Source: an uncultured Aliarcobacter sp. (GTDB taxonomy: Bacteria; Campylobacterota; Campylobacteria; Campylobacterales; Arcobacteraceae). Taken from it: DNA of 64,000 nt. This document shows, in pieces, positions 1-64,000 of the stretch. The number at the start of each line of letters is the position of its first letter. Position 1 is the stretch's first letter. The stretch is taken from NCBI GenBank assembly GCA_963664305.2, contig CAXXLV010000002.1, positions 736,001-800,000 of the forward strand, given 5' to 3'. The notes under the pieces were generated by a model that saw only the letters and a list, made by a program, of their open reading frames with translations, was not told where the DNA came from and did no database searches. Position numbers and translations under genes: made by a program.

Positions 1-1
1 T

Positions 2-253
2 ATTAGAGTTGGAACTGTTTTTGTACCATTTCATTTTAATGAACAGCTAATAAACACTATAACGATTGCTGATTTTGACCCAAAATCTTTTGAGCCAAAT
101 TTCAAACAGTGTGCAGTCCAACTTCATAGCTCTAAAGTTCCCCAAGGTTTAAAAGTAAAAAAAGAGGAAATAGTTGCTCAAATTGAACATATAGTTATAA
201 AAGAAGAAACTATCTCTTTAAATGATTTAGAGAAATCATCAATTATAAAATAG
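2..253 (+). CDS. 3' end of molybdopterin oxidoreductase, probably assimilatory nitrate reductase catalytic subunit (partial, runs off window start)
   Basis: Manual translation of frame 2: IRVGTVFVPFHFNEQLINTITIADFDPKSFEPNFKQCAVQ...KSSIIK*. This is the typical molybdopterin-dinucleotide-binding C-terminus (GTVFVPFH...DPxSxEPxFK). Lies directly upstream of nirBD. Confidence 0.8.
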   Translation: MRVGTVFVPFHFNEQLINTITIADFDPKSFEPNFKQCAVQLHSSKVPQGLKVKKEEIVAQIEHIVIKEETISLNDLEKSSIIK

Positions 254-438
254 ATTAATTCATTTCTATATTTTAATGTAAAAATAAGTTTAAAATAAAA
301 TATATACATTTTTATTTTACTTATTTTTATTTATTTAATTTAAAATTAAGATTAATGAATAAATTATATACAATTTTCAAAACACAAATTTTTTTCTTTA
401 TGTAATAATTCAATTATAAGAAACTAAAGGAAAGAAAA

Positions 439-2901
439 GTGAAAAAGAAATTAGTTGTAATTGGAAACGGAATGAGTGGTTTACGAACCATTGAGGATTT
501 ACTTGAACTTACAAATGACAAGTACGATATAACTATTTATGGTGATGAACCTTATGTTAACTATAATAGAATCATGCTTTCATATATACTTTCAAGTGAA
601 AAAACTTTTGAAGATACTATCATAAATCACCAAACTTGGTATGAACAAAACAATATTACTTTAAATAAAGGCGATAAAGTAATATCTATCAATAAAAATG
701 AAAAAACTATTACTAGCCAAAGTGGAAAAGTTGAATCATATGACAAACTTCTAATTGCTACTGGTTCACTTCCATTTATTCCTAAAACTACTGGAAGTGA
801 TTTAAAAAATGTAATTGCATTTAGAACAAAAGCTGATGTAGATACTATTTTAGCAACTATAGATAAATCAAAAACAGCTGTTGTTGTTGGTGGTGGTTTA
901 CTTGGACTTGAAGCTGCTTATGGTATTGCTATGCATGGAATTAAAACTATTTTAGTTCATAGAAGTAGCTCAATTCTATCTCAACAATTAGATTCTACTG
1001 GTGGAAAACTTTTACAAAAAAATCTTGAATCTTATGGAATTGAGTTTAAACTAAACACTACTGTAACACAAATAGATGGTGTAAATGAAGTAGAAATTGT
1101 TAAATTTAGTGATGGAGATGTAGTTGAGTCAAATCTTGTGATTTTTGCAACAGGAATTATTCCAAATAAAGAGTTAGCAATAGATGCAACATTGGAATGT
1201 AACAAAGGTATTGTTGTAAATGATTTTTTACAAACAAGTGATGAAAATATTTTTGCTATTGGTGAATGTGTTGAACACTCTGGAAATACTTATGGTTTAG
1301 TTGCCCCTTTATATGAACAAGCAAAAGTTTTAGCTAAATATTTAGCTGAAGTTAAAACAGAAGGATACAATGGCTCAACTCTTTCAACAAGACTTAAAAT
1401 CTCAGGTGTTGATTTATTTAGTGCAGGTGATTATCTTGGAGATGAAACAACTGAAGATTTAATTTTATTAGATGAAAAAGTTGGTATTTATAAAAAATTA
1501 GTAATTTATAATGACAAAATCATTGGTATGGTTTTATATGGTGATACAGCTGATGCTTCATGGTATTTAAAACTATTAAAAGAAGAGACAGATATAAGTG
1601 ATTTAAGAACTAAAATCCTTTTTGGTAAATCAGCACTTTCAGGAGATAGTGGTCATGGTGGAAATGATGTAAATGCTATGAGTGATGATGAAGAGGTTTG
1701 TGGATGTAATGGAGTTTGTAAAGGTGATATAGTTAGAGCCATCAAAGAAAAAGATTTAAAATCTCTTAGTGATGTAAAATCTTGCACAAAAGCAGGAGCT
1801 TCTTGTGGAAGTTGTAGTGGTTTAGTTGAACAAATTTTAGTAAATACTTTAGGTGATGAGTATAATGCAGTAGAAGAAGGAATTTGTTCTTGTACAACTT
1901 TAGGTCATAAAGAGATTAAACTAGCTATTGATAATGGTGAATTTGAAACTGTTTATGATGTATTTAATAAACTTTCATGGAAAACAACTGATGGTTGTGC
2001 AAAATGCCGACCAGCTATCAACTATTACTTACTTGTAAAATACAATGATGATAAATATAAAAATGATAAAAGAAGTGCTTTAGTAAATGATAGAATGTTT
2101 GCAAATATCCAAAAAGATGGAACTTATTCAGTGGTTCCTAGAATTTGGGGTGGGCTTACATCTCCACAAGAACTTAAAGATATTGCAGATATTGCTGTGA
2201 AATATGATGTTCCAACAGTTAAATTTACTGGTGGTCAACGACTTGATATGCTTGGAGTTAAAAAAGAGCAATTAGAGCCTATGTGGAAAGATTTAAATGA
2301 TTGTGGTTTTGTTTCAGGTCAAGCTTATGCAAAAGGTTTAAGAACTGTTAAAACTTGTGTTGGAAATACATATTGTAGATTTGGAACTCAAGATTCTATG
2401 AATATGGGAGTTCTTTTAGAAAAAATCACTTGGGGAAGTTGGACACCACATAAATATAAACTAGCAGTTTCAGGATGTCCAAGAAACTGTGCGGAAGCAA
2501 CTATCAAAGATTTTGGTGTTGTTGGAGTTGATTCTGGATGGGAAATTCATATAGCTGGAAATGGTGGTATAAAAGTGCGAGTTACAGACCTACTTTGTAA
2601 AGTAGAAACTGATGAAGAGTTAATCGAATATACAAAAGCATTTATGCAGTTTTATAGAGAAGATGCCTACTATTTAGAAAGAACTGCTCACTGGGTTGAG
2701 CGAGTTGGACTTCAATATGTAAAAGATGTAATTTTAGATAAAGAAAAAAGAGCCTTTTATGCTCTAAGATTTGAAGAATCTCAAAAATCGGCACAAGTTG
2801 ACCCTTGGGCAAAAGCAATAGAAGATGGATTTACAAAAGAGTTTTCTACAATTGTAATAAATCCAGAAGAATCACATAGTTTTGAAGCAAAGGAGTTTTA
2901 A
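439..2901 (+). CDS. nirB: NAD(P)H-dependent nitrite reductase large subunit
   Basis: GNGMSG FAD motif, GGGLLGLE NAD motif, two BFD-like Cys clusters (CGCNGV...CGSC; CSC...CAKC), siroheme/4Fe-4S ligands KTCVGNTYCRFG and SGCPRNC. Confidence 0.95.
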   Translation: MKKKLVVIGNGMSGLRTIEDLLELTNDKYDITIYGDEPYVNYNRIMLSYILSSEKTFEDTIINHQTWYEQNNITLNKGDKVISINKNEKTITSQSGKVESYDKLLIATGSLPFIPKTTGSDLKNVIAFRTKADVDTILATIDKSKTAVVVGGGLLGLEAAYGIAMHGIKTILVHRSSSILSQQLDSTGGKLLQKNLESYGIEFKLNTTVTQIDGVNEVEIVKFSDGDVVESNLVIFATGIIPNKELAIDATLECNKGIVVNDFLQTSDENIFAIGECVEHSGNTYGLVAPLYEQAKVLAKYLAEVKTEGYNGSTLSTRLKISGVDLFSAGDYLGDETTEDLILLDEKVGIYKKLVIYNDKIIGMVLYGDTADASWYLKLLKEETDISDLRTKILFGKSALSGDSGHGGNDVNAMSDDEEVCGCNGVCKGDIVRAIKEKDLKSLSDVKSCTKAGASCGSCSGLVEQILVNTLGDEYNAVEEGICSCTTLGHKEIKLAIDNGEFETVYDVFNKLSWKTTDGCAKCRPAINYYLLVKYNDDKYKNDKRSALVNDRMFANIQKDGTYSVVPRIWGGLTSPQELKDIADIAVKYDVPTVKFTGGQRLDMLGVKKEQLEPMWKDLNDCGFVSGQAYAKGLRTVKTCVGNTYCRFGTQDSMNMGVLLEKITWGSWTPHKYKLAVSGCPRNCAEATIKDFGVVGVDSGWEIHIAGNGGIKVRVTDLLCKVETDEELIEYTKAFMQFYREDAYYLERTAHWVERVGLQYVKDVILDKEKRAFYALRFEESQKSAQVDPWAKAIEDGFTKEFSTIVINPEESHSFEAKEF

Positions 2902-2902
2902 G

Positions 2903-3211
2903 ATGAAAAAATGGTACAAAATTGTAAGTATAGAAGAAATTCCTTTTATGGGTTCAAGAGTGATAGAAATTGGTGATTTACAAATTGCAATCTTTAAAAC
3001 TAAAGATGATTCAATCTTTGCAGTAAACAATACTTGTCCTCATAAAAAAGGAAAATTAAGTGAAGGATTAGTTCATGAACATATTGTTACTTGCCCACTT
3101 CATAACTGGAATATTGATTTAAAAAGTGGTGAAGCTTTAGGAAATGACCATGGTTGTACAAATGTGTATGAAACAAAAATTGTTGAAAACATAATTTATT
3201 TAGGAATTTAA
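2903..3211 (+). CDS. nirD: nitrite reductase small subunit (Rieske)
   Basis: CPHK...CPLHNW Rieske motifs. ATG at 2903 preceded by AGGAG, immediately after the nirB stop. Confidence 0.92.
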   Translation: MKKWYKIVSIEEIPFMGSRVIEIGDLQIAIFKTKDDSIFAVNNTCPHKKGKLSEGLVHEHIVTCPLHNWNIDLKSGEALGNDHGCTNVYETKIVENIIYLGI

Positions 3212-3212
3212 A

Positions 3213-3953
3213 ATGGAAAATAGAGTTTATCTAACAGGTGCTGGTCCTGGAGATATTGAATTACTTACTTTAAAAGCAGCTAGGGTAATAAGTGAAGCTG
3301 ATGTAATAATCTATGATAAATTAGCAAATCCAGAGATTTTAGAAATGGCAAAAAAAGATTGTCAATTTATTTTTGTAGGAAAAGAGAGTGGAAATCACTC
3401 TGTTCCTCAAGAAGAGATAAATGAAATAATTTATCAAAGTGCTTTAAAATACAGTAATAAAGTTGTTGTAAGATTAAAAGGTGGAGATCCATTTGTTTTT
3501 GGGCGTGGTGGAGAAGAAGCTATTTATCTACATCAAAGAGGAATAAAATTTGAAATTATTCCAGGAATTAGCTCAAGTGTAGCAGTCCCAGCTTATGCTG
3601 GAATTCCAGTAACTCATAGGGGAATAACAACTTCATTTAGAGTTGTAACTGGTCATGAAACACCAAATAAAAAAATATCTCAAATCGAATGGCAAACTTT
3701 TTTAAATGATGAAACAATAGTATTTTTGATGGGATTACATAATATTGGATTAATTACTTCAAAATTAATGAGTCTAGGAAAAAGAAAAGATTATCCTTGT
3801 GCAGTTGTTTCAAAAGGAACAACAAAAGACCAAAAAGTAGTTATTGGAACATTAGAAGATATTACGCAAAAAGCAAAAGATTTACCAACACCAGCCATTA
3901 TAATCGTAGGAGAAGTTGTAAATTTAAGAGAGCAAGTTAAATGGTTTGATTAA
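3213..3953 (+). CDS. cobA: uroporphyrinogen-III C-methyltransferase (siroheme synthesis)
   Basis: GAGPGDIELLTLKA, RLKGGDPFVFGRGGEE, AGIPVTHRG motifs. Confidence 0.95.
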   Translation: MENRVYLTGAGPGDIELLTLKAARVISEADVIIYDKLANPEILEMAKKDCQFIFVGKESGNHSVPQEEINEIIYQSALKYSNKVVVRLKGGDPFVFGRGGEEAIYLHQRGIKFEIIPGISSSVAVPAYAGIPVTHRGITTSFRVVTGHETPNKKISQIEWQTFLNDETIVFLMGLHNIGLITSKLMSLGKRKDYPCAVVSKGTTKDQKVVIGTLEDITQKAKDLPTPAIIIVGEVVNLREQVKWFD

Positions 3954-6519
3954 CTTTATTTTCGAAAACAATAGAAAAACAAGCACCTTTATATTGTTTT
4001 TGATTATAGGTAAACTCTTCGTTATAAATGTCTATTATACCATTGTGTCTTTCTCTTACAATTTTATCAACAATTGCAAGACCAAGACCAGTTCCTTGTG
4101 ATTTATGTTTTGTTGTAAAATATGGTTCTAAAACTTTAGAGATAATTGACTCTTCAATTCCACCACCACTATCTAAAAAGTTTATTTCTAATCTATTTTT
4201 ATCAAGTTGTTTTGTTTTTATAAAAATAAATCTATCATCTTCATCTTTATCTTTTAATACATCTTTACTATTTGAAATGATATTTAAAAAAGCTTCTGTT
4301 AATTCATTTTTATTACCATAAATTTCTAAATCAGCATCAATATCCAAAACTAAATTTATAAAGTTATTATGTAAAGAAGCATGTATAAGATTTAATGTAT
4401 TTTCTAAAATCTCTTTTATACTAATCTCTTTATTTGATTTATCTTCTTTAATAAAATCTCTAAAATTATCAATTGTATTTGATAAATATTCTGTTTGTTT
4501 CACAATAGATTTAGATGTCTCTTCAATATCCTCTTTATTTAACATATTAAATTCAGATTTTACTTTTAAAGCACTTGCACTTGTACTAATAAAACTTAAA
4601 GGTTGTCGCCATTGATGAGCAATATTTCCTATCATTTCTCCCAATGATGCCAATTTTGCTTGTTCTTGCATAATTTTTAATGAACTAACATCTTTAATAA
4701 GTAGTAAAAGTCTCTTTTTATCAGGAAGCAATGATAAGTTCAAATTAACAGAAACTCTTTTTTCTCCAAATAAAAATACATTTTCATAATTACTAATAAA
4801 TCCATCTGAGATTACTTTATCTAAAATCTTTTTATTGTTTTCAATATCTGGAGATATACAAAAATCAAATAACCTTTTTTCTTCTAAAACCTCTTTTGGT
4901 TCTTTTATCATTTCAATCAAAGAATCATTAAATTTAATAAATTTTGTATCTAAATCAAGTATTGCTATACCATCTTTAGAATAATTAAAAATCAATTCAA
5001 ACTCTTGTTTTTGTTCTAATATCTGTTTTTGATTAAATTCTTTTTCCGAAATATCAATTCCAATAGTTGCTAAATAATCCATAGAATCATCTTCTTTTTG
5101 AACAAGCATACTTGACCATTCAAAAACTCTCTCTTCACCACTTCTTGAAATCCAAGAGTTTTTAAAATTCTTAATAATATTTCCTTTTTTTGCTTCATCT
5201 ATAATATTAATTACTTTATCTCTTATATTCTCATTTAAAAATCTTGACCAAAAAAATGGAACACTTGATATCTCTTCTTGCGTATATCCAACAAATTCTT
5301 GTGCATATTTATTTACTTTAAACATAACACCATCACTATTAATTACAGCAATAATTGCATTTGAGTTATCTATAATTGTAGAAATAAAATCCCTATCTTT
5401 TATTATTTGTTTTTCTAAATTTTTTCGCACTGTCAAATCACTGTGAGTTCCAAGCATTCTAATAGGCTTATTATTTTTATCAAGAATAACTTTTCCACGA
5501 GTCAAAATCCAAACATAATTTCCAGATTTATTTCTCATTCTTATTTCTAAAAAATATTTGTTATCAATTGGATTTTCAAAATAGTTTTTTAGACTATCTT
5601 TTACTATTTTTTTATCATCAGGATGAACTAGATTGAAAAAAGAATCAGCATTATTTTCTATTTCATCATCTTCAAAATCTAATAATTTTTTCCATTTAGC
5701 AGAAAAATAAGTTTCATTTGTTATTAAATCCCAATCCCAAATACCTTCATTTATACTCTCAATTACTAACTCAAATCTATTATTAATTTCATCAATTTTA
5801 AATCTAGAATTTTTAATAGTTGATATCATAGTGTTCATTTTAGAAATTAATTCATTTAACTCTTTTGTATTATGTAAAGGAATTGCATTTTTAGGTAAAC
5901 CATCTTCAGAATCATTTTGAATTACATCTATGATATTGTAAATTGGTCTTAAAACAAAGGTTTTAATCATAAAAAATAAAAGAGTAATAATGATTAAAGA
6001 AGAGATTAAAATTTCATATAAACTTCTTTGAACGATTATATTTAACTCTTCTTCTAAATGTTTATTTGTAGAATATATCATTATTTTTGCGATTTCAATA
6101 TCTGAATTTTTAAGAGTTAATTCTTTAACTGAAAAATTATTTTTGATTATTATTTGCTGTTTTAAATCATTTTCTTTAAAACTTACAATCTTATCATCTA
6201 TTTTTAATTTTCCACTTTCTACATAATCTTTACTAAAAATTTTTCCATAATTATAATCTTTGATTGTAATAGCTAATATATTTTTATTTTTTAGTTGATT
6301 TTCTATTAGTTTTTCATATTCATTAATTGCATATGAATTAATAAAATAAGGAAGCATATCTTTTAACTGTAAAGATACAGATTCAACATCTAAAGTTATT
6401 TCATTGATTAATCGTTTTTTTGTTTCAAAATAGTTATAACTTGTATAAAGAGACATAATTACTATTACGAAAAATAATAAGGGAAAAAGAAAAGAGACTA
6501 TTAAAGAGTTATTTCTCAT
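3937..6519 (-). CDS. membrane-bound multi-PAS sensor histidine kinase
   Basis: Two TM segments, PAS/PAC domains (EGIWDWD...WILTRG), H-box [10 protein letters not shown]-box NIISNS, G-boxes DSGGGI and GTGLGL. Confidence 0.92.
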
Positions 6520-6522
6520 AAA

Positions 6523-7476
6523 TTATTTTATACCTAATACATTTAATTTTATTTTAGGTAAATTTTCTTGAATATTATCTTTTGAAATAGCTAAAATTGG
6601 AAGTTTATACTCTTTTTTCACTTCTTTTTTATTTAAATAATCATCTAAAACTTCTACTGCTTTACTTCCCATAAGATATGGTTGTTGCATTGCTGAACCA
6701 ACTAATATCTCTTTTGGTATTAAATCTAAAAATTCAGGTTCAGCATCAAAACAAATAAGAAGAATTTTTCCTTCTTTATTGGAATCTTTAATAGCATCAA
6801 GAGCACCTTTATATTTATCAGAACCTTGTAACCAAATAGCTTTTAAATCTGAAAATTGATTTATCAATTTTATTGAATAATCATAAGTTTCTTTATATGA
6901 AAAATCTACTTGTTGATAAATTCCTGTAGTTTTTATATTTGATTCATTTAAAGCTTTCAAAAATCCATTTGTTCTATCTTTTCCATTTGTTCTTTTTTGA
7001 GGAATAGCAATAATTCCTACAGTTCCATCTTTATCCCAATTTAAATCTATCAATTTTTTTGATAAAATTTTTCCAAGTTCATATGCTCCTGTTACATTAT
7101 CAGAAGAGATAAAAGAGACATAATCTCCACTATCAGCACCAATATCAGATATAACAACTGGTAAATTTGCTTTTTTTGCTAAATCTAATATTGTGACTGC
7201 TGTTGAAGAATTTATAGGAGAGATTATTAATCCATCTACTTTAGAATTTAAAACTGTAACAATATTCTCAAGTTCAATTTTTTTTAAATTATTTGAACTA
7301 TAAAAGTCTATTTGATAACCCAATTCAGAAGCTTTTGATTTAATACCTTTTGACATAATTTGCCAAAAAGGAATACTCATATCAGATACTATGTAAGCTA
7401 ATTTTTTATTTGGTTCCATTGCATTTACGCCAATTGAAATCATGATAAATAAAATAATAATTTTAATTTTTACCAT
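6523..7476 (-). CDS. periplasmic substrate-binding protein, RbsB/LacI-type fold
   Basis: Signal peptide; PFWQIM, VDGLIISP, SDNVTGA, CFDA, QQPYLMG motifs of sugar-type periplasmic binding proteins. Confidence 0.85.
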   Translation of the reverse strand: MVKIKIIILFIMISIGVNAMEPNKKLAYIVSDMSIPFWQIMSKGIKSKASELGYQIDFYSSNNLKKIELENIVTVLNSKVDGLIISPINSSTAVTILDLAKKANLPVVISDIGADSGDYVSFISSDNVTGAYELGKILSKKLIDLNWDKDGTVGIIAIPQKRTNGKDRTNGFLKALNESNIKTTGIYQQVDFSYKETYDYSIKLINQFSDLKAIWLQGSDKYKGALDAIKDSNKEGKILLICFDAEPEFLDLIPKEILVGSAMQQPYLMGSKAVEVLDDYLNKKEVKKEYKLPILAISKDNIQENLPKIKLNVLGIK

Positions 7477-7787
7477 CTATAAATACTTAACTCCATAATT
7501 TTATAATAAAATAATATCTAAGTATACATAATTTTTTTGAATTTGCATAAATAATTGTAGTTATTTTATCAGATTTTTTAATAAAAGTTAAATGTTAGAT
7601 ATATTTGAGTAAAAAAATTATTAATTGTGTGAGATTGATAAATTGTCGATAAGTAGCTATTTATTAAAATTAATATTGTTTGTAATATGTTTGATTTAAT
7701 GTTTTTAAATTTCTTTTCTAAATTAAGGCTATTCGAACTTTAACAAACAAGAAGAGAATAACTTCTTGTTCATTCTTTTATTTTAAA

Positions 7788-9476
7788 TTAAAAAGTTAAT
7801 CCACCTTGAAATAACACTCTGCTATTTCTCTCTGGTTCACTTGTTACTTCTTTACTATTTGCATTCCATGCTACTTGTACTTGTCCAAAAAATCTATCAT
7901 ATGATGCATAGTATCCAACTCCTACATCTTGTAATGATTTACTTTCAAAGTCTACACTATTATTTGCCATATAAGCTTTTCCTCTATCATAAAATATTCC
8001 AACGGTGTTAGATAGATTATTTAAATTAGGCAATTTATATTTTAATTCTGTATTAAATGTATAACCATTTTCTGCACTTAATTCACCATCTGGGTATAAT
8101 TTAACTCCATATGCGCCACCAATTGAAAAATCTTCACTACCATCTAGATTTTTATTTCCTAATGCATATTGCATTTGTAAAGAAGTATCTAAAGAAAGAG
8201 CTGATGTAAATTCAATTGTATTTGACAATTCTACATTTACTTTTGAGTAATTACCGTTTGTATCCGCACCTGCTTCATCTGTTGTTCTATCAGCAACATC
8301 ATCAAAGCTTAGTTTTCCATATGTAAAATACACATTTGCTATTGATTTTGAGTTTTTATTAAAGGCCATATAATTTTTATCATATTCAAGAGCTAGTTTT
8401 ACAGATGTTGAATCTTTTTTTGTAATATCACTTGTTGACTCTACTTCATCTTTTAAATCTTTTGAAGCAATTGAAATTAAGCTATTTAAGTTTTCTGCTC
8501 TTGTTCTAATAATTGGGTAAGATATCTTTCCTTCAACTGTTTTAGAAGTTCCAAATGCATCTAAACTTTTATAACTATCAGATAAAGAGTAATTTGTTTG
8601 AGTATAAGATACTTCCCCTACTAAACCATTTGGAGCCAAAGGTGCTTGGTATGCAACTCTTCCATTTTTTAGATTTTGTCCATTTGAAACAAGACCAAAC
8701 AATGATATCTTATCACCGATTTCAAATGGAGAGTTTATATTAACTCCTGCCATCAATCTATATTTACCAGTATATCTACTTCCATAGTTATCAGAAACAA
8801 CATATCCATCTACTCTTTGAGATGCTTCTGTTGTAACTATAAAATCTGAAGTTCCTACTTGTTCTCCTGGCATTACATCTGCTTGAGTTACTATTGTACC
8901 TGGAGTATCATTGATAATAAGCATTGATCGTTCTAATGTATTTGTTGAAATTACATTATCTTTTTCTTTTGCATTATTAAGCATTCCTTGAACTACACTA
9001 TCTTTTACTAAAGAGTTGTTTTTTAACTTAAATTCACCATAAGTTCCTTCAATTACAGCTATTTCTAATACACCGTTATTTTCATTTATATTTTGTGCTG
9101 GAATATAAGCTCTTGCAACAAAGTATCCTTTTTCTCTATAAAATTTAGTTATTTCAACAATAATTTCTTGTAATTGATTAAAAGTTAATTCTTTACCTTT
9201 TGATTCTACAAAGAATTTTTCCAATTCATTTAAAGAGATATGTTCATTACCTGTGATTTTAAAATCATTTATTAAGATTTTTTTACCACTATCTACCATT
9301 GGTGCTTTATACTCTTTTTGTTTTATTTCTGGTAATGGAGGTTGTTCTTTTTTTATTTCTGGTGCTTTTATCTCTTTTTCTACATTCCCTATATTTGGTG
9401 TTGCTCCAAGAAGAAAAGTTGATGTTAGAGTTGAAAGTACGATTGTTTTTATTGTTATATTTTTCATTTGTTTCAT
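7788..9476 (-). CDS. ShlB/FhaC/HecB-family two-partner secretion transporter (TpsB)
   Basis: POTRA motif YREKGYFVARAYIPAQ, NYGSRYTG, IGGAYGVKLY (VRGY-like loop), C-terminal Phe of a beta-barrel. Confidence 0.92.
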   Translation of the reverse strand: MKQMKNITIKTIVLSTLTSTFLLGATPNIGNVEKEIKAPEIKKEQPPLPEIKQKEYKAPMVDSGKKILINDFKITGNEHISLNELEKFFVESKGKELTFNQLQEIIVEITKFYREKGYFVARAYIPAQNINENNGVLEIAVIEGTYGEFKLKNNSLVKDSVVQGMLNNAKEKDNVISTNTLERSMLIINDTPGTIVTQADVMPGEQVGTSDFIVTTEASQRVDGYVVSDNYGSRYTGKYRLMAGVNINSPFEIGDKISLFGLVSNGQNLKNGRVAYQAPLAPNGLVGEVSYTQTNYSLSDSYKSLDAFGTSKTVEGKISYPIIRTRAENLNSLISIASKDLKDEVESTSDITKKDSTSVKLALEYDKNYMAFNKNSKSIANVYFTYGKLSFDDVADRTTDEAGADTNGNYSKVNVELSNTIEFTSALSLDTSLQMQYALGNKNLDGSEDFSIGGAYGVKLYPDGELSAENGYTFNTELKYKLPNLNNLSNTVGIFYDRGKAYMANNSVDFESKSLQDVGVGYYASYDRFFGQVQVAWNANSKEVTSEPERNSRVLFQGGLTF

Positions 9477-9494
9477 TTCTATTTTTCCTTCTTC

Positions 9495-12080
9495 TTATAT
9501 TTCACTATTATTATTTGAATTCTCTACTATGAAGAATTGTTGATGTAAGCCATTTGGAAGTAAAATACCTCCATTTACTAAATCAATTATTGAATTATCT
9601 CCTATTGGTACTCTTATTTCCTGATTTCCACTTGGATTATTTGTATCTTGATTTAATCTTAACTCTTCCATACTTATTATTCTTGTTGGTTGAGCTTCTA
9701 ATGGTTGTGACAATACATTTACTCTATTTCCATTTATTGTATTAACTGGATTTTGAGGTTGAATTACTGGTAATGTGACTTTTGGTACTTCATATCTTAT
9801 TGCATTAGTATTTACTATTGAAGTTATTACTTTAGTTATATTTTCATTATTATTTGTTGGTGTTGTTGGTGTTGGTGTTGGTGTTGTTACACCATTCTTT
9901 ATATTTAATTCAGCAATAATAGTCGAAATATCTCTATTATCTAAAGACGTAAAATATGAAATTGCACTTGAAGATGAATTTGCAGCTAATGTACCAATAT
10001 TAAATTTTATAGCCATTGCCTTATCTCCAGTAATTGAATAACCTTTTACAAAAAGTGGGTCACCATAAGTTGTAACATTAGTACAACAACCTGAACCTAC
10101 AGCTAATTCAGTACGTGTATCTGCTGAATAAAATAAAATATTAGATTGTGAACCAGCCAAAACATCATAAGCATCTCCATCAAAACCTTGTCCACTTAAT
10201 ACGGCAACTTTATCAGAAGATATAGTAGATTGAATTGTTTGTATTGTTTGTGAAGAACCACCTACATCTCTATTATTGTCCGGATCAAATTCTCTTGCAA
10301 ATGCAACATTTGTCATATCTGTACTACCTGTATTAGTTAAAACTACACTATTGTTAAAATATTTATCTTCTGTTTTAAAAGTAATATCTTGAACAACTTT
10401 TAAATCACCCTCCATCGATGTAACTCTTGCTGTTAAAGTATTATCAGCTCCTAAAGATAATAGTTCAACTGTTACATTATCGAATTCACTCGTATATCCA
10501 GCTACACTAGAACTATTAAAAAATGCTCTATAATTTTCATAATCTGATCCAGGAAGGAAATAATCAATTCTTAAATCTGTTCCTGTTCCAAAACCATCTG
10601 CATCACCTATCATACCAATTCTTGTATTAGATCCTTGTCTTCCAAAAAATAAACTAGGGATGGCTGTTCCTGACGATCCAAAAACTCCTTTTGTTCCATT
10701 GATTCCTAATTCAATATATTTTCCACCTAAAAAAACATTTCCATCCATAATTGCATATCTAGTACTTGCTAAATCATTTCCTTTTCTCCATTGAATAGAA
10801 GGAGATGTTACTGTTTTACCTGAAGCAACACTATATGTACTTGTTCCTCCATCTGCTGTTCCTTGACCATATAAAAATATTATTCCTCCAACTGAAGTTC
10901 CAGTATGAGTAATATTTTCATTTACATAAATATTATTATATGCAGAAAGTGTTAATGTATTATTTGCACTCCAAGATATTGCACTATCAACATTAATATT
11001 TCCTTCACTACCACTTTCTCCAGAGCTTGTATCAGGAGTATTACTTCCATCAGTTGAAATTGTTACATTTCCACTTCCAAGTGCTGTTTCAATTGCCGAA
11101 GCTAAAGTAGAATCTATAGTAATATTAACAGGGTCAATTAACCATTCTGCTGCTTCTATTTTTGCACTATTAAATTTAAAATCTTTCCCTGAAGTCTCAA
11201 CAAATCCATCTTTAGCTTCAATTATTCCACCAACTTGAACTTCTCCACCATGAGCAAACAATTCAACTTTACCAGTTATCCCATCTAAAGAGTTAGCTTC
11301 AATAATTCCAGTATTATTTACTACACCTTTTAATAACTCATTTACTGCATTTGTTGTTAAATATATCTCTCCACCATCTGCTATAATATTTCCTGAGTTT
11401 TTAACTAATGCATCTAATATACCTTTATCTACTGTTAAATTAACTAATGAGTTTCCATTTAGATTAATTGAATAAGAATCAGCTCCAACTAAATGAATGT
11501 TTCCTTTAACTGCTTTAATTGTTCCCTCATTAGCAACTTCATTTGAAGCAAGAACTACAGAACCATTATTTACAACTTCTATTGTTCCTTGATTAATGAT
11601 TGAATTTGCTGTTGCATTTTTAAAGTTATAATTTCCAGCATTAAAATCATTATCCGATAGTTCAGCTGTTGTTGCTAATAATCCTGAAGTATTAATTGAT
11701 GCATTTTTTCCAAATAAAACACCATTTGAATTTAATATCCAAACTTGTCCATTTGCGTTTAATGCTCCATTTATTACTGATTTTTCAGTTCCTATTACTC
11801 TATTTAAAGTAATTGAAGAAGAGTTTGGTTGATTGAAATTTACTGTTTCATTTGAAGAAATAGAAAAGTTTTGCCAATTAATTGAGGCTTTTTGAGTGCT
11901 TTGGTTGATATTTGTTACCGTTCCACTTTGATTTATTGTTGCACTTCCTGATGTTACAGTTCCCCCTGTAGGTGCAGCAAATGTTAATGTTGTAGAACTA
12001 AGTATAGCACTAACTAGTAAACTAATTTTTCCACCTTTTAGTATTCTAAACCGTGAATGAAAATCGAATGTTTTTTCCAT
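9495..12080 (-). CDS. filamentous haemagglutinin N-terminal-domain protein (TpsA passenger)
   Basis: TPS secretion domain INWQNFSI...NFNQP...LNRV...NGQVWILNSNGVLFG, WLIDP motif, Gly/Ser/Thr/Asn-rich; adjacent to tpsB. Confidence 0.92.
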   Translation of the reverse strand: MEKTFDFHSRFRILKGGKISLLVSAILSSTTLTFAAPTGGTVTSGSATINQSGTVTNINQSTQKASINWQNFSISSNETVNFNQPNSSSITLNRVIGTEKSVINGALNANGQVWILNSNGVLFGKNASINTSGLLATTAELSDNDFNAGNYNFKNATANSIINQGTIEVVNNGSVVLASNEVANEGTIKAVKGNIHLVGADSYSINLNGNSLVNLTVDKGILDALVKNSGNIIADGGEIYLTTNAVNELLKGVVNNTGIIEANSLDGITGKVELFAHGGEVQVGGIIEAKDGFVETSGKDFKFNSAKIEAAEWLIDPVNITIDSTLASAIETALGSGNVTISTDGSNTPDTSSGESGSEGNINVDSAISWSANNTLTLSAYNNIYVNENITHTGTSVGGIIFLYGQGTADGGTSTYSVASGKTVTSPSIQWRKGNDLASTRYAIMDGNVFLGGKYIELGINGTKGVFGSSGTAIPSLFFGRQGSNTRIGMIGDADGFGTGTDLRIDYFLPGSDYENYRAFFNSSSVAGYTSEFDNVTVELLSLGADNTLTARVTSMEGDLKVVQDITFKTEDKYFNNSVVLTNTGSTDMTNVAFAREFDPDNNRDVGGSSQTIQTIQSTISSDKVAVLSGQGFDGDAYDVLAGSQSNILFYSADTRTELAVGSGCCTNVTTYGDPLFVKGYSITGDKAMAIKFNIGTLAANSSSSAISYFTSLDNRDISTIIAELNIKNGVTTPTPTPTTPTNNNENITKVITSIVNTNAIRYEVPKVTLPVIQPQNPVNTINGNRVNVLSQPLEAQPTRIISMEELRLNQDTNNPSGNQEIRVPIGDNSIIDLVNGGILLPNGLHQQFFIVENSNNNSEI

Positions 12081-12127
12081 TGTTGTCCCTTTTATAAATA
12101 ATAAATTATTAAATTGTATCTAAAAAT

Positions 12128-12147
12128 TGTCGGAAATCTGACGGAAA
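12128..12147. promoter_or_regulatory. direct repeat TG(T/A)CGGAAA x2 with 11-bp period, putative response-regulator box
   Basis: tgtcggaaa-tc-tgacggaaa, a GC-containing repeat in the AT-rich 97-bp gap between divergent tpsA and the kinase gene. Confidence 0.55.
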
Positions 12148-12177
12148 AAAGAAGTTCTATTATGGTAGAATTCTGGG

Positions 12178-14052
12178 ATGTTTAAAGGCTCATGTTTAAA
12201 ATATATAACAATCTTTCATATCTTTTTAATTGTATTATTAGGAAATAATTTTTCTGATAAGATTATAAATATCCAAAACACAATTACTGATAATTTTCAA
12301 TTTCAATATTTAAAAAGTAAAGAAATATTGACCATTCAGGAAGTTAAAGATATTGACTTCACTGAAACATCTTCTAATAATTTTTCATTAGGATATACAA
12401 ATTCACAACTTTGGATAAAATTAAATCTAAAAAATAATAATTCTAAATCAGAATTTGTATTAACAGTTAATGAACATTTTTACGAGATTTTTAATCTTTA
12501 TTATTTTGATGAAATTAATAATAAATGGATAAAAAAAGAAAATGGACTATTCATTCCTATTGAAAATAGAGAAATAAAAACAAATAAATTAGCAACAAAG
12601 ATAATTTTACAACCAGATGAAACAAAAACTTTTTATATAGAATTAAAAGGTAAATATTCTTATTTTGGAAAACTTCTAATCTATGATAGTGATAGTTTTT
12701 ATCTTAATAAACAAATTACTGTTAATATTTTTTATACCTTTATTTTTAGTATTTTTACAGTTATTCTACTATTTACGCTTTTCTTATCTATTAAAATAAA
12801 AGAGAAACTATATTTTTACTATTTAGGATATAGTTTTTTTTATCTGATTTATACAATAAATATTAGTGGAATGTTAGCTTACTTTGATTTACATCATTAT
12901 GTTTATAAACTTCATTCAGCAGGAGCTTTTACAACTGCGTTTTTTGCACTTTTTTCTATAGAATATTTAAATATAAAAAAGCACGCCAGATATTTCAATT
13001 ATTTACTATTATTCATTTCATTTTTATTATTCATCTTAGGTTTTTTATTAATTTATGAATATACGCCATGGAACAAAGTTATAAATAATACAGTTGCCAT
13101 AGTAAACATTGCATTAATAATTGCTTCAATAATTAGTTATTTAAAAGGTCATCAATTTGCTAAATATTACACATTAATATTAGTCTTCTTTTTTATTTTT
13201 ATTCTAATATTTACTACAATGGTAGGAGGAGTGACAGAATATAATATTTTGACTAGATATGGATATATTGCAGCTTCTGCAGTAGAACTGATTGGATTTA
13301 CACTTCTTTTAGTTAATGAATATTCTGTTTCTAGAAATAAACAAATTGAATATCAAGAACAATTAATAACAATAAAAACAAAACAAGAAGAACTATTAAA
13401 AAAAGAAGTAGAAAAAAGAACTCAAGAGCTTGAAGAATCAAATCAAAAGTTATCTTTACTAGTTAAAGAAAGAGAACTTTTATTAAAAGAGATATTTCAT
13501 AGAGTAAAAAATAATTTTCATATGATATTAGGTATGCTTTGGTTTGAATCCCAAAAACATGAAAATAAAGAAATCTTTACAGAATTGACTAATAGAATTA
13601 AATCTATGTCAAAACTACATGAACAATTACTTTATAGTTCAAAAGATTTAATTCAAATAAATATAAATGAATATTTGAAAAATATTATAGAAAATATAAC
13701 TTTTTCATATGCAAATAAAAATTTTTATATAGATTACCATATTGAAAACATCTATTTAAGTTTTGAAGAAGCTCTAAATTTAGGTGTTATTGTCAATGAA
13801 ATTCTTACAAATAGTATAAAACATAATCAAAATATAAAAGAAAATTATATAAATATATTTTTAAAAACAATAGATGAAAAAATTGAATTAAGAATTGAAG
13901 ACAATAGTAAAGAATTTTCTATAGAAAATAGTAGAGGTTTAGGTTTAAATCTAATCAAAGAATTTTCAAAAAAACTCTCTGATTCTCAATATACATATAC
14001 TTTTGATAAAACTGCATGTTTTACTTTAACATTTAGGAAAAATAAAAATTGA
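12178..14052 (+). CDS. 7TM-DISM sensor histidine kinase (HisKA_2 type)
   Basis: Extracellular DISM-like domain (LGYTNSQLWIK), about 7 hydrophobic helices, ELLLKEIFHRVKNN H-box, NEILTNSIKH, GLGLNLI. Confidence 0.9.
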   Translation: MFKGSCLKYITIFHIFLIVLLGNNFSDKIINIQNTITDNFQFQYLKSKEILTIQEVKDIDFTETSSNNFSLGYTNSQLWIKLNLKNNNSKSEFVLTVNEHFYEIFNLYYFDEINNKWIKKENGLFIPIENREIKTNKLATKIILQPDETKTFYIELKGKYSYFGKLLIYDSDSFYLNKQITVNIFYTFIFSIFTVILLFTLFLSIKIKEKLYFYYLGYSFFYLIYTINISGMLAYFDLHHYVYKLHSAGAFTTAFFALFSIEYLNIKKHARYFNYLLLFISFLLFILGFLLIYEYTPWNKVINNTVAIVNIALIIASIISYLKGHQFAKYYTLILVFFFIFILIFTTMVGGVTEYNILTRYGYIAASAVELIGFTLLLVNEYSVSRNKQIEYQEQLITIKTKQEELLKKEVEKRTQELEESNQKLSLLVKERELLLKEIFHRVKNNFHMILGMLWFESQKHENKEIFTELTNRIKSMSKLHEQLLYSSKDLIQININEYLKNIIENITFSYANKNFYIDYHIENIYLSFEEALNLGVIVNEILTNSIKHNQNIKENYINIFLKTIDEKIELRIEDNSKEFSIENSRGLGLNLIKEFSKKLSDSQYTYTFDKTACFTLTFRKNKN

Positions 14053-14738
14053 TACAAAATAACTTAAATATTTTAATAGTAGAAGATGAATTTTTAGCAG
14101 TATCTTATTTAAAAAATATACTTCAGAAAATTGGTTTCGAAAAATTTTTTATAGCTAATAATGCAGAACTAGCTAAAAAAATCACTTTAGACAATAATAT
14201 AGAGTTAATTTTTATGGATATTAATATCAATGGAAATATTGATGGAATTAATTGTGCAAAAATCATTGATAGTAAAATTCCAATTATATACACAACAGCA
14301 TTTACAGATTTAGATACAATAAATGAAACTGAACAAACAAATGTATATGGATATATTATTAAACCATTTACCTATGAAGATGTTTATTCAACACTAATTG
14401 TAGCATTAAGATTAATGTATAAAGAGTTATTAAATAATCGGTTTAGTGATAATGATTATGCTATTAAACTTGGTGATTATGTTTACCATAAAAAAAGTAA
14501 AACATTAAAATATAATGGAAATATAATTGACTTAACAAAAAAAGAGATAGAAGTTTTAAATCAACTATGTTTGAATATTAATCAGCAAATCTCTTATTCT
14601 TTTCTAATAGATAAAGTTTGGTATGATAAAGATGTTTCACTTTCAACAATAAGAGATACTTTATCAAGATTAAAAAAGAAAGTACCAAATCTTGATATAC
14701 AAAACATACAAAATTATGGATATATTTTAAAAATATAA
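14049..14738 (+). CDS. response regulator with OmpR-type winged helix
   Basis: ILIVEDE, IFMDIN, YTTAF, IIKPF receiver; LTKKE...SRLKKK...GYIL output domain; 4-bp overlap with the kinase. Confidence 0.9.
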   Translation: MIQNNLNILIVEDEFLAVSYLKNILQKIGFEKFFIANNAELAKKITLDNNIELIFMDININGNIDGINCAKIIDSKIPIIYTTAFTDLDTINETEQTNVYGYIIKPFTYEDVYSTLIVALRLMYKELLNNRFSDNDYAIKLGDYVYHKKSKTLKYNGNIIDLTKKEIEVLNQLCLNINQQISYSFLIDKVWYDKDVSLSTIRDTLSRLKKKVPNLDIQNIQNYGYILKI

Positions 14739-14812
14739 TATTATTCTATCAAAAATTTATAATAAATTTAAAAGAAAATATAAGATTATTATTTTGTAAG
14801 TGTTTATAAAAT

Positions 14813-15132
14813 AGGTAAACCAATAAGCCGCGTTTTGTTTTTAAGACAATAATTTATCTAGTTGTTAAATTACTTTAACAATCTTGCGAAGACCAAAAAA
14901 GTGTGAAGGAATTACCTAGTCTTCTTGCTGCAGGTTGGGTTTACAAAGCCATTAAGATTACTCAAAATGCTGGTAGGCTCTTACTCTACCGTTTCACCAT
15001 CACCAAAAAATCGGCTGTCTACTTTCTGTTGCACTGTCCCTTAGGTTACCCTAGCCATTATTTAAATGGAACCATTCTTCACAGCAGCCCGGACTTTCCT
15101 CTTGAATACTCAAGCTATTGTCTGGTTTACCT
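14813..15132 (-). ncRNA. rnpB: RNase P RNA, type A
   Basis: Minus strand reads GAGGAAAGTCCGGGCT, AGTGCAACAGAAAG, GGTGAAACGG, AAACCC and ACAAAACGCGGCTTA; termini AGGTAAACCA/TGGTTTACCT form P1. Confidence 0.95.
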
Positions 15133-15161
15133 GTGAAATTATAGCTTTTAATTCTTAAAAT

Positions 15162-15689
15162 CTATTTTTTTATAATATCGTAAGAGTCTGGTACTTCAAA
15201 CTTAAATATCTCATCAGAGATATCGCTATTTTGTACCACATTTGAAAATTTAATATCAACACTATTTTCTAATTTATCTTTATATGTTATTTCTTGAATT
15301 TTATCATTTGAAGTTTTAATTGAATAATCAACATCATCTATGTTTGTTGTATAACTATTTTCAGCACTTTTTTTAGAACTATTTAAAAGTTTGATAATAT
15401 TTATTTCACTATCCAATTGAGTAAAAATAGCTTGTTCTAACTCTGGTTCATCTACTATTGCAAAATCGTTATTTATATAAACATTTTTAACAACAGGTGT
15501 CTCATATTTCCATAAGATTTTTCCACTTTTTTTGATAAAAACCTCACCTTTATATTCAATTATATTTTTTGAACTTGAAGTAATAACTTGTGTAAAACTA
15601 GCTTTAAAAGAATCTAAATTTCTAATATCACTTGAAGCTATACAACTAATACTGAACAATGCTAAAAAAATTAGCGATTTATAAAACAT
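15162..15689 (-). CDS. lolA: outer-membrane lipoprotein carrier LolA
   Basis: SFKASFTQ, ILWKYETP, DEPELEQA, FKFEVP; divergent from secA. Confidence 0.85.
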   Translation of the reverse strand: MFYKSLIFLALFSISCIASSDIRNLDSFKASFTQVITSSSKNIIEYKGEVFIKKSGKILWKYETPVVKNVYINNDFAIVDEPELEQAIFTQLDSEINIIKLLNSSKKSAENSYTTNIDDVDYSIKTSNDKIQEITYKDKLENSVDIKFSNVVQNSDISDEIFKFEVPDSYDIIKK

Positions 15690-15745
15690 ACTTTAACCTT
15701 TTTTTTTATATAATCTTGCGATTATAACGAAAAGGAACTAATTTT

Positions 15746-18364
15746 ATGTTAAATGTTTTTTCAAAAATTTTTGGTACAAGAAATGATAGAGAAGTAAAAA
15801 ATTATAGAAAGAAAGCAGAAGCTATAACTGCTTTAGAAAGCAAGTATAAAAACTTAAGTGATGAAGAATTAAAAAATGAATTTAATAAGCTTAAAGAGCT
15901 TGTACAAAAAGAAGAAAAATCATTAAATGATGTATTATTTGAATCTTTTGCAATTACTAGAGAAGCAAGTAGCAGAACTCTTGGAATGAGACCTTATGAT
16001 GTACAATTAATAGGTGCTATGGTTTTACATGATGGAAGAATTGCAGAGATGAAAACAGGAGAAGGAAAAACTCTTGTTGGTTCTTTAGCTGTTGCATTAA
16101 ATGCACTTACAGGAAAAGGTGTACATGTTGTAACTGTAAATGATTACCTTGCAAGTAGAGATGCAAATGAACTAACACCTTTATACAACTTTTTAGGATA
16201 CAGTGTTGGAGCAATCGTTGGTGGTTTAAGAAATGACCAAGAAAGAAGAGAACAATATGCTTGTGATATCACTTATGGAACAAATAATGAATTTGGATTT
16301 GATTATTTAAGAGACAATATGAACTATGATATTAACGAAAAAGTTCAAAGAGGACATAACTTTGTAATTGTAGATGAAGTTGACTCGATTTTAATTGATG
16401 AAGCTAGAACTCCACTTATTATTTCTGGACCAACAAATCACAAAAATTCAAATTATGTAAAAGCAAATGAAATTGCTTTAAAATTAGAAAAAGGTGAATT
16501 AATTCAACCAAAAAGTGCAGCTGAAAAACCAACAACAACTGGTGATTTTATAGTTGATGAAAAAAATAGATCTGTTATGTTAACAGAACAAGGGCATGAA
16601 AATGCAGAAAAACTTTTTGGAGTTGAAAACTTATACTCTTTAGAAAATGCAATGCTTTCTCACTCACTTGACCAAGCTTTAAAAGCTAACTATATCTTTG
16701 AAAAAGATGTTGATTATGTTGTAAAAGACAATCAAATTATCATTGTTGATGAATTTACAGGAAGATTAAGTGAAGGAAGAAGATTTAGTGAAGGATTACA
16801 CCAAGCTTTAGAAGCAAAAGAAGGTGTTTCAATCCAAGATGAATCACAAACTTTAGCAGATATTACTTTCCAAAATTATTTTAGAATGTATAAAAAATTA
16901 GCGGGTATGACAGGAACTGCTCAAACAGAAGCAACTGAGTTTGCTGAGATTTATAATCTTGATGTTGTTTCAATTCCTACAAACATTCCAGTTAAAAGAA
17001 TCGATAAAAACGACTTAATTTACAAAAGTGAAAGAGAAAAATTTGAAGCTGTTTGTAATAGAATTAAAGAATTACATGAAAAAGGACAACCAGTTCTTGT
17101 TGGAACTGCTTCAATTGAAAAATCAGAAAAATTACATAAAATTTTAGTTGATAAAAAAATTCCTCATACAGTTTTAAATGCAAAACAACACGAAAAAGAA
17201 GGGAAAATTATCGCTGACGCTGGTCAAAAAGGTGCAGTTACAATTGCTACAAATATGGCTGGAAGGGGAGTTGATATTAAACTTACTAAAGAGATTTTAG
17301 ACTTAGGTGGTTTAGCAATCATTGGAACTGAAAGACATGAGTCTAGAAGAATTGATAATCAGTTAAGAGGAAGATCTGGACGTCAAGGAGATGTTGGAGA
17401 ATCTCAATTTTATCTATCTTTAGAAGATAATCTTTTAAGAATCTTTGGAAGTGATAAAATCAAAGGAATTATGGAAAGACTTGGGATTGAAGAAGGTGAG
17501 CATATTGAATCAAGAATGGTTACACGTGCTGTTGAAAATGCTCAGAAAAAAGTTGAACAAATGCACTTTGAAAGTAGAAAACACCTACTTGAATATGATG
17601 ATGTTGCAAATGAGCAAAGAAAAGTTATCTATACATTTAGAAATGACTTATTAAGACCTGATTACAATATCGAAGCAAAACTTGATGAAAATAGACTTGA
17701 ATATGTTCAAAATTTATTAAATGAAGCAAATATTATTCCAGGTATGCCAGAAGAAGATTTTGATTATGAATTTATAAAAACAAAATTACAAGAAGAGTTA
17801 CACTTAGTTGTAAATGAAGAAGCTATAAAAAGTGACTCTTACGAAGATTTTGAAACAAAATTAACTTCAATATTAAAAGAAGTTTATACTAAAAAAATGT
17901 CAATGGCTGCACCTGAGCAAAAAAGTGAAATTGAAAGAATTTTATATTTACAAATTTTAGATAATGCTTGGAGAGAACATTTATATGCGATGGATACTTT
18001 AAAAGCAGGTATTGGACTTAGAGGTTATAATCAAAAAGATCCACTTGTTGAGTATAAAAAAGAGTCTTATAATATGTTTATAGAATTAATTTCAAATATT
18101 AAACATGAAATTATTAAAATTTTATTTACTATTCAACTTCAATCAAATGAAGATAGACAAAAAGAACAAGAAGCAATTGCAAGAATGAAAGAGCAAATGG
18201 AAGAAGCAACAGAACATATAACTACAAATGTTGCTCAAGAAGCTGTAAAAAATAGTGATAAAAAAATTGCAAGAAATGAAACTTGTCCTTGTGGAAGTGG
18301 ATTAAAATATAAACAATGTTGTGGTAAAAGTGGACCAAAAATTGGTTTAGCAGCGGGAAAATAA
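15746..18364 (+). CDS. secA: preprotein translocase ATPase SecA
   Basis: [35 protein letters not shown]-terminal [18 protein letters not shown]. Confidence 0.99.
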
Positions 18365-18365
18365 T

Positions 18366-19571
18366 TTGAATAAAAAATTAGTTAATTTTATTGTTAAAAA
18401 GTATCTAAGATTTGATAAAAAAAATCCTTTTATATCTATAAGTGCTATTTTAGCATTTATAGGAGTTTCTATAGGTGTAATGGTTTTAATTCTTTCTATG
18501 GCTATTATGAATGGAACAGCAAAAGAGTTTGAAAAAAAACTATTTACAATGAATTATCCATTAACTATCTATCCAAAAGTTGAAGATTCTGTAAATGAAC
18601 AATTACTTGAAAGACTTCAAAAAGAATATCCTTATTTAAAATTTTCTCCTTTTGTTTCTTCACAAGCCATTATCCAAAATGGTGACATTATGAGTGGAGG
18701 AATGATTTTTGGTGTAATTCCACAAAAAGAAGCAGAAATAAATCCTATTTATAAAGAAGCAATAGGTGATTTACTAATAAATAAATTTGATGTAATAACT
18801 GGTTCTGGAATAAGTGATAAATTATATTTAAATGATGGAACAAAAACTACTCTTTATTTTACGGAATTAAATCCTACTGGTTTTTCAATGATGCCTAAAA
18901 TGAAAAGATTTAATTATATCGGTTCATTTACATCTGGATTAAATGCTTATGACAAAGCTTATATGTATACGACTTTAGAGTCTTTACAAACACTATTAAA
19001 AAAAGAAGCAAATGTTTATGATGGAATTCATATTTATTCAGAAGATGCATTTGCTGATATTGAAAAACTAAAGATTTCTTTACAAGGAACTGATACAGGA
19101 ATTGTTGGTTGGTGGCAACAAAATGGTAATTTCTTCGCCGCAATGAAAATGGAAAAAACTGCTTTATTTATTGTTTTAATGCTAATTATTTTAGTTGCTT
19201 CATTAAATATTATCTCTTCACTTCTAATGACTGTAATGAGTAGAAGAAAAGAAATCGCCCTACTTTTATCAATGGGTGCAAGTTCAAAAGAGATTAAAAC
19301 AATATTTTTAAGAGTTGGTACAATCATTGGATTTTCTGGAATTTTAACAGGAATTGCTTTAGGATTTATTGGTTATTGGCTTCTTGATAATTTTGATATT
19401 GTTACTCTTCCAGCAGACGTTTATGGAAGTGCTAAATTACCTCTTAATCTAGCAATGACTGATTTTGTTTCTATTATTATTGGTGCAGTTATAATAGTTT
19501 TACTTTCTTCTTATTATCCTGCTTCAAAAGCTACACATATTGATGTAATTGATGTTTTAAGAAATGAATAA
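18366..19571 (+). CDS. lipoprotein-releasing ABC permease LolC/E family
   Basis: 4-TM FtsX-type permease; MEKTALFIVLMLIILVASLNIISSL, YPASKA. Confidence 0.88.
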   Translation: MNKKLVNFIVKKYLRFDKKNPFISISAILAFIGVSIGVMVLILSMAIMNGTAKEFEKKLFTMNYPLTIYPKVEDSVNEQLLERLQKEYPYLKFSPFVSSQAIIQNGDIMSGGMIFGVIPQKEAEINPIYKEAIGDLLINKFDVITGSGISDKLYLNDGTKTTLYFTELNPTGFSMMPKMKRFNYIGSFTSGLNAYDKAYMYTTLESLQTLLKKEANVYDGIHIYSEDAFADIEKLKISLQGTDTGIVGWWQQNGNFFAAMKMEKTALFIVLMLIILVASLNIISSLLMTVMSRRKEIALLLSMGASSKEIKTIFLRVGTIIGFSGILTGIALGFIGYWLLDNFDIVTLPADVYGSAKLPLNLAMTDFVSIIIGAVIIVLLSSYYPASKATHIDVIDVLRNE

Positions 19572-19575
19572 GCCT

Positions 19576-22521
19576 CTATTTTAAAGGCTTATTTATTGGT
19601 TCTTCTTTTTTCTTCTCTTCTTCTAAACTACTTTTTCCACTTATAAAATCTAAAAGTAATGATGGTGAAGTTAATATTCTTTTTGTAATATTCATAGGAA
19701 TACTAAAAGTTTCTTTTGTAAGATTTGTTGAAATACTTGGATTTGATAAATCCCCAAAAATATTTACTTGTGTTTCAACTCTATTATTATCGCCTAATAA
19801 CACATAATTAACTACAGGAATTGCTCCAACTATTTTTGAATAATCTTTTAAAAATATCAATTTAATTTCAGAATCTAAAGTCAAATCATTCAAATTTACT
19901 TTTCCTTTTCCTTCAAAATCAATACCATTTCCAACAGTTACAAGTTTTTTTACATCAAGTAACTCTTTTTCTTTACTATAATTAAACTCCATTACACCAT
20001 TTACTATTTTATATGCTGTTAGATTAAATCCTTGATTTGTTGCCATTCCAACAACAGAAGGAACTGCTAAAAGTGGATTTACAAGCGCAGGAGAAGTATG
20101 TATAAAAATCAAAAGATTATTTAAAATTGCTAAATCTTCAATATTACTATTTTCAATAATTAATTTTCCATTTAAATTATCTATATTTCCACTTGCAAGA
20201 AATACGATTTTTCCCCCTTTAAAAATATTTTTATCGAAAATTGCATTTACAAACTCATCATTAATTTCATTTGTAAAAATATCTATCTTTTTATCTTTTG
20301 AGATTTTTAGTGTTATATCTGTCTTTTTATATTGCAAATGAACATACTTTTCTTCATCTCTCACTCTTACTTCAAAGTTATCTGCTAAAAATTTATACTT
20401 ATCATTTATATAAATATTTGAATTATTTCCTATAATATTAATATTTTTATAACTATTGTTATCTTCTTTATCTTCAGTTTTATATACAACATCATAACCA
20501 TTAACATTTAAAGATAAATTTCCATTTTTCTGCTCTAAAATTAAATCATTATTTTTTGTATATAATTTTGTATAGTTATTTTTATTTACCCCTAAAAGCG
20601 TTAATTCATCTATCTTTTTTCCATCTTTTTTTAATGGAATATCTAAATCTTTTAAAGTAGCCTCAAATGTAATTTCTTCTTTTTTCAGAAGTATATTTGC
20701 ATTTTTTATTTTATAAGTAGTTCCATCTAAATTCAATTCACTATTTGTAAGATATACATTCATATTTTGATTTAGATTACTTGTATCTTGTTTTTTTGTA
20801 TCTAAAATGATATTTAGATTTTTTAAATATATTTTTAAATCATCTCTTACTTCAAGTTTTATATTTTCATCAGCAGAATTTATATCAATATTTTTACCAT
20901 TGATTGTTCCTAAAACATCAAGACTTTCGACATTTTGCCCATCTTTTTGAATAGGTAAATTTAAACCTTTTATTAAAGCTTTGAAGTTGATATTGTTATC
21001 ATTTTTAATATCTAAAGTTATATTTCCATCTTTTATTGATATGTCTTTTAAAAGTTTTGAATAGGGATAGATTTTTGATAAATTATTAATATTTACAGAA
21101 ACTACATCAGCAACTTTTACAGTTGTTTCTAAATCCTTTAGATTGATAATTGTTTCTTTATTAAAATCCATTTCAATAGGTGTTTTTTTATCTTTTATAT
21201 CAACAATTTTTTCACCACTATCTTTTTTAATTACCAATGAATTAATTGTTGTTTCACCTGAAGATTTTAGAGTTTTAGTATCTATATTTATATTTACAAG
21301 AGCATTTATCATATCTTTGTATTTAAAATCTGCATCTTTTACTAAAACATTACTTCCATCTAAAATTACTGTTGCATTTTTACTATTAAAAGAAAAATTA
21401 CCTATTGAAATCAAAGCATCTTTTACTAAAAATTCACCTTTTGTTGTCATTGGTTTTTCTAACTCATATGGAAACACTAAAGTTAAAGAAGCATCAGTGT
21501 TTCCACTCTTTTGAACTAATGGAAGATTGATTTTATAAGCTTTTAAAATATCTAAAATATCTTTATCCAATTTACTATTTGCTTCTATATGTACTTCAAC
21601 TTCACCATTTTGTGCACTTGTAAGATTATGAATAGTTACAAAACTTCCATCTAAACTTTTACCTCTAAAAGTTGGTTCAATTAAATCAAAATGAAGATTA
21701 TCATCTTTAAATGTAATATCTAAATTTTTTGTTTGTATAGCATCTACATCTTTGTGAAATCTAATTTTTGCTTCTTTTATTTGTGCTTTTCCATTTAAAG
21801 ATTTTTCAACTAGCTGATTGTTTTTTAAATCATATTCAGCATATAAGCCCTCAAGTTTTATATCTCCAGCAACATTATCATACATCCATTCTTCAGCTTC
21901 TTTTGGTAAATCTAAAAATTGTTTTATAAATTTTAAACTTTTAAAAGGAGAACTAACTATATAAAATTTTGCTAAATCTTTTGTCATATCAACATTTAAA
22001 TTTGCTTCTAAGTCTTGATAATAAAAGTTTCCAAAATAGTTTAATTTGTCATTAAAATAATCAATTTTTATTTTTCCATTAAATAATATTTCATAATCTT
22101 TTAAATATAAAGAATACATATCAAATAAAATTTGATTTCCACTTATGTCTACTTTTGAGGCAATATTCACAAATTTATTATCAAGATATAAATCTTGCTC
22201 ATCTAAAATAATTTTAAATTCATTATCATCAATTTTTAAACTCTGAATATTAATACTTTGAAATAGTTTTAGAACTTTTGGTAATAGTTCAATATCTTTT
22301 TTTAAGTCTTCAAAAGAACTTTTCGTTTCAATCTTTTTTGATTTATATTCGATATTATCAATATTCAAAATAAGTTTTTTATCCAATTTAATATAGAATT
22401 GCGAAACTGAAAAATTTGAAAAAGAGAAAGAGTCTATTTTTATGCCCGAATACAGATACGAAAGAAATGATATGATGATTAAAAAGAGGAGGACAAGTAA
22501 AAGTTTAATACTCTTCAACAT
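19576..22521 (-). CDS. AsmA-like / YhdP-family (DUF3971) periplasmic lipid-bridge protein
   Basis: N-terminal TM anchor, long beta-rich body, C-terminal IPVVNYVLLG...GDLSNP typical of AsmA_2. Confidence 0.75.
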   Translation of the reverse strand: MLKSIKLLLVLLFLIIISFLSYLYSGIKIDSFSFSNFSVSQFYIKLDKKLILNIDNIEYKSKKIETKSSFEDLKKDIELLPKVLKLFQSINIQSLKIDDNEFKIILDEQDLYLDNKFVNIASKVDISGNQILFDMYSLYLKDYEILFNGKIKIDYFNDKLNYFGNFYYQDLEANLNVDMTKDLAKFYIVSSPFKSLKFIKQFLDLPKEAEEWMYDNVAGDIKLEGLYAEYDLKNNQLVEKSLNGKAQIKEAKIRFHKDVDAIQTKNLDITFKDDNLHFDLIEPTFRGKSLDGSFVTIHNLTSAQNGEVEVHIEANSKLDKDILDILKAYKINLPLVQKSGNTDASLTLVFPYELEKPMTTKGEFLVKDALISIGNFSFNSKNATVILDGSNVLVKDADFKYKDMINALVNINIDTKTLKSSGETTINSLVIKKDSGEKIVDIKDKKTPIEMDFNKETIINLKDLETTVKVADVVSVNINNLSKIYPYSKLLKDISIKDGNITLDIKNDNNINFKALIKGLNLPIQKDGQNVESLDVLGTINGKNIDINSADENIKLEVRDDLKIYLKNLNIILDTKKQDTSNLNQNMNVYLTNSELNLDGTTYKIKNANILLKKEEITFEATLKDLDIPLKKDGKKIDELTLLGVNKNNYTKLYTKNNDLILEQKNGNLSLNVNGYDVVYKTEDKEDNNSYKNINIIGNNSNIYINDKYKFLADNFEVRVRDEEKYVHLQYKKTDITLKISKDKKIDIFTNEINDEFVNAIFDKNIFKGGKIVFLASGNIDNLNGKLIIENSNIEDLAILNNLLIFIHTSPALVNPLLAVPSVVGMATNQGFNLTAYKIVNGVMEFNYSKEKELLDVKKLVTVGNGIDFEGKGKVNLNDLTLDSEIKLIFLKDYSKIVGAIPVVNYVLLGDNNRVETQVNIFGDLSNPSISTNLTKETFSIPMNITKRILTSPSLLLDFISGKSSLEEEKKKEEPINKPLK

Positions 22522-23563
22522 TATTGATTTTATCCTTGTAAGCTTTATTGTGATTTTATTTTATGTAACAATGCCAGTAACTTCTACAAAAGTGTTGTTT
22601 ATTCCTAAAGGCAGTACAGCCAATATTATATCATACTTAAATAAAAGTGGATATGAGATGAATGGTCTTGATGCTGTAATTATCAAAACAATGGGTTATG
22701 TTCAAAGTGGTTGGATAGATATAAATCAAAATAGATTAACAAAAATGGATTTTATTTATAAACTAATAACTTCAAAAGCAGCATTAAAAGATATTACATT
22801 AATTCCTGGTGAAACATCGTATGTTTTCTTAAAAAAGTTAGCTGCTGAATTTAATTTATCTGAAGAAAAATTAACACAAATTTATGATCAATATGCATTT
22901 AAAGCTGATGGAAACATCTTAGCTGACACATATTCATTACCTTTAGGGATGAAAGAAGATTATATGATTTTTTATCTATTTTCTCAAACAAATAAAAAAT
23001 ATGAAGAGTTTTCAAAAAAGATTTTTGGAATTTATGATAGAAATAAATGGTACAACTACTTAATTTTAGCTTCAGTGATACAAAAAGAAGCAGCAACAAT
23101 AAATGAAATGCCAATTATTGCAAGTGTAATTCATAATAGACTAAAAAAAGGAATGAAACTTCAAATGGATGGAACATTAAATTATGGTAAATATTCAAAT
23201 GAAGTAGTAACTGCTGATAGAATCAGAGATGATGAAAGTTCATATAATACATATAAATTTGCAGGCCTTCCAAAGGATCCTGTTTGTGCAGTTGGTTTAG
23301 ATGCGATAAAAGCTGCAATGTTCCCTGTAAAAAGTAATTACATCTATTTTGTAAGAGATAATAGAAATGGTTTACATAAATTTGCAAGTACTTTTGAAGA
23401 ACATCAAGCAAATATCAGAGCAAATGTAGGTGTTGAAAAAACATATACAAAAGTAAAAGAAGTTGAAACAAAAATTGATGAAGAAGCAGAAACAATTATG
23501 AAAACTGATGTTACAAAACAGAAACCAACTTCAATTAAAGATTTATTTAACAATATAAATTAG
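22442..23563 (+). CDS. mltG: endolytic transglycosylase MltG (start could be 22472/22475)
   Basis: LASVIQKEA, NRLKKGMKLQMDGT, SYNTYKFAGLP. Confidence 0.93.
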   Translation: MPEYRYERNDMMIKKRRTSKSLILFNIIDFILVSFIVILFYVTMPVTSTKVLFIPKGSTANIISYLNKSGYEMNGLDAVIIKTMGYVQSGWIDINQNRLTKMDFIYKLITSKAALKDITLIPGETSYVFLKKLAAEFNLSEEKLTQIYDQYAFKADGNILADTYSLPLGMKEDYMIFYLFSQTNKKYEEFSKKIFGIYDRNKWYNYLILASVIQKEAATINEMPIIASVIHNRLKKGMKLQMDGTLNYGKYSNEVVTADRIRDDESSYNTYKFAGLPKDPVCAVGLDAIKAAMFPVKSNYIYFVRDNRNGLHKFASTFEEHQANIRANVGVEKTYTKVKEVETKIDEEAETIMKTDVTKQKPTSIKDLFNNIN

Positions 23564-23570
23564 TCTAACT

Positions 23571-23601
23571 TGTGAAAATTTGAAACAATCAAATTTTCAC
23601 A
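23571..23601 (+). terminator. hairpin after mltG
   Basis: tgtgaaaatttga-aacaa-tcaaattttcaca perfect inverted repeat. Confidence 0.55.
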
Positions 23602-23667
23602 CCTTTAAATATTCAAAACTTTAAATTACCCTAAAATCAAATCTAGATAATATATCTCCAACATTAA

Positions 23668-25881
<2,214 letters not shown>

Positions 25882-25899
25882 TTTATCCTTTAATATTTC

Positions 25900-25930
25900 A
25901 AAAGGCAAGGCTTCGGCTTTGCCTTTTTTT
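25900..25930 (+). terminator. Rho-independent terminator
   Basis: aaaaggcaaggc-ttcg-gctttgcctttttttt. Confidence 0.85.
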
Positions 25931-25979
25931 ATGCCCAAAAAGATATAATTTCTCCCAAAGAAATTTTAAAGGCTCTATT

Positions 25980-26927
25980 TTGAATACAAAAACTATTGGA
26001 ATTGTTGGAGTTGGAAATGTAGGTTCAACTTTAGCTTTTACACTTGCAACAAAAAACATATGCAATACCCTACTTTTAAAAGATGTAAGAGAAAATATTG
26101 TACAAGCAATGGCACTTGATATTTCTCAAGCTACAAATGCAGCACGTAGTAAAACTTATGTAAAAGCATGTTTGAATAACGATGATTTCAAAGATTGCGA
26201 TATTATTGTAATTACTGCTGGAATTGCAAGAAAGCCTGGAATGAGTAGAGATGATTTACTAATAACTAATGCAAAAATCATGACTTCTGTAATAAATGAT
26301 GTTTTACCAAATAATAAAAATGCAATCTTTATCATCGTTTCAAATCCTCTTGATGCTATGGTTTACACTGCACTTAAAGCTTCTAATCTTCCTAGAAATA
26401 AAGTACTTGGAATGGCAGGAATTTTAGATAGTGCAAGAATGAGTCATTTTATCTTTGAAAAACTAGGATACGGACAAGGACAAATTGAAGCTTCAGTTAT
26501 GGGTGGACACGGTGATACTATGGTTCCACTAGCTGATTTTTCTACAGTTGCTGGAGTAAAACTTGAAGAACTTTTATCAAAAGAAGATATAGAAGACATC
26601 ATAAATAAAACAAAAAATGGTGGAGCTCAAATAGTAAAACTTCTTGAAACAGGTTCAGCATATTATGCACCTGCATATTCAACTTCACTTATGATTGAAG
26701 CAATAATAGAAGATAAAAAGAAAATTTATCCATGTGCTATTATGCTTGAAGGTGAATATGGATATGAAAATATAGTTTCAGGAGTTCCAGTTATGTTAGG
26801 TTCTAATGGAGTTGAAAAAGTTATTGAATTAAATTTAAAAGAAAAACAAAAAATAGAATTTTCTAAATCTGTCTCTTCGGTTCAAGAATTAGTTGATATT
26901 TTAGAAGAAAAATTTTTTAATAATTAA
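25980..26927 (+). CDS. mdh: malate dehydrogenase (LDH-like)
   Basis: GVGNVG, TAGIARKPGMSRDDL, NPLDAM, LDSAR, GGHGD. Confidence 0.95.
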   Translation: MNTKTIGIVGVGNVGSTLAFTLATKNICNTLLLKDVRENIVQAMALDISQATNAARSKTYVKACLNNDDFKDCDIIVITAGIARKPGMSRDDLLITNAKIMTSVINDVLPNNKNAIFIIVSNPLDAMVYTALKASNLPRNKVLGMAGILDSARMSHFIFEKLGYGQGQIEASVMGGHGDTMVPLADFSTVAGVKLEELLSKEDIEDIINKTKNGGAQIVKLLETGSAYYAPAYSTSLMIEAIIEDKKKIYPCAIMLEGEYGYENIVSGVPVMLGSNGVEKVIELNLKEKQKIEFSKSVSSVQELVDILEEKFFNN

Positions 26928-26938
26928 AAGGAAATATT

Positions 26939-27229
26939 ATGAAACAAACATTTGAAGTTTTAAATGTAAAATGTGGTGGTTGTGCAAATACATTAATCAA
27001 ATCTTTAAAAGATGAATTTGGTGATATTGAAGTTAATTTAGATGTAACTCCAAGACAAATTACTCTTGATATAGAAGATGCTAAAAAAGAGGCTTTAAAA
27101 CAAAAACTTAGAAGTTTAGGTTATCCTTTAACTACTGATGAATTAAGTGGATTTGAGAAAGCAACAACAACTGCAAAAAGTTTTGTTTCTTGTGCAATTG
27201 GAAAATTTGACGTCGCAACAAAAAAATAG
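26939..27229 (+). CDS. heavy-metal-associated (HMA, CopZ-like) protein
   Basis: NVKCGGCA metal-binding motif; C-terminal AKSFVSCAIG. Confidence 0.85.
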   Translation: MKQTFEVLNVKCGGCANTLIKSLKDEFGDIEVNLDVTPRQITLDIEDAKKEALKQKLRSLGYPLTTDELSGFEKATTTAKSFVSCAIGKFDVATKK

Positions 27230-27320
27230 ACTAGTTTTTCATAATAACTAAAGGATTTATAACACTTCTTTAGATAAAATTACGCCCTTTGTAAAAGATA
27301 AAAGTATTTAGGTAGAAAAC

Positions 27321-27728
27321 ATGAAAGTAGTTATTGGAGTAGTAGGTAATGATATTCACGTAGTTGCAAATCGACTAATTGATATATCACTACAAGCAAG
27401 AGGTTTTGAAGTTTTTAATCTTGGTGTTAATACATACCTTGAAGAGTTTATTGATGCAGTTATTGAAACAAATGCTGATGTTTTATTAATCTCTTCATTA
27501 AATGGTGAAGCAGAAGGTTGGTGTAGAGACCTTCCTATTTTAAAATCAAAATATAAAAATCTAAAAGATGTTGTATTTATGTTAGGTGGAAACCTTGCCG
27601 TTGGTGAAGGTGATGCTAGTGTTATCGTTCCTAAATTTAAAAACTATGGTTTTGATTTAGTATTTCACCAAGTTGATTTAAATACAGGTCTTGATGAATT
27701 AGAAAGATATTTAAAGGAGAGAAATTGA
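27321..27728 (+). CDS. glmS: B12-binding S subunit of glutamate (methylaspartate) mutase
   Basis: GVVGNDIHVVAN (DxH base-off motif), NLGV, ISSLNG, LGGNLAVG; first gene of an S-E-L cluster. Confidence 0.88.
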   Translation: MKVVIGVVGNDIHVVANRLIDISLQARGFEVFNLGVNTYLEEFIDAVIETNADVLLISSLNGEAEGWCRDLPILKSKYKNLKDVVFMLGGNLAVGEGDASVIVPKFKNYGFDLVFHQVDLNTGLDELERYLKERN

Positions 27729-29089
27729 GTTTACTGCAAGAAGAAAGAAATATAATTGTACAAAATAAATATGCAGATAATTTTGACTTTGCAGAAATTG
27801 AAGAGTTTATAAAAAACGCTTCAAAAAATTTATTTATTTCTCACCACTTTAAAAATTCTAATAAAATGTTAGTTCAACCAAGAGGTGGATTTCCAACTTA
27901 TAAAAAAATGTTCTCATTATATGAATATTTTGTTGGTGCAAATGTAGATGTACTTCCATGTACAATTGACTCAAATACAAGATTAAATGACTATGCAACA
28001 AGTGCTAAGATGTTAAAACTTTCAGAAGAGAATGAAGTTGATATGTTAAATGGTTATCCACTTGTAAATCATGGGTATAGAACAACTAGAAAAATGATGA
28101 CTCATTTTGATAAACCTATTTCTCTAAGACATGGAACACCAGATGCTAGACTTTTAATCGAAACTGCCTTAGGTTCTGGTATTTTTGAAATTGAAGGTGG
28201 ACCAATTACTTATCTTTTACCATATTCAAAAAACTTTCCACTTGATAAAGCGTTTATGTATTGGAAATATGTAGAAAAAATTTGTGCAAATTATTCAAAA
28301 TTAAATGAACCAATCAATAGAGAATCATTTGGACCTTTAACAGCAACATTAGTTCCACCTTGTATTACAATAGTTATTCAACTTTGTGAAATGCTTTTAT
28401 CACTTGAAGAGGGAGTAAAATCTTTCTCTGTATCATTCTCACAAACTGGTTCAATGATTCAAGATATTGTAACAGCTAATGTTTTAAGAAAAATGGCAAA
28501 ACATTATGCAGAACAAATTGGATGTGGAGATGCTAGAATAAATCTAGTATATCACCAATGGATGGGTGCTTTCCCTTCAAATAAAGATTATTCAGAATCA
28601 TTAATTAATACTTCAACGGTAATTGCTATGATGGTAAAAGCTGATAAAATTATTACAAAAACAAGAGATGAGTCTTTTGGTATTCCAACACGAGAATCAA
28701 ATGCAAAAACAGTTGCAAATACTCAATATACTTTAGGAATGTTACATGGAATTCCTACAATCACTGATGAGATGGAAGAAGAAATCCTAACAGAAGAAGT
28801 AAAAAGTATCATGGAAGCTGTATTCAATGATAAAGCTGACACTTTATGGAGAAAAGTATTTAACTCTATAAAAGCTGGAATTATTGATGTTCCATACTCT
28901 CCACATATTATAAATCATAATGAAGTTGTAACAGTAAGAGATAAAAATAAAAATATTAGAATCATAAAAAGAGGAAATCTTCCAATAAGTGATAGATGTT
29001 TTGAATATGAAAAATCAAAATGTGACTTAAACAAAGATGCCTCTTCAATCGTAAATGATATTATTCATGATATAGGAATTATGCAATGA
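27725..29089 (+). CDS. glmE: glutamate mutase E (catalytic) subunit
   Basis: VQPRGG, TIDSNTR, LNGYPLVNHG, RHGTPDARLL, EGGPITY, NRESFGPLT, HQWMGAFP. Confidence 0.92.
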   Translation: MSLLQEERNIIVQNKYADNFDFAEIEEFIKNASKNLFISHHFKNSNKMLVQPRGGFPTYKKMFSLYEYFVGANVDVLPCTIDSNTRLNDYATSAKMLKLSEENEVDMLNGYPLVNHGYRTTRKMMTHFDKPISLRHGTPDARLLIETALGSGIFEIEGGPITYLLPYSKNFPLDKAFMYWKYVEKICANYSKLNEPINRESFGPLTATLVPPCITIVIQLCEMLLSLEEGVKSFSVSFSQTGSMIQDIVTANVLRKMAKHYAEQIGCGDARINLVYHQWMGAFPSNKDYSESLINTSTVIAMMVKADKIITKTRDESFGIPTRESNAKTVANTQYTLGMLHGIPTITDEMEEEILTEEVKSIMEAVFNDKADTLWRKVFNSIKAGIIDVPYSPHIINHNEVVTVRDKNKNIRIIKRGNLPISDRCFEYEKSKCDLNKDASSIVNDIIHDIGIMQ

Positions 29090-30270
29090 GCCAAAATAAA
29101 TTATTAGTAGATGTTGGAAGTACATACTTTAAAGTTAGTGCAAATGGAAATATAAATCAATATTTTAGAGATTTTAACAAAGACATTTTTGATGATTTAA
29201 CTTCTAAATGTGGTGATATTATCTCTAAATTTAAAAAAGATGAAGTATTTATTTGTTCTTCTGCAAATGGTGGATTAACTACATTAATTATTGGAATTAC
29301 TAACTCTTTTTCTTTAAAATTTGCTACAAATATTGCATATAATTCAGGTATTAATATTATTAATACAGTTTTATACCAAGATATAGATACAACTTCAATT
29401 CCAAGTGATTTAATTGATGTTGTTATTCTTGTTGGAGGAATTGATTCTATTTCAAATGTTTTTGATGAAAAATTATTTAATTTCTTAGAGAATCTAAATT
29501 ATTCAAATGTTGTATTTGCTGGAACAACACAAGATGAAAAATATTTAAAAGAAAAAATTAAAAATTTAGTTGTTGTTGATAATATCATAAACAACAAACT
29601 ACATGTTGTTGAAGAGCCTTTAAAACAATATTTAACGAACCTTTATCAAGCTGATATTGAAGGAAAAGAAGATATAAAACATTTATATGATTTAACTTCA
29701 AATCAAATTTACTCTACTCCATATATTGTAAATAAAACTCTTCCTTTAATTGATACTAAATTTGCAGCTGTAAATCCATTTATTTTAATTGATATTGGTG
29801 GAGCAACAACAGATATTCACTATTCAAAAGATTTATCTATGGATAATATGGTAACTGAAAATGAATATGATAGACTTGTATTTAAAAAACTAGGTGTTTA
29901 TAAATCAAAAGAGTCTTTAATTTTTGCAGCTAAAAACAATGAATTTGTTTATGAATTATTAGCACATTTAAAAGTTACAGAAAATATTTTCAATGAAGAT
30001 TCTCCAAAAGCACTAAGAGTTTTAATGCAATTAGCAATTTTCCTAGTTTTATATAAAGTAAGTGATGCTCATCCTTTATATATAAAATTAAAGTTAAATT
30101 TACTAAAATCAATTGTATTAACAGGTGGAATTACTAAAGTTTTAACTTTTGATGAAGCAACAGATATTATCTCTTTCTTCTACAAAAAGATTTTAAATTC
30201 AGATATTTATCCTTCTATTATCATGGACTATGACTATGATATTTGGACTTTGGGTATTACACAACAATAA
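29086..30270 (+). CDS. glmL: glutamate mutase reactivating factor GlmL (ASKHA ATPase)
   Basis: VDVGSTYFK, CSSANGGL, DIGGATTDIH, LTGG. Confidence 0.88.
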   Translation: MSQNKLLVDVGSTYFKVSANGNINQYFRDFNKDIFDDLTSKCGDIISKFKKDEVFICSSANGGLTTLIIGITNSFSLKFATNIAYNSGINIINTVLYQDIDTTSIPSDLIDVVILVGGIDSISNVFDEKLFNFLENLNYSNVVFAGTTQDEKYLKEKIKNLVVVDNIINNKLHVVEEPLKQYLTNLYQADIEGKEDIKHLYDLTSNQIYSTPYIVNKTLPLIDTKFAAVNPFILIDIGGATTDIHYSKDLSMDNMVTENEYDRLVFKKLGVYKSKESLIFAAKNNEFVYELLAHLKVTENIFNEDSPKALRVLMQLAIFLVLYKVSDAHPLYIKLKLNLLKSIVLTGGITKVLTFDEATDIISFFYKKILNSDIYPSIIMDYDYDIWTLGITQQ

Positions 30271-30282
30271 AAAGGGGCAATT

Positions 30283-31854
30283 ATGTCAATAAATTGTATT
30301 AGAACATTAATTGAAGATGCAAATATTTCTCATCCACAAAAAGTTGCATTAGTATATGGAAATGAAAAATTAACTTATGGTGAATTATTTACAAAAGTTA
30401 ATCAAATAGCCCTTTATTTATCAGAATTAGATTTACCAAAAGGTAGTAGAATTGGAATTTATTCAAATAAAGGAATAGACCAAGTAATTGCTATATTAGC
30501 TACATTATCTACTAATTATGTTTTGGTTCCTTTAACAAAGTTTTTAAAACCAGAGCAAGTTGAATATATTATTAGTGATTGTGATATTAAATGTATTATT
30601 ACAGATAGAGTTAAAATAGAGTCAATTGAAGAGATTAAATTTAATGGAAAAATAATCTCTTATGAAACTACAAATAAAGATTTACCTTCATTTGAAGAGA
30701 TTTATAAATATTATAATAAACCTTATAATTGTAATGTAAATGGTCATGATAATGCAATTATTACTTACTCTTTTGGTCTTAGTGGTCAACCAAAAGGAAT
30801 TGTAATTTCTCATAGAAATTTAATTGATAGTGCAAGAGTTGTATCTTCTTATTTACAATTAAAAGAGGATGATGTAATTTCTGGATTATTATATTTTAAT
30901 TTAGACTATGGATTAAATCAAATTTTCTGTTCTTTATATAAAAGAGCAACTTTAGCGTTACATAGATTTGTTTTACCAACAGATTTCTTTAACCATTTAA
31001 TAAATGATAAAGTATCTGTAATCTCTTTAATGCCTATAAATATTACTGAAATGTTTGATGAAGAAGAGTATAAACTTCCAAATCCATCTTTACTTGAAAA
31101 TATAAGAATTATTGCATCTTCAGGTGGTAATGTAACTGCAAAAATGATAAAAGATATTGAAAAATATTTTGTAAAAGCAAAATTCTATTCAATGCATGGA
31201 TTAACAGAAGCATTTAGATCAACTTATTTAGACCCAAGTCAGTTAAAAATAAGACCAGATTCTATTGGAAAAGCTATTCCTGATGTTGAATTATATGTAA
31301 TAGATGAAAATGGAAATGAATGTCCACCAAGAGTTGTTGGTGAATTAATTCATAGAGGTGGATATATCTACAAAGGTTATTGGAATGCACCAAAAGAGAC
31401 TAAAGAAAGATTCAAATCTATTCAAATTCTTAAAAATGTAATTAATCTTGAAGGGCAATTAACAGATGAAATAGTTGTTCAAACAGGAGATTATGTTTAT
31501 AAAGATGAAGAAGGATACTTCTACTTTGTTTCAAGACATGATGACATGATTAAAACAAGAGGATATAGAGTAAATCCTTATGAAATTGAATCTGTTGTTA
31601 AAAGAGAATTACAAGATATCGAAAAATGTGCAGTATTCTCAATAGAAAATGAAGAAATAGAAGAAGAAATTGTTTTAGTTTATAGTGCTAAAAATGAATT
31701 AAGTTCTAGTGAAATTTTATTTGAACTAAAAAAACATTTAGCATCATATATGATTCCATCTAAAATAATTTATAAAAAATCATTACCTCTTGTTCCTTCT
31801 GATAAAAATAAAATCAATAAAGAAGAGCTAAAAAGAGAGCTTATTTCAAAATAA
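30283..31854 (+). CDS. AMP-forming ligase (ANL superfamily) with a non-canonical P-loop
   Basis: GQPKGIVISH, GLTEAFRSTYL, SIGKAIP, TGD, RHDDMIKTRGYRV; canonical YTSGSTG is replaced by TYSFGLSG. Confidence 0.85.
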   Translation: MSINCIRTLIEDANISHPQKVALVYGNEKLTYGELFTKVNQIALYLSELDLPKGSRIGIYSNKGIDQVIAILATLSTNYVLVPLTKFLKPEQVEYIISDCDIKCIITDRVKIESIEEIKFNGKIISYETTNKDLPSFEEIYKYYNKPYNCNVNGHDNAIITYSFGLSGQPKGIVISHRNLIDSARVVSSYLQLKEDDVISGLLYFNLDYGLNQIFCSLYKRATLALHRFVLPTDFFNHLINDKVSVISLMPINITEMFDEEEYKLPNPSLLENIRIIASSGGNVTAKMIKDIEKYFVKAKFYSMHGLTEAFRSTYLDPSQLKIRPDSIGKAIPDVELYVIDENGNECPPRVVGELIHRGGYIYKGYWNAPKETKERFKSIQILKNVINLEGQLTDEIVVQTGDYVYKDEEGYFYFVSRHDDMIKTRGYRVNPYEIESVVKRELQDIEKCAVFSIENEEIEEEIVLVYSAKNELSSSEILFELKKHLASYMIPSKIIYKKSLPLVPSDKNKINKEELKRELISK

Positions 31855-31897
31855 AAAGAATAATTTTTAATTATTCTTTTTAAAATCTTTAAAATAC

Positions 31898-31911
31898 TTG
31901 ATTGAAGTCAA
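31898..31911. promoter_or_regulatory. FNR/CRP-family-like box
   Basis: TTGAT-tgaa-GTCAA (9/10 to TTGAT-N4-ATCAA), upstream of a TATAAT and the cytochrome c gene. Confidence 0.5.
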
Positions 31912-31967
31912 TAAACTCTAAATAATATTTTTATATAATCCTTTTATCTTATATAAAAGGATTATTC

Positions 31968-32246
31968 ATGAAAAAAATAATTATCGCTACAACTTTATTA
32001 ACTGCATGTGTTGCTTTCGCTAACCCTTATGCAAAATGTGCTACATGTCATGGTGCAAACGGTGAGAAAGCTGCTTTAGGTAAATCAAAAGTTATCAAAG
32101 ATATGACTAAAGCTGATTTTGTTGCTGCATTAAAAGGTTACCAAGATGGAACTTATGGTGGAGTTCAAAAAGCATTAATGGTTGGTCAAGTTAAAGATAT
32201 GACAGAAGCAACTATGAATGAGATTGCTGATTTAATCATCAAATAA
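31968..32246 (+). CDS. cytochrome c553-type monohaem cytochrome
   Basis: Signal peptide, CATCHG, distal Met (KALM). Confidence 0.92.
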   Translation: MKKIIIATTLLTACVAFANPYAKCATCHGANGEKAALGKSKVIKDMTKADFVAALKGYQDGTYGGVQKALMVGQVKDMTEATMNEIADLIIK

Positions 32247-32271
32247 TCCTCATTATTCAAAAACTAGAAGA

Positions 32272-32670
32272 CTAGTTTTTGAATATTTTGCTCTTTTTTA
32301 TCTCTTCTAATATATTCATTAGTTCTTTCTTTTCATCTAATAGCTGTTTTATTAATATATCTTTTTCGTCATCAATTTCAGGAATATTTTTTTGTTCTAA
32401 TATTTTTCCTAAATGAAATTCAAAAAGACCTTTTTCAATAGAATAATCAACTTTTAAACACTCTATTGTGATTTGTGGTTTATCATTTCCTAAACCATTT
32501 GTTATAAAAAGTTTTTTTATTTGTTTAATAGTATATGTTAATTTATCATCTTTTATAATAGGTTCAAGTAGCTCTTTTTTCCAATAATTATTATTTTCTT
32601 TTTCTAATATATTGATTTTCTTTAATAAAACTTTATCAAATAACTCTTTATTTATAGAAAGTTTATACAC
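32272..32670 (-). CDS. hypothetical protein, possibly degenerate ASCH/PUA-like
   Basis: 132-aa ORF with RBS; LSINKELFD...YWKK-L...NG...FHLGKIL resembles the ASCH pattern. Confidence 0.55.
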   Translation of the reverse strand: MYKLSINKELFDKVLLKKINILEKENNNYWKKELLEPIIKDDKLTYTIKQIKKLFITNGLGNDKPQITIECLKVDYSIEKGLFEFHLGKILEQKNIPEIDDEKDILIKQLLDEKKELMNILEEIKKSKIFKN

Positions 32671-32785
32671 CCTATTCCTTAAATTTTTTGTTTACTATAA
32701 CTATAAATTACTAAATTAAAAATATTACAACTAGCTTTAATTATAAAATGTTACAATCACAAAAAAAATTATTAAGGAAATTTAT

Positions 32786-34060
32786 ATGTTGAAAAACTAT
32801 AAACAATTATCATTTATTTTTTTAATTACGATTTTATTTACTGCTTGTTCAATTAAAGAACCAATTGTTATTCCAAAAGAGAGTGATATAGTTGAACTTT
32901 CAAAAAAAGCAAAAGATGATTTTATTAATCAAAATAAAGCTACAAATGATTATTTTATTAAATACTTTAAACCTTGGGATTCATCAAAAGTTTCATATCC
33001 TAAACTTGAAGCTATGTGGGGACAATCATATAAATATAAAAATGTTTATTTAGAAAATCATAAATTAGCAACAAGTGAATGGTTTGATAAACAAATAGCA
33101 AACTCTAATTTTGATGAATATAATGTTGTGCCTAAAAAAGCTATTATGTTAAAAAATGCAAATGTTAGAGTTCTTCCTACAAATTCACCTATGTTTTATG
33201 ACCCAACAAAACCAGGAGAAGGTTTTCCATTTGATTATAATCAAAACTCTTTAATTAAAATAAATACTCCAATTATTGTTTCTCATCTTTCAAAAGATAG
33301 AGCTTGGGCTTATATGGAGTCAAGTACAGTTGGAGGTTGGGTAGAAATAAATAGTATTGCTTTTGTAGATGATAATTTTATAAAAGAGTTCAAAAATTCT
33401 AACTATTATGTAAGTATTAAAGAAAAATTTCCTATTTATGACCCAGTATTTAGAGAATATGTAAAAGTTGCAACAATTTTCCCTAAAAAAGATGATAAAT
33501 ATATAATTGCAAAAACAGATGATAATCAAAAAGCAAAAATCACTTATATTTATTTAAATGAGGATGAAATTGAAGCTATGCCTATAGCTTATACTTCTGA
33601 AAATAGAGTAAAAATTTTAAATCAACTTCTGGATGAGCCTTATGGTTGGGGTGGATTATTAAATAATAGAGATTGTTCAAGTTTTACACAAGATTTTTTT
33701 GTTCCATTTGGAAAATATTTACATAGAAATTCTAAATCACAAACATCAAATGGAAATTATTTAGATATGTCAAAATTGACAATTGATGAAAAAAAAGATT
33801 TTATTAAAAAACATGGTGTACCTTTTTCTACATTAGTTTATTTAAAAGGTCATATTATGTTATATGCAGGTATTAAAGATAAGGAACCATTAGTAATACA
33901 CAATATTTGGAGTGTAAGATTAAAAGATAGTTCAGGAAGAAAATATAGAAATATTATTGGTAAAGCTACAATAACTACACTAGAACCAGGAAAAGAATTA
34001 AAAGATTTTGATGAAGATAACAATATCTTACGAAGAGTTTTAGGTATCACAATTTTATAA
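32786..34060 (+). CDS. SH3-domain NlpC/P60 lipoprotein peptidase
   Basis: Lipobox FTAC, GEGFPFDYNQNS, PYGWGG...RDCSS, GHIMLY. Confidence 0.9.
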   Translation: MLKNYKQLSFIFLITILFTACSIKEPIVIPKESDIVELSKKAKDDFINQNKATNDYFIKYFKPWDSSKVSYPKLEAMWGQSYKYKNVYLENHKLATSEWFDKQIANSNFDEYNVVPKKAIMLKNANVRVLPTNSPMFYDPTKPGEGFPFDYNQNSLIKINTPIIVSHLSKDRAWAYMESSTVGGWVEINSIAFVDDNFIKEFKNSNYYVSIKEKFPIYDPVFREYVKVATIFPKKDDKYIIAKTDDNQKAKITYIYLNEDEIEAMPIAYTSENRVKILNQLLDEPYGWGGLLNNRDCSSFTQDFFVPFGKYLHRNSKSQTSNGNYLDMSKLTIDEKKDFIKKHGVPFSTLVYLKGHIMLYAGIKDKEPLVIHNIWSVRLKDSSGRKYRNIIGKATITTLEPGKELKDFDEDNNILRRVLGITIL

Positions 34061-34084
34061 GCTTTAGAAAAATCTAAAGCTTAT
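34057..34084. terminator. bidirectional terminator
   Basis: ataagctttaga-aaaa-tctaaagcttat between convergent genes. Confidence 0.7.
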
Positions 34085-34086
34085 TT

Positions 34087-37000
34087 CTAACTTTTTCTTA
34101 AATAAAATATCCTATAAATCATAGGCACAAAATATAGATTTAAAACTGTTGCCCATAAGATTCCAAAACCTAAAGAAACAGCCATTGGTTGAAGTATTAA
34201 AGCTTGTCCAGATGCGAAAAATATCAATGTCCCAAGTCCTAATACAGTTGTAATTGAAGTTAATAAAATTGGTCTTAATCTCATTTTTGCTAAAGATACC
34301 AGCTCTTCAAGATTTTTTGCTTTTTTAATAAAATCCATCATGATAATTCCATCATTTACAATAACACCAGCAAGTCCTACCATTCCAATTAAACTTGGCA
34401 TTGTAATATTTATATTCATGATTAAATGCCCTATTAAAACACCTAAAATTGATAAAGGAATTGTTGTTAATATTATCAAAGGTTTTAAAACTGAATCAAA
34501 CATCCAAATAAGTGCCATAAAAATTAAAACAATTGCAATAATTGCAGCTTGTGCCATCTCTCTTTGCACTTTTTCATTCTCTTCTTGTTCACCTTTTATT
34601 GAAATATTTACATTTTTTCTAAGTTCTATAATTTCATCATTAATTTTTTCAAATAACTCAGCTGATGTTATTTTTGTAAGTGATGCAGTTACACTTATAA
34701 TTTGTTCACTATTTTCTTTAAAAATTTGTGAATAAGAAGGTATTTTTATAAAATCTGCAACTTCTTTTAATAACACTTTTTCATTGTTTGAAGTGTTTAT
34801 TGTAAAACTATCTAGGCTCTCTAAAATATCTTTTTTTGAACTTTCAAAAACAATATCAATTAAACCATCTCTATCAAACATTTTAGAGTAAGAAGCTTTT
34901 AAATAAAAAGGTCTTAGTTGATTTAAAATTGTCTCTTCTGTTATCCCTAAACTATTTCCATAAGAGTTAACTTTAAATTTTAATTCATAATTTCCAACAA
35001 TAGAATCATCTGCAATATTTGAAACACCTTCTACTTGATGTAAACTAGCTTTTAGTTTTTCAACAGCGTTTAAAACTTCTTCTTTTTTTCCAGAAACTGC
35101 TATTTCAACATCATTTTTTACAATTCCAGTTTGAGGAACAAATACTTTTAACTCTTCAAATTTTCCAGATTTTACATCTGTTTCTAAAATCTTTTTCAAT
35201 TCATTTTCAACATCTTGAGCACTTACAGTTCTAATCATATTTGAATCATCATATTTTGGAGATAAATATGGATTTATATACTTTTCAAAGAAATTTTCAG
35301 CAGCACGTTCATGTAAATTTACAAATACATGAAAATAAAACTCTTCATAATGTGGTAAATTTTTTCCATCAAGTTTCATTCCAATAACTGAACTAACAGA
35401 GTTTATACTATTTTTAAAATCCATTGAAGTTAGCATTTTCTTTTCAAGTTCTAAAACTAACTCTTCTGTTTGTTCTATTTTTTTACCAACTCCAACAGAA
35501 CCTGTTATATAAACTTGAGTCGAATCAAATGATGGCATAAATTTAAATTTTTGTGTTTTAAATATCATTATTGAACCAATGATAATTAAAAACACCATTA
35601 AAAATATTGCTATATATTTACCTTTTAATAAAAACTCTAAAATATTTCCATAAAGTTTATAATTAAAATCCCAAATTTTATGAGATTTCTTTTCAGCAGG
35701 ATTTACTTTTAAAATATCTTTTGCATGTAATGGTAAAAAGAAAAAGGCTTCAAATAAAGAACTAAGAAGTAAAATACTAATCATTACAGGAAGAATTTGC
35801 ATAAATTTTCCTACTTCTCCTGTCATTAGTAAAATTGGTAAAAAGGCAAATATTGTCGTTGCCGTTGCTGTTAAAACAGCTGGATACATTTCTAATGCTC
35901 CATCTCTTGCTGCACTAAATTTATCTTTTCCCATTTCAAGATGTCTATAAATATTTTCTCCAACAACAATTGCTTCATCAACTAACATTCCAAGGGCAAT
36001 TAAAGCTCCTAAAAGTGAAAGCATATTTAAGCTATATCCTAAATATTCAGCAAAAATTAGTCCAATCATAAATGATGTTGGAATTCCAATAGCTATAACA
36101 ATAGCTATTCTTAAATTTATGAAATAATATAAAGCTATACACAATAAAATAAGTCCAAAAAGAATATTTGAAACAACTGTATTTAGCCTATTTTTAATCC
36201 AAATAGAAGTATCTATATATGTATCAAATTCTAAATTTTCATATTTTTTTTCAAAATCTTTTGTTATTTGTTTTATTTGTTTAACTAATTCAATTGCATC
36301 ACCTTGAAAACCTTTGTTTATAGAAACTGCAATATTTGTATTACCATTAAAATGAGAGATATTTGAAACATCAGCTAATTCATATTTTATTTCAGCAATA
36401 TCTTTTAAATAAATTGATTTTCCATTGATTTTTATAATTGTATTTTTTATTTTTTCAACATCTTTTTCACCATTAAATGTAGATAAATAATAGTGTGTTG
36501 AACTATCTTTAATCATACCTATTGGAAAAATTGAACTCAATGAAGATAAGGCATTGATTACTGAAACTTTTTCAAAACCATAAGCATTGATTTTTTCATC
36601 ATTTAATATCATCAAAAGTTCTTTATCACTCTCTCCTAATACTTGAACTTGTGATAAATCTTTTAGTTGCATAACTTTAGATTTTACCTCTTTAGCAACT
36701 TCAATTAAATACTCTTTAGAATCATGATTTTTTGAATAAACAGCAACGGTGATTAAAGGGAACGCAAACTCAACAGCTTTTACTGTTGGTTCATCCATAT
36801 CAGAAGGTAAATTTGTTTTTATTTTTGTGATAATATCTTTTACATCATCTAAAATATCTTTTGCTTTATATCCATCTTTTAAATCTACATTTATTGTAAA
36901 ACTTCCATTTTTTATAGTTGATGAAATAGTATCAGCACTACTTAAACTCAATAATTCATCTTCAATTTCTGAAACAGCAATTTTATCAAGTAACTCTGAA

Positions 37001-37170
37001 CTTGCTCCTGAATAAGCTCCATTTATAACTACTGCATCCATAGCAGAAGGTGGAAAAATCTCTTTTGGAATTTTTAAATAAGAAAAAATAGATAAAAGAA
37101 ATATAAAAAAAAGAATAAAATGATTTAAGAGAGGTTTTCGTAAGGAAAACTCAATCATCGCTTTTATCAT
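34087..37170 (-). CDS. AcrB/AcrD/AcrF-family RND permease
   Basis: 1027 aa; GMLVDEAIVVGENI, GVIVNDGI, RLRPILLTSITT. Confidence 0.93.
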   Translation of the reverse strand: MIKAMIEFSLRKPLLNHFILFFIFLLSIFSYLKIPKEIFPPSAMDAVVINGAYSGASSELLDKIAVSEIEDELLSLSSADTISSTIKNGSFTINVDLKDGYKAKDILDDVKDIITKIKTNLPSDMDEPTVKAVEFAFPLITVAVYSKNHDSKEYLIEVAKEVKSKVMQLKDLSQVQVLGESDKELLMILNDEKINAYGFEKVSVINALSSLSSIFPIGMIKDSSTHYYLSTFNGEKDVEKIKNTIIKINGKSIYLKDIAEIKYELADVSNISHFNGNTNIAVSINKGFQGDAIELVKQIKQITKDFEKKYENLEFDTYIDTSIWIKNRLNTVVSNILFGLILLCIALYYFINLRIAIVIAIGIPTSFMIGLIFAEYLGYSLNMLSLLGALIALGMLVDEAIVVGENIYRHLEMGKDKFSAARDGALEMYPAVLTATATTIFAFLPILLMTGEVGKFMQILPVMISILLLSSLFEAFFFLPLHAKDILKVNPAEKKSHKIWDFNYKLYGNILEFLLKGKYIAIFLMVFLIIIGSIMIFKTQKFKFMPSFDSTQVYITGSVGVGKKIEQTEELVLELEKKMLTSMDFKNSINSVSSVIGMKLDGKNLPHYEEFYFHVFVNLHERAAENFFEKYINPYLSPKYDDSNMIRTVSAQDVENELKKILETDVKSGKFEELKVFVPQTGIVKNDVEIAVSGKKEEVLNAVEKLKASLHQVEGVSNIADDSIVGNYELKFKVNSYGNSLGITEETILNQLRPFYLKASYSKMFDRDGLIDIVFESSKKDILESLDSFTINTSNNEKVLLKEVADFIKIPSYSQIFKENSEQIISVTASLTKITSAELFEKINDEIIELRKNVNISIKGEQEENEKVQREMAQAAIIAIVLIFMALIWMFDSVLKPLIILTTIPLSILGVLIGHLIMNINITMPSLIGMVGLAGVIVNDGIIMMDFIKKAKNLEELVSLAKMRLRPILLTSITTVLGLGTLIFFASGQALILQPMAVSLGFGILWATVLNLYFVPMIYRIFYLRKS

Positions 37171-37450
37171 CAGTCTTTTCCAAGTTTAAATTTTTATTAT
37201 TTAGTTTATCTAATGGATTAAATAGTAAAGAATCCATAATTTGATTTTTAAATTTCATATCTTCCAATTGTTGAGCAAGGAAAGTATTTTCCTCTTGAAG
37301 TGAAATATAATGGGCATATAATTTATTGATATCTTTACTTGTGTAATAAATATTATTTCTTATATATATTTTTGGAAAATATATAAACAATGCTAAAAAT
37401 AATATTCCAAATACTATATTTAAAGCGCTTCTTGCTGTTAATTTAGTCAA
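37151..37450 (-). CDS. ftsL: FtsL-like cell division protein
   Basis: Single TM plus coiled coil (PKIYIRNNIYYTS...LQEEN) directly after rsmH. Confidence 0.65.
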   Translation of the reverse strand: MTKLTARSALNIVFGILFLALFIYFPKIYIRNNIYYTSKDINKLYAHYISLQEENTFLAQQLEDMKFKNQIMDSLLFNPLDKLNNKNLNLEKTDDKSDD

Positions 37451-38345
37451 ATTTGAAAATCCTTAATTTAGAACTTCTACTTCGTGGGTTTTGTTTGATT
37501 TCTTTTGCAGTTGGAATTATAGGTTTTTTTGTAATAATTTTCCCTAAAGCGTGATTATTTCCACATTCACATCTAAAAACACCTTCAGGACAAATACAAG
37601 ATTTACTCCATTTTTTAAAATAGTTTTTAACTATTCTATCTTCTAAAGAGTGAAAAGAGATAATTGCTACTATACAATTTCTAAATTTTGCTTTTTCCAA
37701 AGAATCAAAAAGCCTTTCAAGAACACCTAATTCATCATTTACTTCTATTCTAATTCCCTGAAAAGGAAGAGTTGCTGGATGAAGTTTTCCTTTTGACATC
37801 TTTTTAGAAAGAAGTTCAGAAATCTCTTTTGCACTATTAAAAGGTCTATTATTTACTATTAATGAAGCAACTTTTTTATACTCTTTTACTTCACCATACT
37901 CTTTAAATATTCTTTCTAATTCTGTTTGAGAGTATGTATTTACAACAGTTGCTGCATCTAAACTTTGATTTTGATTCATTCTCATATCAAGTGTTTCACT
38001 CTCAAATCCAAAACCACGGTCAAGTTTATCAAGTTGTAAAGAAGATACTCCAATATCAGCTAAAACTCCTCTAATATCATAATCTTTAAAAGTTTCTATA
38101 ACGTGTTCAAAATTTCCTTTATTAAAAATCACCCTATTTTCAAAATTTTCTAGTCTTTTTTTACTAAAAGCCAAAGCTTCATCATCTTGGTCATTACAAA
38201 TTAATTTTATATTATTATTTTGATTTAACAAACCATTACTATGACCTGCAAAACCTGTTGTACAATCTATTATATAACCTTCATTTATATCTTTAAAAGC
38301 TTCTAAAGTTTCATGATATAAAACAGGTATATGGGGAATATTCAT
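37443..38345 (-). CDS. rsmH: 16S rRNA m4C1402 methyltransferase
   Basis: HIPVL, DIGVSSLQLD, LDMRM, ISFHSLEDRIVK, NPRSRSSKLR. Confidence 0.98.
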   Translation of the reverse strand: MNIPHIPVLYHETLEAFKDINEGYIIDCTTGFAGHSNGLLNQNNNIKLICNDQDDEALAFSKKRLENFENRVIFNKGNFEHVIETFKDYDIRGVLADIGVSSLQLDKLDRGFGFESETLDMRMNQNQSLDAATVVNTYSQTELERIFKEYGEVKEYKKVASLIVNNRPFNSAKEISELLSKKMSKGKLHPATLPFQGIRIEVNDELGVLERLFDSLEKAKFRNCIVAIISFHSLEDRIVKNYFKKWSKSCICPEGVFRCECGNNHALGKIITKKPIIPTAKEIKQNPRSRSSKLRIFKFD

Positions 38346-38406
38346 TAAAATGGTCCTTATTTAAATTAGTATATAATACCTAAAAATATATTCAAGGGCT
38401 TTTAAA

Positions 38407-38985
38407 ATGATTGAAAAAGATACTATAAAATTACTCTCTGATTTATCTTTAACAATGTTTAGTAAAAACTTTTTTGGTATCTATCATGGTGCTATATCTA
38501 CAAAGATTGATCAATATAATTTTATAATAAATACTAGCGATGCAATTTTTGATAAAATGGATGAAAAATCATTTTGTGCTTTAAATATAAATAAACAAGA
38601 TTATAGATGGAATATTGCAAGTATGGAATCAGATATTCATGCAACAATTTATGCAAATATCCATGAAGCAAAATATATAGCATTTGGAATGCCAATTTAT
38701 ACAACTGCTTATACTTTTGAACATGATAAAATCGTTTTTGAAGATTTTTTTGGAAAAACAATTTTTGGAGAGATTGATATATATAATCCTGGTGATTTTT
38801 CAACATGGTATAAAAGAAACGCTCTTGAAATTACTAAATATTTAAAAGAATCAAATAATAATATTATGGTAATAAAAGGTATAGGTACTTATGTATATGA
38901 TAGAGACGTTCATGAACTAGTAAAAAAGATTGCAATTCTTGAAAATTCATGCAGACTTTTAAGTATAAAAAGCTCTTTCCAATAA
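38407..38985 (+). CDS. class II aldolase/adducin-family protein
   Basis: ASMESDIHATIY motif and fold pattern; metal-binding His residues partly absent. Confidence 0.75.
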   Translation: MIEKDTIKLLSDLSLTMFSKNFFGIYHGAISTKIDQYNFIINTSDAIFDKMDEKSFCALNINKQDYRWNIASMESDIHATIYANIHEAKYIAFGMPIYTTAYTFEHDKIVFEDFFGKTIFGEIDIYNPGDFSTWYKRNALEITKYLKESNNNIMVIKGIGTYVYDRDVHELVKKIAILENSCRLLSIKSSFQ

Positions 38986-39106
38986 AAAAAAGTAAATCTT
39001 GATTATTTTTCTTGTAATTTCAGCTTTAAACCCCGAAATTTTAGCTATTTCAAAGCTTAAATACTATAAAGTTTTCACAATTTAATTTTATACAAGGAGT
39101 TCATCC

Positions 39107-39385
39107 ATGAACAAGGCAGAATTTATCGATGCAGTAGCTGCAAAAGCTGGTTTATCTAAAAAAGATGCAAAAGGTGCTGTTGATGCTGTTTTAGACACAA
39201 TTACTGAATCTTTAGTAAAAAAAGAATCTGTAAGCTTTATTGGATTCGGTACATTTGCAGTTGCAGATAGAGCTGCAAGAACAGCAAAAGTTCCAGGTAC
39301 TGATAAAACTGTTGAAGTACCAGCTACAACTGTTGCAAAATTTAAAGTTGGAAAAGCTCTTAAAGAAGCTGTATCAGCAAAATAA
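39107..39385 (+). CDS. hup: DNA-binding protein HU
   Basis: MNKAEFIDAVA, IGFGTF, FKVGKALKEAV. Confidence 0.97.
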   Translation: MNKAEFIDAVAAKAGLSKKDAKGAVDAVLDTITESLVKKESVSFIGFGTFAVADRAARTAKVPGTDKTVEVPATTVAKFKVGKALKEAVSAK

Positions 39386-39396
39386 TCTCTTCTTCT

Positions 39397-39431
39397 AAAA
39401 AGAATCCATTTTTTAATGGGTTCTTTTTTTT
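39397..39431 (+). terminator. Rho-independent terminator of hup
   Basis: aaaaagaatccatt-tttt-aatgggttctttttttt. Confidence 0.75.
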
Positions 39432-39445
39432 ATTCTCTAAAAAAT

Positions 39446-39486
39446 GCCGCTATGGTGAAATTGGTAGACACAAGGGATTCAAAATC
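39446..39486 (+). pseudogene. 5' half of tRNA-Leu(CAA) truncated in the anticodon arm; putative att junction
   Basis: GCCGCTA-TG-GTGAAATTGGTAGACAC-A-AGGGA-TTCAAAA-TC, then non-tRNA sequence; no T-arm, 3' acceptor strand or CCA follows. Confidence 0.85.
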
Positions 39487-39534
39487 GCAAGAGAAAGTAA
39501 TTTAAAAGCCTATAAATAGGTTTTAATTTGTTTT

Positions 39535-39553
39535 AGGTACGTAAAAAAGGTAC
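39535..39553. repeat. AGGTAC direct repeat (13-bp period), putative integrase arm-type sites
   Basis: aggtac-gtaaaaa-aggtac about 50 bp inside the junction. Confidence 0.45.
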
Positions 39554-39568
39554 ACAATTTATTTATAT

Positions 39569-39652
39569 GGCTCTGTGGCGGAATTGGTAGACGCGTACGA
39601 TTCAAAATCGTATTCCACTGGAGTGCCGGTTCGATCCCGGCCAGGGCTACCA
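39569..39652 (+). tRNA. tRNA-Leu(CAA), complete, element-borne
   Basis: Acceptor GGCTCTG/CAGGGCT+ACCA, D-arm GCGGAATTGGTAGACGC, anticodon arm TACGA-TTCAAAA-TCGTA, variable arm, T-arm GCCGG-TTCGATC-CCGGC. Confidence 0.95.
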
Positions 39653-39659
39653 TAATTAA

Positions 39660-39845
39660 TTATGATAGATTATCCTCGATATAATTGAGTACATCATCTC
39701 TAAGTATAAAATGTTTTACACCCACTTTAAATGATCTTAACTTTTTAAGTTTAATTAATTTTTTTGCAGTTGTTACTTTTATAAAACCTAATTCATCTAA
39801 TTCTTTCAATGAAAAAGAAATTCTTCTTGGTAATAATTCTTCCAT
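39660..39845 (-). CDS. excisionase-like HTH (HTH_17/MerR-like) protein
   Basis: 61 aa, basic; SLKEL...VTTAKKLIK..KLRSFKVG.KHFI.RDDVLNYI; adjacent to the att junction. Confidence 0.75.
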   Translation of the reverse strand: MEELLPRRISFSLKELDELGFIKVTTAKKLIKLKKLRSFKVGVKHFILRDDVLNYIEDNLS

Positions 39846-39846
39846 T

Positions 39847-41040
39847 TTATACTCCTACTTTATCATCGTTTAGCACTTTTGCAAGTTTTTCTGTTTCTTT
39901 TTCAATCCAATAAAAAATTGAATTTTTCTCACTTGCAACTTTTTCATAATTCCATTTTCCTTTATTTCCCCAGATTTGTAGCCATTTTATAGCCCTTTTA
40001 TCTCCAAGTCCAATAGATTCTCTTACAATTTTAGTTTCCTTCATCAAATCACTCTGATTAATTTTTTCATTAAGATCTTTTAAAATATCACTTACAATTT
40101 TTATAAAAAAATATTCTTGCTGACTGATATTTGATTCTTCAAAATCTACTTCAATCAAAGAAATCGTTTCCTCCTCATATTGAAAAGCCTTCGATTGAAT
40201 TAAATTATCTCGATCTTTTTTAACATGAAATAGCCAAGTATTACTTTGATCATTCTTAGTGATCAAAATTTGATAATCAAGATCTCTTTTCCATTCAAAA
40301 CTTCCGTGATAATCCGCAGTTTGTCCATCTCTAACACGATGTGAATGATGGATTATTATTGGTGTTGAACCTTGACTTCTAAGAATTCTAATTACATCAA
40401 ATAATTCTTTTAATTTTACTCTTTCTTTTCTACTTCCATCATATACAAAATGAGAGCCACTATCTATCACAATCATTTTACCTTTATTTTTATCTCCATC
40501 TAAAACAAGTTCTTTTAAAGCGTCTATTGCTTCCATTTCTTGTATAATTTCATTGCCAAGTAGGTAATCAAATTTTCCATCTCCCCATTTTTCTGCAAGT
40601 TGATCATATCTTCGTTTTTTTAAACTACTTAAACAATTATCAAAATCAAAGAAAATTGCACCACTTATATTCTTATTTTCTAATCCATAATTTGCAAAAG
40701 CAGTGCACATTAATGTTTTTCCTATTCCAGTGTCTCCAAATAACATAATATTTTTTCCTGATTCAAGTAAATTAGGATAAATAAATTGTGGATTTTCCTC
40801 TATCTTAGAAGTTTTTTCCAAACTTAATCTAAATTTTTTAAGTTTTTCAATCCCTTGTATTTTACTGTTTTGATTTTCAATGTTTAATTCTTCAATTTTT
40901 TTCTGAATTATTTGCCTTTGATTTTCATTTACATGAGAACTTCTTTTCAATTCTTCTAAATCTTTAATTTTTTTACTTTGAATTCTTTTTTTTATAACTT
41001 CATATTCAATTTTTTCAATTTCAATATTTAAATTTTCCAT
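39847..41040 (-). CDS. RecA/DnaB-like AAA ATPase (AAA_25 / RepA-helicase-like), probable element replication protein
   Basis: Walker A GDTGIGKT, Walker B IVIDS, IIIHH, YHGS and KKDR motifs. Confidence 0.7.
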   Translation of the reverse strand: MENLNIEIEKIEYEVIKKRIQSKKIKDLEELKRSSHVNENQRQIIQKKIEELNIENQNSKIQGIEKLKKFRLSLEKTSKIEENPQFIYPNLLESGKNIMLFGDTGIGKTLMCTAFANYGLENKNISGAIFFDFDNCLSSLKKRRYDQLAEKWGDGKFDYLLGNEIIQEMEAIDALKELVLDGDKNKGKMIVIDSGSHFVYDGSRKERVKLKELFDVIRILRSQGSTPIIIHHSHRVRDGQTADYHGSFEWKRDLDYQILITKNDQSNTWLFHVKKDRDNLIQSKAFQYEEETISLIEVDFEESNISQQEYFFIKIVSDILKDLNEKINQSDLMKETKIVRESIGLGDKRAIKWLQIWGNKGKWNYEKVASEKNSIFYWIEKETEKLAKVLNDDKVGV

Positions 41041-41042
41041 CT

Positions 41043-41732
41043 TTAGGCAATCTCTTCTTTTATATAAAAATATAAGTAAAGCTGATTATTTATTCTTTTT
41101 CTTAGATTCTTAAATTGTGATGATAATTCTGATTCAATAAAATAAGAAAGATTTATATCTAATTTTTCACTAAGTTCTTTTATCTCTTCGAATGTAAGTT
41201 CAAATTTACTTTCTAAAGTTTTGATATGTTCAATAATAAGATTTGGCTCATCTTTTGCTAATTTTTTTAAATCTCTCACTGTAAAATCAATTTCATGATT
41301 TTCATATATGTCAGCCATAATCCAAATTTGAAAATTTAAAAGATTAATTTTTCTCTTTGAATCGAAAAGATTCTTAATATTATTTAGTAAACGCTGTTTA
41401 ATTTTATTAAAAACTTTAATATTACTATCTTCCTTATTTTCAAAAAAGCATTTTTTATTTTTTGTAATACTTTTTTTTATCTGTCTCAATGTTGCTTCAA
41501 TAGCCAACTTATAGCATAATTCAAAATCTATTTGATTTAAATATCCTCCTGTTTTATAAAAAAATTCTTCAACTTCTTCTTTCATTAACATATAAGTTAT
41601 TGAATCAACATTTGTTAATTCTTCTATCCAATCACTTTTTGTGAATGCATTAAATAGAAATGAAAATTGATTTTTATTTCTTTTTTTGCTATTATCGTTA
41701 GAAAAAGATTTTAATTGTGCATTTTTTCTCAT
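41043..41732 (-). CDS. hypothetical protein
   Basis: 229-aa ORF with AAGGA RBS, 2 bp upstream of the ATPase gene. Confidence 0.7.
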   Translation of the reverse strand: MRKNAQLKSFSNDNSKKRNKNQFSFLFNAFTKSDWIEELTNVDSITYMLMKEEVEEFFYKTGGYLNQIDFELCYKLAIEATLRQIKKSITKNKKCFFENKEDSNIKVFNKIKQRLLNNIKNLFDSKRKINLLNFQIWIMADIYENHEIDFTVRDLKKLAKDEPNLIIEHIKTLESKFELTFEEIKELSEKLDINLSYFIESELSSQFKNLRKRINNQLYLYFYIKEEIA

Positions 41733-41960
41733 TTTTAATCCTTTTTATTTTTGATTAGAGTGTAATTTAGAATTAAGTTTGCAGACCCTATTTATAAATT
41801 ACACTCTTTATTTATATTTTTATTACTTTTAATACTACATATCACCCTCTCCAAACAAAATCTATAAACTATTATTGACTTTCTATTTTTTTAATCTCAT
41901 TTTAATGTGAATTAATCGTAAAATCACTATAATCATTTATTGAGTATATATTTCAATATA

Positions 41961-41976
41961 ATACTCATATGAGTAT
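41961..41976. promoter_or_regulatory. perfect 16-bp palindrome ATACTCATATGAGTAT, putative repressor operator
   Basis: Between divergent operons, overlaps a TATAAT; extra half-site TGAGTAT at 41941. Confidence 0.6.
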
Positions 41977-42014
41977 AATATTATATAACGATTAATTTGT
42001 CAAGGGGTACAAAT

Positions 42015-42707
42015 ATGGATTTTGCAAATAAATTTGAATCAATTCAAAAAAAATTAAATCTTTCACAAAAAGATTTATCAATTAAATTAGGATTATCAAC
42101 AAACGCTATTTCACAATATATCACTGGAAAAAGGAAACCCGATTACACAACCATACAAAAATTAATAAATTTAGGAGTTTCTCCATACTTTTTATTTTCT
42201 GATGGGAAAGAACCTTTTGATCCAAATTTTCAATTATTTGCAGAAGCAGTTAAATATATTAATAGTGAAAATGAAAAAGAATTAATAGAACCTATTAGTG
42301 AATTTGTAAATAAACATAAATTAATTAACTTAATCAAATCAAAAATTGAAAAACTAAAAGGGCAAAGTTTTTTTGAAAAAGTAATTGAAGAATTTTCGAA
42401 TAAAGGTGAAAAAACTCTTAAGTTTTTATATTACTTTATTCTCTATATTGAAAGAACTCAAAAAAATTTTGATTTTTTAAATATTAAAAAATCATTCATT
42501 GATGAACTTGAAAAATTTGAACTTTCAAAAAAGGATAGAATTATATCATTTGAATTAAAAGAAAATGATAGAAAAAGGTTAATTGAATGGATTGAAAATG
42601 AATTGGATGATTCTTCAATTTTTGAAATAATTTCAAACATTGAACAATTAAAAAAAATAATAAAAGAAGAATTAAATATTTTCAACAAATATTTAATTCA
42701 GCTTTAA
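42015..42707 (+). CDS. XRE-family HTH transcriptional repressor
   Basis: LSQKDLSIKLGLSTNAISQYITGKRKPD; ATG at 42015 after AAGGGG. Confidence 0.88.
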   Translation: MDFANKFESIQKKLNLSQKDLSIKLGLSTNAISQYITGKRKPDYTTIQKLINLGVSPYFLFSDGKEPFDPNFQLFAEAVKYINSENEKELIEPISEFVNKHKLINLIKSKIEKLKGQSFFEKVIEEFSNKGEKTLKFLYYFILYIERTQKNFDFLNIKKSFIDELEKFELSKKDRIISFELKENDRKRLIEWIENELDDSSIFEIISNIEQLKKIIKEELNIFNKYLIQL

Positions 42708-42820
42708 ATATTACCTTACAACTGTGTTTCCTTTTCTACTCTTCGAAGGTTTTATATATCCCATTTCAGTAATTAGAAATAGCTGTATCTGAATAAGCTA
42801 TAAGCCCAAGTCCATAAGAG

Positions 42821-42853
42821 AAGGTAAAAGCTTTATAGCTTTTACCTTTTTTT
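42821..42853 (+). terminator. Rho-independent terminator
   Basis: aaggtaaaagct-ttat-agcttttacctt followed by a T-run. Confidence 0.8.
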
Positions 42854-42947
42854 ATTTTTGTTGATTATTTGTTAATAGCATATTAATTTATTAAAAATTA
42901 TTCTATTTAACTGTTTTTAGAATCAAATCACTTATAATTTAAATATC

Positions 42948-43298
42948 TTATTTAGTAGTTAATTTATTTGTTATTTCTTCTGATATTTTTTTCATTTTTT
43001 CATCAAATTCTTTACCAAATATTTCATCTTTTATGTATGTTGGTTTTATATAACACTTCTTTTTAAACTCTTCCATATTGTATAAATAATTCAAATATAT
43101 ATCTATAGTTTCTACTGGAGTAGTACTTCGTTTCAAATGTCCTTTGAATTTTTCATTAAAATTTTCAATTTCTTCTTCATTATCATTGTCATAAACATAA
43201 TCATCAATAAAAAATTGTCTAGCAAAATATTTTTGAGTCATTCCAAGTTTTTTAATCCATTTTTTCAATTCTTTTATTTTTTCTTCTGTTTCATTCAT
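42948..43298 (-). CDS. hypothetical protein with HTH-like N-terminus
   Basis: 116 aa; LKKWIKKLGMTQKYFAR resembles the first helices of an XRE HTH. Confidence 0.7.
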   Translation of the reverse strand: MNETEEKIKELKKWIKKLGMTQKYFARQFFIDDYVYDNDNEEEIENFNEKFKGHLKRSTTPVETIDIYLNYLYNMEEFKKKCYIKPTYIKDEIFGKEFDEKMKKISEEITNKLTTK

Positions 43299-43381
43299 AT
43301 CCGTGTCCCCTATTGTCCCCTACTACTATTCTATAATTTCATTATCCTAATTTTAGGAAATATATTTAAAAGGAGCCTATT

Positions 43382-43531
43382 ATGGCAAAACAAACTCCAA
43401 TGACAAAAGCTGCATCAAAAAGAATTCAATCTGCAACAGCTAAACAAAATGAAGGGCAAACTCCAAAAGGTAGCTTTGCTCAGAGAGCACAAAGTACTGC
43501 AGATAAAAGTTCATCAAAAGAAGGTAAATAA
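43382..43531 (+). CDS. 49-aa hydrophilic protein, SMP/LEA-like motif (not in ORF track)
   Basis: AAGGAG RBS; MAKQTPMTKAASKRIQSATAKQNEGQTPKGSFAQRAQSTADKSSSKEGK*. Confidence 0.8.
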   Translation: MAKQTPMTKAASKRIQSATAKQNEGQTPKGSFAQRAQSTADKSSSKEGK

Positions 43532-43532
43532 A

Positions 43533-43631
43533 ATGGCTAAAACATCAAATTGTAAACCAAATATGCCAAGTACTACAGGTAATCCATCTGGAAAAGGTCG
43601 TAGTAACTGTACTCCTTCTCAAAGAAAATAA
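43533..43631 (+). CDS. 32-aa Gly/Ser/Pro/Asn-rich micropeptide
   Basis: MAKTSNCKPNMPSTTGNPSGKGRSNCTPSQRK*; ATG 1 bp after the previous stop, GAAGGT RBS. Confidence 0.7.
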   Translation: MAKTSNCKPNMPSTTGNPSGKGRSNCTPSQRK

Positions 43632-43634
43632 GCT

Positions 43635-43656
43635 AGATAGGCTTTTAGCCTATCTT
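43635..43656. terminator. hairpin terminator between convergent units
   Basis: agataggct-ttt-agcctatct. Confidence 0.7.
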
Positions 43657-43972
43657 ACATACACTCTCTTGCTTTAGTCTCAAATATATTTAAAAACCTA
43701 TTGTTATCCTCTCTAAATAGTTCGTAAGGATAGTTTATTTCTGTTTTTTCTAACGCACATATGCATATTTTTCTTTTATCTATATGTACTTTTTCATTTA
43801 TTGGCTCATTATAATTAAATATGCATTTCTCAATAATAGTATATTCAACATTTATAGGATATCTATCAGTTTGTAAATTATACTTTTCTATTAAATCATC
43901 AACATAATGTCCTGATACTCCACCAACAGTTAAAGCCATTAAAATTGATGCAACTTTTTTCTTATTGTCCAT
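43655..43972 (-). CDS. hypothetical membrane-anchored/exported protein
   Basis: N-terminal hydrophobic segment, DRYP..VEY motif, four Cys (KC, CICAL, EC); ATG at 43972 after GGAG. Confidence 0.7.
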   Translation of the reverse strand: MDNKKKVASILMALTVGGVSGHYVDDLIEKYNLQTDRYPINVEYTIIEKCIFNYNEPINEKVHIDKRKICICALEKTEINYPYELFREDNNRFLNIFETKARECM

Positions 43973-44348
43973 TTTCACTCCATAAGTCATTCATTTTAAA
44001 AGCATACTTATATAAGGCAATATAAAAAGGTATACATATTATAAAAAACCAAATATATGCCTCCTGCCACTCTAATAATGAATAGCCAACTGTATCTATA
44101 ATTGAAAGAATAAAAATAAAAATCCAGAAATCTTTATAAAATATTTTTTTTCGATATACAAAACCATATAATCCAATAAAAGAAACTAAAAATAATACAA
44201 ATTCAAAAATTTCATAAAAAACTTCAGATTTATATAATCCATCAAATATTTCATTATTATCAAATAATAAAATATACATATAAAATAAAGTTAAACCTAA
44301 AAATATATAAAAATATATTTTCCACCAAATACTACGTTTTTCAACCAA
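43962..44348 (-). CDS. hypothetical 4-TM membrane protein
   Basis: 128 aa, four hydrophobic segments, AGGAG RBS. Confidence 0.75.
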   Translation of the reverse strand: MVEKRSIWWKIYFYIFLGLTLFYMYILLFDNNEIFDGLYKSEVFYEIFEFVLFLVSFIGLYGFVYRKKIFYKDFWIFIFILSIIDTVGYSLLEWQEAYIWFFIICIPFYIALYKYAFKMNDLWSENGQ

Positions 44349-44359
44349 ACTAATCTCCT

Positions 44360-47065
44360 TTAAACCAAATTAATCAAACTCTCTCTTAATTTTTTACTTT
44401 CTTGACTTTCATTAGTTGCAAATCTAACTATTGGAATATTATATTTTTCTAATATTTCATCCTTTAATTTATCCCGCTTTAATTGAGTTGGATTATTTTC
44501 ATGGTACTCATAACCATCAACTTCAATAGCTAACACTATCTGTTTATCGATTTTGCTATATATTATAAAGTCTATATGAGTATTTTCATTATTTACAAAT
44601 TTAATTTCTTTTTCATTCAATAAACTATAATCTTTAACTATTCTATATAATTGCATATGTAATACAACATCTAAGTGAAGAAAACTTTCATCTTCTAATA
44701 CTTCATCAATTACAAGACACATTAAATTTTCAGATTTATGTTCAGATACATTTTTATACTTTTTTTGATATTTATTTAAATGTGAAGAATAACTTTTATA
44801 AAGTAAATCAAATATTGAGTAAATTTTACTTTCTAGAACATCACAGTTATAATATTTAATATAACCTATTAAATCTTTCATATTTTTATTTTTTTCTCTA
44901 TCTGAAACTACAACATAAAGCTTATCTACAGCTCTAGAGATTGCAACATTCAATAAGTTCTTATCATCAGCAAATTCATCTTCATCATTTACTACAGTAC
45001 TTAAAATAATTATATTTTTTTCACGACCTTGATATTTATGTACAGTATCAACTTCTATTTCTTTATTATTATTCTTATACTCTTCATTTATTTTATCTAC
45101 TTGTTTTCTAAATGGAGAGATTATTCCTATACTAGTATCTTTTAAATCAGGTAATATCTCATTAGTAATTACATCAATTTGACGTTGATTGTATTTTCCT
45201 CTTGCATGATTTCCTTCTACAGTATTAAATAAAACTAAAGATGATTCATTTTCATTTTCAAATTTTGTTAAAACTATTAGCTCATTATTATAAAATTTCT
45301 TATTACAAAAACCTATAATTTTTGGATTACATCTATAATGCTCTCTTAAAAGAGTTTTAGGAACATCTTTAAAAAGTTTAGTAATTGATAGTAACAAATT
45401 ATTATCATAATGATATGATTCATTAACTTTATATTGATTATAAACAATTTGAATTAAATCTTTTGTTTCCTTTGTAACTACATGAGGTAGTTGTTTTAAA
45501 TCACCAACAATAACTACATTTTTTGCACAAGATAAAGCTAAAGAACCTGCAACCACATCAACTTGTGAAGATTCATCTATTATCAAATAATCATATAAAT
45601 AGCTATTTCCTGTAGAGTTTCTTAATGAATGAGTTGTACTTAAAACAATAGGATATTCTTCAATAAAACTTCCAAAATCTTTCCATAAGACATCACTATT
45701 AAAACTTGTTCTCTTATTTGCAAATTTATATTTATTTGATATAAACCTTTTTAATAAAAACATTGACTTTTGAGTATATAACTTCATTTTATTTTCAAAA
45801 TCAAAGTTTGATAACTTACTTTCAAAAGTATTTATTTGTTTAGTTATTTCAATCTCTTTATTTTCATAAAATAAACTTTGAAGATATTCAATTATAGAGT
45901 TTATTGGATATTTGTAAATTGAAAAAGAAAAGAGCCTATATTTTATGAGATTCTTTATTTTAAACAAAAGCGTTATCTTTTTATTTAAAAGTTGAATATT
46001 CTCAAACTCTGCCCATAAAGAAAGTATAGAATCAATATCGTACTTGTTGAAACTTTTAAAATATTCTATATTTTTATCTTTTTTATCATAGTAATCTAAA
46101 AAATGTTTTTTTTCTACTTTAAATTCTTCATATAGTTGTTTTTGTAATGCTAATTCATTCTGAGTAGATAACATCTCTTTAAGAGATTTACTATCTTGAC
46201 TTACTTCTTTATATAGTTTATTAAAATCAACCTCAGTTTTTTCACTTACAAAGTTAGGATAACTGCTATCTTGATTATTAAAAAACTCTTCTTGATTATC
46301 TTTATTACCTAAAAATGCTGATATAAAAGACAAATCGTGACTACTTAATTTATCATATACATTTTTTGTTGCCGCATTATTATTTGACACAATAGCAACT
46401 GTTTTTTCTTGCATTATAATATTTGATAAAATATTTAATATAGTTTGTGTTTTACCAGTACCTGGAGGTCCTTCAATAATACTTATTTGATTTGTTAGTG
46501 CATTTTCTACAGCTTTTTCTTGACTTAAATTAAAACCAAAAGGAAAGATAATTGTAGATCTATTTTCAAAAGTATCAATACTACTAGAAGCTAAATATTT
46601 AGATAAGACACTATCTTCACTTATGAAAGTCATTTTTTTATATTGTTTATCTAAAAATCCAACTTCTTCTTTATCATCCGTATTATTTAATCTTTCTGCT
46701 AAACTTTTTAAATACTCTAATACACTATTTACCCTATTATCATTTAAACAGTTTTTTTCTATTTTAATACGCTTTTTATCATATAATTTATTAGTACCAT
46801 TTTCATAAAAAATCTTTAAATGACTTTTAAAATCAAGAATTCTAACTATTTTGAATAATAGTTTTCCATCTAAAAAAACAATACAACTATTTAAGTTTAT
46901 CTCTATGGGATTTTCCATTATCTTAACTTTCTCTAAACTATATGAATATTTAGTATCATTACTTTTAAAAACTACATCAACTTTATTTTTATTAATATCA
47001 AAACTTTCAATCTCTTCTGTTTTATCAACATCATTTATTAGAATTAAATACTTATTTATATCCAT
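44360..47065 (-). CDS. SF1 (Upf1/DNA2-like, AAA_11/AAA_12) helicase with C-terminal DUF2726/Vsr-like nuclease domain
   Basis: EGPPGTGKT, DESSQ, GDLKQL, HYRC, TVHKYQGRE, NVAISRA; C-terminal HIDF...AIEVDGYEYH...RDKLKD. Confidence 0.88.
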   Translation of the reverse strand: MDINKYLILINDVDKTEEIESFDINKNKVDVVFKSNDTKYSYSLEKVKIMENPIEINLNSCIVFLDGKLLFKIVRILDFKSHLKIFYENGTNKLYDKKRIKIEKNCLNDNRVNSVLEYLKSLAERLNNTDDKEEVGFLDKQYKKMTFISEDSVLSKYLASSSIDTFENRSTIIFPFGFNLSQEKAVENALTNQISIIEGPPGTGKTQTILNILSNIIMQEKTVAIVSNNNAATKNVYDKLSSHDLSFISAFLGNKDNQEEFFNNQDSSYPNFVSEKTEVDFNKLYKEVSQDSKSLKEMLSTQNELALQKQLYEEFKVEKKHFLDYYDKKDKNIEYFKSFNKYDIDSILSLWAEFENIQLLNKKITLLFKIKNLIKYRLFSFSIYKYPINSIIEYLQSLFYENKEIEITKQINTFESKLSNFDFENKMKLYTQKSMFLLKRFISNKYKFANKRTSFNSDVLWKDFGSFIEEYPIVLSTTHSLRNSTGNSYLYDYLIIDESSQVDVVAGSLALSCAKNVVIVGDLKQLPHVVTKETKDLIQIVYNQYKVNESYHYDNNLLLSITKLFKDVPKTLLREHYRCNPKIIGFCNKKFYNNELIVLTKFENENESSLVLFNTVEGNHARGKYNQRQIDVITNEILPDLKDTSIGIISPFRKQVDKINEEYKNNNKEIEVDTVHKYQGREKNIIILSTVVNDEDEFADDKNLLNVAISRAVDKLYVVVSDREKNKNMKDLIGYIKYYNCDVLESKIYSIFDLLYKSYSSHLNKYQKKYKNVSEHKSENLMCLVIDEVLEDESFLHLDVVLHMQLYRIVKDYSLLNEKEIKFVNNENTHIDFIIYSKIDKQIVLAIEVDGYEYHENNPTQLKRDKLKDEILEKYNIPIVRFATNESQESKKLRESLINLV

Positions 47066-47071
47066 ATAACT

Positions 47072-48550
47072 TTACTTTATCTTTCTTAAGTTCTCTAATA
47101 TCTTCACCATTGCCAAAGTATCCAGTTTGCAATACTCTAAAAGTGAGTTTCTTAGTTTTAGTTTCTCTTTTTCATCTAGTGAACCTAGTCTTGAAAAAGC
47201 ATTCATAGCTTGGCTTCCATTTTGAACACCATCAAGTTCTTTGTAGGCTTTCTCAAACTCTGGAACAAGTGCTGGAAGTACATATTTGATAGAGTAACTT
47301 CCTTGCATAGCTGGAGTTACATACCACTTTTTTTGAAAAGGTACCATGAGGTCTTGCATATTTTCATTTATAGCCAATAAGTGTCCACTAAACTCTTCAA
47401 ATAATGTTGCCAATCTTTTTATAACACCTTTTTCAAAACTCATGTTATAAGCTAATACAGTTACATCACTTGGAATATCTTCACATAGTCTAAGAGCGAG
47501 TTCATATCTACTATCAACACTATCTTGTGCTAAATACTCTTTGTGTTCTAATGTTCCATCTTCATATTCAATATGAAGTGAGTATTGAAATGGTATTTGC
47601 TCAAAAGGTTTTATACCTTTAAACTGTGGTATTGCTTGTTGATAGGTTTCAAAGTCTAAATGATATATTGGGTAAGTAAGACTTTGTAAAAATGATTTAA
47701 TATTTTCTATATCTATATATGTGATTTTTGATTTATAGTTTTCAACAGCTTGTGCTTGAATAGAAGTCATATCAAAGTCATGTGGTACATCATCTATATT
47801 TATAATACCTCTTTTATAAAGTTCAATTTGTTTTTTACTTCCAAGATTAAAAATATTAAATATAGAATAATCAGGTATTTGTCTTTGAACTTTCCAACAA
47901 TACTCTTTTCCATCACATTCATAAGGACTATTACAATGTTTACCTATATCTATATTTGGTTCGTTTTCTTTATCATTTAAATATGTTTCAAACTCTTTTA
48001 AAATATTTGGAATATTTGATTGCATTGATATAACATCATTTGTAACATCAACTATTTTAAAAAGTTGATGTATATCTAAGTCATCACCTCTTATATATTC
48101 ATTATTTATATAAATTACATTTGCACTTTTTATTTTTAAACCTAAATTTTTAAGTACATAATACTGAATAGATACATCATGTAAATATATATCTTTTACT
48201 TCAGTAGAACTTTTAACTTCATAAATAGAGACTTCACCATTAGAAATAGTTAAAATATCTACCATAATTAAAATACCTGAAAAGTTAAAAGTAGCTTCAT
48301 AGATATTCTCTATTCCCTCATCAAGTAACTGTTTTGTAGTAGCTATCATCTCATCATAGTTTTTTGAATATGGCACTTCTTTTCCATCAGGGAAAAGCTG
48401 ACAAGCAAAATCTCCAACTATGTTTCCAGTTTCAAATATAGCTTGGGCTGATTCATCTGGTGGTGTTAATACACTTGGCTTATATTTTTTAAGCCAAAGT
48501 GCTTTGGGGCATTGAATGCCTTTTGTGTAGAGGGATTTAGATAGGTTCAT
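47072..48550 (-). CDS. DUF2779-domain protein (Cas4/RecB-like N-terminus plus RNase H/DEDD-like C-terminus)
   Basis: LSKS...QCPKALWL, VDIL...YEVKS, CNSPYEC....YC; LDFET...PFQYSLH...YNMSFE...SYSIKYVLPAL...YCKLDT. Confidence 0.85.
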   Translation of the reverse strand: MNLSKSLYTKGIQCPKALWLKKYKPSVLTPPDESAQAIFETGNIVGDFACQLFPDGKEVPYSKNYDEMIATTKQLLDEGIENIYEATFNFSGILIMVDILTISNGEVSIYEVKSSTEVKDIYLHDVSIQYYVLKNLGLKIKSANVIYINNEYIRGDDLDIHQLFKIVDVTNDVISMQSNIPNILKEFETYLNDKENEPNIDIGKHCNSPYECDGKEYCWKVQRQIPDYSIFNIFNLGSKKQIELYKRGIINIDDVPHDFDMTSIQAQAVENYKSKITYIDIENIKSFLQSLTYPIYHLDFETYQQAIPQFKGIKPFEQIPFQYSLHIEYEDGTLEHKEYLAQDSVDSRYELALRLCEDIPSDVTVLAYNMSFEKGVIKRLATLFEEFSGHLLAINENMQDLMVPFQKKWYVTPAMQGSYSIKYVLPALVPEFEKAYKELDGVQNGSQAMNAFSRLGSLDEKEKLKLRNSLLEYCKLDTLAMVKILENLRKIK

Positions 48551-51063
48551 TAATTAATCTTATTATTAATTTCATCAATTAATATTGTAGACATTTCAAA
48601 AGATTCTAAATCTTGTTTTTTTAACCATTCTTTACATTCTGCTCTTGTCATACTTGAGGTAGGTGTATATTCTGATAATAATATAGCCGTATTTCGACTA
48701 AGTCCTAGTTCAATAAATGATAGTTGAGTTTTCTGTGAAACACCAAATTCTAACCAAATAGTTAATTCAGGAATTTCTTCTAATAATTTTTCTTTTCCTT
48801 TTTCTTTCAAAACCAATCTTAAAATATCCATATAGCAAGATGAATATTTAGCAAATTTAAATCTAGCATATGTTTCTATATCTGCCATTACATCTCTAAT
48901 AACACTATCTCTTTTTTTTCTTTTACCCCAGTATTTTAAGCTTTTTTGTATCATAAAAGATAACTTATAACCTCTTATCCATCTAACAATTAAAGAAGCA
49001 TGATAATAAGATACTCCATTAAAATCTCCAGAAAGATGAGTATTTACTATTTCCACAATTTTTTGAAATGACTCTACAGCGTTATCAGAGTGAATATCAT
49101 CAGGAATAAATTTTTTAAACTTTGTTTCACTATTTAAAAACAGATATAATTCCTGTTGAGCAATAGGACTAATACCTACATGTTTTTTTAATAATGCATC
49201 AGGAATAGTTATGTTTTCTTTCAATTTCGAGAAAGTAGATTCAAGCTGTTTTTCTTTTTTTTCATCTTTTATAAGATTACTTAACTTATTATCTAGCCAC
49301 CTTGTATAATAAAAATTAAATGCATACTCGAATGACATATTATTATTTTTTGATAACTCTTCTCTTGGTGTTCCCTTATCTATAAAAGCTAAAAATTCAT
49401 CAAAATTATTATTAATAATTGTTGTCGCTTTAATGATTTCATTTTTCTTATTTTGTAAAGAAGGTATAGTATTCCATTTATTCGTATCTATACAAATAAT
49501 ATTACCTTGAAATTCTTTACCTAATCTTCCTGCTCGCCCTGCTAAGTTCCAAAAATCAGTTTGTGTCATATCTAATTTTGTTGCCCTTTTAGGTTTTCTA
49601 ATAAAAATATTTTTTGCTGGTAAATTAACTCCTTCTAGTAATGTTGAAGTGCAAAAAATATATTTTATTTCACCTTGTTCAAATAGCTTTTCTATTTCTT
49701 GTCGAATTATTAATGGCATATTTCCATAATGAAAAGCAATTCTCTTTCCTAAAACTTTTACTAAATTATAATTTGGATGAATACTATCTTTTACTAGTTT
49801 AATCAATTCGTTAATTTTCTTATTATCTGTAACAATATCATCTATTAAAATATTGAAAAGCTTAATTGCATGTTCTTCCGTATAAGAAGGTTTATATTGA
49901 TATATTAAATTACCTCCTTCTTTATTAGCAAGTTTTTGAATAATTTTTACTAATCTTTGAGCTTCTTGAATACTTTCATCAAAACTAAAATTAGCAATTT
50001 TAAACTGTCCAAAATTACTAACTAAATCTATTTTCCAGTTTTTAGTACTGCCAGATTCCGAAGATACAAATAATAGATTTTGATTAACTGCTATATAATC
50101 TTTATTAACTTTATCATGTTTTTTATTTTCAATATTAGGCAAATTTTCAAATAATATTTCTGGATTTTTAGTAAAAGGTGAAGCAAATATAGTTTGAATA
50201 TTTTCATTATTTTCAATTACTTCTATAAGTTTTTCTTCAACTAATATACCTCTATGTCCTTGTTCTACTTGTTGTGCTTCATCAACAATAAGTGTATCAA
50301 TCTTAGTTTGATTATCAACTAAAAACCAATGTAATCTTTCTTGAGTAAACACAAAAATTTTTTTTGAAAAAGTTTCTTCAGGAATCTTTGGTACTGTAGA
50401 TAAATATATATTTTCAAGATTTTCTTTTTTTAATAGTTTTCTTATATCATTTTCAACTTGATTTATTAAAGCTCTTGTTGGCACTAAATATATAATAGTC
50501 TCATCATTACTATTTATTATTTTATCTAAAAGAATCTGACTTAGAATAAATGATTTTCCAGAAGAAGTAGGTGAAGATATACTAATAAATTGATTACTTT
50601 TAACTTTTGAATATACTTCACTTTGAAAACTATTCAAAGAAAGAACTTTACCATTTATTAGGATAGTATTGTGTAAATTGTTATTAATAATCTTCAATTG
50701 TAAAATTGAAGATAACTTTTCAAAATAATTTTTTTCAATTAAATTTTTATCTATAGCTAACTCAATTGTTCTATTGTTTGTTAAATTATTTAAAATTACA
50801 GCACAGGACTCTTTCTGTACAATATTTGAATCTTCATAGTTAATTATGGTTTGTGCAATTCTTAAAGCAGTTTCCATATGTAATGTTTCATTAGACTTTG
50901 ATAAAATACTTGCTATTGAAATTACATTATTAATATCTATTGTTTCATGTAAATTATTTTGAAGTTTAGTAAATTGACTAAGAACTGAATATCGTAAAAG
51001 TTTCTTATATTGGTCTTGAAAACTGTCAAGAGAATAAAGCTTTGTTGAAATATTTTCATTCAT
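48550..51063 (-). CDS. hamB: Hachiman HamB-like SF2 (Ski2-type DEAD/DEAH) helicase
   Basis: SPTSSGKS, VPTRALI, TQER, DEAQ, TSTLLEGVNLPA, NLAGRAGRLG; directly downstream of a DUF1837 gene. Confidence 0.85.
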   Translation of the reverse strand: MNENISTKLYSLDSFQDQYKKLLRYSVLSQFTKLQNNLHETIDINNVISIASILSKSNETLHMETALRIAQTIINYEDSNIVQKESCAVILNNLTNNRTIELAIDKNLIEKNYFEKLSSILQLKIINNNLHNTILINGKVLSLNSFQSEVYSKVKSNQFISISSPTSSGKSFILSQILLDKIINSNDETIIYLVPTRALINQVENDIRKLLKKENLENIYLSTVPKIPEETFSKKIFVFTQERLHWFLVDNQTKIDTLIVDEAQQVEQGHRGILVEEKLIEVIENNENIQTIFASPFTKNPEILFENLPNIENKKHDKVNKDYIAVNQNLLFVSSESGSTKNWKIDLVSNFGQFKIANFSFDESIQEAQRLVKIIQKLANKEGGNLIYQYKPSYTEEHAIKLFNILIDDIVTDNKKINELIKLVKDSIHPNYNLVKVLGKRIAFHYGNMPLIIRQEIEKLFEQGEIKYIFCTSTLLEGVNLPAKNIFIRKPKRATKLDMTQTDFWNLAGRAGRLGKEFQGNIICIDTNKWNTIPSLQNKKNEIIKATTIINNNFDEFLAFIDKGTPREELSKNNNMSFEYAFNFYYTRWLDNKLSNLIKDEKKEKQLESTFSKLKENITIPDALLKKHVGISPIAQQELYLFLNSETKFKKFIPDDIHSDNAVESFQKIVEIVNTHLSGDFNGVSYYHASLIVRWIRGYKLSFMIQKSLKYWGKRKKRDSVIRDVMADIETYARFKFAKYSSCYMDILRLVLKEKGKEKLLEEIPELTIWLEFGVSQKTQLSFIELGLSRNTAILLSEYTPTSSMTRAECKEWLKKQDLESFEMSTILIDEINNKIN

Positions 51064-51066
51064 TAT

Positions 51067-51993
51067 CTAAACTCCTAATTCTGCTAAGAAATTATCTCTA
51101 AACTCTTGAACACTTGGAAATGGTAAAATAAACATATGTATTATAAAACTATCCAAATAAATATGTTCATTAATTTGCTCTTTAACCTTAGCTTTCCAAT
51201 CTGATATTTTTAAATTAACTTCATCAATAACATCTTGAATAATTTTTGAATTAGGAGTATTAGGATATTTATTAAAATCAAATCCTACTAAAGCAACACC
51301 TCTATAATTTACACTATTATAATTTGGGTGATTTTTATCAAAATAGTTTACAAGTGCATTTTGGAATTCTTCATCTCTAACATCAATATTGTCATGTATT
51401 AATTCTATATCTCTATCTGTAGATGAATTATTTTGTAAGAAATTATTTAAACTTTCAAAACATTCTTTTATTGCAGTTCCATAAGTTTGATGAAGCTTAG
51501 ATTCACCCCAATATACTTCTAATTGACCATTTTCTCCTAATGTACAATGTATTCCATCTACACCATGATAATGAACATGTTGACTAGTTTTAAGTGGCAT
51601 TTTACAAATCAATTGTGGTATTTTTAAAAATTCTTCTACTAAAATATACAATAATAATTCACCACCTTCACCTGAAGTTTTTAAATGTGTAAAAAGGTTA
51701 ACAGCTTTTTCTCTAAGTTCAAGAGCATGTGCAAATCCACCTTCATCAGCATCTTTTTTTTGTGCAGCCATTATTTCACTTTTAGGTATTGCATAGTTTA
51801 TTACTCGATGAGATAAATATTTTGCAAAATCTTTAACCCTTGGTAATCCATTACCATTTAATTCTAAACAATGAACACAAGTAGTAGTTTTTGTATCATC
51901 AATTTCAGAATGAAGTTCTATAGTTTTTATATGTGCATTTATATTATCAGATTGACTACTTATTAATTCATCAAATTTTTCTCTTGTTAACAT
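51067..51993 (-). CDS. hamA: Hachiman HamA (DUF1837) nuclease
   Basis: SGEGGELLLY, PQLICKM.LKTS, HGVDGIH, WGESKL, LPFPSV. Confidence 0.88.
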   Translation of the reverse strand: MLTREKFDELISSQSDNINAHIKTIELHSEIDDTKTTTCVHCLELNGNGLPRVKDFAKYLSHRVINYAIPKSEIMAAQKKDADEGGFAHALELREKAVNLFTHLKTSGEGGELLLYILVEEFLKIPQLICKMPLKTSQHVHYHGVDGIHCTLGENGQLEVYWGESKLHQTYGTAIKECFESLNNFLQNNSSTDRDIELIHDNIDVRDEEFQNALVNYFDKNHPNYNSVNYRGVALVGFDFNKYPNTPNSKIIQDVIDEVNLKISDWKAKVKEQINEHIYLDSFIIHMFILPFPSVQEFRDNFLAELGV

Positions 51994-51997
51994 TCAT

Positions 51998-53818
51998 TTA
52001 ATCCTTACATAAAATATATGGCTCTATACCATAGTCTTGACATGAAGATATAAAACTACTTAATAACCAAACTAATTGAATCAAATGTGAATTAGGAATA
52101 GAACTTGTCAGCATTCTTTGTAATTTATTATCTAAAGAATTTTTACTAAAAAATGGTGTTGCAAGATAAATACGTTTTTTCGAATTAGTTTTAGAATAAA
52201 CTCTTTCCAACGAATCTTTAATTTCACTAAATGAATTAAAAACATTTCCATCTTTTCTTAAACGACAAATATTTGTTGACTCATAATTTTTACACCATTT
52301 GTCATTATACTTTATTTCATAATCTTTAATTGAAGCATTAACTCTACCAATATTTTTTAAAGCTTGAGAAACTACTTCATGCATTACACTTGCACTATAT
52401 TTATCTTTCTTCACAAATTTAGAATGAATAAATGATATACTATTTTCATCAATGTATATATGATCTGCCCATTCATTACCCATATCATCACAAATTAATA
52501 TTCCATTATTAAAGTTTTCTTCAACTCTATAAAACAATGAATTGGAAGGAAATCTGTTTAATAAATTAAAATGATTTTTCTGAGCTAAAGTTGCATTTTT
52601 TCCAGGTTTACACTTTTCGGAATCTATATCTCCTCCATTAAGTAAATTATTATTAGTTTCACAAATTGATAATATTTTATTAATATTCATTTGTGTTAAC
52701 AACTGTTTATCAGAAAAAGCATATTTACCTATATATGCATACTTTGGTTTATCAAAAATGATTGTGTAATTTTTATTTTCATTTATAAATTTTAAAATAG
52801 ATTCTTGCCCTTGGTCATCTAAATAAACCTTTTCAATTTGACTATTTTTTAAAGATATTGATTTATTATTTATTTTAAGTTCTCCAAATTTTTTCCCTTT
52901 TAATTGTATTTTATAAATACTATCACTAACATGTTCAATATGAAATATTTTTCTTAATGTAATAAATAATTTCTTTAAATCATCATTCTCTAATTTATGA
53001 GGTTGAGAATTTTGATCAAAATAGTACAAATCTCTAATACCATTTTCAATTTCATTTTCTAACTTATAAAAATGAAATAATATTCCAATTGGAGAAGAAT
53101 CATCCATAATATCTTTTAAATTTATTGGATTTGCAAAACCATTTATGAATTCACTTTCCACATCACTTTCCACATCAGAAATAATGCTTAGACACCAAGA
53201 AATATAATCATCTAATTTTGCCTTTGTAGATCGTTGACCAATTCGTGATGAATTTGGAGTTATTGAAAAAGTATCTCCTTGTTGATTTATTCTAATATTT
53301 CGAGGAACGGATCTACTTGAAGAAGTTAATGGCATAATTCCATTTAAATTATCTGCTTCATAACTTCTTGATCGTATAACCGCATCTGAAATTGTCATAT
53401 TTCCCATAGAAATCTTTTCATATTTTGTATTATCTGAAGCTTTAAAATGTACAAATTTATCATAATCAAAATAATCTATATAATTTTCTAATTCTTTTTC
53501 AATACCCGTTATATTTTTCTTACTGATAAATATATAGTTATCATTCTCAATAATTACTAAATATGCATATTTTATCTCATTTTCTTCAGTACCACATAAG
53601 AAAGAAGGTTCTTCATCGAATTTAAAAGACATTATTGAAAAAGAAATGTTTTCATTTATATCTGATTGTTTTTTTATTTCTTTAATTACATAATTTCCTT
53701 TTTTTTTGGTTGATAAATTTATAAATACTCTTGTTATCTTATTTTCTGACAGACTTTTTAATTTTTTATATATTTGTACACTTTTTGATAACTCAACATT
53801 TTGTAATTCTATTGACAT
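51998..53818 (-). CDS. 606-aa hypothetical protein with putative C-terminal PD-(D/E)xK-like nuclease domain
   Basis: Intact long ORF with AGGA RBS; ICDDMGNEWADHI...FIHSK...HEVVSQALKNIG. Confidence 0.75.
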   Translation of the reverse strand: MSIELQNVELSKSVQIYKKLKSLSENKITRVFINLSTKKKGNYVIKEIKKQSDINENISFSIMSFKFDEEPSFLCGTEENEIKYAYLVIIENDNYIFISKKNITGIEKELENYIDYFDYDKFVHFKASDNTKYEKISMGNMTISDAVIRSRSYEADNLNGIMPLTSSSRSVPRNIRINQQGDTFSITPNSSRIGQRSTKAKLDDYISWCLSIISDVESDVESEFINGFANPINLKDIMDDSSPIGILFHFYKLENEIENGIRDLYYFDQNSQPHKLENDDLKKLFITLRKIFHIEHVSDSIYKIQLKGKKFGELKINNKSISLKNSQIEKVYLDDQGQESILKFINENKNYTIIFDKPKYAYIGKYAFSDKQLLTQMNINKILSICETNNNLLNGGDIDSEKCKPGKNATLAQKNHFNLLNRFPSNSLFYRVEENFNNGILICDDMGNEWADHIYIDENSISFIHSKFVKKDKYSASVMHEVVSQALKNIGRVNASIKDYEIKYNDKWCKNYESTNICRLRKDGNVFNSFSEIKDSLERVYSKTNSKKRIYLATPFFSKNSLDNKLQRMLTSSIPNSHLIQLVWLLSSFISSCQDYGIEPYILCKD

Positions 53819-53830
53819 AATTTTTATCCT

Positions 53831-54652
53831 CTAAATAATTTCCAAAACACTCGTCCCATCACCCTTATGTTCAACCTTTATCTGCAATGGAATTCGCTCT
53901 TTTAGTGCTTCCACATGGGAAATCACACCTACCATCTTTCCTGAACTTTGTAGTTGATTTAGTGCTAGTTCTAAACTATCAGCATCTAGTGTCCCAAACC
54001 CTTCATATAAGAAAAGTGAATCTATACTTATCTTTTGACTTGCAAGGGCTGAAAGTCCAAGAGCAAGTGAAAGACTTACTATAAAACTTTCCCCTCCTGA
54101 GAGTGTACTTACAGGTCTTAATACATCCCCTTGAAAACCATCAATTATTTCTATTTCAAATAATTTATTTGAATCACTACTTCTTTGAAGTTCATATCTT
54201 GGACTTAGTATTTGTAAATGTTTATTTGATATATAGATAAGTTGGTCTAAAGTAATACCTTGGGCAAATTTAGCAAATTTATCTCCACTTGCTAAACCTA
54301 CCATTTCATTTAGTTTTATCCATACTTTAAATGCTTCTTTTTTCTTCTCTAACTCTTTGATTTTATCTTCATGTTTTTTCATATTTGAAGCATTGATTTC
54401 AAGCTCTTTTTCTAAACTACCTATTGATTTTTGAAGTTCGTCAATAGCTGTTTGTAACTCTTTTGATTCAACATAATAGATAATTTGTGGAGTTCCAGTA
54501 TCAAAAATATCTCCTGATATAACTAAAACTTCAACTTGTTTTTCTTTTATAATTTCTAAAAGCCAAGAAAGAAAAGCTTCATGCTCTTCAGCTCTACTTT
54601 TCCCCATAAAATTTTGACCAAGATGCCAATCAGATGTATGTAATAAACGCAT
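53831..54652 (-). pseudogene. in-frame SbcD(N-terminus)-SbcC(C-terminus) deletion chimera
   Basis: LHTSDWHLG and SGDIFD (SbcD/Mre11 motifs I-II) joined at about 54487 to coiled coil, LSGGE, LFLYEGFGTLD and ISHV (SbcC/Rad50 C-terminus). Confidence 0.88.
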
Positions 54653-55094
54653 AAATATCCTATACAAACTTTATACATTTATTATAACTATCAAATAACT
54701 CTTTTTTGACTCTTTTTTATTATTAGATTATTTTAAAACTTAAAATAGAAAAAAAATTATATGTTTATACTATTTTTAGCTAGAAAATAAATTATTAGAA
54801 ATTTAAAAGTTAATTGGAGAAAATACATATAAACTTAATATTTTTTTATTCATTTATATTATTAAATTAACTAACTATCTTTTAATAATAACTATTTTGA
54901 ATAAAACTAAAGAAACAATAATCTAATATTTAACACAAGTAAAAGTGTTGTACAATCACATAATTTTTCTTCTCCCTTATATCATATTTTCTAAATTTTA
55001 AACCATTATTATGCTAATAAAATACTATTAAACTAATAGTAAATTAATATCACTTTATATATAATTTAATACTAATAATATAAAAGGAATTTGA

Positions 55095-55757
55095 ATGATA
55101 ATTTCAGTGTGTAATGAAAAAGGTGGTAGTGGAAAAACTACAATTGCCTTAAATATTGCAGTTAAACTTGGTCTTTTAAAAGAAGATACTTTATTAATTG
55201 ATGCAGACCCTCAAAGAAGTATTGAAGTATTTACTAATATTAGAGCTAATGAAAATATTGATCTTATTTTTAATACTGTTTCAAAATTTGGAAGCAGTCT
55301 TGGTAAAGAAGTTAAAAGCTTACAAAATAAATATTCTTCAATTGTAATTGATACAGGTGGTAGAGATAGTGAAGAAATGAGACAAGCATTAGCAATTAGT
55401 GATTTAGTAATTATTCCAACACTTCCAAGTGATTTAGATATTGCTGTTTTAAATAAAATGATAAATCTTTTTAATCAAGCTAAAGCTTTTAACCCAAATG
55501 CTAAAGCATTAATTACTATTTCTAAAGCTAGCCCAAATCCTTTTCTAACTAAAAAAATTAAAGATTTAAAAGAATATATTAAAGATAAAAATCTTGAAGA
55601 TATAAAACTTTGTGAAAGTGTAATATTTGAAAGAGAAGCATATAAAAACTCTTTTTCAAATGGTTTAGGTATCTTAGAATTCCTTGATGAAAAAGCTAAA
55701 GCTTATCAAGATTTTAATAACTTCTTTGATGAATTAGTTGAATATGTAAATAATTAG
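55095..55757 (+). CDS. parA: plasmid-type ParA partition ATPase
   Basis: KGGSGKTT, IDADPQ, VIDTGG, IIPTLPS.LD. Confidence 0.92.
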   Translation: MIISVCNEKGGSGKTTIALNIAVKLGLLKEDTLLIDADPQRSIEVFTNIRANENIDLIFNTVSKFGSSLGKEVKSLQNKYSSIVIDTGGRDSEEMRQALAISDLVIIPTLPSDLDIAVLNKMINLFNQAKAFNPNAKALITISKASPNPFLTKKIKDLKEYIKDKNLEDIKLCESVIFEREAYKNSFSNGLGILEFLDEKAKAYQDFNNFFDELVEYVNN

Positions 55758-55825
55758 TTAGTATTTATTTACTAATAAAATAATATTAATATATAAATAA
55801 ATAATAATTAAAATAAAGGTTTAAA

Positions 55826-56119
55826 ATGAAAGAATCAATATTTAAAAAGAATGAAAAAAAATCATTCGCTTTTGTAGAAGATGATAGTTTAGATAATGAA
55901 GTAAAACAATTAGATGAGTTTGTAAGCTCTGCAAGAGGTGAGTCTAAAAAGGTCTTAAACCCTAAAGGTAGACCTAAATTAAATAATGATGAATTAAAAC
56001 AAGAACAAATAGTGATTTATCTTACAAAAGAGCAAAAAGATGAAATCACTAAAAAAGCAAAACAATCATCTTTAAGTGTTTCAAAATATGTAATGCTAAA
56101 GGTTTTTGGGATAAGTTAA
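55826..56119 (+). CDS. ParA partner, putative ribbon-helix-helix centromere-binding protein
   Basis: GRPKL...IVIYLT.EQK...LSVSKYV; follows parA. Confidence 0.65.
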   Translation: MKESIFKKNEKKSFAFVEDDSLDNEVKQLDEFVSSARGESKKVLNPKGRPKLNNDELKQEQIVIYLTKEQKDEITKKAKQSSLSVSKYVMLKVFGIS

Positions 56120-56485
56120 TATAAAAAAGAAGAATTGAACCTAAAAAAAGAATAGATTTAAAAAGAGATATTTTAACAAAAAACTTTATTGAACTAAAAA
56201 TTAGTCACTAAAATAGTCACTGTTTCTCTTATGAATTTATTAATATTTAAGTTTATAAATTTTACAATTAATCATCTCTTTGAGATTCGCTGCTGATTAA
56301 TGCGAGAGTTAATGTGTGATAGGATTATCCCTTTAACTTGACAATCCATAAATACTCTGTAATTTATGTTATAACAAGTTGTTAATAACATAGTAAATTA
56401 CAAAGATTTAGTATTCATATACCCACTTGACGATCACTATTTTATTTAATAACTTGTTTCAAATAATATTAAAACAAGGATTATT

Positions 56486-57151
56486 ATGAAAGATAATAAA
56501 ATAGCAGTTTTTTTTGACTGTGAGAATATAAGTTCAAGATATGTTGATGAAATCATTGATGAATTAGCAAAAGTTGGTGAAGTAATTATTAAAAAAGCTT
56601 ATCATAATTGGAGAGAAAATTCTTCAACTCATTGGGATGATAAACTTAAAGAGTTTGCAATTGATGCAATTCAAGTTTTTCCAAATATAACAGGTAAAAA
56701 TGCAGCTGATAGTAAATTAATAATTGATGTAATGAATACTATTTATCAGTCAGGAATTAATACTATATGTATTGTATCTAGTGATAGTGATTTTACTGTC
56801 CTTGCATCAGAAATTAAGTCTAAAAGTATAGCTAGTATTGGATTTGGAGAAAAAAAGACTCCAGAAAGTTTAAGAAAAGCCTACACTACATTTTATGAAT
56901 TACCAGTAAAAAAGAAAAATAAAGATATAGTAAGTTTATTATTAGATGCAATAAATGATCTAAAAGATGAAGATGATTATGTGAATATTTCTACTATTAC
57001 AAAATATTTGTTAAACAAAGATTCTTCTTATATTCCACAAAATTATGGATATAAAAAATGGAGCGACTTAATAAAAGAAAAAAAATCATATTTTATTTAT
57101 GAATATAGAAATAATAACAGTTCTTTTATGGTAAAAGTAAATAGTAATTAA
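56486..57151 (+). CDS. NYN (LabA/DUF88, PIN-like) ribonuclease with C-terminal OST-HTH/LOTUS
   Basis: FFDCEN, GKNAAD, SSDSDF, NYGYKKWSDL. Confidence 0.9.
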   Translation: MKDNKIAVFFDCENISSRYVDEIIDELAKVGEVIIKKAYHNWRENSSTHWDDKLKEFAIDAIQVFPNITGKNAADSKLIIDVMNTIYQSGINTICIVSSDSDFTVLASEIKSKSIASIGFGEKKTPESLRKAYTTFYELPVKKKNKDIVSLLLDAINDLKDEDDYVNISTITKYLLNKDSSYIPQNYGYKKWSDLIKEKKSYFIYEYRNNNSSFMVKVNSN

Positions 57152-57332
57152 ATTAATACAAAATATAATTAAAAATTGATTTATGATAAATTTTTTTATA
57201 AGATGTTTATTGTTGTTCAAAGTTTAATTATATTTTATAAATTTAGGATTATAGTTTCTAAGTATGTTTTAGGGTTTACAGATCAACAGATCAATTTTAA
57301 ATGTACTTCTAAAACATTACTTTTGTAATAAA

Positions 57333-57941
57333 TCATCTAATCAAAGCCTCCCTAATCTGCTCATCAGTAGGCTTTATATATCCCATTGTTGTACTTACAT
57401 TTTTATGTCCAACAAATTGGGATATGATTTTTATGTTTATTGATTTACTTCCCATTTCTGTAATTAATCCTTGTCTAAAGCTATGAGAAGAATATCCTTC
57501 TCCTAAAATTTCTTTAATGGTTTTATTTACTTGTTGTATAAACACTATATTATTAATAGAAGTTCTTTTATTTTTATCACTACCTTTTGAAATAATTTTA
57601 TTATCATCAAGTTCATTTTTAAAATCAAATAGTTTTACAAGTTCTTTTTGAAAAGAGTTAGTTAGATATAGTTTTCTTTGAGTAGATGTTTTTGAAATAT
57701 CTAATTTTACATTTCCATCTTGTAATAAATTTTTTATATCTTTTATTTTTAGTTCTTGAACTTCATTTAATCTAAGACCTGTAAAAAATAAAATAGTAAA
57801 AGTTCTAAGAAGATTTTGTTTTGTATTAAATCTAAGATTTTCATCTCCTCTTATAAATGACATTAGTTTTTTATATTCAACTTCAGTGATATTTTCTTTA
57901 ATTCTTTTTATCTCTTTTTTTTCATCAACTTTTTTACTCAT
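57333..57941 (-). CDS. short tyrosine recombinase (catalytic domain only; resolvase-like)
   Basis: TGLRLNE, SKT, HSFR, GHKNVSTTMGY: R-K-H-R-H-Y set intact; 202 aa. Confidence 0.92.
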   Translation of the reverse strand: MSKKVDEKKEIKRIKENITEVEYKKLMSFIRGDENLRFNTKQNLLRTFTILFFTGLRLNEVQELKIKDIKNLLQDGNVKLDISKTSTQRKLYLTNSFQKELVKLFDFKNELDDNKIISKGSDKNKRTSINNIVFIQQVNKTIKEILGEGYSSHSFRQGLITEMGSKSINIKIISQFVGHKNVSTTMGYIKPTDEQIREALIR

Positions 57942-58092
57942 TTTTTTAAACCTTATAATTTATTATAAATATTGAGCTTTTATAATGTTTTTAAAATCCT
58001 TTAAAATAAAAAAACTCTGTATATGCCTAGAATTAGGTAAACCTAATAAATTGAAGTATTTTATTAGGTTTTGATTTTATTAAAAATGCATT

Positions 58093-58476
58093 TTAAATTT
58101 TCATTATAAAAATGAATTTTTTAAATTCTTCCAAATCACTATTATTTAATAATGGATATAAAATTAACCAATTATCCTCATAATCACCAAAAAATTCTTC
58201 AATCAATTCTTCCATTTTGTAATAAGAATATTTATAATCAGTTGTTCCTTTAATAATCAGAAGAATTAAATATAAAAATTGATCAAAGTCAATTTTTTCC
58301 TTTGCATTATTAAAATGTACGATAAGAGCTAAATTTTTTAATACTTTATGATTATCAATTTTTTCAAGCATATTTTTAATAACTGTTTTTTCTTTAGAAA
58401 GTTTATTTATATCCATATGATTTATTAAAATTTGCAATATAAATTTTCTTAATTTGTCTAATCTCTTAATATACAT
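58093..58476 (-). CDS. hypothetical protein
   Basis: 127-aa ORF, 1-bp overlap with the upstream gene. Confidence 0.6.
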   Translation of the reverse strand: MYIKRLDKLRKFILQILINHMDINKLSKEKTVIKNMLEKIDNHKVLKNLALIVHFNNAKEKIDFDQFLYLILLIIKGTTDYKYSYYKMEELIEEFFGDYEDNWLILYPLLNNSDLEEFKKFIFIMKI

Positions 58477-58934
58477 TATATTGTCCCCTTTTCTTCAACT
58501 TCTATCCAGACTCTATGAATCAATGAATATGAAACTTTAAACTTATGATTTTTTTCAAAATATTCAGCCATATCCCTAAAACTCATATCCTCTGCTACTA
58601 ACTCTTTTACTATTGACCAATAAGATAATAGTTTTTGAGTTTTAAACTTTTTGTGAGGTTTTCTATTTCTGAATTCTAAAACTTTTAATTTTGTGCCACT
58701 TAAAGAATTTATAAAATCATCAATTGCAATAATTAGTGCTACTAAAGTTAATGTATCTTTATCAACACCCTTATTATTTAGACTTTTTAACTTATGGAAA
58801 GTATCACGTTGCCTATTCAATACTCTTTTCTGTTGAGATGCATTGAGTTTTGCAAAGTGTTTTAACAATGCTTTTTGATCATCTATTGGTTTTCTTGTAA
58901 GAAGTTCTAATTCTTTTTCTTCATTTATTGCCAT
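58476..58934 (-). CDS. hypothetical protein with C-terminal HTH
   Basis: ATG at 58934 after AAGGA; MSFRDMAEYF...VSYSLIHRVW. Confidence 0.65.
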   Translation of the reverse strand: MAINEEKELELLTRKPIDDQKALLKHFAKLNASQQKRVLNRQRDTFHKLKSLNNKGVDKDTLTLVALIIAIDDFINSLSGTKLKVLEFRNRKPHKKFKTQKLLSYWSIVKELVAEDMSFRDMAEYFEKNHKFKVSYSLIHRVWIEVEEKGTI

Positions 58935-59030
58935 TTTTTTCCTTTTTTGTAAATCTATACTTACATTCACAATTTTTTGATTTTTAAAAAATTTAAAAAA
59001 ATAAGAATGCAAAATTTCAAACAAAAATTT

Positions 59031-59780
59031 TTAATTAAATAACACCATTTTTTTCTTATTCTTCAAATAAGCCAGAATCTCTTTCAAAATCCCTATGAGA
59101 AAGTTCTTTTTTGGAATTTCTTTAAATGTGTTAGTATCTTTTATTTCTGGATTAATTTTTGAAAAGAATTCATAAAATTTTTGTTTCTCAAATTGATTTA
59201 ATGAATGATAGATAAATCTAAAAATGTCAATATTTTTAATTTTAATTTCTTCTATATCTTTTAGTGAATAATCATTTTGTAAATAAAGTTTTATAACTTT
59301 TTTTTCATTTATAAAACTCTCATCAAGATAAGTTAGAACAGAGAGTAAAATCTTTTTAGAATCAAATGTTCTATAGTATTTAAAAAGTTGATTATCAGTT
59401 AGATTAAAATCAATTTTTTTTGTTAATTGTTTTAGATTTATTCTTGCTATTTCATCTACATTACTTAAAAAATCTCTAGGAAGCCAAAGAAACTGAAATG
59501 AAAAAAATTTATGACTCTTTTTGCAATATTCCTTAAGAGAAGTGGTGTTTAAACTTTGACAATCATATACAAACACTACATTTTTATATTTATTTTTTAT
59601 TGCAATCTTTATTGAAAAAAGTAGTGCTAAAAATTCTGCTTCAATTGAATTTACACCTTCTAAATTTTTACTATAAAATTTATTATCATAAGTATCAAGA
59701 ACTGTGATATTTGCAACTTTATTTTTATGACAAGTACTTGCATCACTTTGTAAAAATACTATATCTCTTTTTGATTTCAT
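59031..59780 (-). CDS. RNase HI-like domain protein with C-terminal extension
   Basis: QSDAS, NSIEAEFLAL, VYDCQ, WLPR...VDEIAR: D-E-D-D spacing of RNase HI. Confidence 0.7.
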   Translation of the reverse strand: MKSKRDIVFLQSDASTCHKNKVANITVLDTYDNKFYSKNLEGVNSIEAEFLALLFSIKIAIKNKYKNVVFVYDCQSLNTTSLKEYCKKSHKFFSFQFLWLPRDFLSNVDEIARINLKQLTKKIDFNLTDNQLFKYYRTFDSKKILLSVLTYLDESFINEKKVIKLYLQNDYSLKDIEEIKIKNIDIFRFIYHSLNQFEKQKFYEFFSKINPEIKDTNTFKEIPKKNFLIGILKEILAYLKNKKKMVLFN

Positions 59781-59782
59781 TT

Positions 59783-59986
59783 TTAATATTCTTCTTTTAA
59801 ATCTCTAAATATTTGAGCATATATTTCACTTGCGAATTCACTCTCATTAGAATAATTTCTTGCTTGATAAATCTCTATATCTTTTTCTTCAATATCAAAG
59901 TTTTCATTCATGATTTTTAAAAACTTTTTTTTATTTTCTTCAGTAAAATAAGTATCAAGTTCTATAATTGTTGTTGGGTATTGCAT
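59783..59986 (-). CDS. hypothetical acidic protein
   Basis: 67 aa, AAGGA RBS, operonic. Confidence 0.6.
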   Translation of the reverse strand: MQYPTTIIELDTYFTEENKKKFLKIMNENFDIEEKDIEIYQARNYSNESEFASEIYAQIFRDLKEEY

Positions 59987-60002
59987 AAGATTTTTTCCTT
60001 TT

Positions 60003-60299
60003 TTAGTTTTTTTCTTTTATATTTATTTCTAAACTATTTTTATTTTTACTATTTTTTGGAAAGCCATGTTTTTCATATTTATTAGTAATTGAAATACCTG
60101 TAAACAAAGTTATTAGACAATATGCAATATAGTAAGATACAGAATCATCTAACTTATTATTGATTTCATTTTCAGAATAAATAATTACCATTAGAAAAAC
60201 ATAAACTAAGCCACCAAACAATACTAATACTCCAAGAAGAATTAATATTTTTCCAAACTCATAAAGATTTTCATTCATTGATTTATAAAATTGATACAT
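60003..60299 (-). CDS. hypothetical 2-TM membrane protein
   Basis: 98 aa, AGGAG RBS. Confidence 0.65.
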   Translation of the reverse strand: MYQFYKSMNENLYEFGKILILLGVLVLFGGLVYVFLMVIIYSENEINNKLDDSVSYYIAYCLITLFTGISITNKYEKHGFPKNSKNKNSLEINIKEKN

Positions 60300-60340
60300 A
60301 GTAAACTCCTTTATTTTTTTGTTTTATTAAAATCAATTCT

Positions 60341-60673
60341 CTATTTGAAACTACATCTTGATATTTTAAAAATATCAATACCATTTGTAATAAAATTTTT
60401 TCTGTTTTCATCAAACTTAAATCCATTTGCTAAAGAAACTACTTTTGAAGAGCAAACAAGTTCAGCATTTGAATTAAATGCTTTTATTAGTTCTTCTTTT
60501 TCTGTTTTATCTTTTTGTTGTAAGAAAAAAATAAACAATACACACAAAGATGCAAAGGAAATTCGAATTAATATAGAATAAAACAATTTTTTTTCTCTTA
60601 ACTCTAACTTTGTATTTTTTAAATTTACATTTACTTGATTATCTTCTATATTATTGTTTATAGAACTATCCAT
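60341..60673 (-). CDS. hypothetical single-TM protein
   Basis: 110 aa, AAGGA RBS, two C-terminal Cys. Confidence 0.65.
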   Translation of the reverse strand: MDSSINNNIEDNQVNVNLKNTKLELREKKLFYSILIRISFASLCVLFIFFLQQKDKTEKEELIKAFNSNAELVCSSKVVSLANGFKFDENRKNFITNGIDIFKISRCSFK

Positions 60674-60728
60674 ATATAAATCCTTTCTATTTTAATTTTT
60701 CATATATAAATTTATTAAAAACTATTTT

Positions 60729-60812
60729 TCATAGTCTATACAATGGGTAACTAATAAAATCAATTACAACAACTAAAATCCCTAAAGATTTTTTACTTCT
60801 AGAATTTTGCAT
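60729..60812 (-). CDS. 27-aa small ORF (not in ORF track)
   Basis: AAGGAG RBS; MQNSRSKKSLGILVVVIDFISYPLYRL*; first ORF after a consensus promoter. Confidence 0.45.
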   Translation of the reverse strand: MQNSRSKKSLGILVVVIDFISYPLYRL

Positions 60813-60847
60813 ATTTTTCTCCTTTTAAATTTAAATACTTCCATATT

Positions 60848-60957
60848 TATCTATATTAGATAAATATAATATAATTATAATCTAAAATGGAATAATTTGT
60901 CAATATAACTTTAACTATATTAGATTTTATCTAGTTCTTATTTATCTATATTAGTTA
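60848..60957 (-). promoter_or_regulatory. sigma70 promoter TTGACA-N18-TATAAT with TATCTA-N3-TAGATA operators (copy A)
   Basis: -35 at 60898-60903 and -10 at 60874-60879 (minus strand); operators at 60848, 60912, 60943. Confidence 0.75.
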
Positions 60958-61191
60958 TACTTGTAAGTCTAAACAATATATTTTCATACAATTTTAAAAA
61001 CATGGAATCAATATAAATTATTTAATACACTAATTACTGTTTAATTAATTGGCTAAAAATGTTACTTTTTAGAAAAGACTTTAGAAAAATAGTTATTTTT
61101 TTTCATATATCCCTAAAAAAGAGTTTTTTATGAGTAATTTATTTTTTAAAATATAATGATTAAATTATTAAATAAAAAAGGGGAAACATAA

Positions 61192-61461
61192 ATGAAAAAT
61201 ATTCTAAAGATTGGATTTGGAATAGCTCTTGGGACTATTTTATTTACTGGTTGTGGAGGACCAGATGATAAAGTTGTAAAAAATATTGCATCACAATATA
61301 GAATTAAATCAGCTACAGAATCTGATGTTAAAATTGTTAAATCATATGAAGAACATGGAAAAACAGTATTTATATTGGAAATAAAAGGAAGCATTTGTGA
61401 AATGCCAATGATTGAAATTAACAAAGAATGGTCTGCAACAGGAATAAGTTGTAGAGGATAA
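61192..61461 (+). CDS. small lipoprotein
   Basis: Lipobox FTGC, two further Cys. Confidence 0.8.
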   Translation: MKNILKIGFGIALGTILFTGCGGPDDKVVKNIASQYRIKSATESDVKIVKSYEEHGKTVFILEIKGSICEMPMIEINKEWSATGISCRG

Positions 61462-61489
61462 ATATTTAATTATATACAAGGAGAAAATT

Positions 61490-61702
61490 ATGGGTATGCC
61501 AGGTGGATTTGAATGGTTATTAATGATGATCATTATGTTAGGAATTTTAGCTATTTTTATTTATGCAATAGTTGATGTAATAAAAAGTGAATTTGAGAAT
61601 AGCATTAATAAAGTGATTTGGTTATTATTAATCTTATTTTTAGGACCTATTGGGATAATTTTATATTTCATAATTGGAAGAAAACAAAAAATAAAAAACT
61701 AA
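61490..61702 (+). CDS. PLDc_N-domain small membrane protein
   Basis: AIVDVIKS...NKVIWLLLILFLGPIGIILYFIIGRK. Confidence 0.85.
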   Translation: MGMPGGFEWLLMMIIMLGILAIFIYAIVDVIKSEFENSINKVIWLLLILFLGPIGIILYFIIGRKQKIKN

Positions 61703-61704
61703 AA

Positions 61705-61727
61705 AACATCAGCATAAAGCTGATGTT
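61705..61727. terminator. bidirectional terminator
   Basis: aacatcagc-ataaa-gctgatgtt between convergent genes. Confidence 0.7.
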
Positions 61728-61743
61728 AAAAACCTTTTAAGGT

Positions 61744-62853
61744 TTAATCTAAAGGAATTAATTTCCATCTATCATCATCGTCTCTTTCATTATATGCTCT
61801 TAGATTTGCAAAATAGTTTTCTCCATTATGAAATAAAGAATATCTACTTTGTGAAATTATATTTTTATTTTGATAAGCAGTAAATGTTGTTGAAGGTATA
61901 TATAAATAAGATTTATTGTCTTTCACATATGAAATTTTAAATGTAGGAATAGCAATATTTTTATCATTGAACATATCAATTATTGAAAATAAGATACCTG
62001 CACCAATTCCAACACCTGCTGCAGTTCCACTTGAATTTCCAGACATACTTGAAAAATTCATAGCAGTTTCCATTTTATTAATTTGATTTGTTGAAGTATT
62101 AAGTACTCCAAAATTTAAGTTTTTACCTTCTTTTTGTAATTTCTTAATTTCACTTTGATAATAGTCTCTAGAAAACTCAAAAACTACAATTTTATCAGCA
62201 TCACTTGGATTTTCAACTACAGTATAACCTGCTTTTTTAAAAGCTGTTTCTGTTCTTTTTGAATATACTTGTCTTAAAAGTTCTTTTTTTGTATAGATTT
62301 TTAAAATACCTTTATCTAATGCATACTCATCTGGATAAATTTCCCATGTAGTACCAATTTTATCTGCAAAATCAGAATCTCCAACAATTGAAGGAGCATT
62401 CTTTCTATTATCAGAAATTTTCTCAAACAGAGTTTGTTTTATATTATAAAAATCTTGATATGCTTCATTTCTTGAAGTATATTTTTTATTTGCAACAAGA
62501 CCAATTGTTTTTTCATCTGATTCAAGAGTTAACTTTATATTTAAAACTTTGTTTTCAGTATTTGCTCCTCCGACATAGTCAAATCTATCGTAAAAACTTG
62601 CATCGGAAACATTTTTAGCATCATACCAATATCTTGGTTTGATTTCTGTATTATTTATAAAATCAGCAATGTTTTTTAAGTCTTTTTCAACTGCTTCTTT
62701 ATTGTTGTCTTTATAATAAAGTTTAACTGATTTATTCTCTTCAACTTTACTGCTTCCAGGAATTTCAACTCCACCATCTAAAGTTTGAACACAACCAGTT
62801 GTACTTAATGCTATTGCAATTAAAATAATTGCATTGTAAATGAATTTTTTCAT
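61744..62853 (-). CDS. hypothetical lipoprotein
   Basis: Signal peptide ending TTGC; Gly-zipper-like AAGVGIGAGIL segment. Confidence 0.75.
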   Translation of the reverse strand: MKKFIYNAIILIAIALSTTGCVQTLDGGVEIPGSSKVEENKSVKLYYKDNNKEAVEKDLKNIADFINNTEIKPRYWYDAKNVSDASFYDRFDYVGGANTENKVLNIKLTLESDEKTIGLVANKKYTSRNEAYQDFYNIKQTLFEKISDNRKNAPSIVGDSDFADKIGTTWEIYPDEYALDKGILKIYTKKELLRQVYSKRTETAFKKAGYTVVENPSDADKIVVFEFSRDYYQSEIKKLQKEGKNLNFGVLNTSTNQINKMETAMNFSSMSGNSSGTAAGVGIGAGILFSIIDMFNDKNIAIPTFKISYVKDNKSYLYIPSTTFTAYQNKNIISQSRYSLFHNGENYFANLRAYNERDDDDRWKLIPLD

Positions 62854-63035
62854 TTTTTTTCCCTTGTATTTTTGTAATTTTTATTTTAATTATTTTTTCT
62901 TAATTATTTTGAAATAGTTATTATTTAATTAAACTTTTTAATTATTTTATTTCAAGAATACACATTTACAGGAATTTATTTAAGTATATATAAATAGTAA
63001 ATTATTATTTATTATACTTTTTAAAAAAAGAAATA

Positions 63036-63287
63036 TCAACTTCTATACAAATGCAATCCACAATGATTACAAATATGAATTCTATAAAAACTATCAGGAC
63101 CATATTCTCCCCAGTTTCTAATTGACTTTGAACCACAGTTAACACATTTAATTCCACTTCCTGTTTTACATTGAGGATTATCTTTTAAATATTCATCTAA
63201 AGTTGGCATATCAAGATGTGAACGATGTATTTTAGAAATAAAAAATAGTATTCCTATTATTACAATAAACATGAAAAAATTATCCAT
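63036..63287 (-). CDS. membrane-anchored zinc-ribbon protein
   Basis: N-terminal TM; CVNCGS...HICNHCG..LYRS. Confidence 0.75.
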   Translation of the reverse strand: MDNFFMFIVIIGILFFISKIHRSHLDMPTLDEYLKDNPQCKTGSGIKCVNCGSKSIRNWGEYGPDSFYRIHICNHCGLHLYRS

Positions 63288-63314
63288 TTAAAATCCTTTC
63301 TAATCTAGTTATAT

Positions 63315-63487
63315 TATCTATATTAGATAATATTTTATTAATTATAATCTAATATAAATATATTTGTCAATACCAAATAAACTATTTTAGATAAATAATT
63401 AATATTTAATTACTATTTTAGATATATTAGTAAGAATATAGAATTTAAATGAAAAGCTTATCTAATATAGATATCCTATGTTATAAT
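63315..63487. promoter_or_regulatory. divergent promoter region with TATCTA-N3-TAGATA operators (copy B)
   Basis: Minus-strand TTGACA (63365-63370)-N18-TATAAT (63341-63346); operators at 63315, 63379, 63410, 63459; plus-strand TGTTATAAT at 63479. Confidence 0.75.
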
Positions 63488-63520
63488 TATAATTAATATA
63501 AGACTAATAGGTATTTTTAA

Positions 63521-63760
63521 ATGACAAAAGAAGAATTTAATACAAGATTAAAAGAATTAAATATATCAATAAAAGATTTTTCACAAATAGCAGATATTCC
63601 ATATTCAACAATCAACAATTGGGGTTTTACAAAAGATGAAAAAACAATACCTGTTCCAAAATGGGTAACTCCATTTTTAGAGCATTATGAAAAATCAAAA
63701 AAATATGATTATTTAATAAGTGAAGTATCTAAAGCTGTAAAAACTTTAGAAAAAAAATAA
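63521..63760 (+). CDS. small XRE/Cro-like HTH regulator
   Basis: LKELNISIKDFSQIADIPYSTINNWG...VPKWV. Confidence 0.82.
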   Translation: MTKEEFNTRLKELNISIKDFSQIADIPYSTINNWGFTKDEKTIPVPKWVTPFLEHYEKSKKYDYLISEVSKAVKTLEKK

Positions 63761-63791
63761 ATATAATAAATTTAAATAAAAAGGATAATTT

Positions 63792-63890
63792 ATGTCAACA
63801 ACTTTAATTGCAAGTTTTATTTTAGCTTTTCCTTTAATTTTTGGACTAATAGGAATTGCTATATTTTCAGCTAAGAAAAAAGAGAATTAA
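63792..63890 (+). CDS. 32-aa single-TM membrane peptide (not in ORF track)
   Basis: AAGGA RBS; MSTTLIASFILAFPLIFGLIGIAIFSAKKKEN*. Confidence 0.6.
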   Translation: MSTTLIASFILAFPLIFGLIGIAIFSAKKKEN

Positions 63891-64000
63891 TAAAATTTTA
63901 AATTATTTGGAAAAATAGAGATAAAGGTATGTTATTTTTAACACTATTCTAAATGGTTAATTTTTTAAATTCATTTTTACAAGACTATTATAAGTCTTAT

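Follow-up and report, generated by a model that had tools for sequence, protein, structure and literature searches.

An Aliarcobacter defence island that apparently breaks a host tRNA-Leu(CAA) gene and supplies a foreign replacement likely to become permanent

Results

A broken and a complete tRNA-Leu(CAA) gene at the left island end

The stretch of DNA analysed here (the window) comprises 64,000 nucleotides of the genome of an uncultured Aliarcobacter species (G000); positions refer to the window unless a contig is named. Left of the island described below lies a core host gene (open reading frame 39107–39385, + strand) that we take, from its sequence, to be hup, encoding HU; in most relatives this gene precedes Leu(CAA). 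Behind it come a terminator-like hairpin (39397–39428, + strand), recognised by consensus match only, and a 41-nt 5′ half of a tRNA-Leu gene (39446–39486, + strand) that ends 2 nt past the 7-nt anticodon loop. After an 82-bp island end (39487–39568, + strand), a complete tRNA-Leu(CAA) gene begins (39569–39652, + strand), called by both ARAGORN and Rfam and carrying A73 and an encoded CCA; the starts of the half and the complete gene are 123 bp apart. A preliminary description of this DNA had placed both genes at these positions and had noted that their stems differ, and we found the same: between the two 5′ parts, 10 of 41 positions are mismatched, located in the acceptor, D and anticodon stems. 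Over its whole length, the island gene differs from the native gene of genome G027 in ~31% of columns, and the two score 54.6 and 55.8 bits, respectively, with Rfam. Minimum-energy folding of the island tRNA gave no cloverleaf (z −1.2), whereas the Rfam alignment does give one, and a promoter scan ahead of the gene found no sigma-70-like promoter above chance. Within the island end, a pair of repeats at 39535–39557, resembling repeats at the far end of the island, probably forms an integrase arm site. A 27–30-bp block of this end is common to six related island ends, and the whole arm is 96% identical in G014.

The missing 3′ half of the host gene lies outside the window, at G000:C2:830024–830076, with non-tRNA DNA in front of it and 54,548 bp away core to core, a junction that the preliminary description had predicted. 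This right junction (attR) consists of the core and the orphan 3′ half. Each host half matches the corresponding part of the intact Leu(CAA) gene of G027, the sister species of G000 on an rpoB tree, with 100% identity. The sequence common to both junctions is limited to 11 bp (39476–39486, + strand; repeated at G000:C2:830024), spans the anticodon loop and 2 bp on each side, and is the likely crossover region; a previously reported 12-mer does occur in both tRNAs, but only 11 bp recur at the far junction. Sixteen copies of the 11-mer occur in the genome, with a D-loop ahead in only two and a T-loop behind in only two, indicating that the match of the two halves is not due to chance. DNA 3′ of the orphan half matches the DNA that follows the intact gene of G001, G019 and G028, with no such match in three further genomes tested. 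Relatives have empty sites, with an intact host-type gene behind hup at 8 of 30 loci.

Neither junction carries a rebuilt tRNA gene, and neither half is called as a gene by ARAGORN or Rfam; a reconstituted host-type gene at the far junction, which the preliminary description had considered as contrary evidence, is absent. ARAGORN reports 54 tRNAs in G000, and the sole Leu(CAA) among them is the island gene at 39569–39652. The host gene is broken, as had been claimed, and the only Leu(CAA) gene in the genome comes from the island. A contig from public run X1 (possibly the source sample) covers 38500–41446 without a difference, making misassembly unlikely, and X1 contigs bridge both junctions, again without differences. 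Run X3, from another study, contains both island ends with few differences; its contigs enter the tRNA halves by at most ~30 bases and were left out of the junction-bridging count. The public runs (X1–X4 and X21) consist of contigs only; they contained no attP or attB joint and no circle, an absence that says nothing about excision.

Elsewhere in G000, ordinary 3′-end duplications of tRNA-Met and tRNA-Glu at G000:C1:185762–185803 and G000:C2:873103–873148 mark two further insertion sites, both restoring. The apparent start of another integrase gene, presumably P4-like, lies directly behind the intact Leu(CAA) gene in G027 and G008 (loci L005 and L015). More than one element family may thus use the Leu(CAA) locus as a hot spot.

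Integrase and cargo of the island

The island interior (39653–64000, no strand assigned) continues past the window and was characterised by profile searches. A tyrosine integrase, P0001, starts ~120 bp inside attR as an open 441-aa frame (G000:C2:828579–829904, − strand; PF00589, phrog_1). The cargo includes the Hachiman genes hamB and hamA (48550–51993, − strand; PADLOC and Pfam), an Avs2-like protein, PDC-S71 and AbiEii. It also includes a ParA-like ATPase with a small NikA-like protein (55095–56119, + strand), a second, short tyrosine recombinase (57333–57941, − strand), SMI1/KNR4 proteins, a lysozyme, a resolvase and an IS110 transposase. No capsid, portal, terminase or tail match was found among the island proteins (overlapping sets of 35 compared with PHROGs, 39 with Pfam and 14 with NCBIfam), only the single lysozyme; nor did Pfam and NCBIfam reveal a relaxase, coupling protein or mating-pair gene in the G000 island, only the NikA-like protein. 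Judged by these matches, the element is a defence island and not a prophage. The related islands that we inspected carry restriction-modification and other defence genes, and the one in G109 encodes a TrwC relaxase and a coupling protein.

Several further features of these islands were observed. A single frame at 53831–54667 is SbcD-like at its start and SbcC-like at its end and seems to be an sbcDC pair that has suffered a deletion; a whole pair is present in the G003 island. The G016 island has a reverse transcriptase gene adjoining a TIR-domain gene (L111:7949–10685). Integrases 54% (L038, G156) and 48% (L039, G198) identical to P0001 lie at the end of an apparent protein-coding gene rather than a tRNA gene.

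The same design at Leu(CAA) in the family

At least two matches to a pattern for the Leu(CAA) 5′ half were present in 17 of 184 family genomes. In 13 of the 184, from six genera, a broken resident half is followed 123–147 bp on by a complete, different gene; loci with this design include Aliarcobacter, Arcobacter and Halarcobacter. The other four genomes with two matches had whole genes, contig-edge copies or chance matches. We found the orphan 3′ half in seven of the 13 genomes and a chimeric far end in two; no far junction was found in the remaining four, all drafts (G014, G107, G126 and G197), with a 3′-half pattern that misses long variable arms. At least three unrelated replacement types occur among the 13.

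Islands in G071 and G083, which have the same integrase family and the same target gene, restore: the 3′ half is duplicated and the host gene is whole. On the integrase tree, these restoring islands are sisters of the replacing islands of G109 and G128, indicating that the design has switched between restoring and replacing at least twice. At locus L125 (G177:C4:52315–53733), an intact host Leu(CAA) gene is followed 1.3 kb on by another complete gene, whose type is the one on the G128 island.

Leu(GAG) as a second target

Leu(GAG) was picked as a negative control and proved to be a second target. By pattern, a broken half plus a replacement is present in 18 of 184 family genomes; with a 49-bp spacing, three more (G012, G024 and G006) were found among 30 genus loci, giving a total of at least 21. 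In three of five genomes checked, an orphan Leu(GAG) 3′ half lies 10–20 kb away, next to a tyrosine integrase from a different family. Several stacked Leu(GAG) halves are present in G130 and in G174.

At loci L378–L397, L144, L146 and L159, we observed this second integrase family with the replacement only 49–84 bp on. At L139 (G034:C8:114138 and 119817), Leu(GAG) is cut in the T arm, and a second copy lies 5.7 kb on. The Leu(GAG) type of G000 (G000:C1:50096–50180, L160) is common to G008 and not to the sister species G027; this gene may itself be a fixed replacement.

The design beyond the family

A pattern scan of 40 of the 64 parts of a species collection gave at least 122 loci, and ARAGORN gave at least 41 with a half followed by a gene, 32 of these 41 being kept by eye and one more being cut by a contig end. 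Loci L235, L253, L259, L261, L294, L298, L299, L315 and L328 were dropped as repeat insertions, gaps, pseudo-duplications or chance matches. The kept loci comprise at least eight from Campylobacterota, five of them repeats of family cases, and at least 25 from five other groups, which we assign to Gammaproteobacteria (15), Alphaproteobacteria (4), Fusobacteriota (3), Bdellovibrionota (2) and Planctomycetota (1). Five outside loci were examined. An orphan 3′ half is present in four (Vibrio europaeus, where it is 8.3 kb away, two Geminicoccus, and Motiliproteus), adjoining a tyrosine integrase in two cases; the fifth is a prophage with portal and terminase genes and with no proper acceptor stem at its far end.

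A search of 377 other Campylobacterota genomes at ~119–149 bp spacing yielded no instance of the design. In a draw from the phylum, 56 of 401 genomes matched, the matches outside the family being whole tandem genes or chance. None of 15 matches in viral contigs was a broken-plus-replacement locus, and the type-B pattern (type B is a Leu(CAA) type described below) gave no match there; the one match in a metagenome scan was a true case. One over-loose pattern matched controls as often as targets, and five of at least 27 matching genomes were examined further.

Break-and-replace as the probable mode of insertion

We consider it probable that the island splits the host Leu(CAA) gene and supplies a replacement, with the foreign gene likely ending up permanent (break-and-replace). 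As read from sequence, the two junctions, the short core, the absence of a rebuilt gene, the single complete gene and the empty sites establish this arrangement, and further support comes from its repeated occurrence, involving two integrase families, at two leucine tRNAs, and from tRNA types that depart from the species and hup trees. In the mechanism that we propose, P0001 would make the crossover at the 11-bp core, and the island tRNA-Leu(CAA) would be expressed, offsetting a fitness cost rather than averting lethality. Once the integrase had been lost and the orphan half then deleted, the foreign gene would be fixed at the native place. We put at somewhat better than even the broader proposal that break-and-replace islands are a standing route of core tRNA exchange between species, each replacement being the next resident and the next target. 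If that route holds, island swapping would account for the turnover of stand-alone Leu(CAA) and Leu(GAG) genes while clustered tRNAs stay fixed.

Turnover of leucine tRNA types

Leu(CAA) genes in the genus fall into six types, with mean distances of 0.07 within and 0.29 between types. Over 22 shared genomes, the mean distance was 0.25 for Leu(CAA) and 0.17 for Leu(GAG); in the same genomes, Leu(TAG) and His had a mean distance of 0.05, and Pro and Arg(TCT) one of 0. Mapping the Leu(CAA) types on an rpoB tree of 39 species required 11 changes (minimum 5; shuffle mean 22). AU tests on this tree, for types named after inspecting the sequences and with the tree seen beforehand, rejected a single clade for types B, C, D and F. 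The tree of the adjacent aldolase and hup genes (35 genomes) resembles the rpoB tree and also rejects one clade for types B, C and D in AU tests, indicating that exchange is confined to the tRNA. G009 and G035, on distant branches, have the same Leu(CAA) gene, 2 nt from the island copy.

Intermediate stages were found for both targets. The broken resident is itself of island type B in G015, in G179 and at L268, a serial stage. In G130, two different broken Leu(GAG) halves are stacked ahead of a third type. G006 keeps a broken native Leu(GAG) half, and in its sister G020 the same foreign type occurs by itself. Stand-alone Leu(GAG) genes in G020 and G032 are 2–3 nt from island-borne copies, and no island DNA was found behind either. 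The sister species G003 and G067 share a 13-kb integrase-less remnant whose gene is the sole ARAGORN Leu(CAA) in the stretch.

At the far end of that remnant (L113 in G003, L114 in G067), the core links a degenerate 5′ half of island type to a 3′ end derived from the host, and an att-like junction lies upstream. This arrangement fits the presence of tandem islands followed by deletion at the core of the island tRNA.

Islands might leave no lasting mark, having captured tRNAs from species to which those types are native, with the patchy distribution of types reflecting ancestral diversity, fast drift of a seldom-used tRNA or island-free transfer. We regard this explanation as unlikely. It is consistent with the residence of type B within one rpoB clade, in 10 of its 16 species, with the strong tree signal that the type labels keep (11 changes against 22 for shuffled labels), and with the absence of any match to the arm of the G000 island at resident type-B loci. 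Moreover, none of types C to F of genus g1 was seen on an island. For type B, the direction can be read either way, and the residents could be donors from which islands captured the gene. The island type at 39569, which the preliminary description had considered might be native in element-free relatives, is indeed resident in 11 of the 39 tree species but is absent as a resident from the closest relatives. By contrast, the near-identical types of G009 and G035 on distant branches, where hup and aldolase follow the species tree, argue against capture without lasting effect, as do the intermediate stages seen in the pair G006 and G020 and in the stacked G130 halves. Under break-and-replace, the tRNA swap likely becomes permanent, with the foreign gene in the native place.

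Dispensability of Leu(CAA)

The preliminary description had suggested that the host depends on the island end. In its strict form, as in mycobacteriophages, Leu(CAA) would be essential and the host would die on imprecise loss of that end. In keeping with such dependence, Leu(CAA) is single-copy in G000, the integrase-less remnant of G003 and G067 has kept its tRNA, and the 5′-half pattern matched 136 of 152 high-quality family genomes. The other 16 had no match, and a second pattern applied to ten of them found no Leu(CAA) in nine and a variant in G132. A general leucine pattern applied to five of those genomes found TAA, TAG and GAG genes and no CAA gene, and five hup loci had no tRNA. G111, the only single-contig genome among five with known contig number, has Leu genes for TAA, TAG and GAG and no tRNA behind hup. 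The failure to find Leu(CAA) in nine of ten rechecked relatives makes strict dependence doubtful, and we now consider it quite improbable.

G000 itself has two Leu(TAA) genes, and TTG accounts for 6.7% of its leucine codons outside the island and 7.4% inside. Leu(UAA) can also read UUG by wobble. In E. coli, the effect of disrupting leuX is described as regulatory and not lethal in the part of a review considered here (PMC11316696). These observations make a fitness cost more likely than lethality as the consequence of losing Leu(CAA).

Anticodon-stem differences and local duplication

The preliminary description had also suggested that the new tRNA might differ in nuclease or integrase sensitivity; on such a reading, its different anticodon stem would hide it from the island's own integrase or from tRNA-cutting nucleases. 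The stem differs from that of the host in 37 of 40 curated cases, with differences at 77 of 120 positions in the outer three pairs against 4 of 80 in the inner two; however, 37/40 is a raw count without a null model, and any two types vary at these positions. Host and island share an identical anticodon loop, genes of the island type have been targeted in G015, in G179 and at L268, and the core in G003 and G067 connects an island-type 5′ half with a 3′ end of host origin. Any such escape therefore has weak support at best, and we judge it very improbable. An assembly artefact, or tandem duplication at the locus followed by decay, would suit the 123-bp distance between the two tRNA starts and has a few parallels in pseudo-duplications among the collection matches. 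We give it virtually no credence: the far junction, with the other half intact next to an integrase at a distance of 54.5 kb, refutes it, the copies are ~31% different, and public-run contigs cross both junctions.

Discussion

Break-and-replace offers a mechanism, with visible intermediates, for the foreign replacement of a core translation gene. The strategy is common in non-phage islands of Arcobacteraceae and also occurs in Gamma- and Alphaproteobacteria, Fusobacteriota, Bdellovibrionota and Planctomycetota. Since the tRNA involved seems dispensable, lethality is apparently not required to keep the strategy. Annotation of such a locus shows one normal tRNA and hides the island, and tools that search for duplicated tRNA ends next to an intact gene would be expected to miss or misplace it. 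In the literature covered, chiefly open-access main texts, we found no account for Arcobacter and none of fixation on a species tree.

The closest known system is the tRNA-dependent lysogeny of the actinobacteriophages Fionnbharth, LeBron and Gaia (Guerrero-Bustamante and Hatfull, 2024; PMC10865867). Like the island, these phages use a tyrosine integrase and a core of ~10 bp in a tRNA gene that is not rebuilt, and they carry a same-isotype tRNA, Gaia too using Leu(CAA). In both systems, closely related integrases either restore or replace, as with G071 and G109, and G083 and G128, here. By contrast, the island has no virion genes, its cargo is defence, and its tRNA is apparently dispensable in the family; its replacement lies directly inside attL, with cores 49–147 bp apart, unlike in the actinophages; and the serial replacement and apparent host fixation seen here are not reported for them in the parts of that paper considered. 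Hence, the island works like tRNA-dependent lysogeny without belonging to it, because it is no phage and its tRNA may not be essential. The 2024 paper asks how far the strategy extends beyond actinophages (PMC10865867).

Prophages of Sinorhizobium meliloti inactivate tRNA-Leu(UAG) and bring their own, and the authors suggest diversification of tRNA genes (PMC11476347). As at our locus, a leucine tRNA is broken centrally and a foreign isoacceptor is supplied; the parts of that study considered describe two prophage cases, without a species-tree test or intermediate stages. A related paper, in the sections considered, has no such case in its prophages (PMC12429752). Prophage Lj965 of Lactobacillus johnsonii likewise leaves the tRNA gene unrebuilt and carries a cognate tRNA, but it is a prophage of Bacillota (cited in PMC10865867). 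Within Campylobacterota, the CJIE/CCIE prophages of Campylobacter adjoin tRNA genes (PMC8955182) and share with the island, as do the canonical islands of G071 and G083, a tRNA gene as target. A canonical restoring attP rebuilds that gene, whereas the G000 island does not, leaving both halves orphan. Compared with tRNA-dependent lysogeny, what differs here is that the tRNA is apparently dispensable and the swap seemingly permanent.

Follow-up and report, generated by a model that had tools for sequence, protein, structure and literature searches.

We propose that the 606-aa protein encoded directly upstream of hamA and hamB in an uncultured Aliarcobacter sp., and the HamA-HamB pair itself, are two independent defence modules stacked in one hotspot and probably co-transcribed, a reading to which we give a probability of about 0.6. 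By its profile match the 606-aa protein, called S71 in the following, is a full-length member of a widespread, already catalogued candidate family, PDC-S71, and by their domain content HamA and HamB are a canonical type I Hachiman pair. In what follows, the window is the whole stretch of DNA that was analysed, 64,000 nucleotides in length. The features of the locus are as follows.

47072-48550, minus strand: right flank, a DUF2779 / Cas4-like gene (PF11074, E 3.9e-46)
48550-51063, minus strand: hamB, an SF2 helicase of 837 aa (ATG at 51063; PADLOC HamB1 and Pfam domains)
51067-51993, minus strand: hamA, a DUF1837 nuclease of canonical type I, 308 aa (ATG at 51993, TAG at 51069-51067)
51998-53818, minus strand: the 606-aa ORF, S71 (from the ORF list; ATG start, TAA stop at 52000-51998)
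53831-54667, minus strand: left flank, a remnant ORF in which the first ~61 residues of SbcD are fused to the last ~210 of SbcC (NCBIfam SbcD over 6-61, SbcC over 67-274)

As read directly from the sequence and confirmed by the ORF list, a gap of 4 nt lies between the stop of S71 and the start of hamA, and one of 3 nt between the stop of hamA and the start of hamB, just as an earlier, sequence-only reading of this DNA had reported. The C-terminal string quoted in that reading is present in the translation, whose C-terminus contains ILICDDMGNEWADHIYIDENSISFIHSKFVKKDKYSASVMHEVVSQALKNIGR. The G+C content of the window is 25.5%, at which long open frames are rare because the sequence is rich in stops, and on sequence grounds the 606-aa ORF is a true gene and no chance frame. 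The ribosome-binding site of hamA, AAGGA, lies 8 nt upstream of its ATG and within the 3' end of the S71 ORF, and a sequence scan found no terminator-like site between the two genes. A contig from an RNA library spans the 3' end of S71, hamA and the 5' end of hamB, which gives a weak hint of co-transcription, because contigs cannot prove one single transcript. A wastewater DNA contig connects 48550 to 53844, weakly, with 24 letters on one side. From the promoter scan nothing could be learned, as this A+T-rich DNA has 107 sites where 97 are expected. Note also that the read depth over S71 is low in the RNA runs, from which we draw no interpretation.

The HamA of the window carries PF08878 (E 1.1e-60) as its sole Pfam domain, matches PADLOC HamA1 at E 2.8e-116, shares 45% identity with the Bacillus cereus HamA cluster P0317 and has residues D146, E164 and K166, which are invariant among 25 HamA sequences. 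HamB matches PADLOC HamB1 at E 2.5e-261 over residues 3-836 and has the Pfam domains DEAD, ResIII and Helicase_C. The identities that had been assigned to the two proteins by eye are thus confirmed, and the pair meets the sequence definitions of type I Hachiman as in B. cereus and E. coli ECOR31, from which the window locus differs by the extra gene upstream. Being a canonical type I Hachiman, HamA plus HamB would require no third protein. A Pfam search found neither a type II HamC domain in S71 nor a Cap4 nuclease fused to HamA. HamC we take to be DUF3223, the Pfam name used in the sequence-only reading, and S71 is no such HamC because it is without any Pfam domain; that the 606-aa protein resembles neither HamC nor AbpA is therefore borne out.

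S71 matches the PADLOC profile PDC-S71 (PDLC05077) at E 4.6e-180 and 598 bits, its residues 4-605 aligning with positions 3-588 of the 589 in the profile. With this end-to-end match and the ~590-aa single-gene architecture, the protein itself is without difference from the family, and what differs in the window is the setting, an operon-like array shared with Hachiman. A profile built from 37 homologues reached 1354 cluster representatives with a cut-off of E<=1e-3 and 486 with E<=1e-30; almost all of these are 580-620 aa long and align over their full length. This full-length membership is therefore a match to an already named system, for a candidate only. The PDC set (Payne et al., bioRxiv 10.1101/2024.01.29.577857, PADLOC-DB v2) consists of 145 systems which the text of that preprint presents as untested candidates, and no text that names PDC-S71 was found in the searched literature, which included running text of Payne et al. 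Because PDC-S71 is a candidate family only, a defence role of S71 is something that we infer. The suggestion that the protein is a stand-alone, undescribed defence gene is thus half right: it fits the family-wide data below as far as stand-alone is concerned, but the family was already catalogued.

No match of S71 was found in Pfam (E<=0.01), NCBIfam or the PDB, the last searched both by sequence and by profile, and none of the 37 family members matches a Pfam family, RdgC included, even at E<=5. A lead to DUF6119 / TIGR04141 (protein atlas score 0.87) was dropped, the family having been found in none of 401 genomes of the phylum and 14 control genomes; the literature found that names DUF6119 / TIGR04141 includes none tied to defence.

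The relation of S71 to Hachiman across the family was examined in its genomic neighbourhoods. A scan of genome contigs found 259 relatives, from which 80 loci were kept. In tblastn with the window HamA and HamB, HamAB lies within two genes of S71 in 3 of the 80 loci (L001, L002 and L072), and when 247 neighbouring ORFs (up to two per side, none shorter than 100 aa) were scanned with the PADLOC HMMs, Hachiman models turned up in these three loci only. By our own count from the outputs, 42 of the 80 loci have at least one neighbour that matches a PADLOC model, the models including AbiD, Shedu, PDC-S15, type I R-M, Avs2, GajB-like, RmrAT and HEC-06, among others. The neighbours vary, with no recurring family, in 77 of the 80 loci, the exception being the Arcobacteraceae clade with HamAB. 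Of 61 metagenome loci, 57 hold relatives that are 26-38% identical; beside these, tblastn with four queries each for HamA and HamB found no HamAB, in a search less sensitive than an HMM scan. The S71 family is thus mostly solitary and behaves as a single-gene system. At two loci (L027 and L046) the relatives lie inside type I R-M clusters, which agrees with how the PDC set was derived, so far as the text of Payne et al. sets it out.

Within the Arcobacteraceae, S71 is present in 5 of 184 genomes and HamA, above the cut-off, in 13, ten of which are without S71; in the S71 genomes G019 and G084 no HamAB adjoins S71. By chance S71 and HamA would seldom occur in one genome, yet three genomes have them adjacent; related genomes do not count as independent cases, and one locus is common to two of the three. 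If S71 were an obligate part of a three-component Hachiman, co-occurrence across the family would be expected, which is inconsistent with the 3 of 80 loci and with the 10 of 13 HamA genomes that are without S71.

The surroundings of the array are those of a defence hotspot. Across the genus the order sbcD-sbcC-[cargo]-DUF2779 is maintained, and relatives have an intact sbcC where the window has the remnant ORF; in a near-identical metagenome contig, 3,948 nt that the window lacks lie between the positions matching 54474 and 54492 of the window. Of 44 genomes in the genus, 18 have the DUF2779 gene; nine matches, which come from eight other genomes, share ~90% identity with that of the window, and the cargo beside it differs from genome to genome: OLD-like (G014), Lamassu (G043), PDC-S06 (G016), QatACD (G007), CBASS plus WYL (G022), and SIR2-HerA, a NucC-like gene and Mokosh stacked together (G012). 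Short gaps are usual for all of this cargo. From the end of sbcC to S71 there are 12 nt in the window and also in L001, and in L172 there are 17 nt from the end of the sbcC match to the first cargo ORF.

This position leads to another reading, in which S71 is not a defence protein and serves as an accessory of DNA repair or recombination, or in a function of a mobile element, and may process recombination intermediates after sbcDC. RdgC, the fold of which is predicted for S71 as described below, is a recombination-associated DNA-binding protein, RdgC homologues occur in many phages, and S71 follows directly behind sbcC in the window and in L001. By contrast, all kinds of cargo at the site closely follow sbcC, the adjoining sbcDC genes are broken in the window genome, S71 is patchy in the Arcobacteraceae, about half of the S71 loci adjoin PADLOC-model genes, some inside type I R-M clusters, and S71 is nearly absent from phages (no match among 50,697 phage records and one locus in IMG/VR). 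We therefore regard a repair role as improbable.

In the clade that contains the window S71, with 50-59% mutual identity, HamA and HamB lie directly downstream of S71 in every context seen, with S71-hamA gaps of 3-10 nt (4 nt in the window, 8 nt in L001 and 3 nt in L002). Four combinations of S71 allele and HamAB type occur, namely A+1 (window), B+1 (L090, L093), B+2 (L001, L091, L092) and C+3 (L002); they sit at two chromosomal sites and all keep the order S71-hamA-hamB. The three HamAB types are mutually 24-35% identical, as distant from one another as each is from the HamAB of Zoogloea. In the metagenome contig L090 the S71 part has 96% nucleotide identity with the L001 allele, and the HamA and HamB of this contig are 95% and 99% identical in protein sequence to those of the window. 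L090 and L091 agree until S71 ends, at nt 1323, and once more from where DUF2779 begins, at nt 4777. The HamAB cassette has thus been swapped while the S71 allele next to it stayed unchanged, and identity breaks off precisely where S71 meets hamA. S71 therefore does not co-evolve with any one HamAB, and the joint inheritance and exchange that would be expected of an obligate third component are not what is seen. On these comparisons the S71-HamAB association is lineage-specific, and the place of the break suggests that S71 stands outside the Hachiman cassette. The earlier proposal of a three-component Hachiman variant therefore fails for the family as a whole, where hamAB co-occurrence is rare, and retains support in the narrow clade at 50% identity or above, in which HamAB, of three deep lineages, lies downstream in every context seen.

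The same clade is where a lineage-specific partnership would have to be sought, in which the Arcobacteraceae S71 was recruited to work with Hachiman, either upstream, by cutting or marking phage DNA so that HamAB senses the damage or the ends, or by modulating HamAB; a stable three-protein complex need not be implied. The constant gene order with its short gaps in front of three deep HamAB lineages at two sites, the hamA ribosome-binding site inside the end of S71, the failure to find a terminator-like site between the two genes and, as a weak hint, the RNA-library contig that bridges them all speak for such a partnership. It is also consistent with the Bacillus plasmids, where an S71-like module is fused to an SF2 helicase in a 1024-aa protein (ResIII/DEAD over 13-235, PDC-S71 over 473-1000, E 1.5e-34), so that the S71 family can work tethered to a helicase. 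However, this fused helicase is unlike HamB, with no HamB model match and no significant BLASTP match. Hachiman has been reported, in the abstract of PMC12278908, as triggered by DNA damage, and lineage-restricted extra genes in front of hamAB have precedents in the hamC-hamA-hamB of Sphingopyxis and the Pez-Ham of Streptococcus (PMC13064477). In Pez-Ham, however, the same paper describes the added module as separable and Hachiman alone as needed, and sufficient, for defence. Moreover, HamAB is missing nearby in 77 of the 80 family loci, most Hachiman-bearing Arcobacteraceae genomes are without S71, the cassette was exchanged beside an unchanged allele, and genes at the hotspot are closely spaced as a rule, whatever the cargo. 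Weighing these points, we consider the partnership unlikely, though it is the strongest competitor of the reading as two stacked modules. The predicted complex of S71 with HamA, with a score of 0.00 against the mark of 0.32, bears on neither side.

A more specific and somewhat less likely idea is that the S71 clade acts as a front end of Hachiman, where the clamp-nuclease would settle on phage DNA that is invading or replicating and nick or cut it, and the damaged DNA would release HamA from HamB. Selection for such a two-step arrangement would account both for the three deeply diverged HamAB lineages that stand directly behind one S71 clade and for the fusions of S71-like modules with other SF2 helicases in the Bacillus plasmids.

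We now return to S71 as an independent module. The AF2 model of the full 606-aa protein (pLDDT 89.6, pTM 0.79) divides it into the following parts.

53156-53806, minus strand: N-terminal domain, residues ~5-221, RdgC / CENP-L(Iml3)-like fold (Foldseek and VIA-align of the model)
52646-53155, minus strand: middle domain, residues ~222-391, mixed alpha/beta, confidently modelled by AF2
52001-52645, minus strand: C-terminal domain, residues 392-606, PD-(D/E)xK restriction-endonuclease-like fold (domain model and structure search)
52418-52492, minus strand: putative active-site segment, C443-D444-D445 ... E449-W450-x-D452 ... H465-x-K467 (conservation and model)

For the N-terminal domain, Foldseek against the PDB gives E. 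coli RdgC (2owl_B, E 7.9e-6, prob 1.00), VIA-align gives RdgC 2owl_A at Z 8.7 (rmsd 4.6 A, 199 aligned, model residues 8-221), and the match recurs at Z 8.5 in a structure search independent of Foldseek. In the BFVD structure search there were 15 matches at E<=1e-3, mostly phage RdgC. The domain is thus predicted to have the RdgC fold, with no sequence similarity to RdgC and without membership of its sequence family. RdgC, Iml3-Chl4 and lambda RexA clamp DNA without sequence specificity, and from the fold we infer that the N-terminal domain of S71 would be a DNA-binding clamp. Lambda RexA is absent among the structure matches listed, though a resemblance to it may exist. The middle domain is covered by none of the matches listed in the search with the whole-protein model.

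The C-terminal domain modelled alone reaches pLDDT 93.5 and pTM 0.90. In the VIA wide search it matches the FokI cleavage domain (Z 7.2, 125 aligned, 3.2 A), AF1548 (7.0), R.BspD6I (6.9), E. coli HamA 8vxy_A (6.6, 147 aligned) and CdiA-CT (6.5 and 6.2), followed at lower scores by LlaBIII, McrC, Upx, SduA (Z 5.3), NucS, Can2, Card1 and Avs4, and further by MspJI, Hna, NucC and Hjc. The best 26 rows are PD-(D/E)xK nucleases or proteins that have this fold, except for an ASFV RNA-polymerase subunit at rank 23. Because every Z is below 8, the case rests on the consistency across rows, and a PD-(D/E)xK nuclease fold is predicted for the domain, in support of what had been suggested from the C-terminal residues. 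The likeness to HamA is one of fold: a homology of the S71 C-terminus to DUF1837 was rejected, since hhalign of the S71 profile with a HamA profile gives a probability of 1.2% and hence no sequence relation.

Across 52 diverse S71 sequences there is no variation at D444, D445, E449, W450, D452 and K467; C443 and H465 reach a conservation of 90% or more, and E433 is nearly invariant. In the model, D452 stands ahead of the strand 453-456 and H465-x-K467 at the end of the strand 460-466, which by the model puts them in the classical positions of the D and the (D/E)xK. At the (D/E) position a His stands in place of the acidic residue, so that catalytic activity is not assured; further invariant acidic residues are close by. 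Active PD-(D/E)xK enzymes with variants at that position exist. One could thus suppose that S71 is a sensor or decoy that binds DNA with an inactive nuclease-like domain, as the motif D...H-x-K in place of D...(D/E)-x-K might imply. The conservation of the acidic residues, of K467 and, nearly so, of E433 and H465 is instead the pattern of an active site under selection, and we hold an inactive domain to be very improbable, more so than the repair role. It is also noted that the string HSKFVKKD fits the HKD (phospholipase D) motif HxK(x)4D; this candidate was rejected, D472 being unconserved in the alignment.

Based on these predictions, S71 in the reading as two stacked modules would be a self-contained DNA-targeting effector. 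The RdgC-like module would dimerise into a ring- or horseshoe-shaped clamp that takes DNA of any sequence, and the dimerisation would bring together two C-terminal PD-(D/E)xK domains that may cut the bound DNA, with E433, D444/D445, E449, D452 and H465-x-K467 as the putative active site. Shedu (SduA) and FokI can serve as working analogues: in both, as is predicted for S71, one chain combines an N-terminal region that engages DNA with a PD-(D/E)xK nuclease at the C-terminus. Their N-terminal folds differ from that of S71 and there is no sequence relation; none of the SduA models in PADLOC matched S71. Different from Pez-Ham, which adds a toxin-antitoxin pair, the extra gene here would encode a clamp-nuclease of 606 aa, and different from lambda RexA, an RdgC-like phage-exclusion protein (PMC11077077) with the membrane partner RexB, S71 has a predicted nuclease domain of its own.

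With the present results S71 appears as no general new component of Hachiman; it is a catalogued candidate stacked with an ordinary Hachiman. PDC-S71 in turn gains a concrete predicted architecture, an RdgC-like clamp plus a PD-(D/E)xK nuclease with invariant D444, D445, E449, D452 and K467, of which no description was found in the searched literature; the papers found on RdgC-like proteins include none on defence. Lambda RexA already connects the RdgC fold with phage exclusion, and a defence nuclease with a fold of this type would carry that connection further. Finally, we note that the combinations A+1, B+1, B+2 and C+3 form a clean natural experiment on the cooperation of neighbouring defence genes in a hotspot.

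It is noted that S71, the 606-aa protein studied here, matches the PADLOC model PDLC05077 (PDC-S71) end to end (E 4.6e-180), and thus as a family it can no longer be called undescribed: S71 is a further member of a catalogued, untested candidate family, adjoining a known system. By sequence it has no match in Pfam, NCBIfam or the PDB. In the available text of Payne et al. (bioRxiv 10.1101/2024.01.29.577857), the PDC systems are 145 untested candidates, both single- and multi-gene, drawn from genes that lie inside BREX, DISARM and type I R-M systems; the name PDC-S71 was not found in the searched literature, the supplementary tables of that work lying outside the search. What is new here is a predicted fold assignment for the family. 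The array in the window reads as follows.

53831-54667, minus strand, sbcD'-'sbcC remnant (278 aa)
51998-53818, minus strand, S71 (606 aa)
51067-51993, minus strand, HamA (308 aa; PF08878 E 1.1e-60, PADLOC HamA1 2.8e-116)
48550-51063, minus strand, HamB (837 aa; PADLOC HamB1 2.5e-261)
47072-48550, minus strand, DUF2779 protein (492 aa)
44360-47065, minus strand, SF1 helicase with DUF2726 (901 aa)

The sequence-only reading was right about the tight S71-hamA-hamB array, with its gaps of 4 and 3 nt and the C-terminal motif quoted for S71, and about the identities of HamA and HamB. A Shine-Dalgarno-like AAGGA precedes hamA inside the 3' end of S71. Since no convincing terminator was found between S71 and hamA, the array, which starts with the sbcD remnant and has a terminator-like hairpin at its far end (43655-43635), is likely to be co-transcribed, with S71 and hamA then sharing one transcript. 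In a near-identical gut-metagenome strain, one 25-kb contig spans S71-HamAB-DUF2779 at about 97% identity; in wastewater runs the depth of the flanks is far above that of the cargo, i.e. the genes between sbcC and the DUF2779 gene.

By a word-indexed search, 162 proteins related to S71 were recovered, all named 'hypothetical', in genera such as Aliarcobacter, Vibrio, Aeromonas, Pseudomonas and Yersinia. With a 37-member profile, 1354 cluster representatives scored at E<=1e-3, almost without exception 580-620 aa long. The family is nearly absent from phages, with none in 50,697 phage records and one locus in IMG/VR.

That S71 is a third component of Hachiman does not hold family-wide. From a scan of genome contigs, which found 259 relatives, 80 loci were kept, and tblastn with the window HamA and HamB places HamAB near S71 in three of them: L001 and L002, both from Arcobacteraceae, and L072 from Zoogloea. 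In L072 HamAB is upstream of S71, about 540 nt off, with a small opposite-strand ORF between. PADLOC models applied to 247 ORFs around the loci (each of at least 100 aa, no more than two on either side) detected Hachiman at the same three loci only. Among 184 Arcobacteraceae genomes S71 is present in 5 and HamA, over the cut-off, in 13, of which 10 have no S71, and no HamAB was found beside the two distant S71 copies in G019 and G084. The window HamA is nearer to a B. cereus cluster (45%; source name 'Anti-bacteriophage protein A/HamA') than to the sister-species HamA (27%). By our count, 42 of the 80 loci have some neighbour with a PADLOC model, of very different kinds, among them AbiD, Shedu, PDC-S15, PDC-S06, Avs2, RmrAT, HEC-06, GajB-like, DinG and HNH effectors; some loci lie inside type I R-M clusters, and gaps of >100 nt flank most S71 genes. 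With such neighbours, a role of S71 other than defence is considered improbable. The reading we prefer, with a probability of roughly 0.6, is that S71 and HamAB are independent systems stacked at one site.

The interval from sbcC to the DUF2779 gene (window 48550-53844, loci L172-L177) is a defence hotspot in the genus. Of 44 genomes in the genus, 18 have the DUF2779 gene, and seven relatives, each with an 85-91% identical copy, were compared. The frame sbcD-sbcC-cargo-DUF2779 is kept in five of them (G007, G012, G014, G016, G043); the upstream side of G022 showed no more than an sbcD-like start, and sbcDC was not found in G019. The cargo was annotated in six relatives, with 23 of 32 cargo ORFs scanned and L178 left out, and is different in each.

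Cargo between sbcC and the DUF2779 gene, by genome
G014: OLD/Gabija-like gene and two unknown genes
G043: Lamassu
G016: PDC-S06
G007: QatA, QatC, QatD
G012: SIR2-HerA, NucC-like gene, MkoA, MkoB
G022: CBASS with E1-E2 and JAB, plus a WYL gene
G000 (window) and G028 (L001): S71 and Hachiman

These contents imply that stacking of independent systems occurs at the site. On the conserved right flank (44360-48550, minus strand), the DUF2779/Cas4-like protein is followed by the 901-aa SF1 helicase, which has a C-terminal DUF2726/REase-like domain and partial PADLOC matches to MkoC (2.3e-47) and MkoA (1.3e-44); this nuclease-helicase pair could represent another defence candidate that has no name yet. 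The window sbcDC is itself broken, having lost about 3.9 kb internally, with the junction near 54474-54492; in the remnant ORF, SbcD residues ~1-61 run straight into the ~210 C-terminal residues of SbcC, with Y at the Walker B aspartate (LFLYEGFG); sbcC is intact in relatives, and a ~97% identical metagenome contig has 3,948 extra nt exactly at the junction. Upstream of the remnant, 55095-57941 carries mobile-element-like genes (ParA-like ATPase, NikA-like, NYN with OST-HTH, and a 202-aa integrase-family ORF). Three of these four, namely the ParA-like, the NikA-like and the NYN protein, were used as tblastn queries and have no match in the flanks of the seven relatives.

A lineage-specific partnership of S71 with Hachiman is a less probable reading, which nevertheless draws on several observations. 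The S71 alleles A (window), B (L001, L090-L093) and C (L002), 50-59% identical, have hamA and hamB directly downstream in every context seen, with gaps of 3-10 nt, in four combinations with HamAB types 1 (window), 2 (L001) and 3 (L002), namely A+1, B+1, B+2 and C+3, and at two chromosomal sites, L002 having neither sbcC nor DUF2779 nearby. The types are 24-35% identical and as distant from one another as each is from the Zoogloea pair, so that a single shallow S71 clade is combined with three deep Hachiman lineages. The three adjacent S71-HamA pairs also exceed the expectation for independent placement among the 184 genomes, but two of the three have a common locus ancestry, and relatives do not count as independent cases. 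On plasmids, S71-like modules are moreover fused to SF2 helicases: a 1024-aa Bacillus fusion (ResIII/DEAD 13-235, PDC-S71 473-1000, E 1.5e-34), whose helicase is not HamB-like, lies beside GajA and GajB (L179 5717-8791, CP126687.1), and a 737-aa Rhizobium plasmid fusion has a truncated Cap4-nuclease gene after it (L180 6191-8404, NZ_CP072869.1). The helicase part alone has tblastn matches in 28 plasmid records. Lineage-specific additions to Hachiman are known, e.g. Streptococcus Pez-Ham, yet there, in the available text of PMC13064477, Hachiman alone was needed for defence.

The deciding detail on the hotspot comes from metagenome contigs, in which the cassette is mosaic. The S71 alleles of metagenome contigs L090 and L093 are 92-95% identical in protein to that of L001 (96% in nucleotides for the S71 part of L090), while HamA and HamB on these two contigs match those of the window at 95% and 99% identity. 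In L001, L091 and L092 the same S71 allele is followed by a HamAB that has only 27-31% identity to the window pair. L090 and L091 are alike through nt 1323 (S71 end) and again from nt 4777 (DUF2779 start), and thus HamAB has been exchanged as a two-gene cassette with S71 unchanged. The alleles offer a natural series for testing cooperation of adjacent defence genes.

The full-length AlphaFold2 model of S71 (37-sequence alignment) has pLDDT 89.6 and pTM 0.79. Over residues ~5-221 the fold is similar to that of E. coli RdgC (Foldseek prob 1.00 at E 7.9e-6; VIA-align Z 8.7 over 199 aligned residues, rmsd 4.6 A; Z 8.5 in a Foldseek-independent search) and also to that of the kinetochore proteins Iml3/CENP-L (Z 7.4-7.6), and a BFVD search with this region gave 15 matches at E<=1e-3, mostly phage RdgC proteins. 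As described in the available text of PMC11077077, RdgC dimerises into a ring whose pore is basic, and in the lambda Rex exclusion system the DNA-binding half is the RdgC-like protein RexA. For the middle domain (222-391) there is no match among those listed in the structure searches of the full-length model.

The C-terminal domain (392-606), folded alone on 52 sequences (pLDDT 93.5, pTM 0.90), was aligned to 48,161 PDB representatives. The top matches are the FokI cleavage domain (Z 7.2), AF1548 (7.0), the R.BspD6I small subunit (6.9), E. coli HamA (6.6, 147 aligned), two CdiA-CT DNases (6.5 and 6.2) and LlaBIII (6.2), with McrC, Upx, SduA, NucS, Can2, Card1, Avs4, MspJI, Hna, NucC and Hjc lower. 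Since no single Z is >8, the assignment of the PD-(D/E)xK fold rests on the uniformity of this list, and we take it as settled as far as a prediction can go. Profile-profile comparison gave no sequence relation to HamA (probability 1.2%). In the model, conserved residues occupy the classical positions: E433 in the helix preceding the sheet, D444 and D445 after strand 1, E449 in the loop that comes next, D452 where strand 2 begins, H465-x-K467 where strand 3 ends, and Q485, K488 and N489 in the helix that follows. The resemblance to nuclease folds seen in the sequence-only reading is borne out by the predicted fold. In place of the acidic residue of (D/E)xK the family has a nearly invariant His, so that nuclease activity is only plausible. 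An S71 that is inactive as a nuclease and only binds DNA would fit this His, but is judged very improbable.

While the predicted folds, the conserved residues and the distribution are results, each step of the following mechanism is what we infer. Through the RdgC-like module, S71 would form a dimer with the shape of a ring or horseshoe around DNA. Once DNA is engaged, two PD-(D/E)xK domains would meet and cleave, as happens in enzymes that need nuclease-domain dimerisation. HamAB would act as in described Hachiman, where, in the available text of PMC12278908, the nuclease is held in check by the helicase until DNA damage is sensed.

Two variants of the S71 gene are also noted. One relative (P0133, 1018 aa) has an N-terminal Peptidase_S41 (148-363, E 3.1e-16) ahead of a complete S71 module (433-1018). 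In L008 (7998-9762) and L034 (7607-9419), S71 is apparently split into two ORFs and, since the upstream ORFs also match PDC-S71, both loci may hold copies that are frameshifted or in decay.
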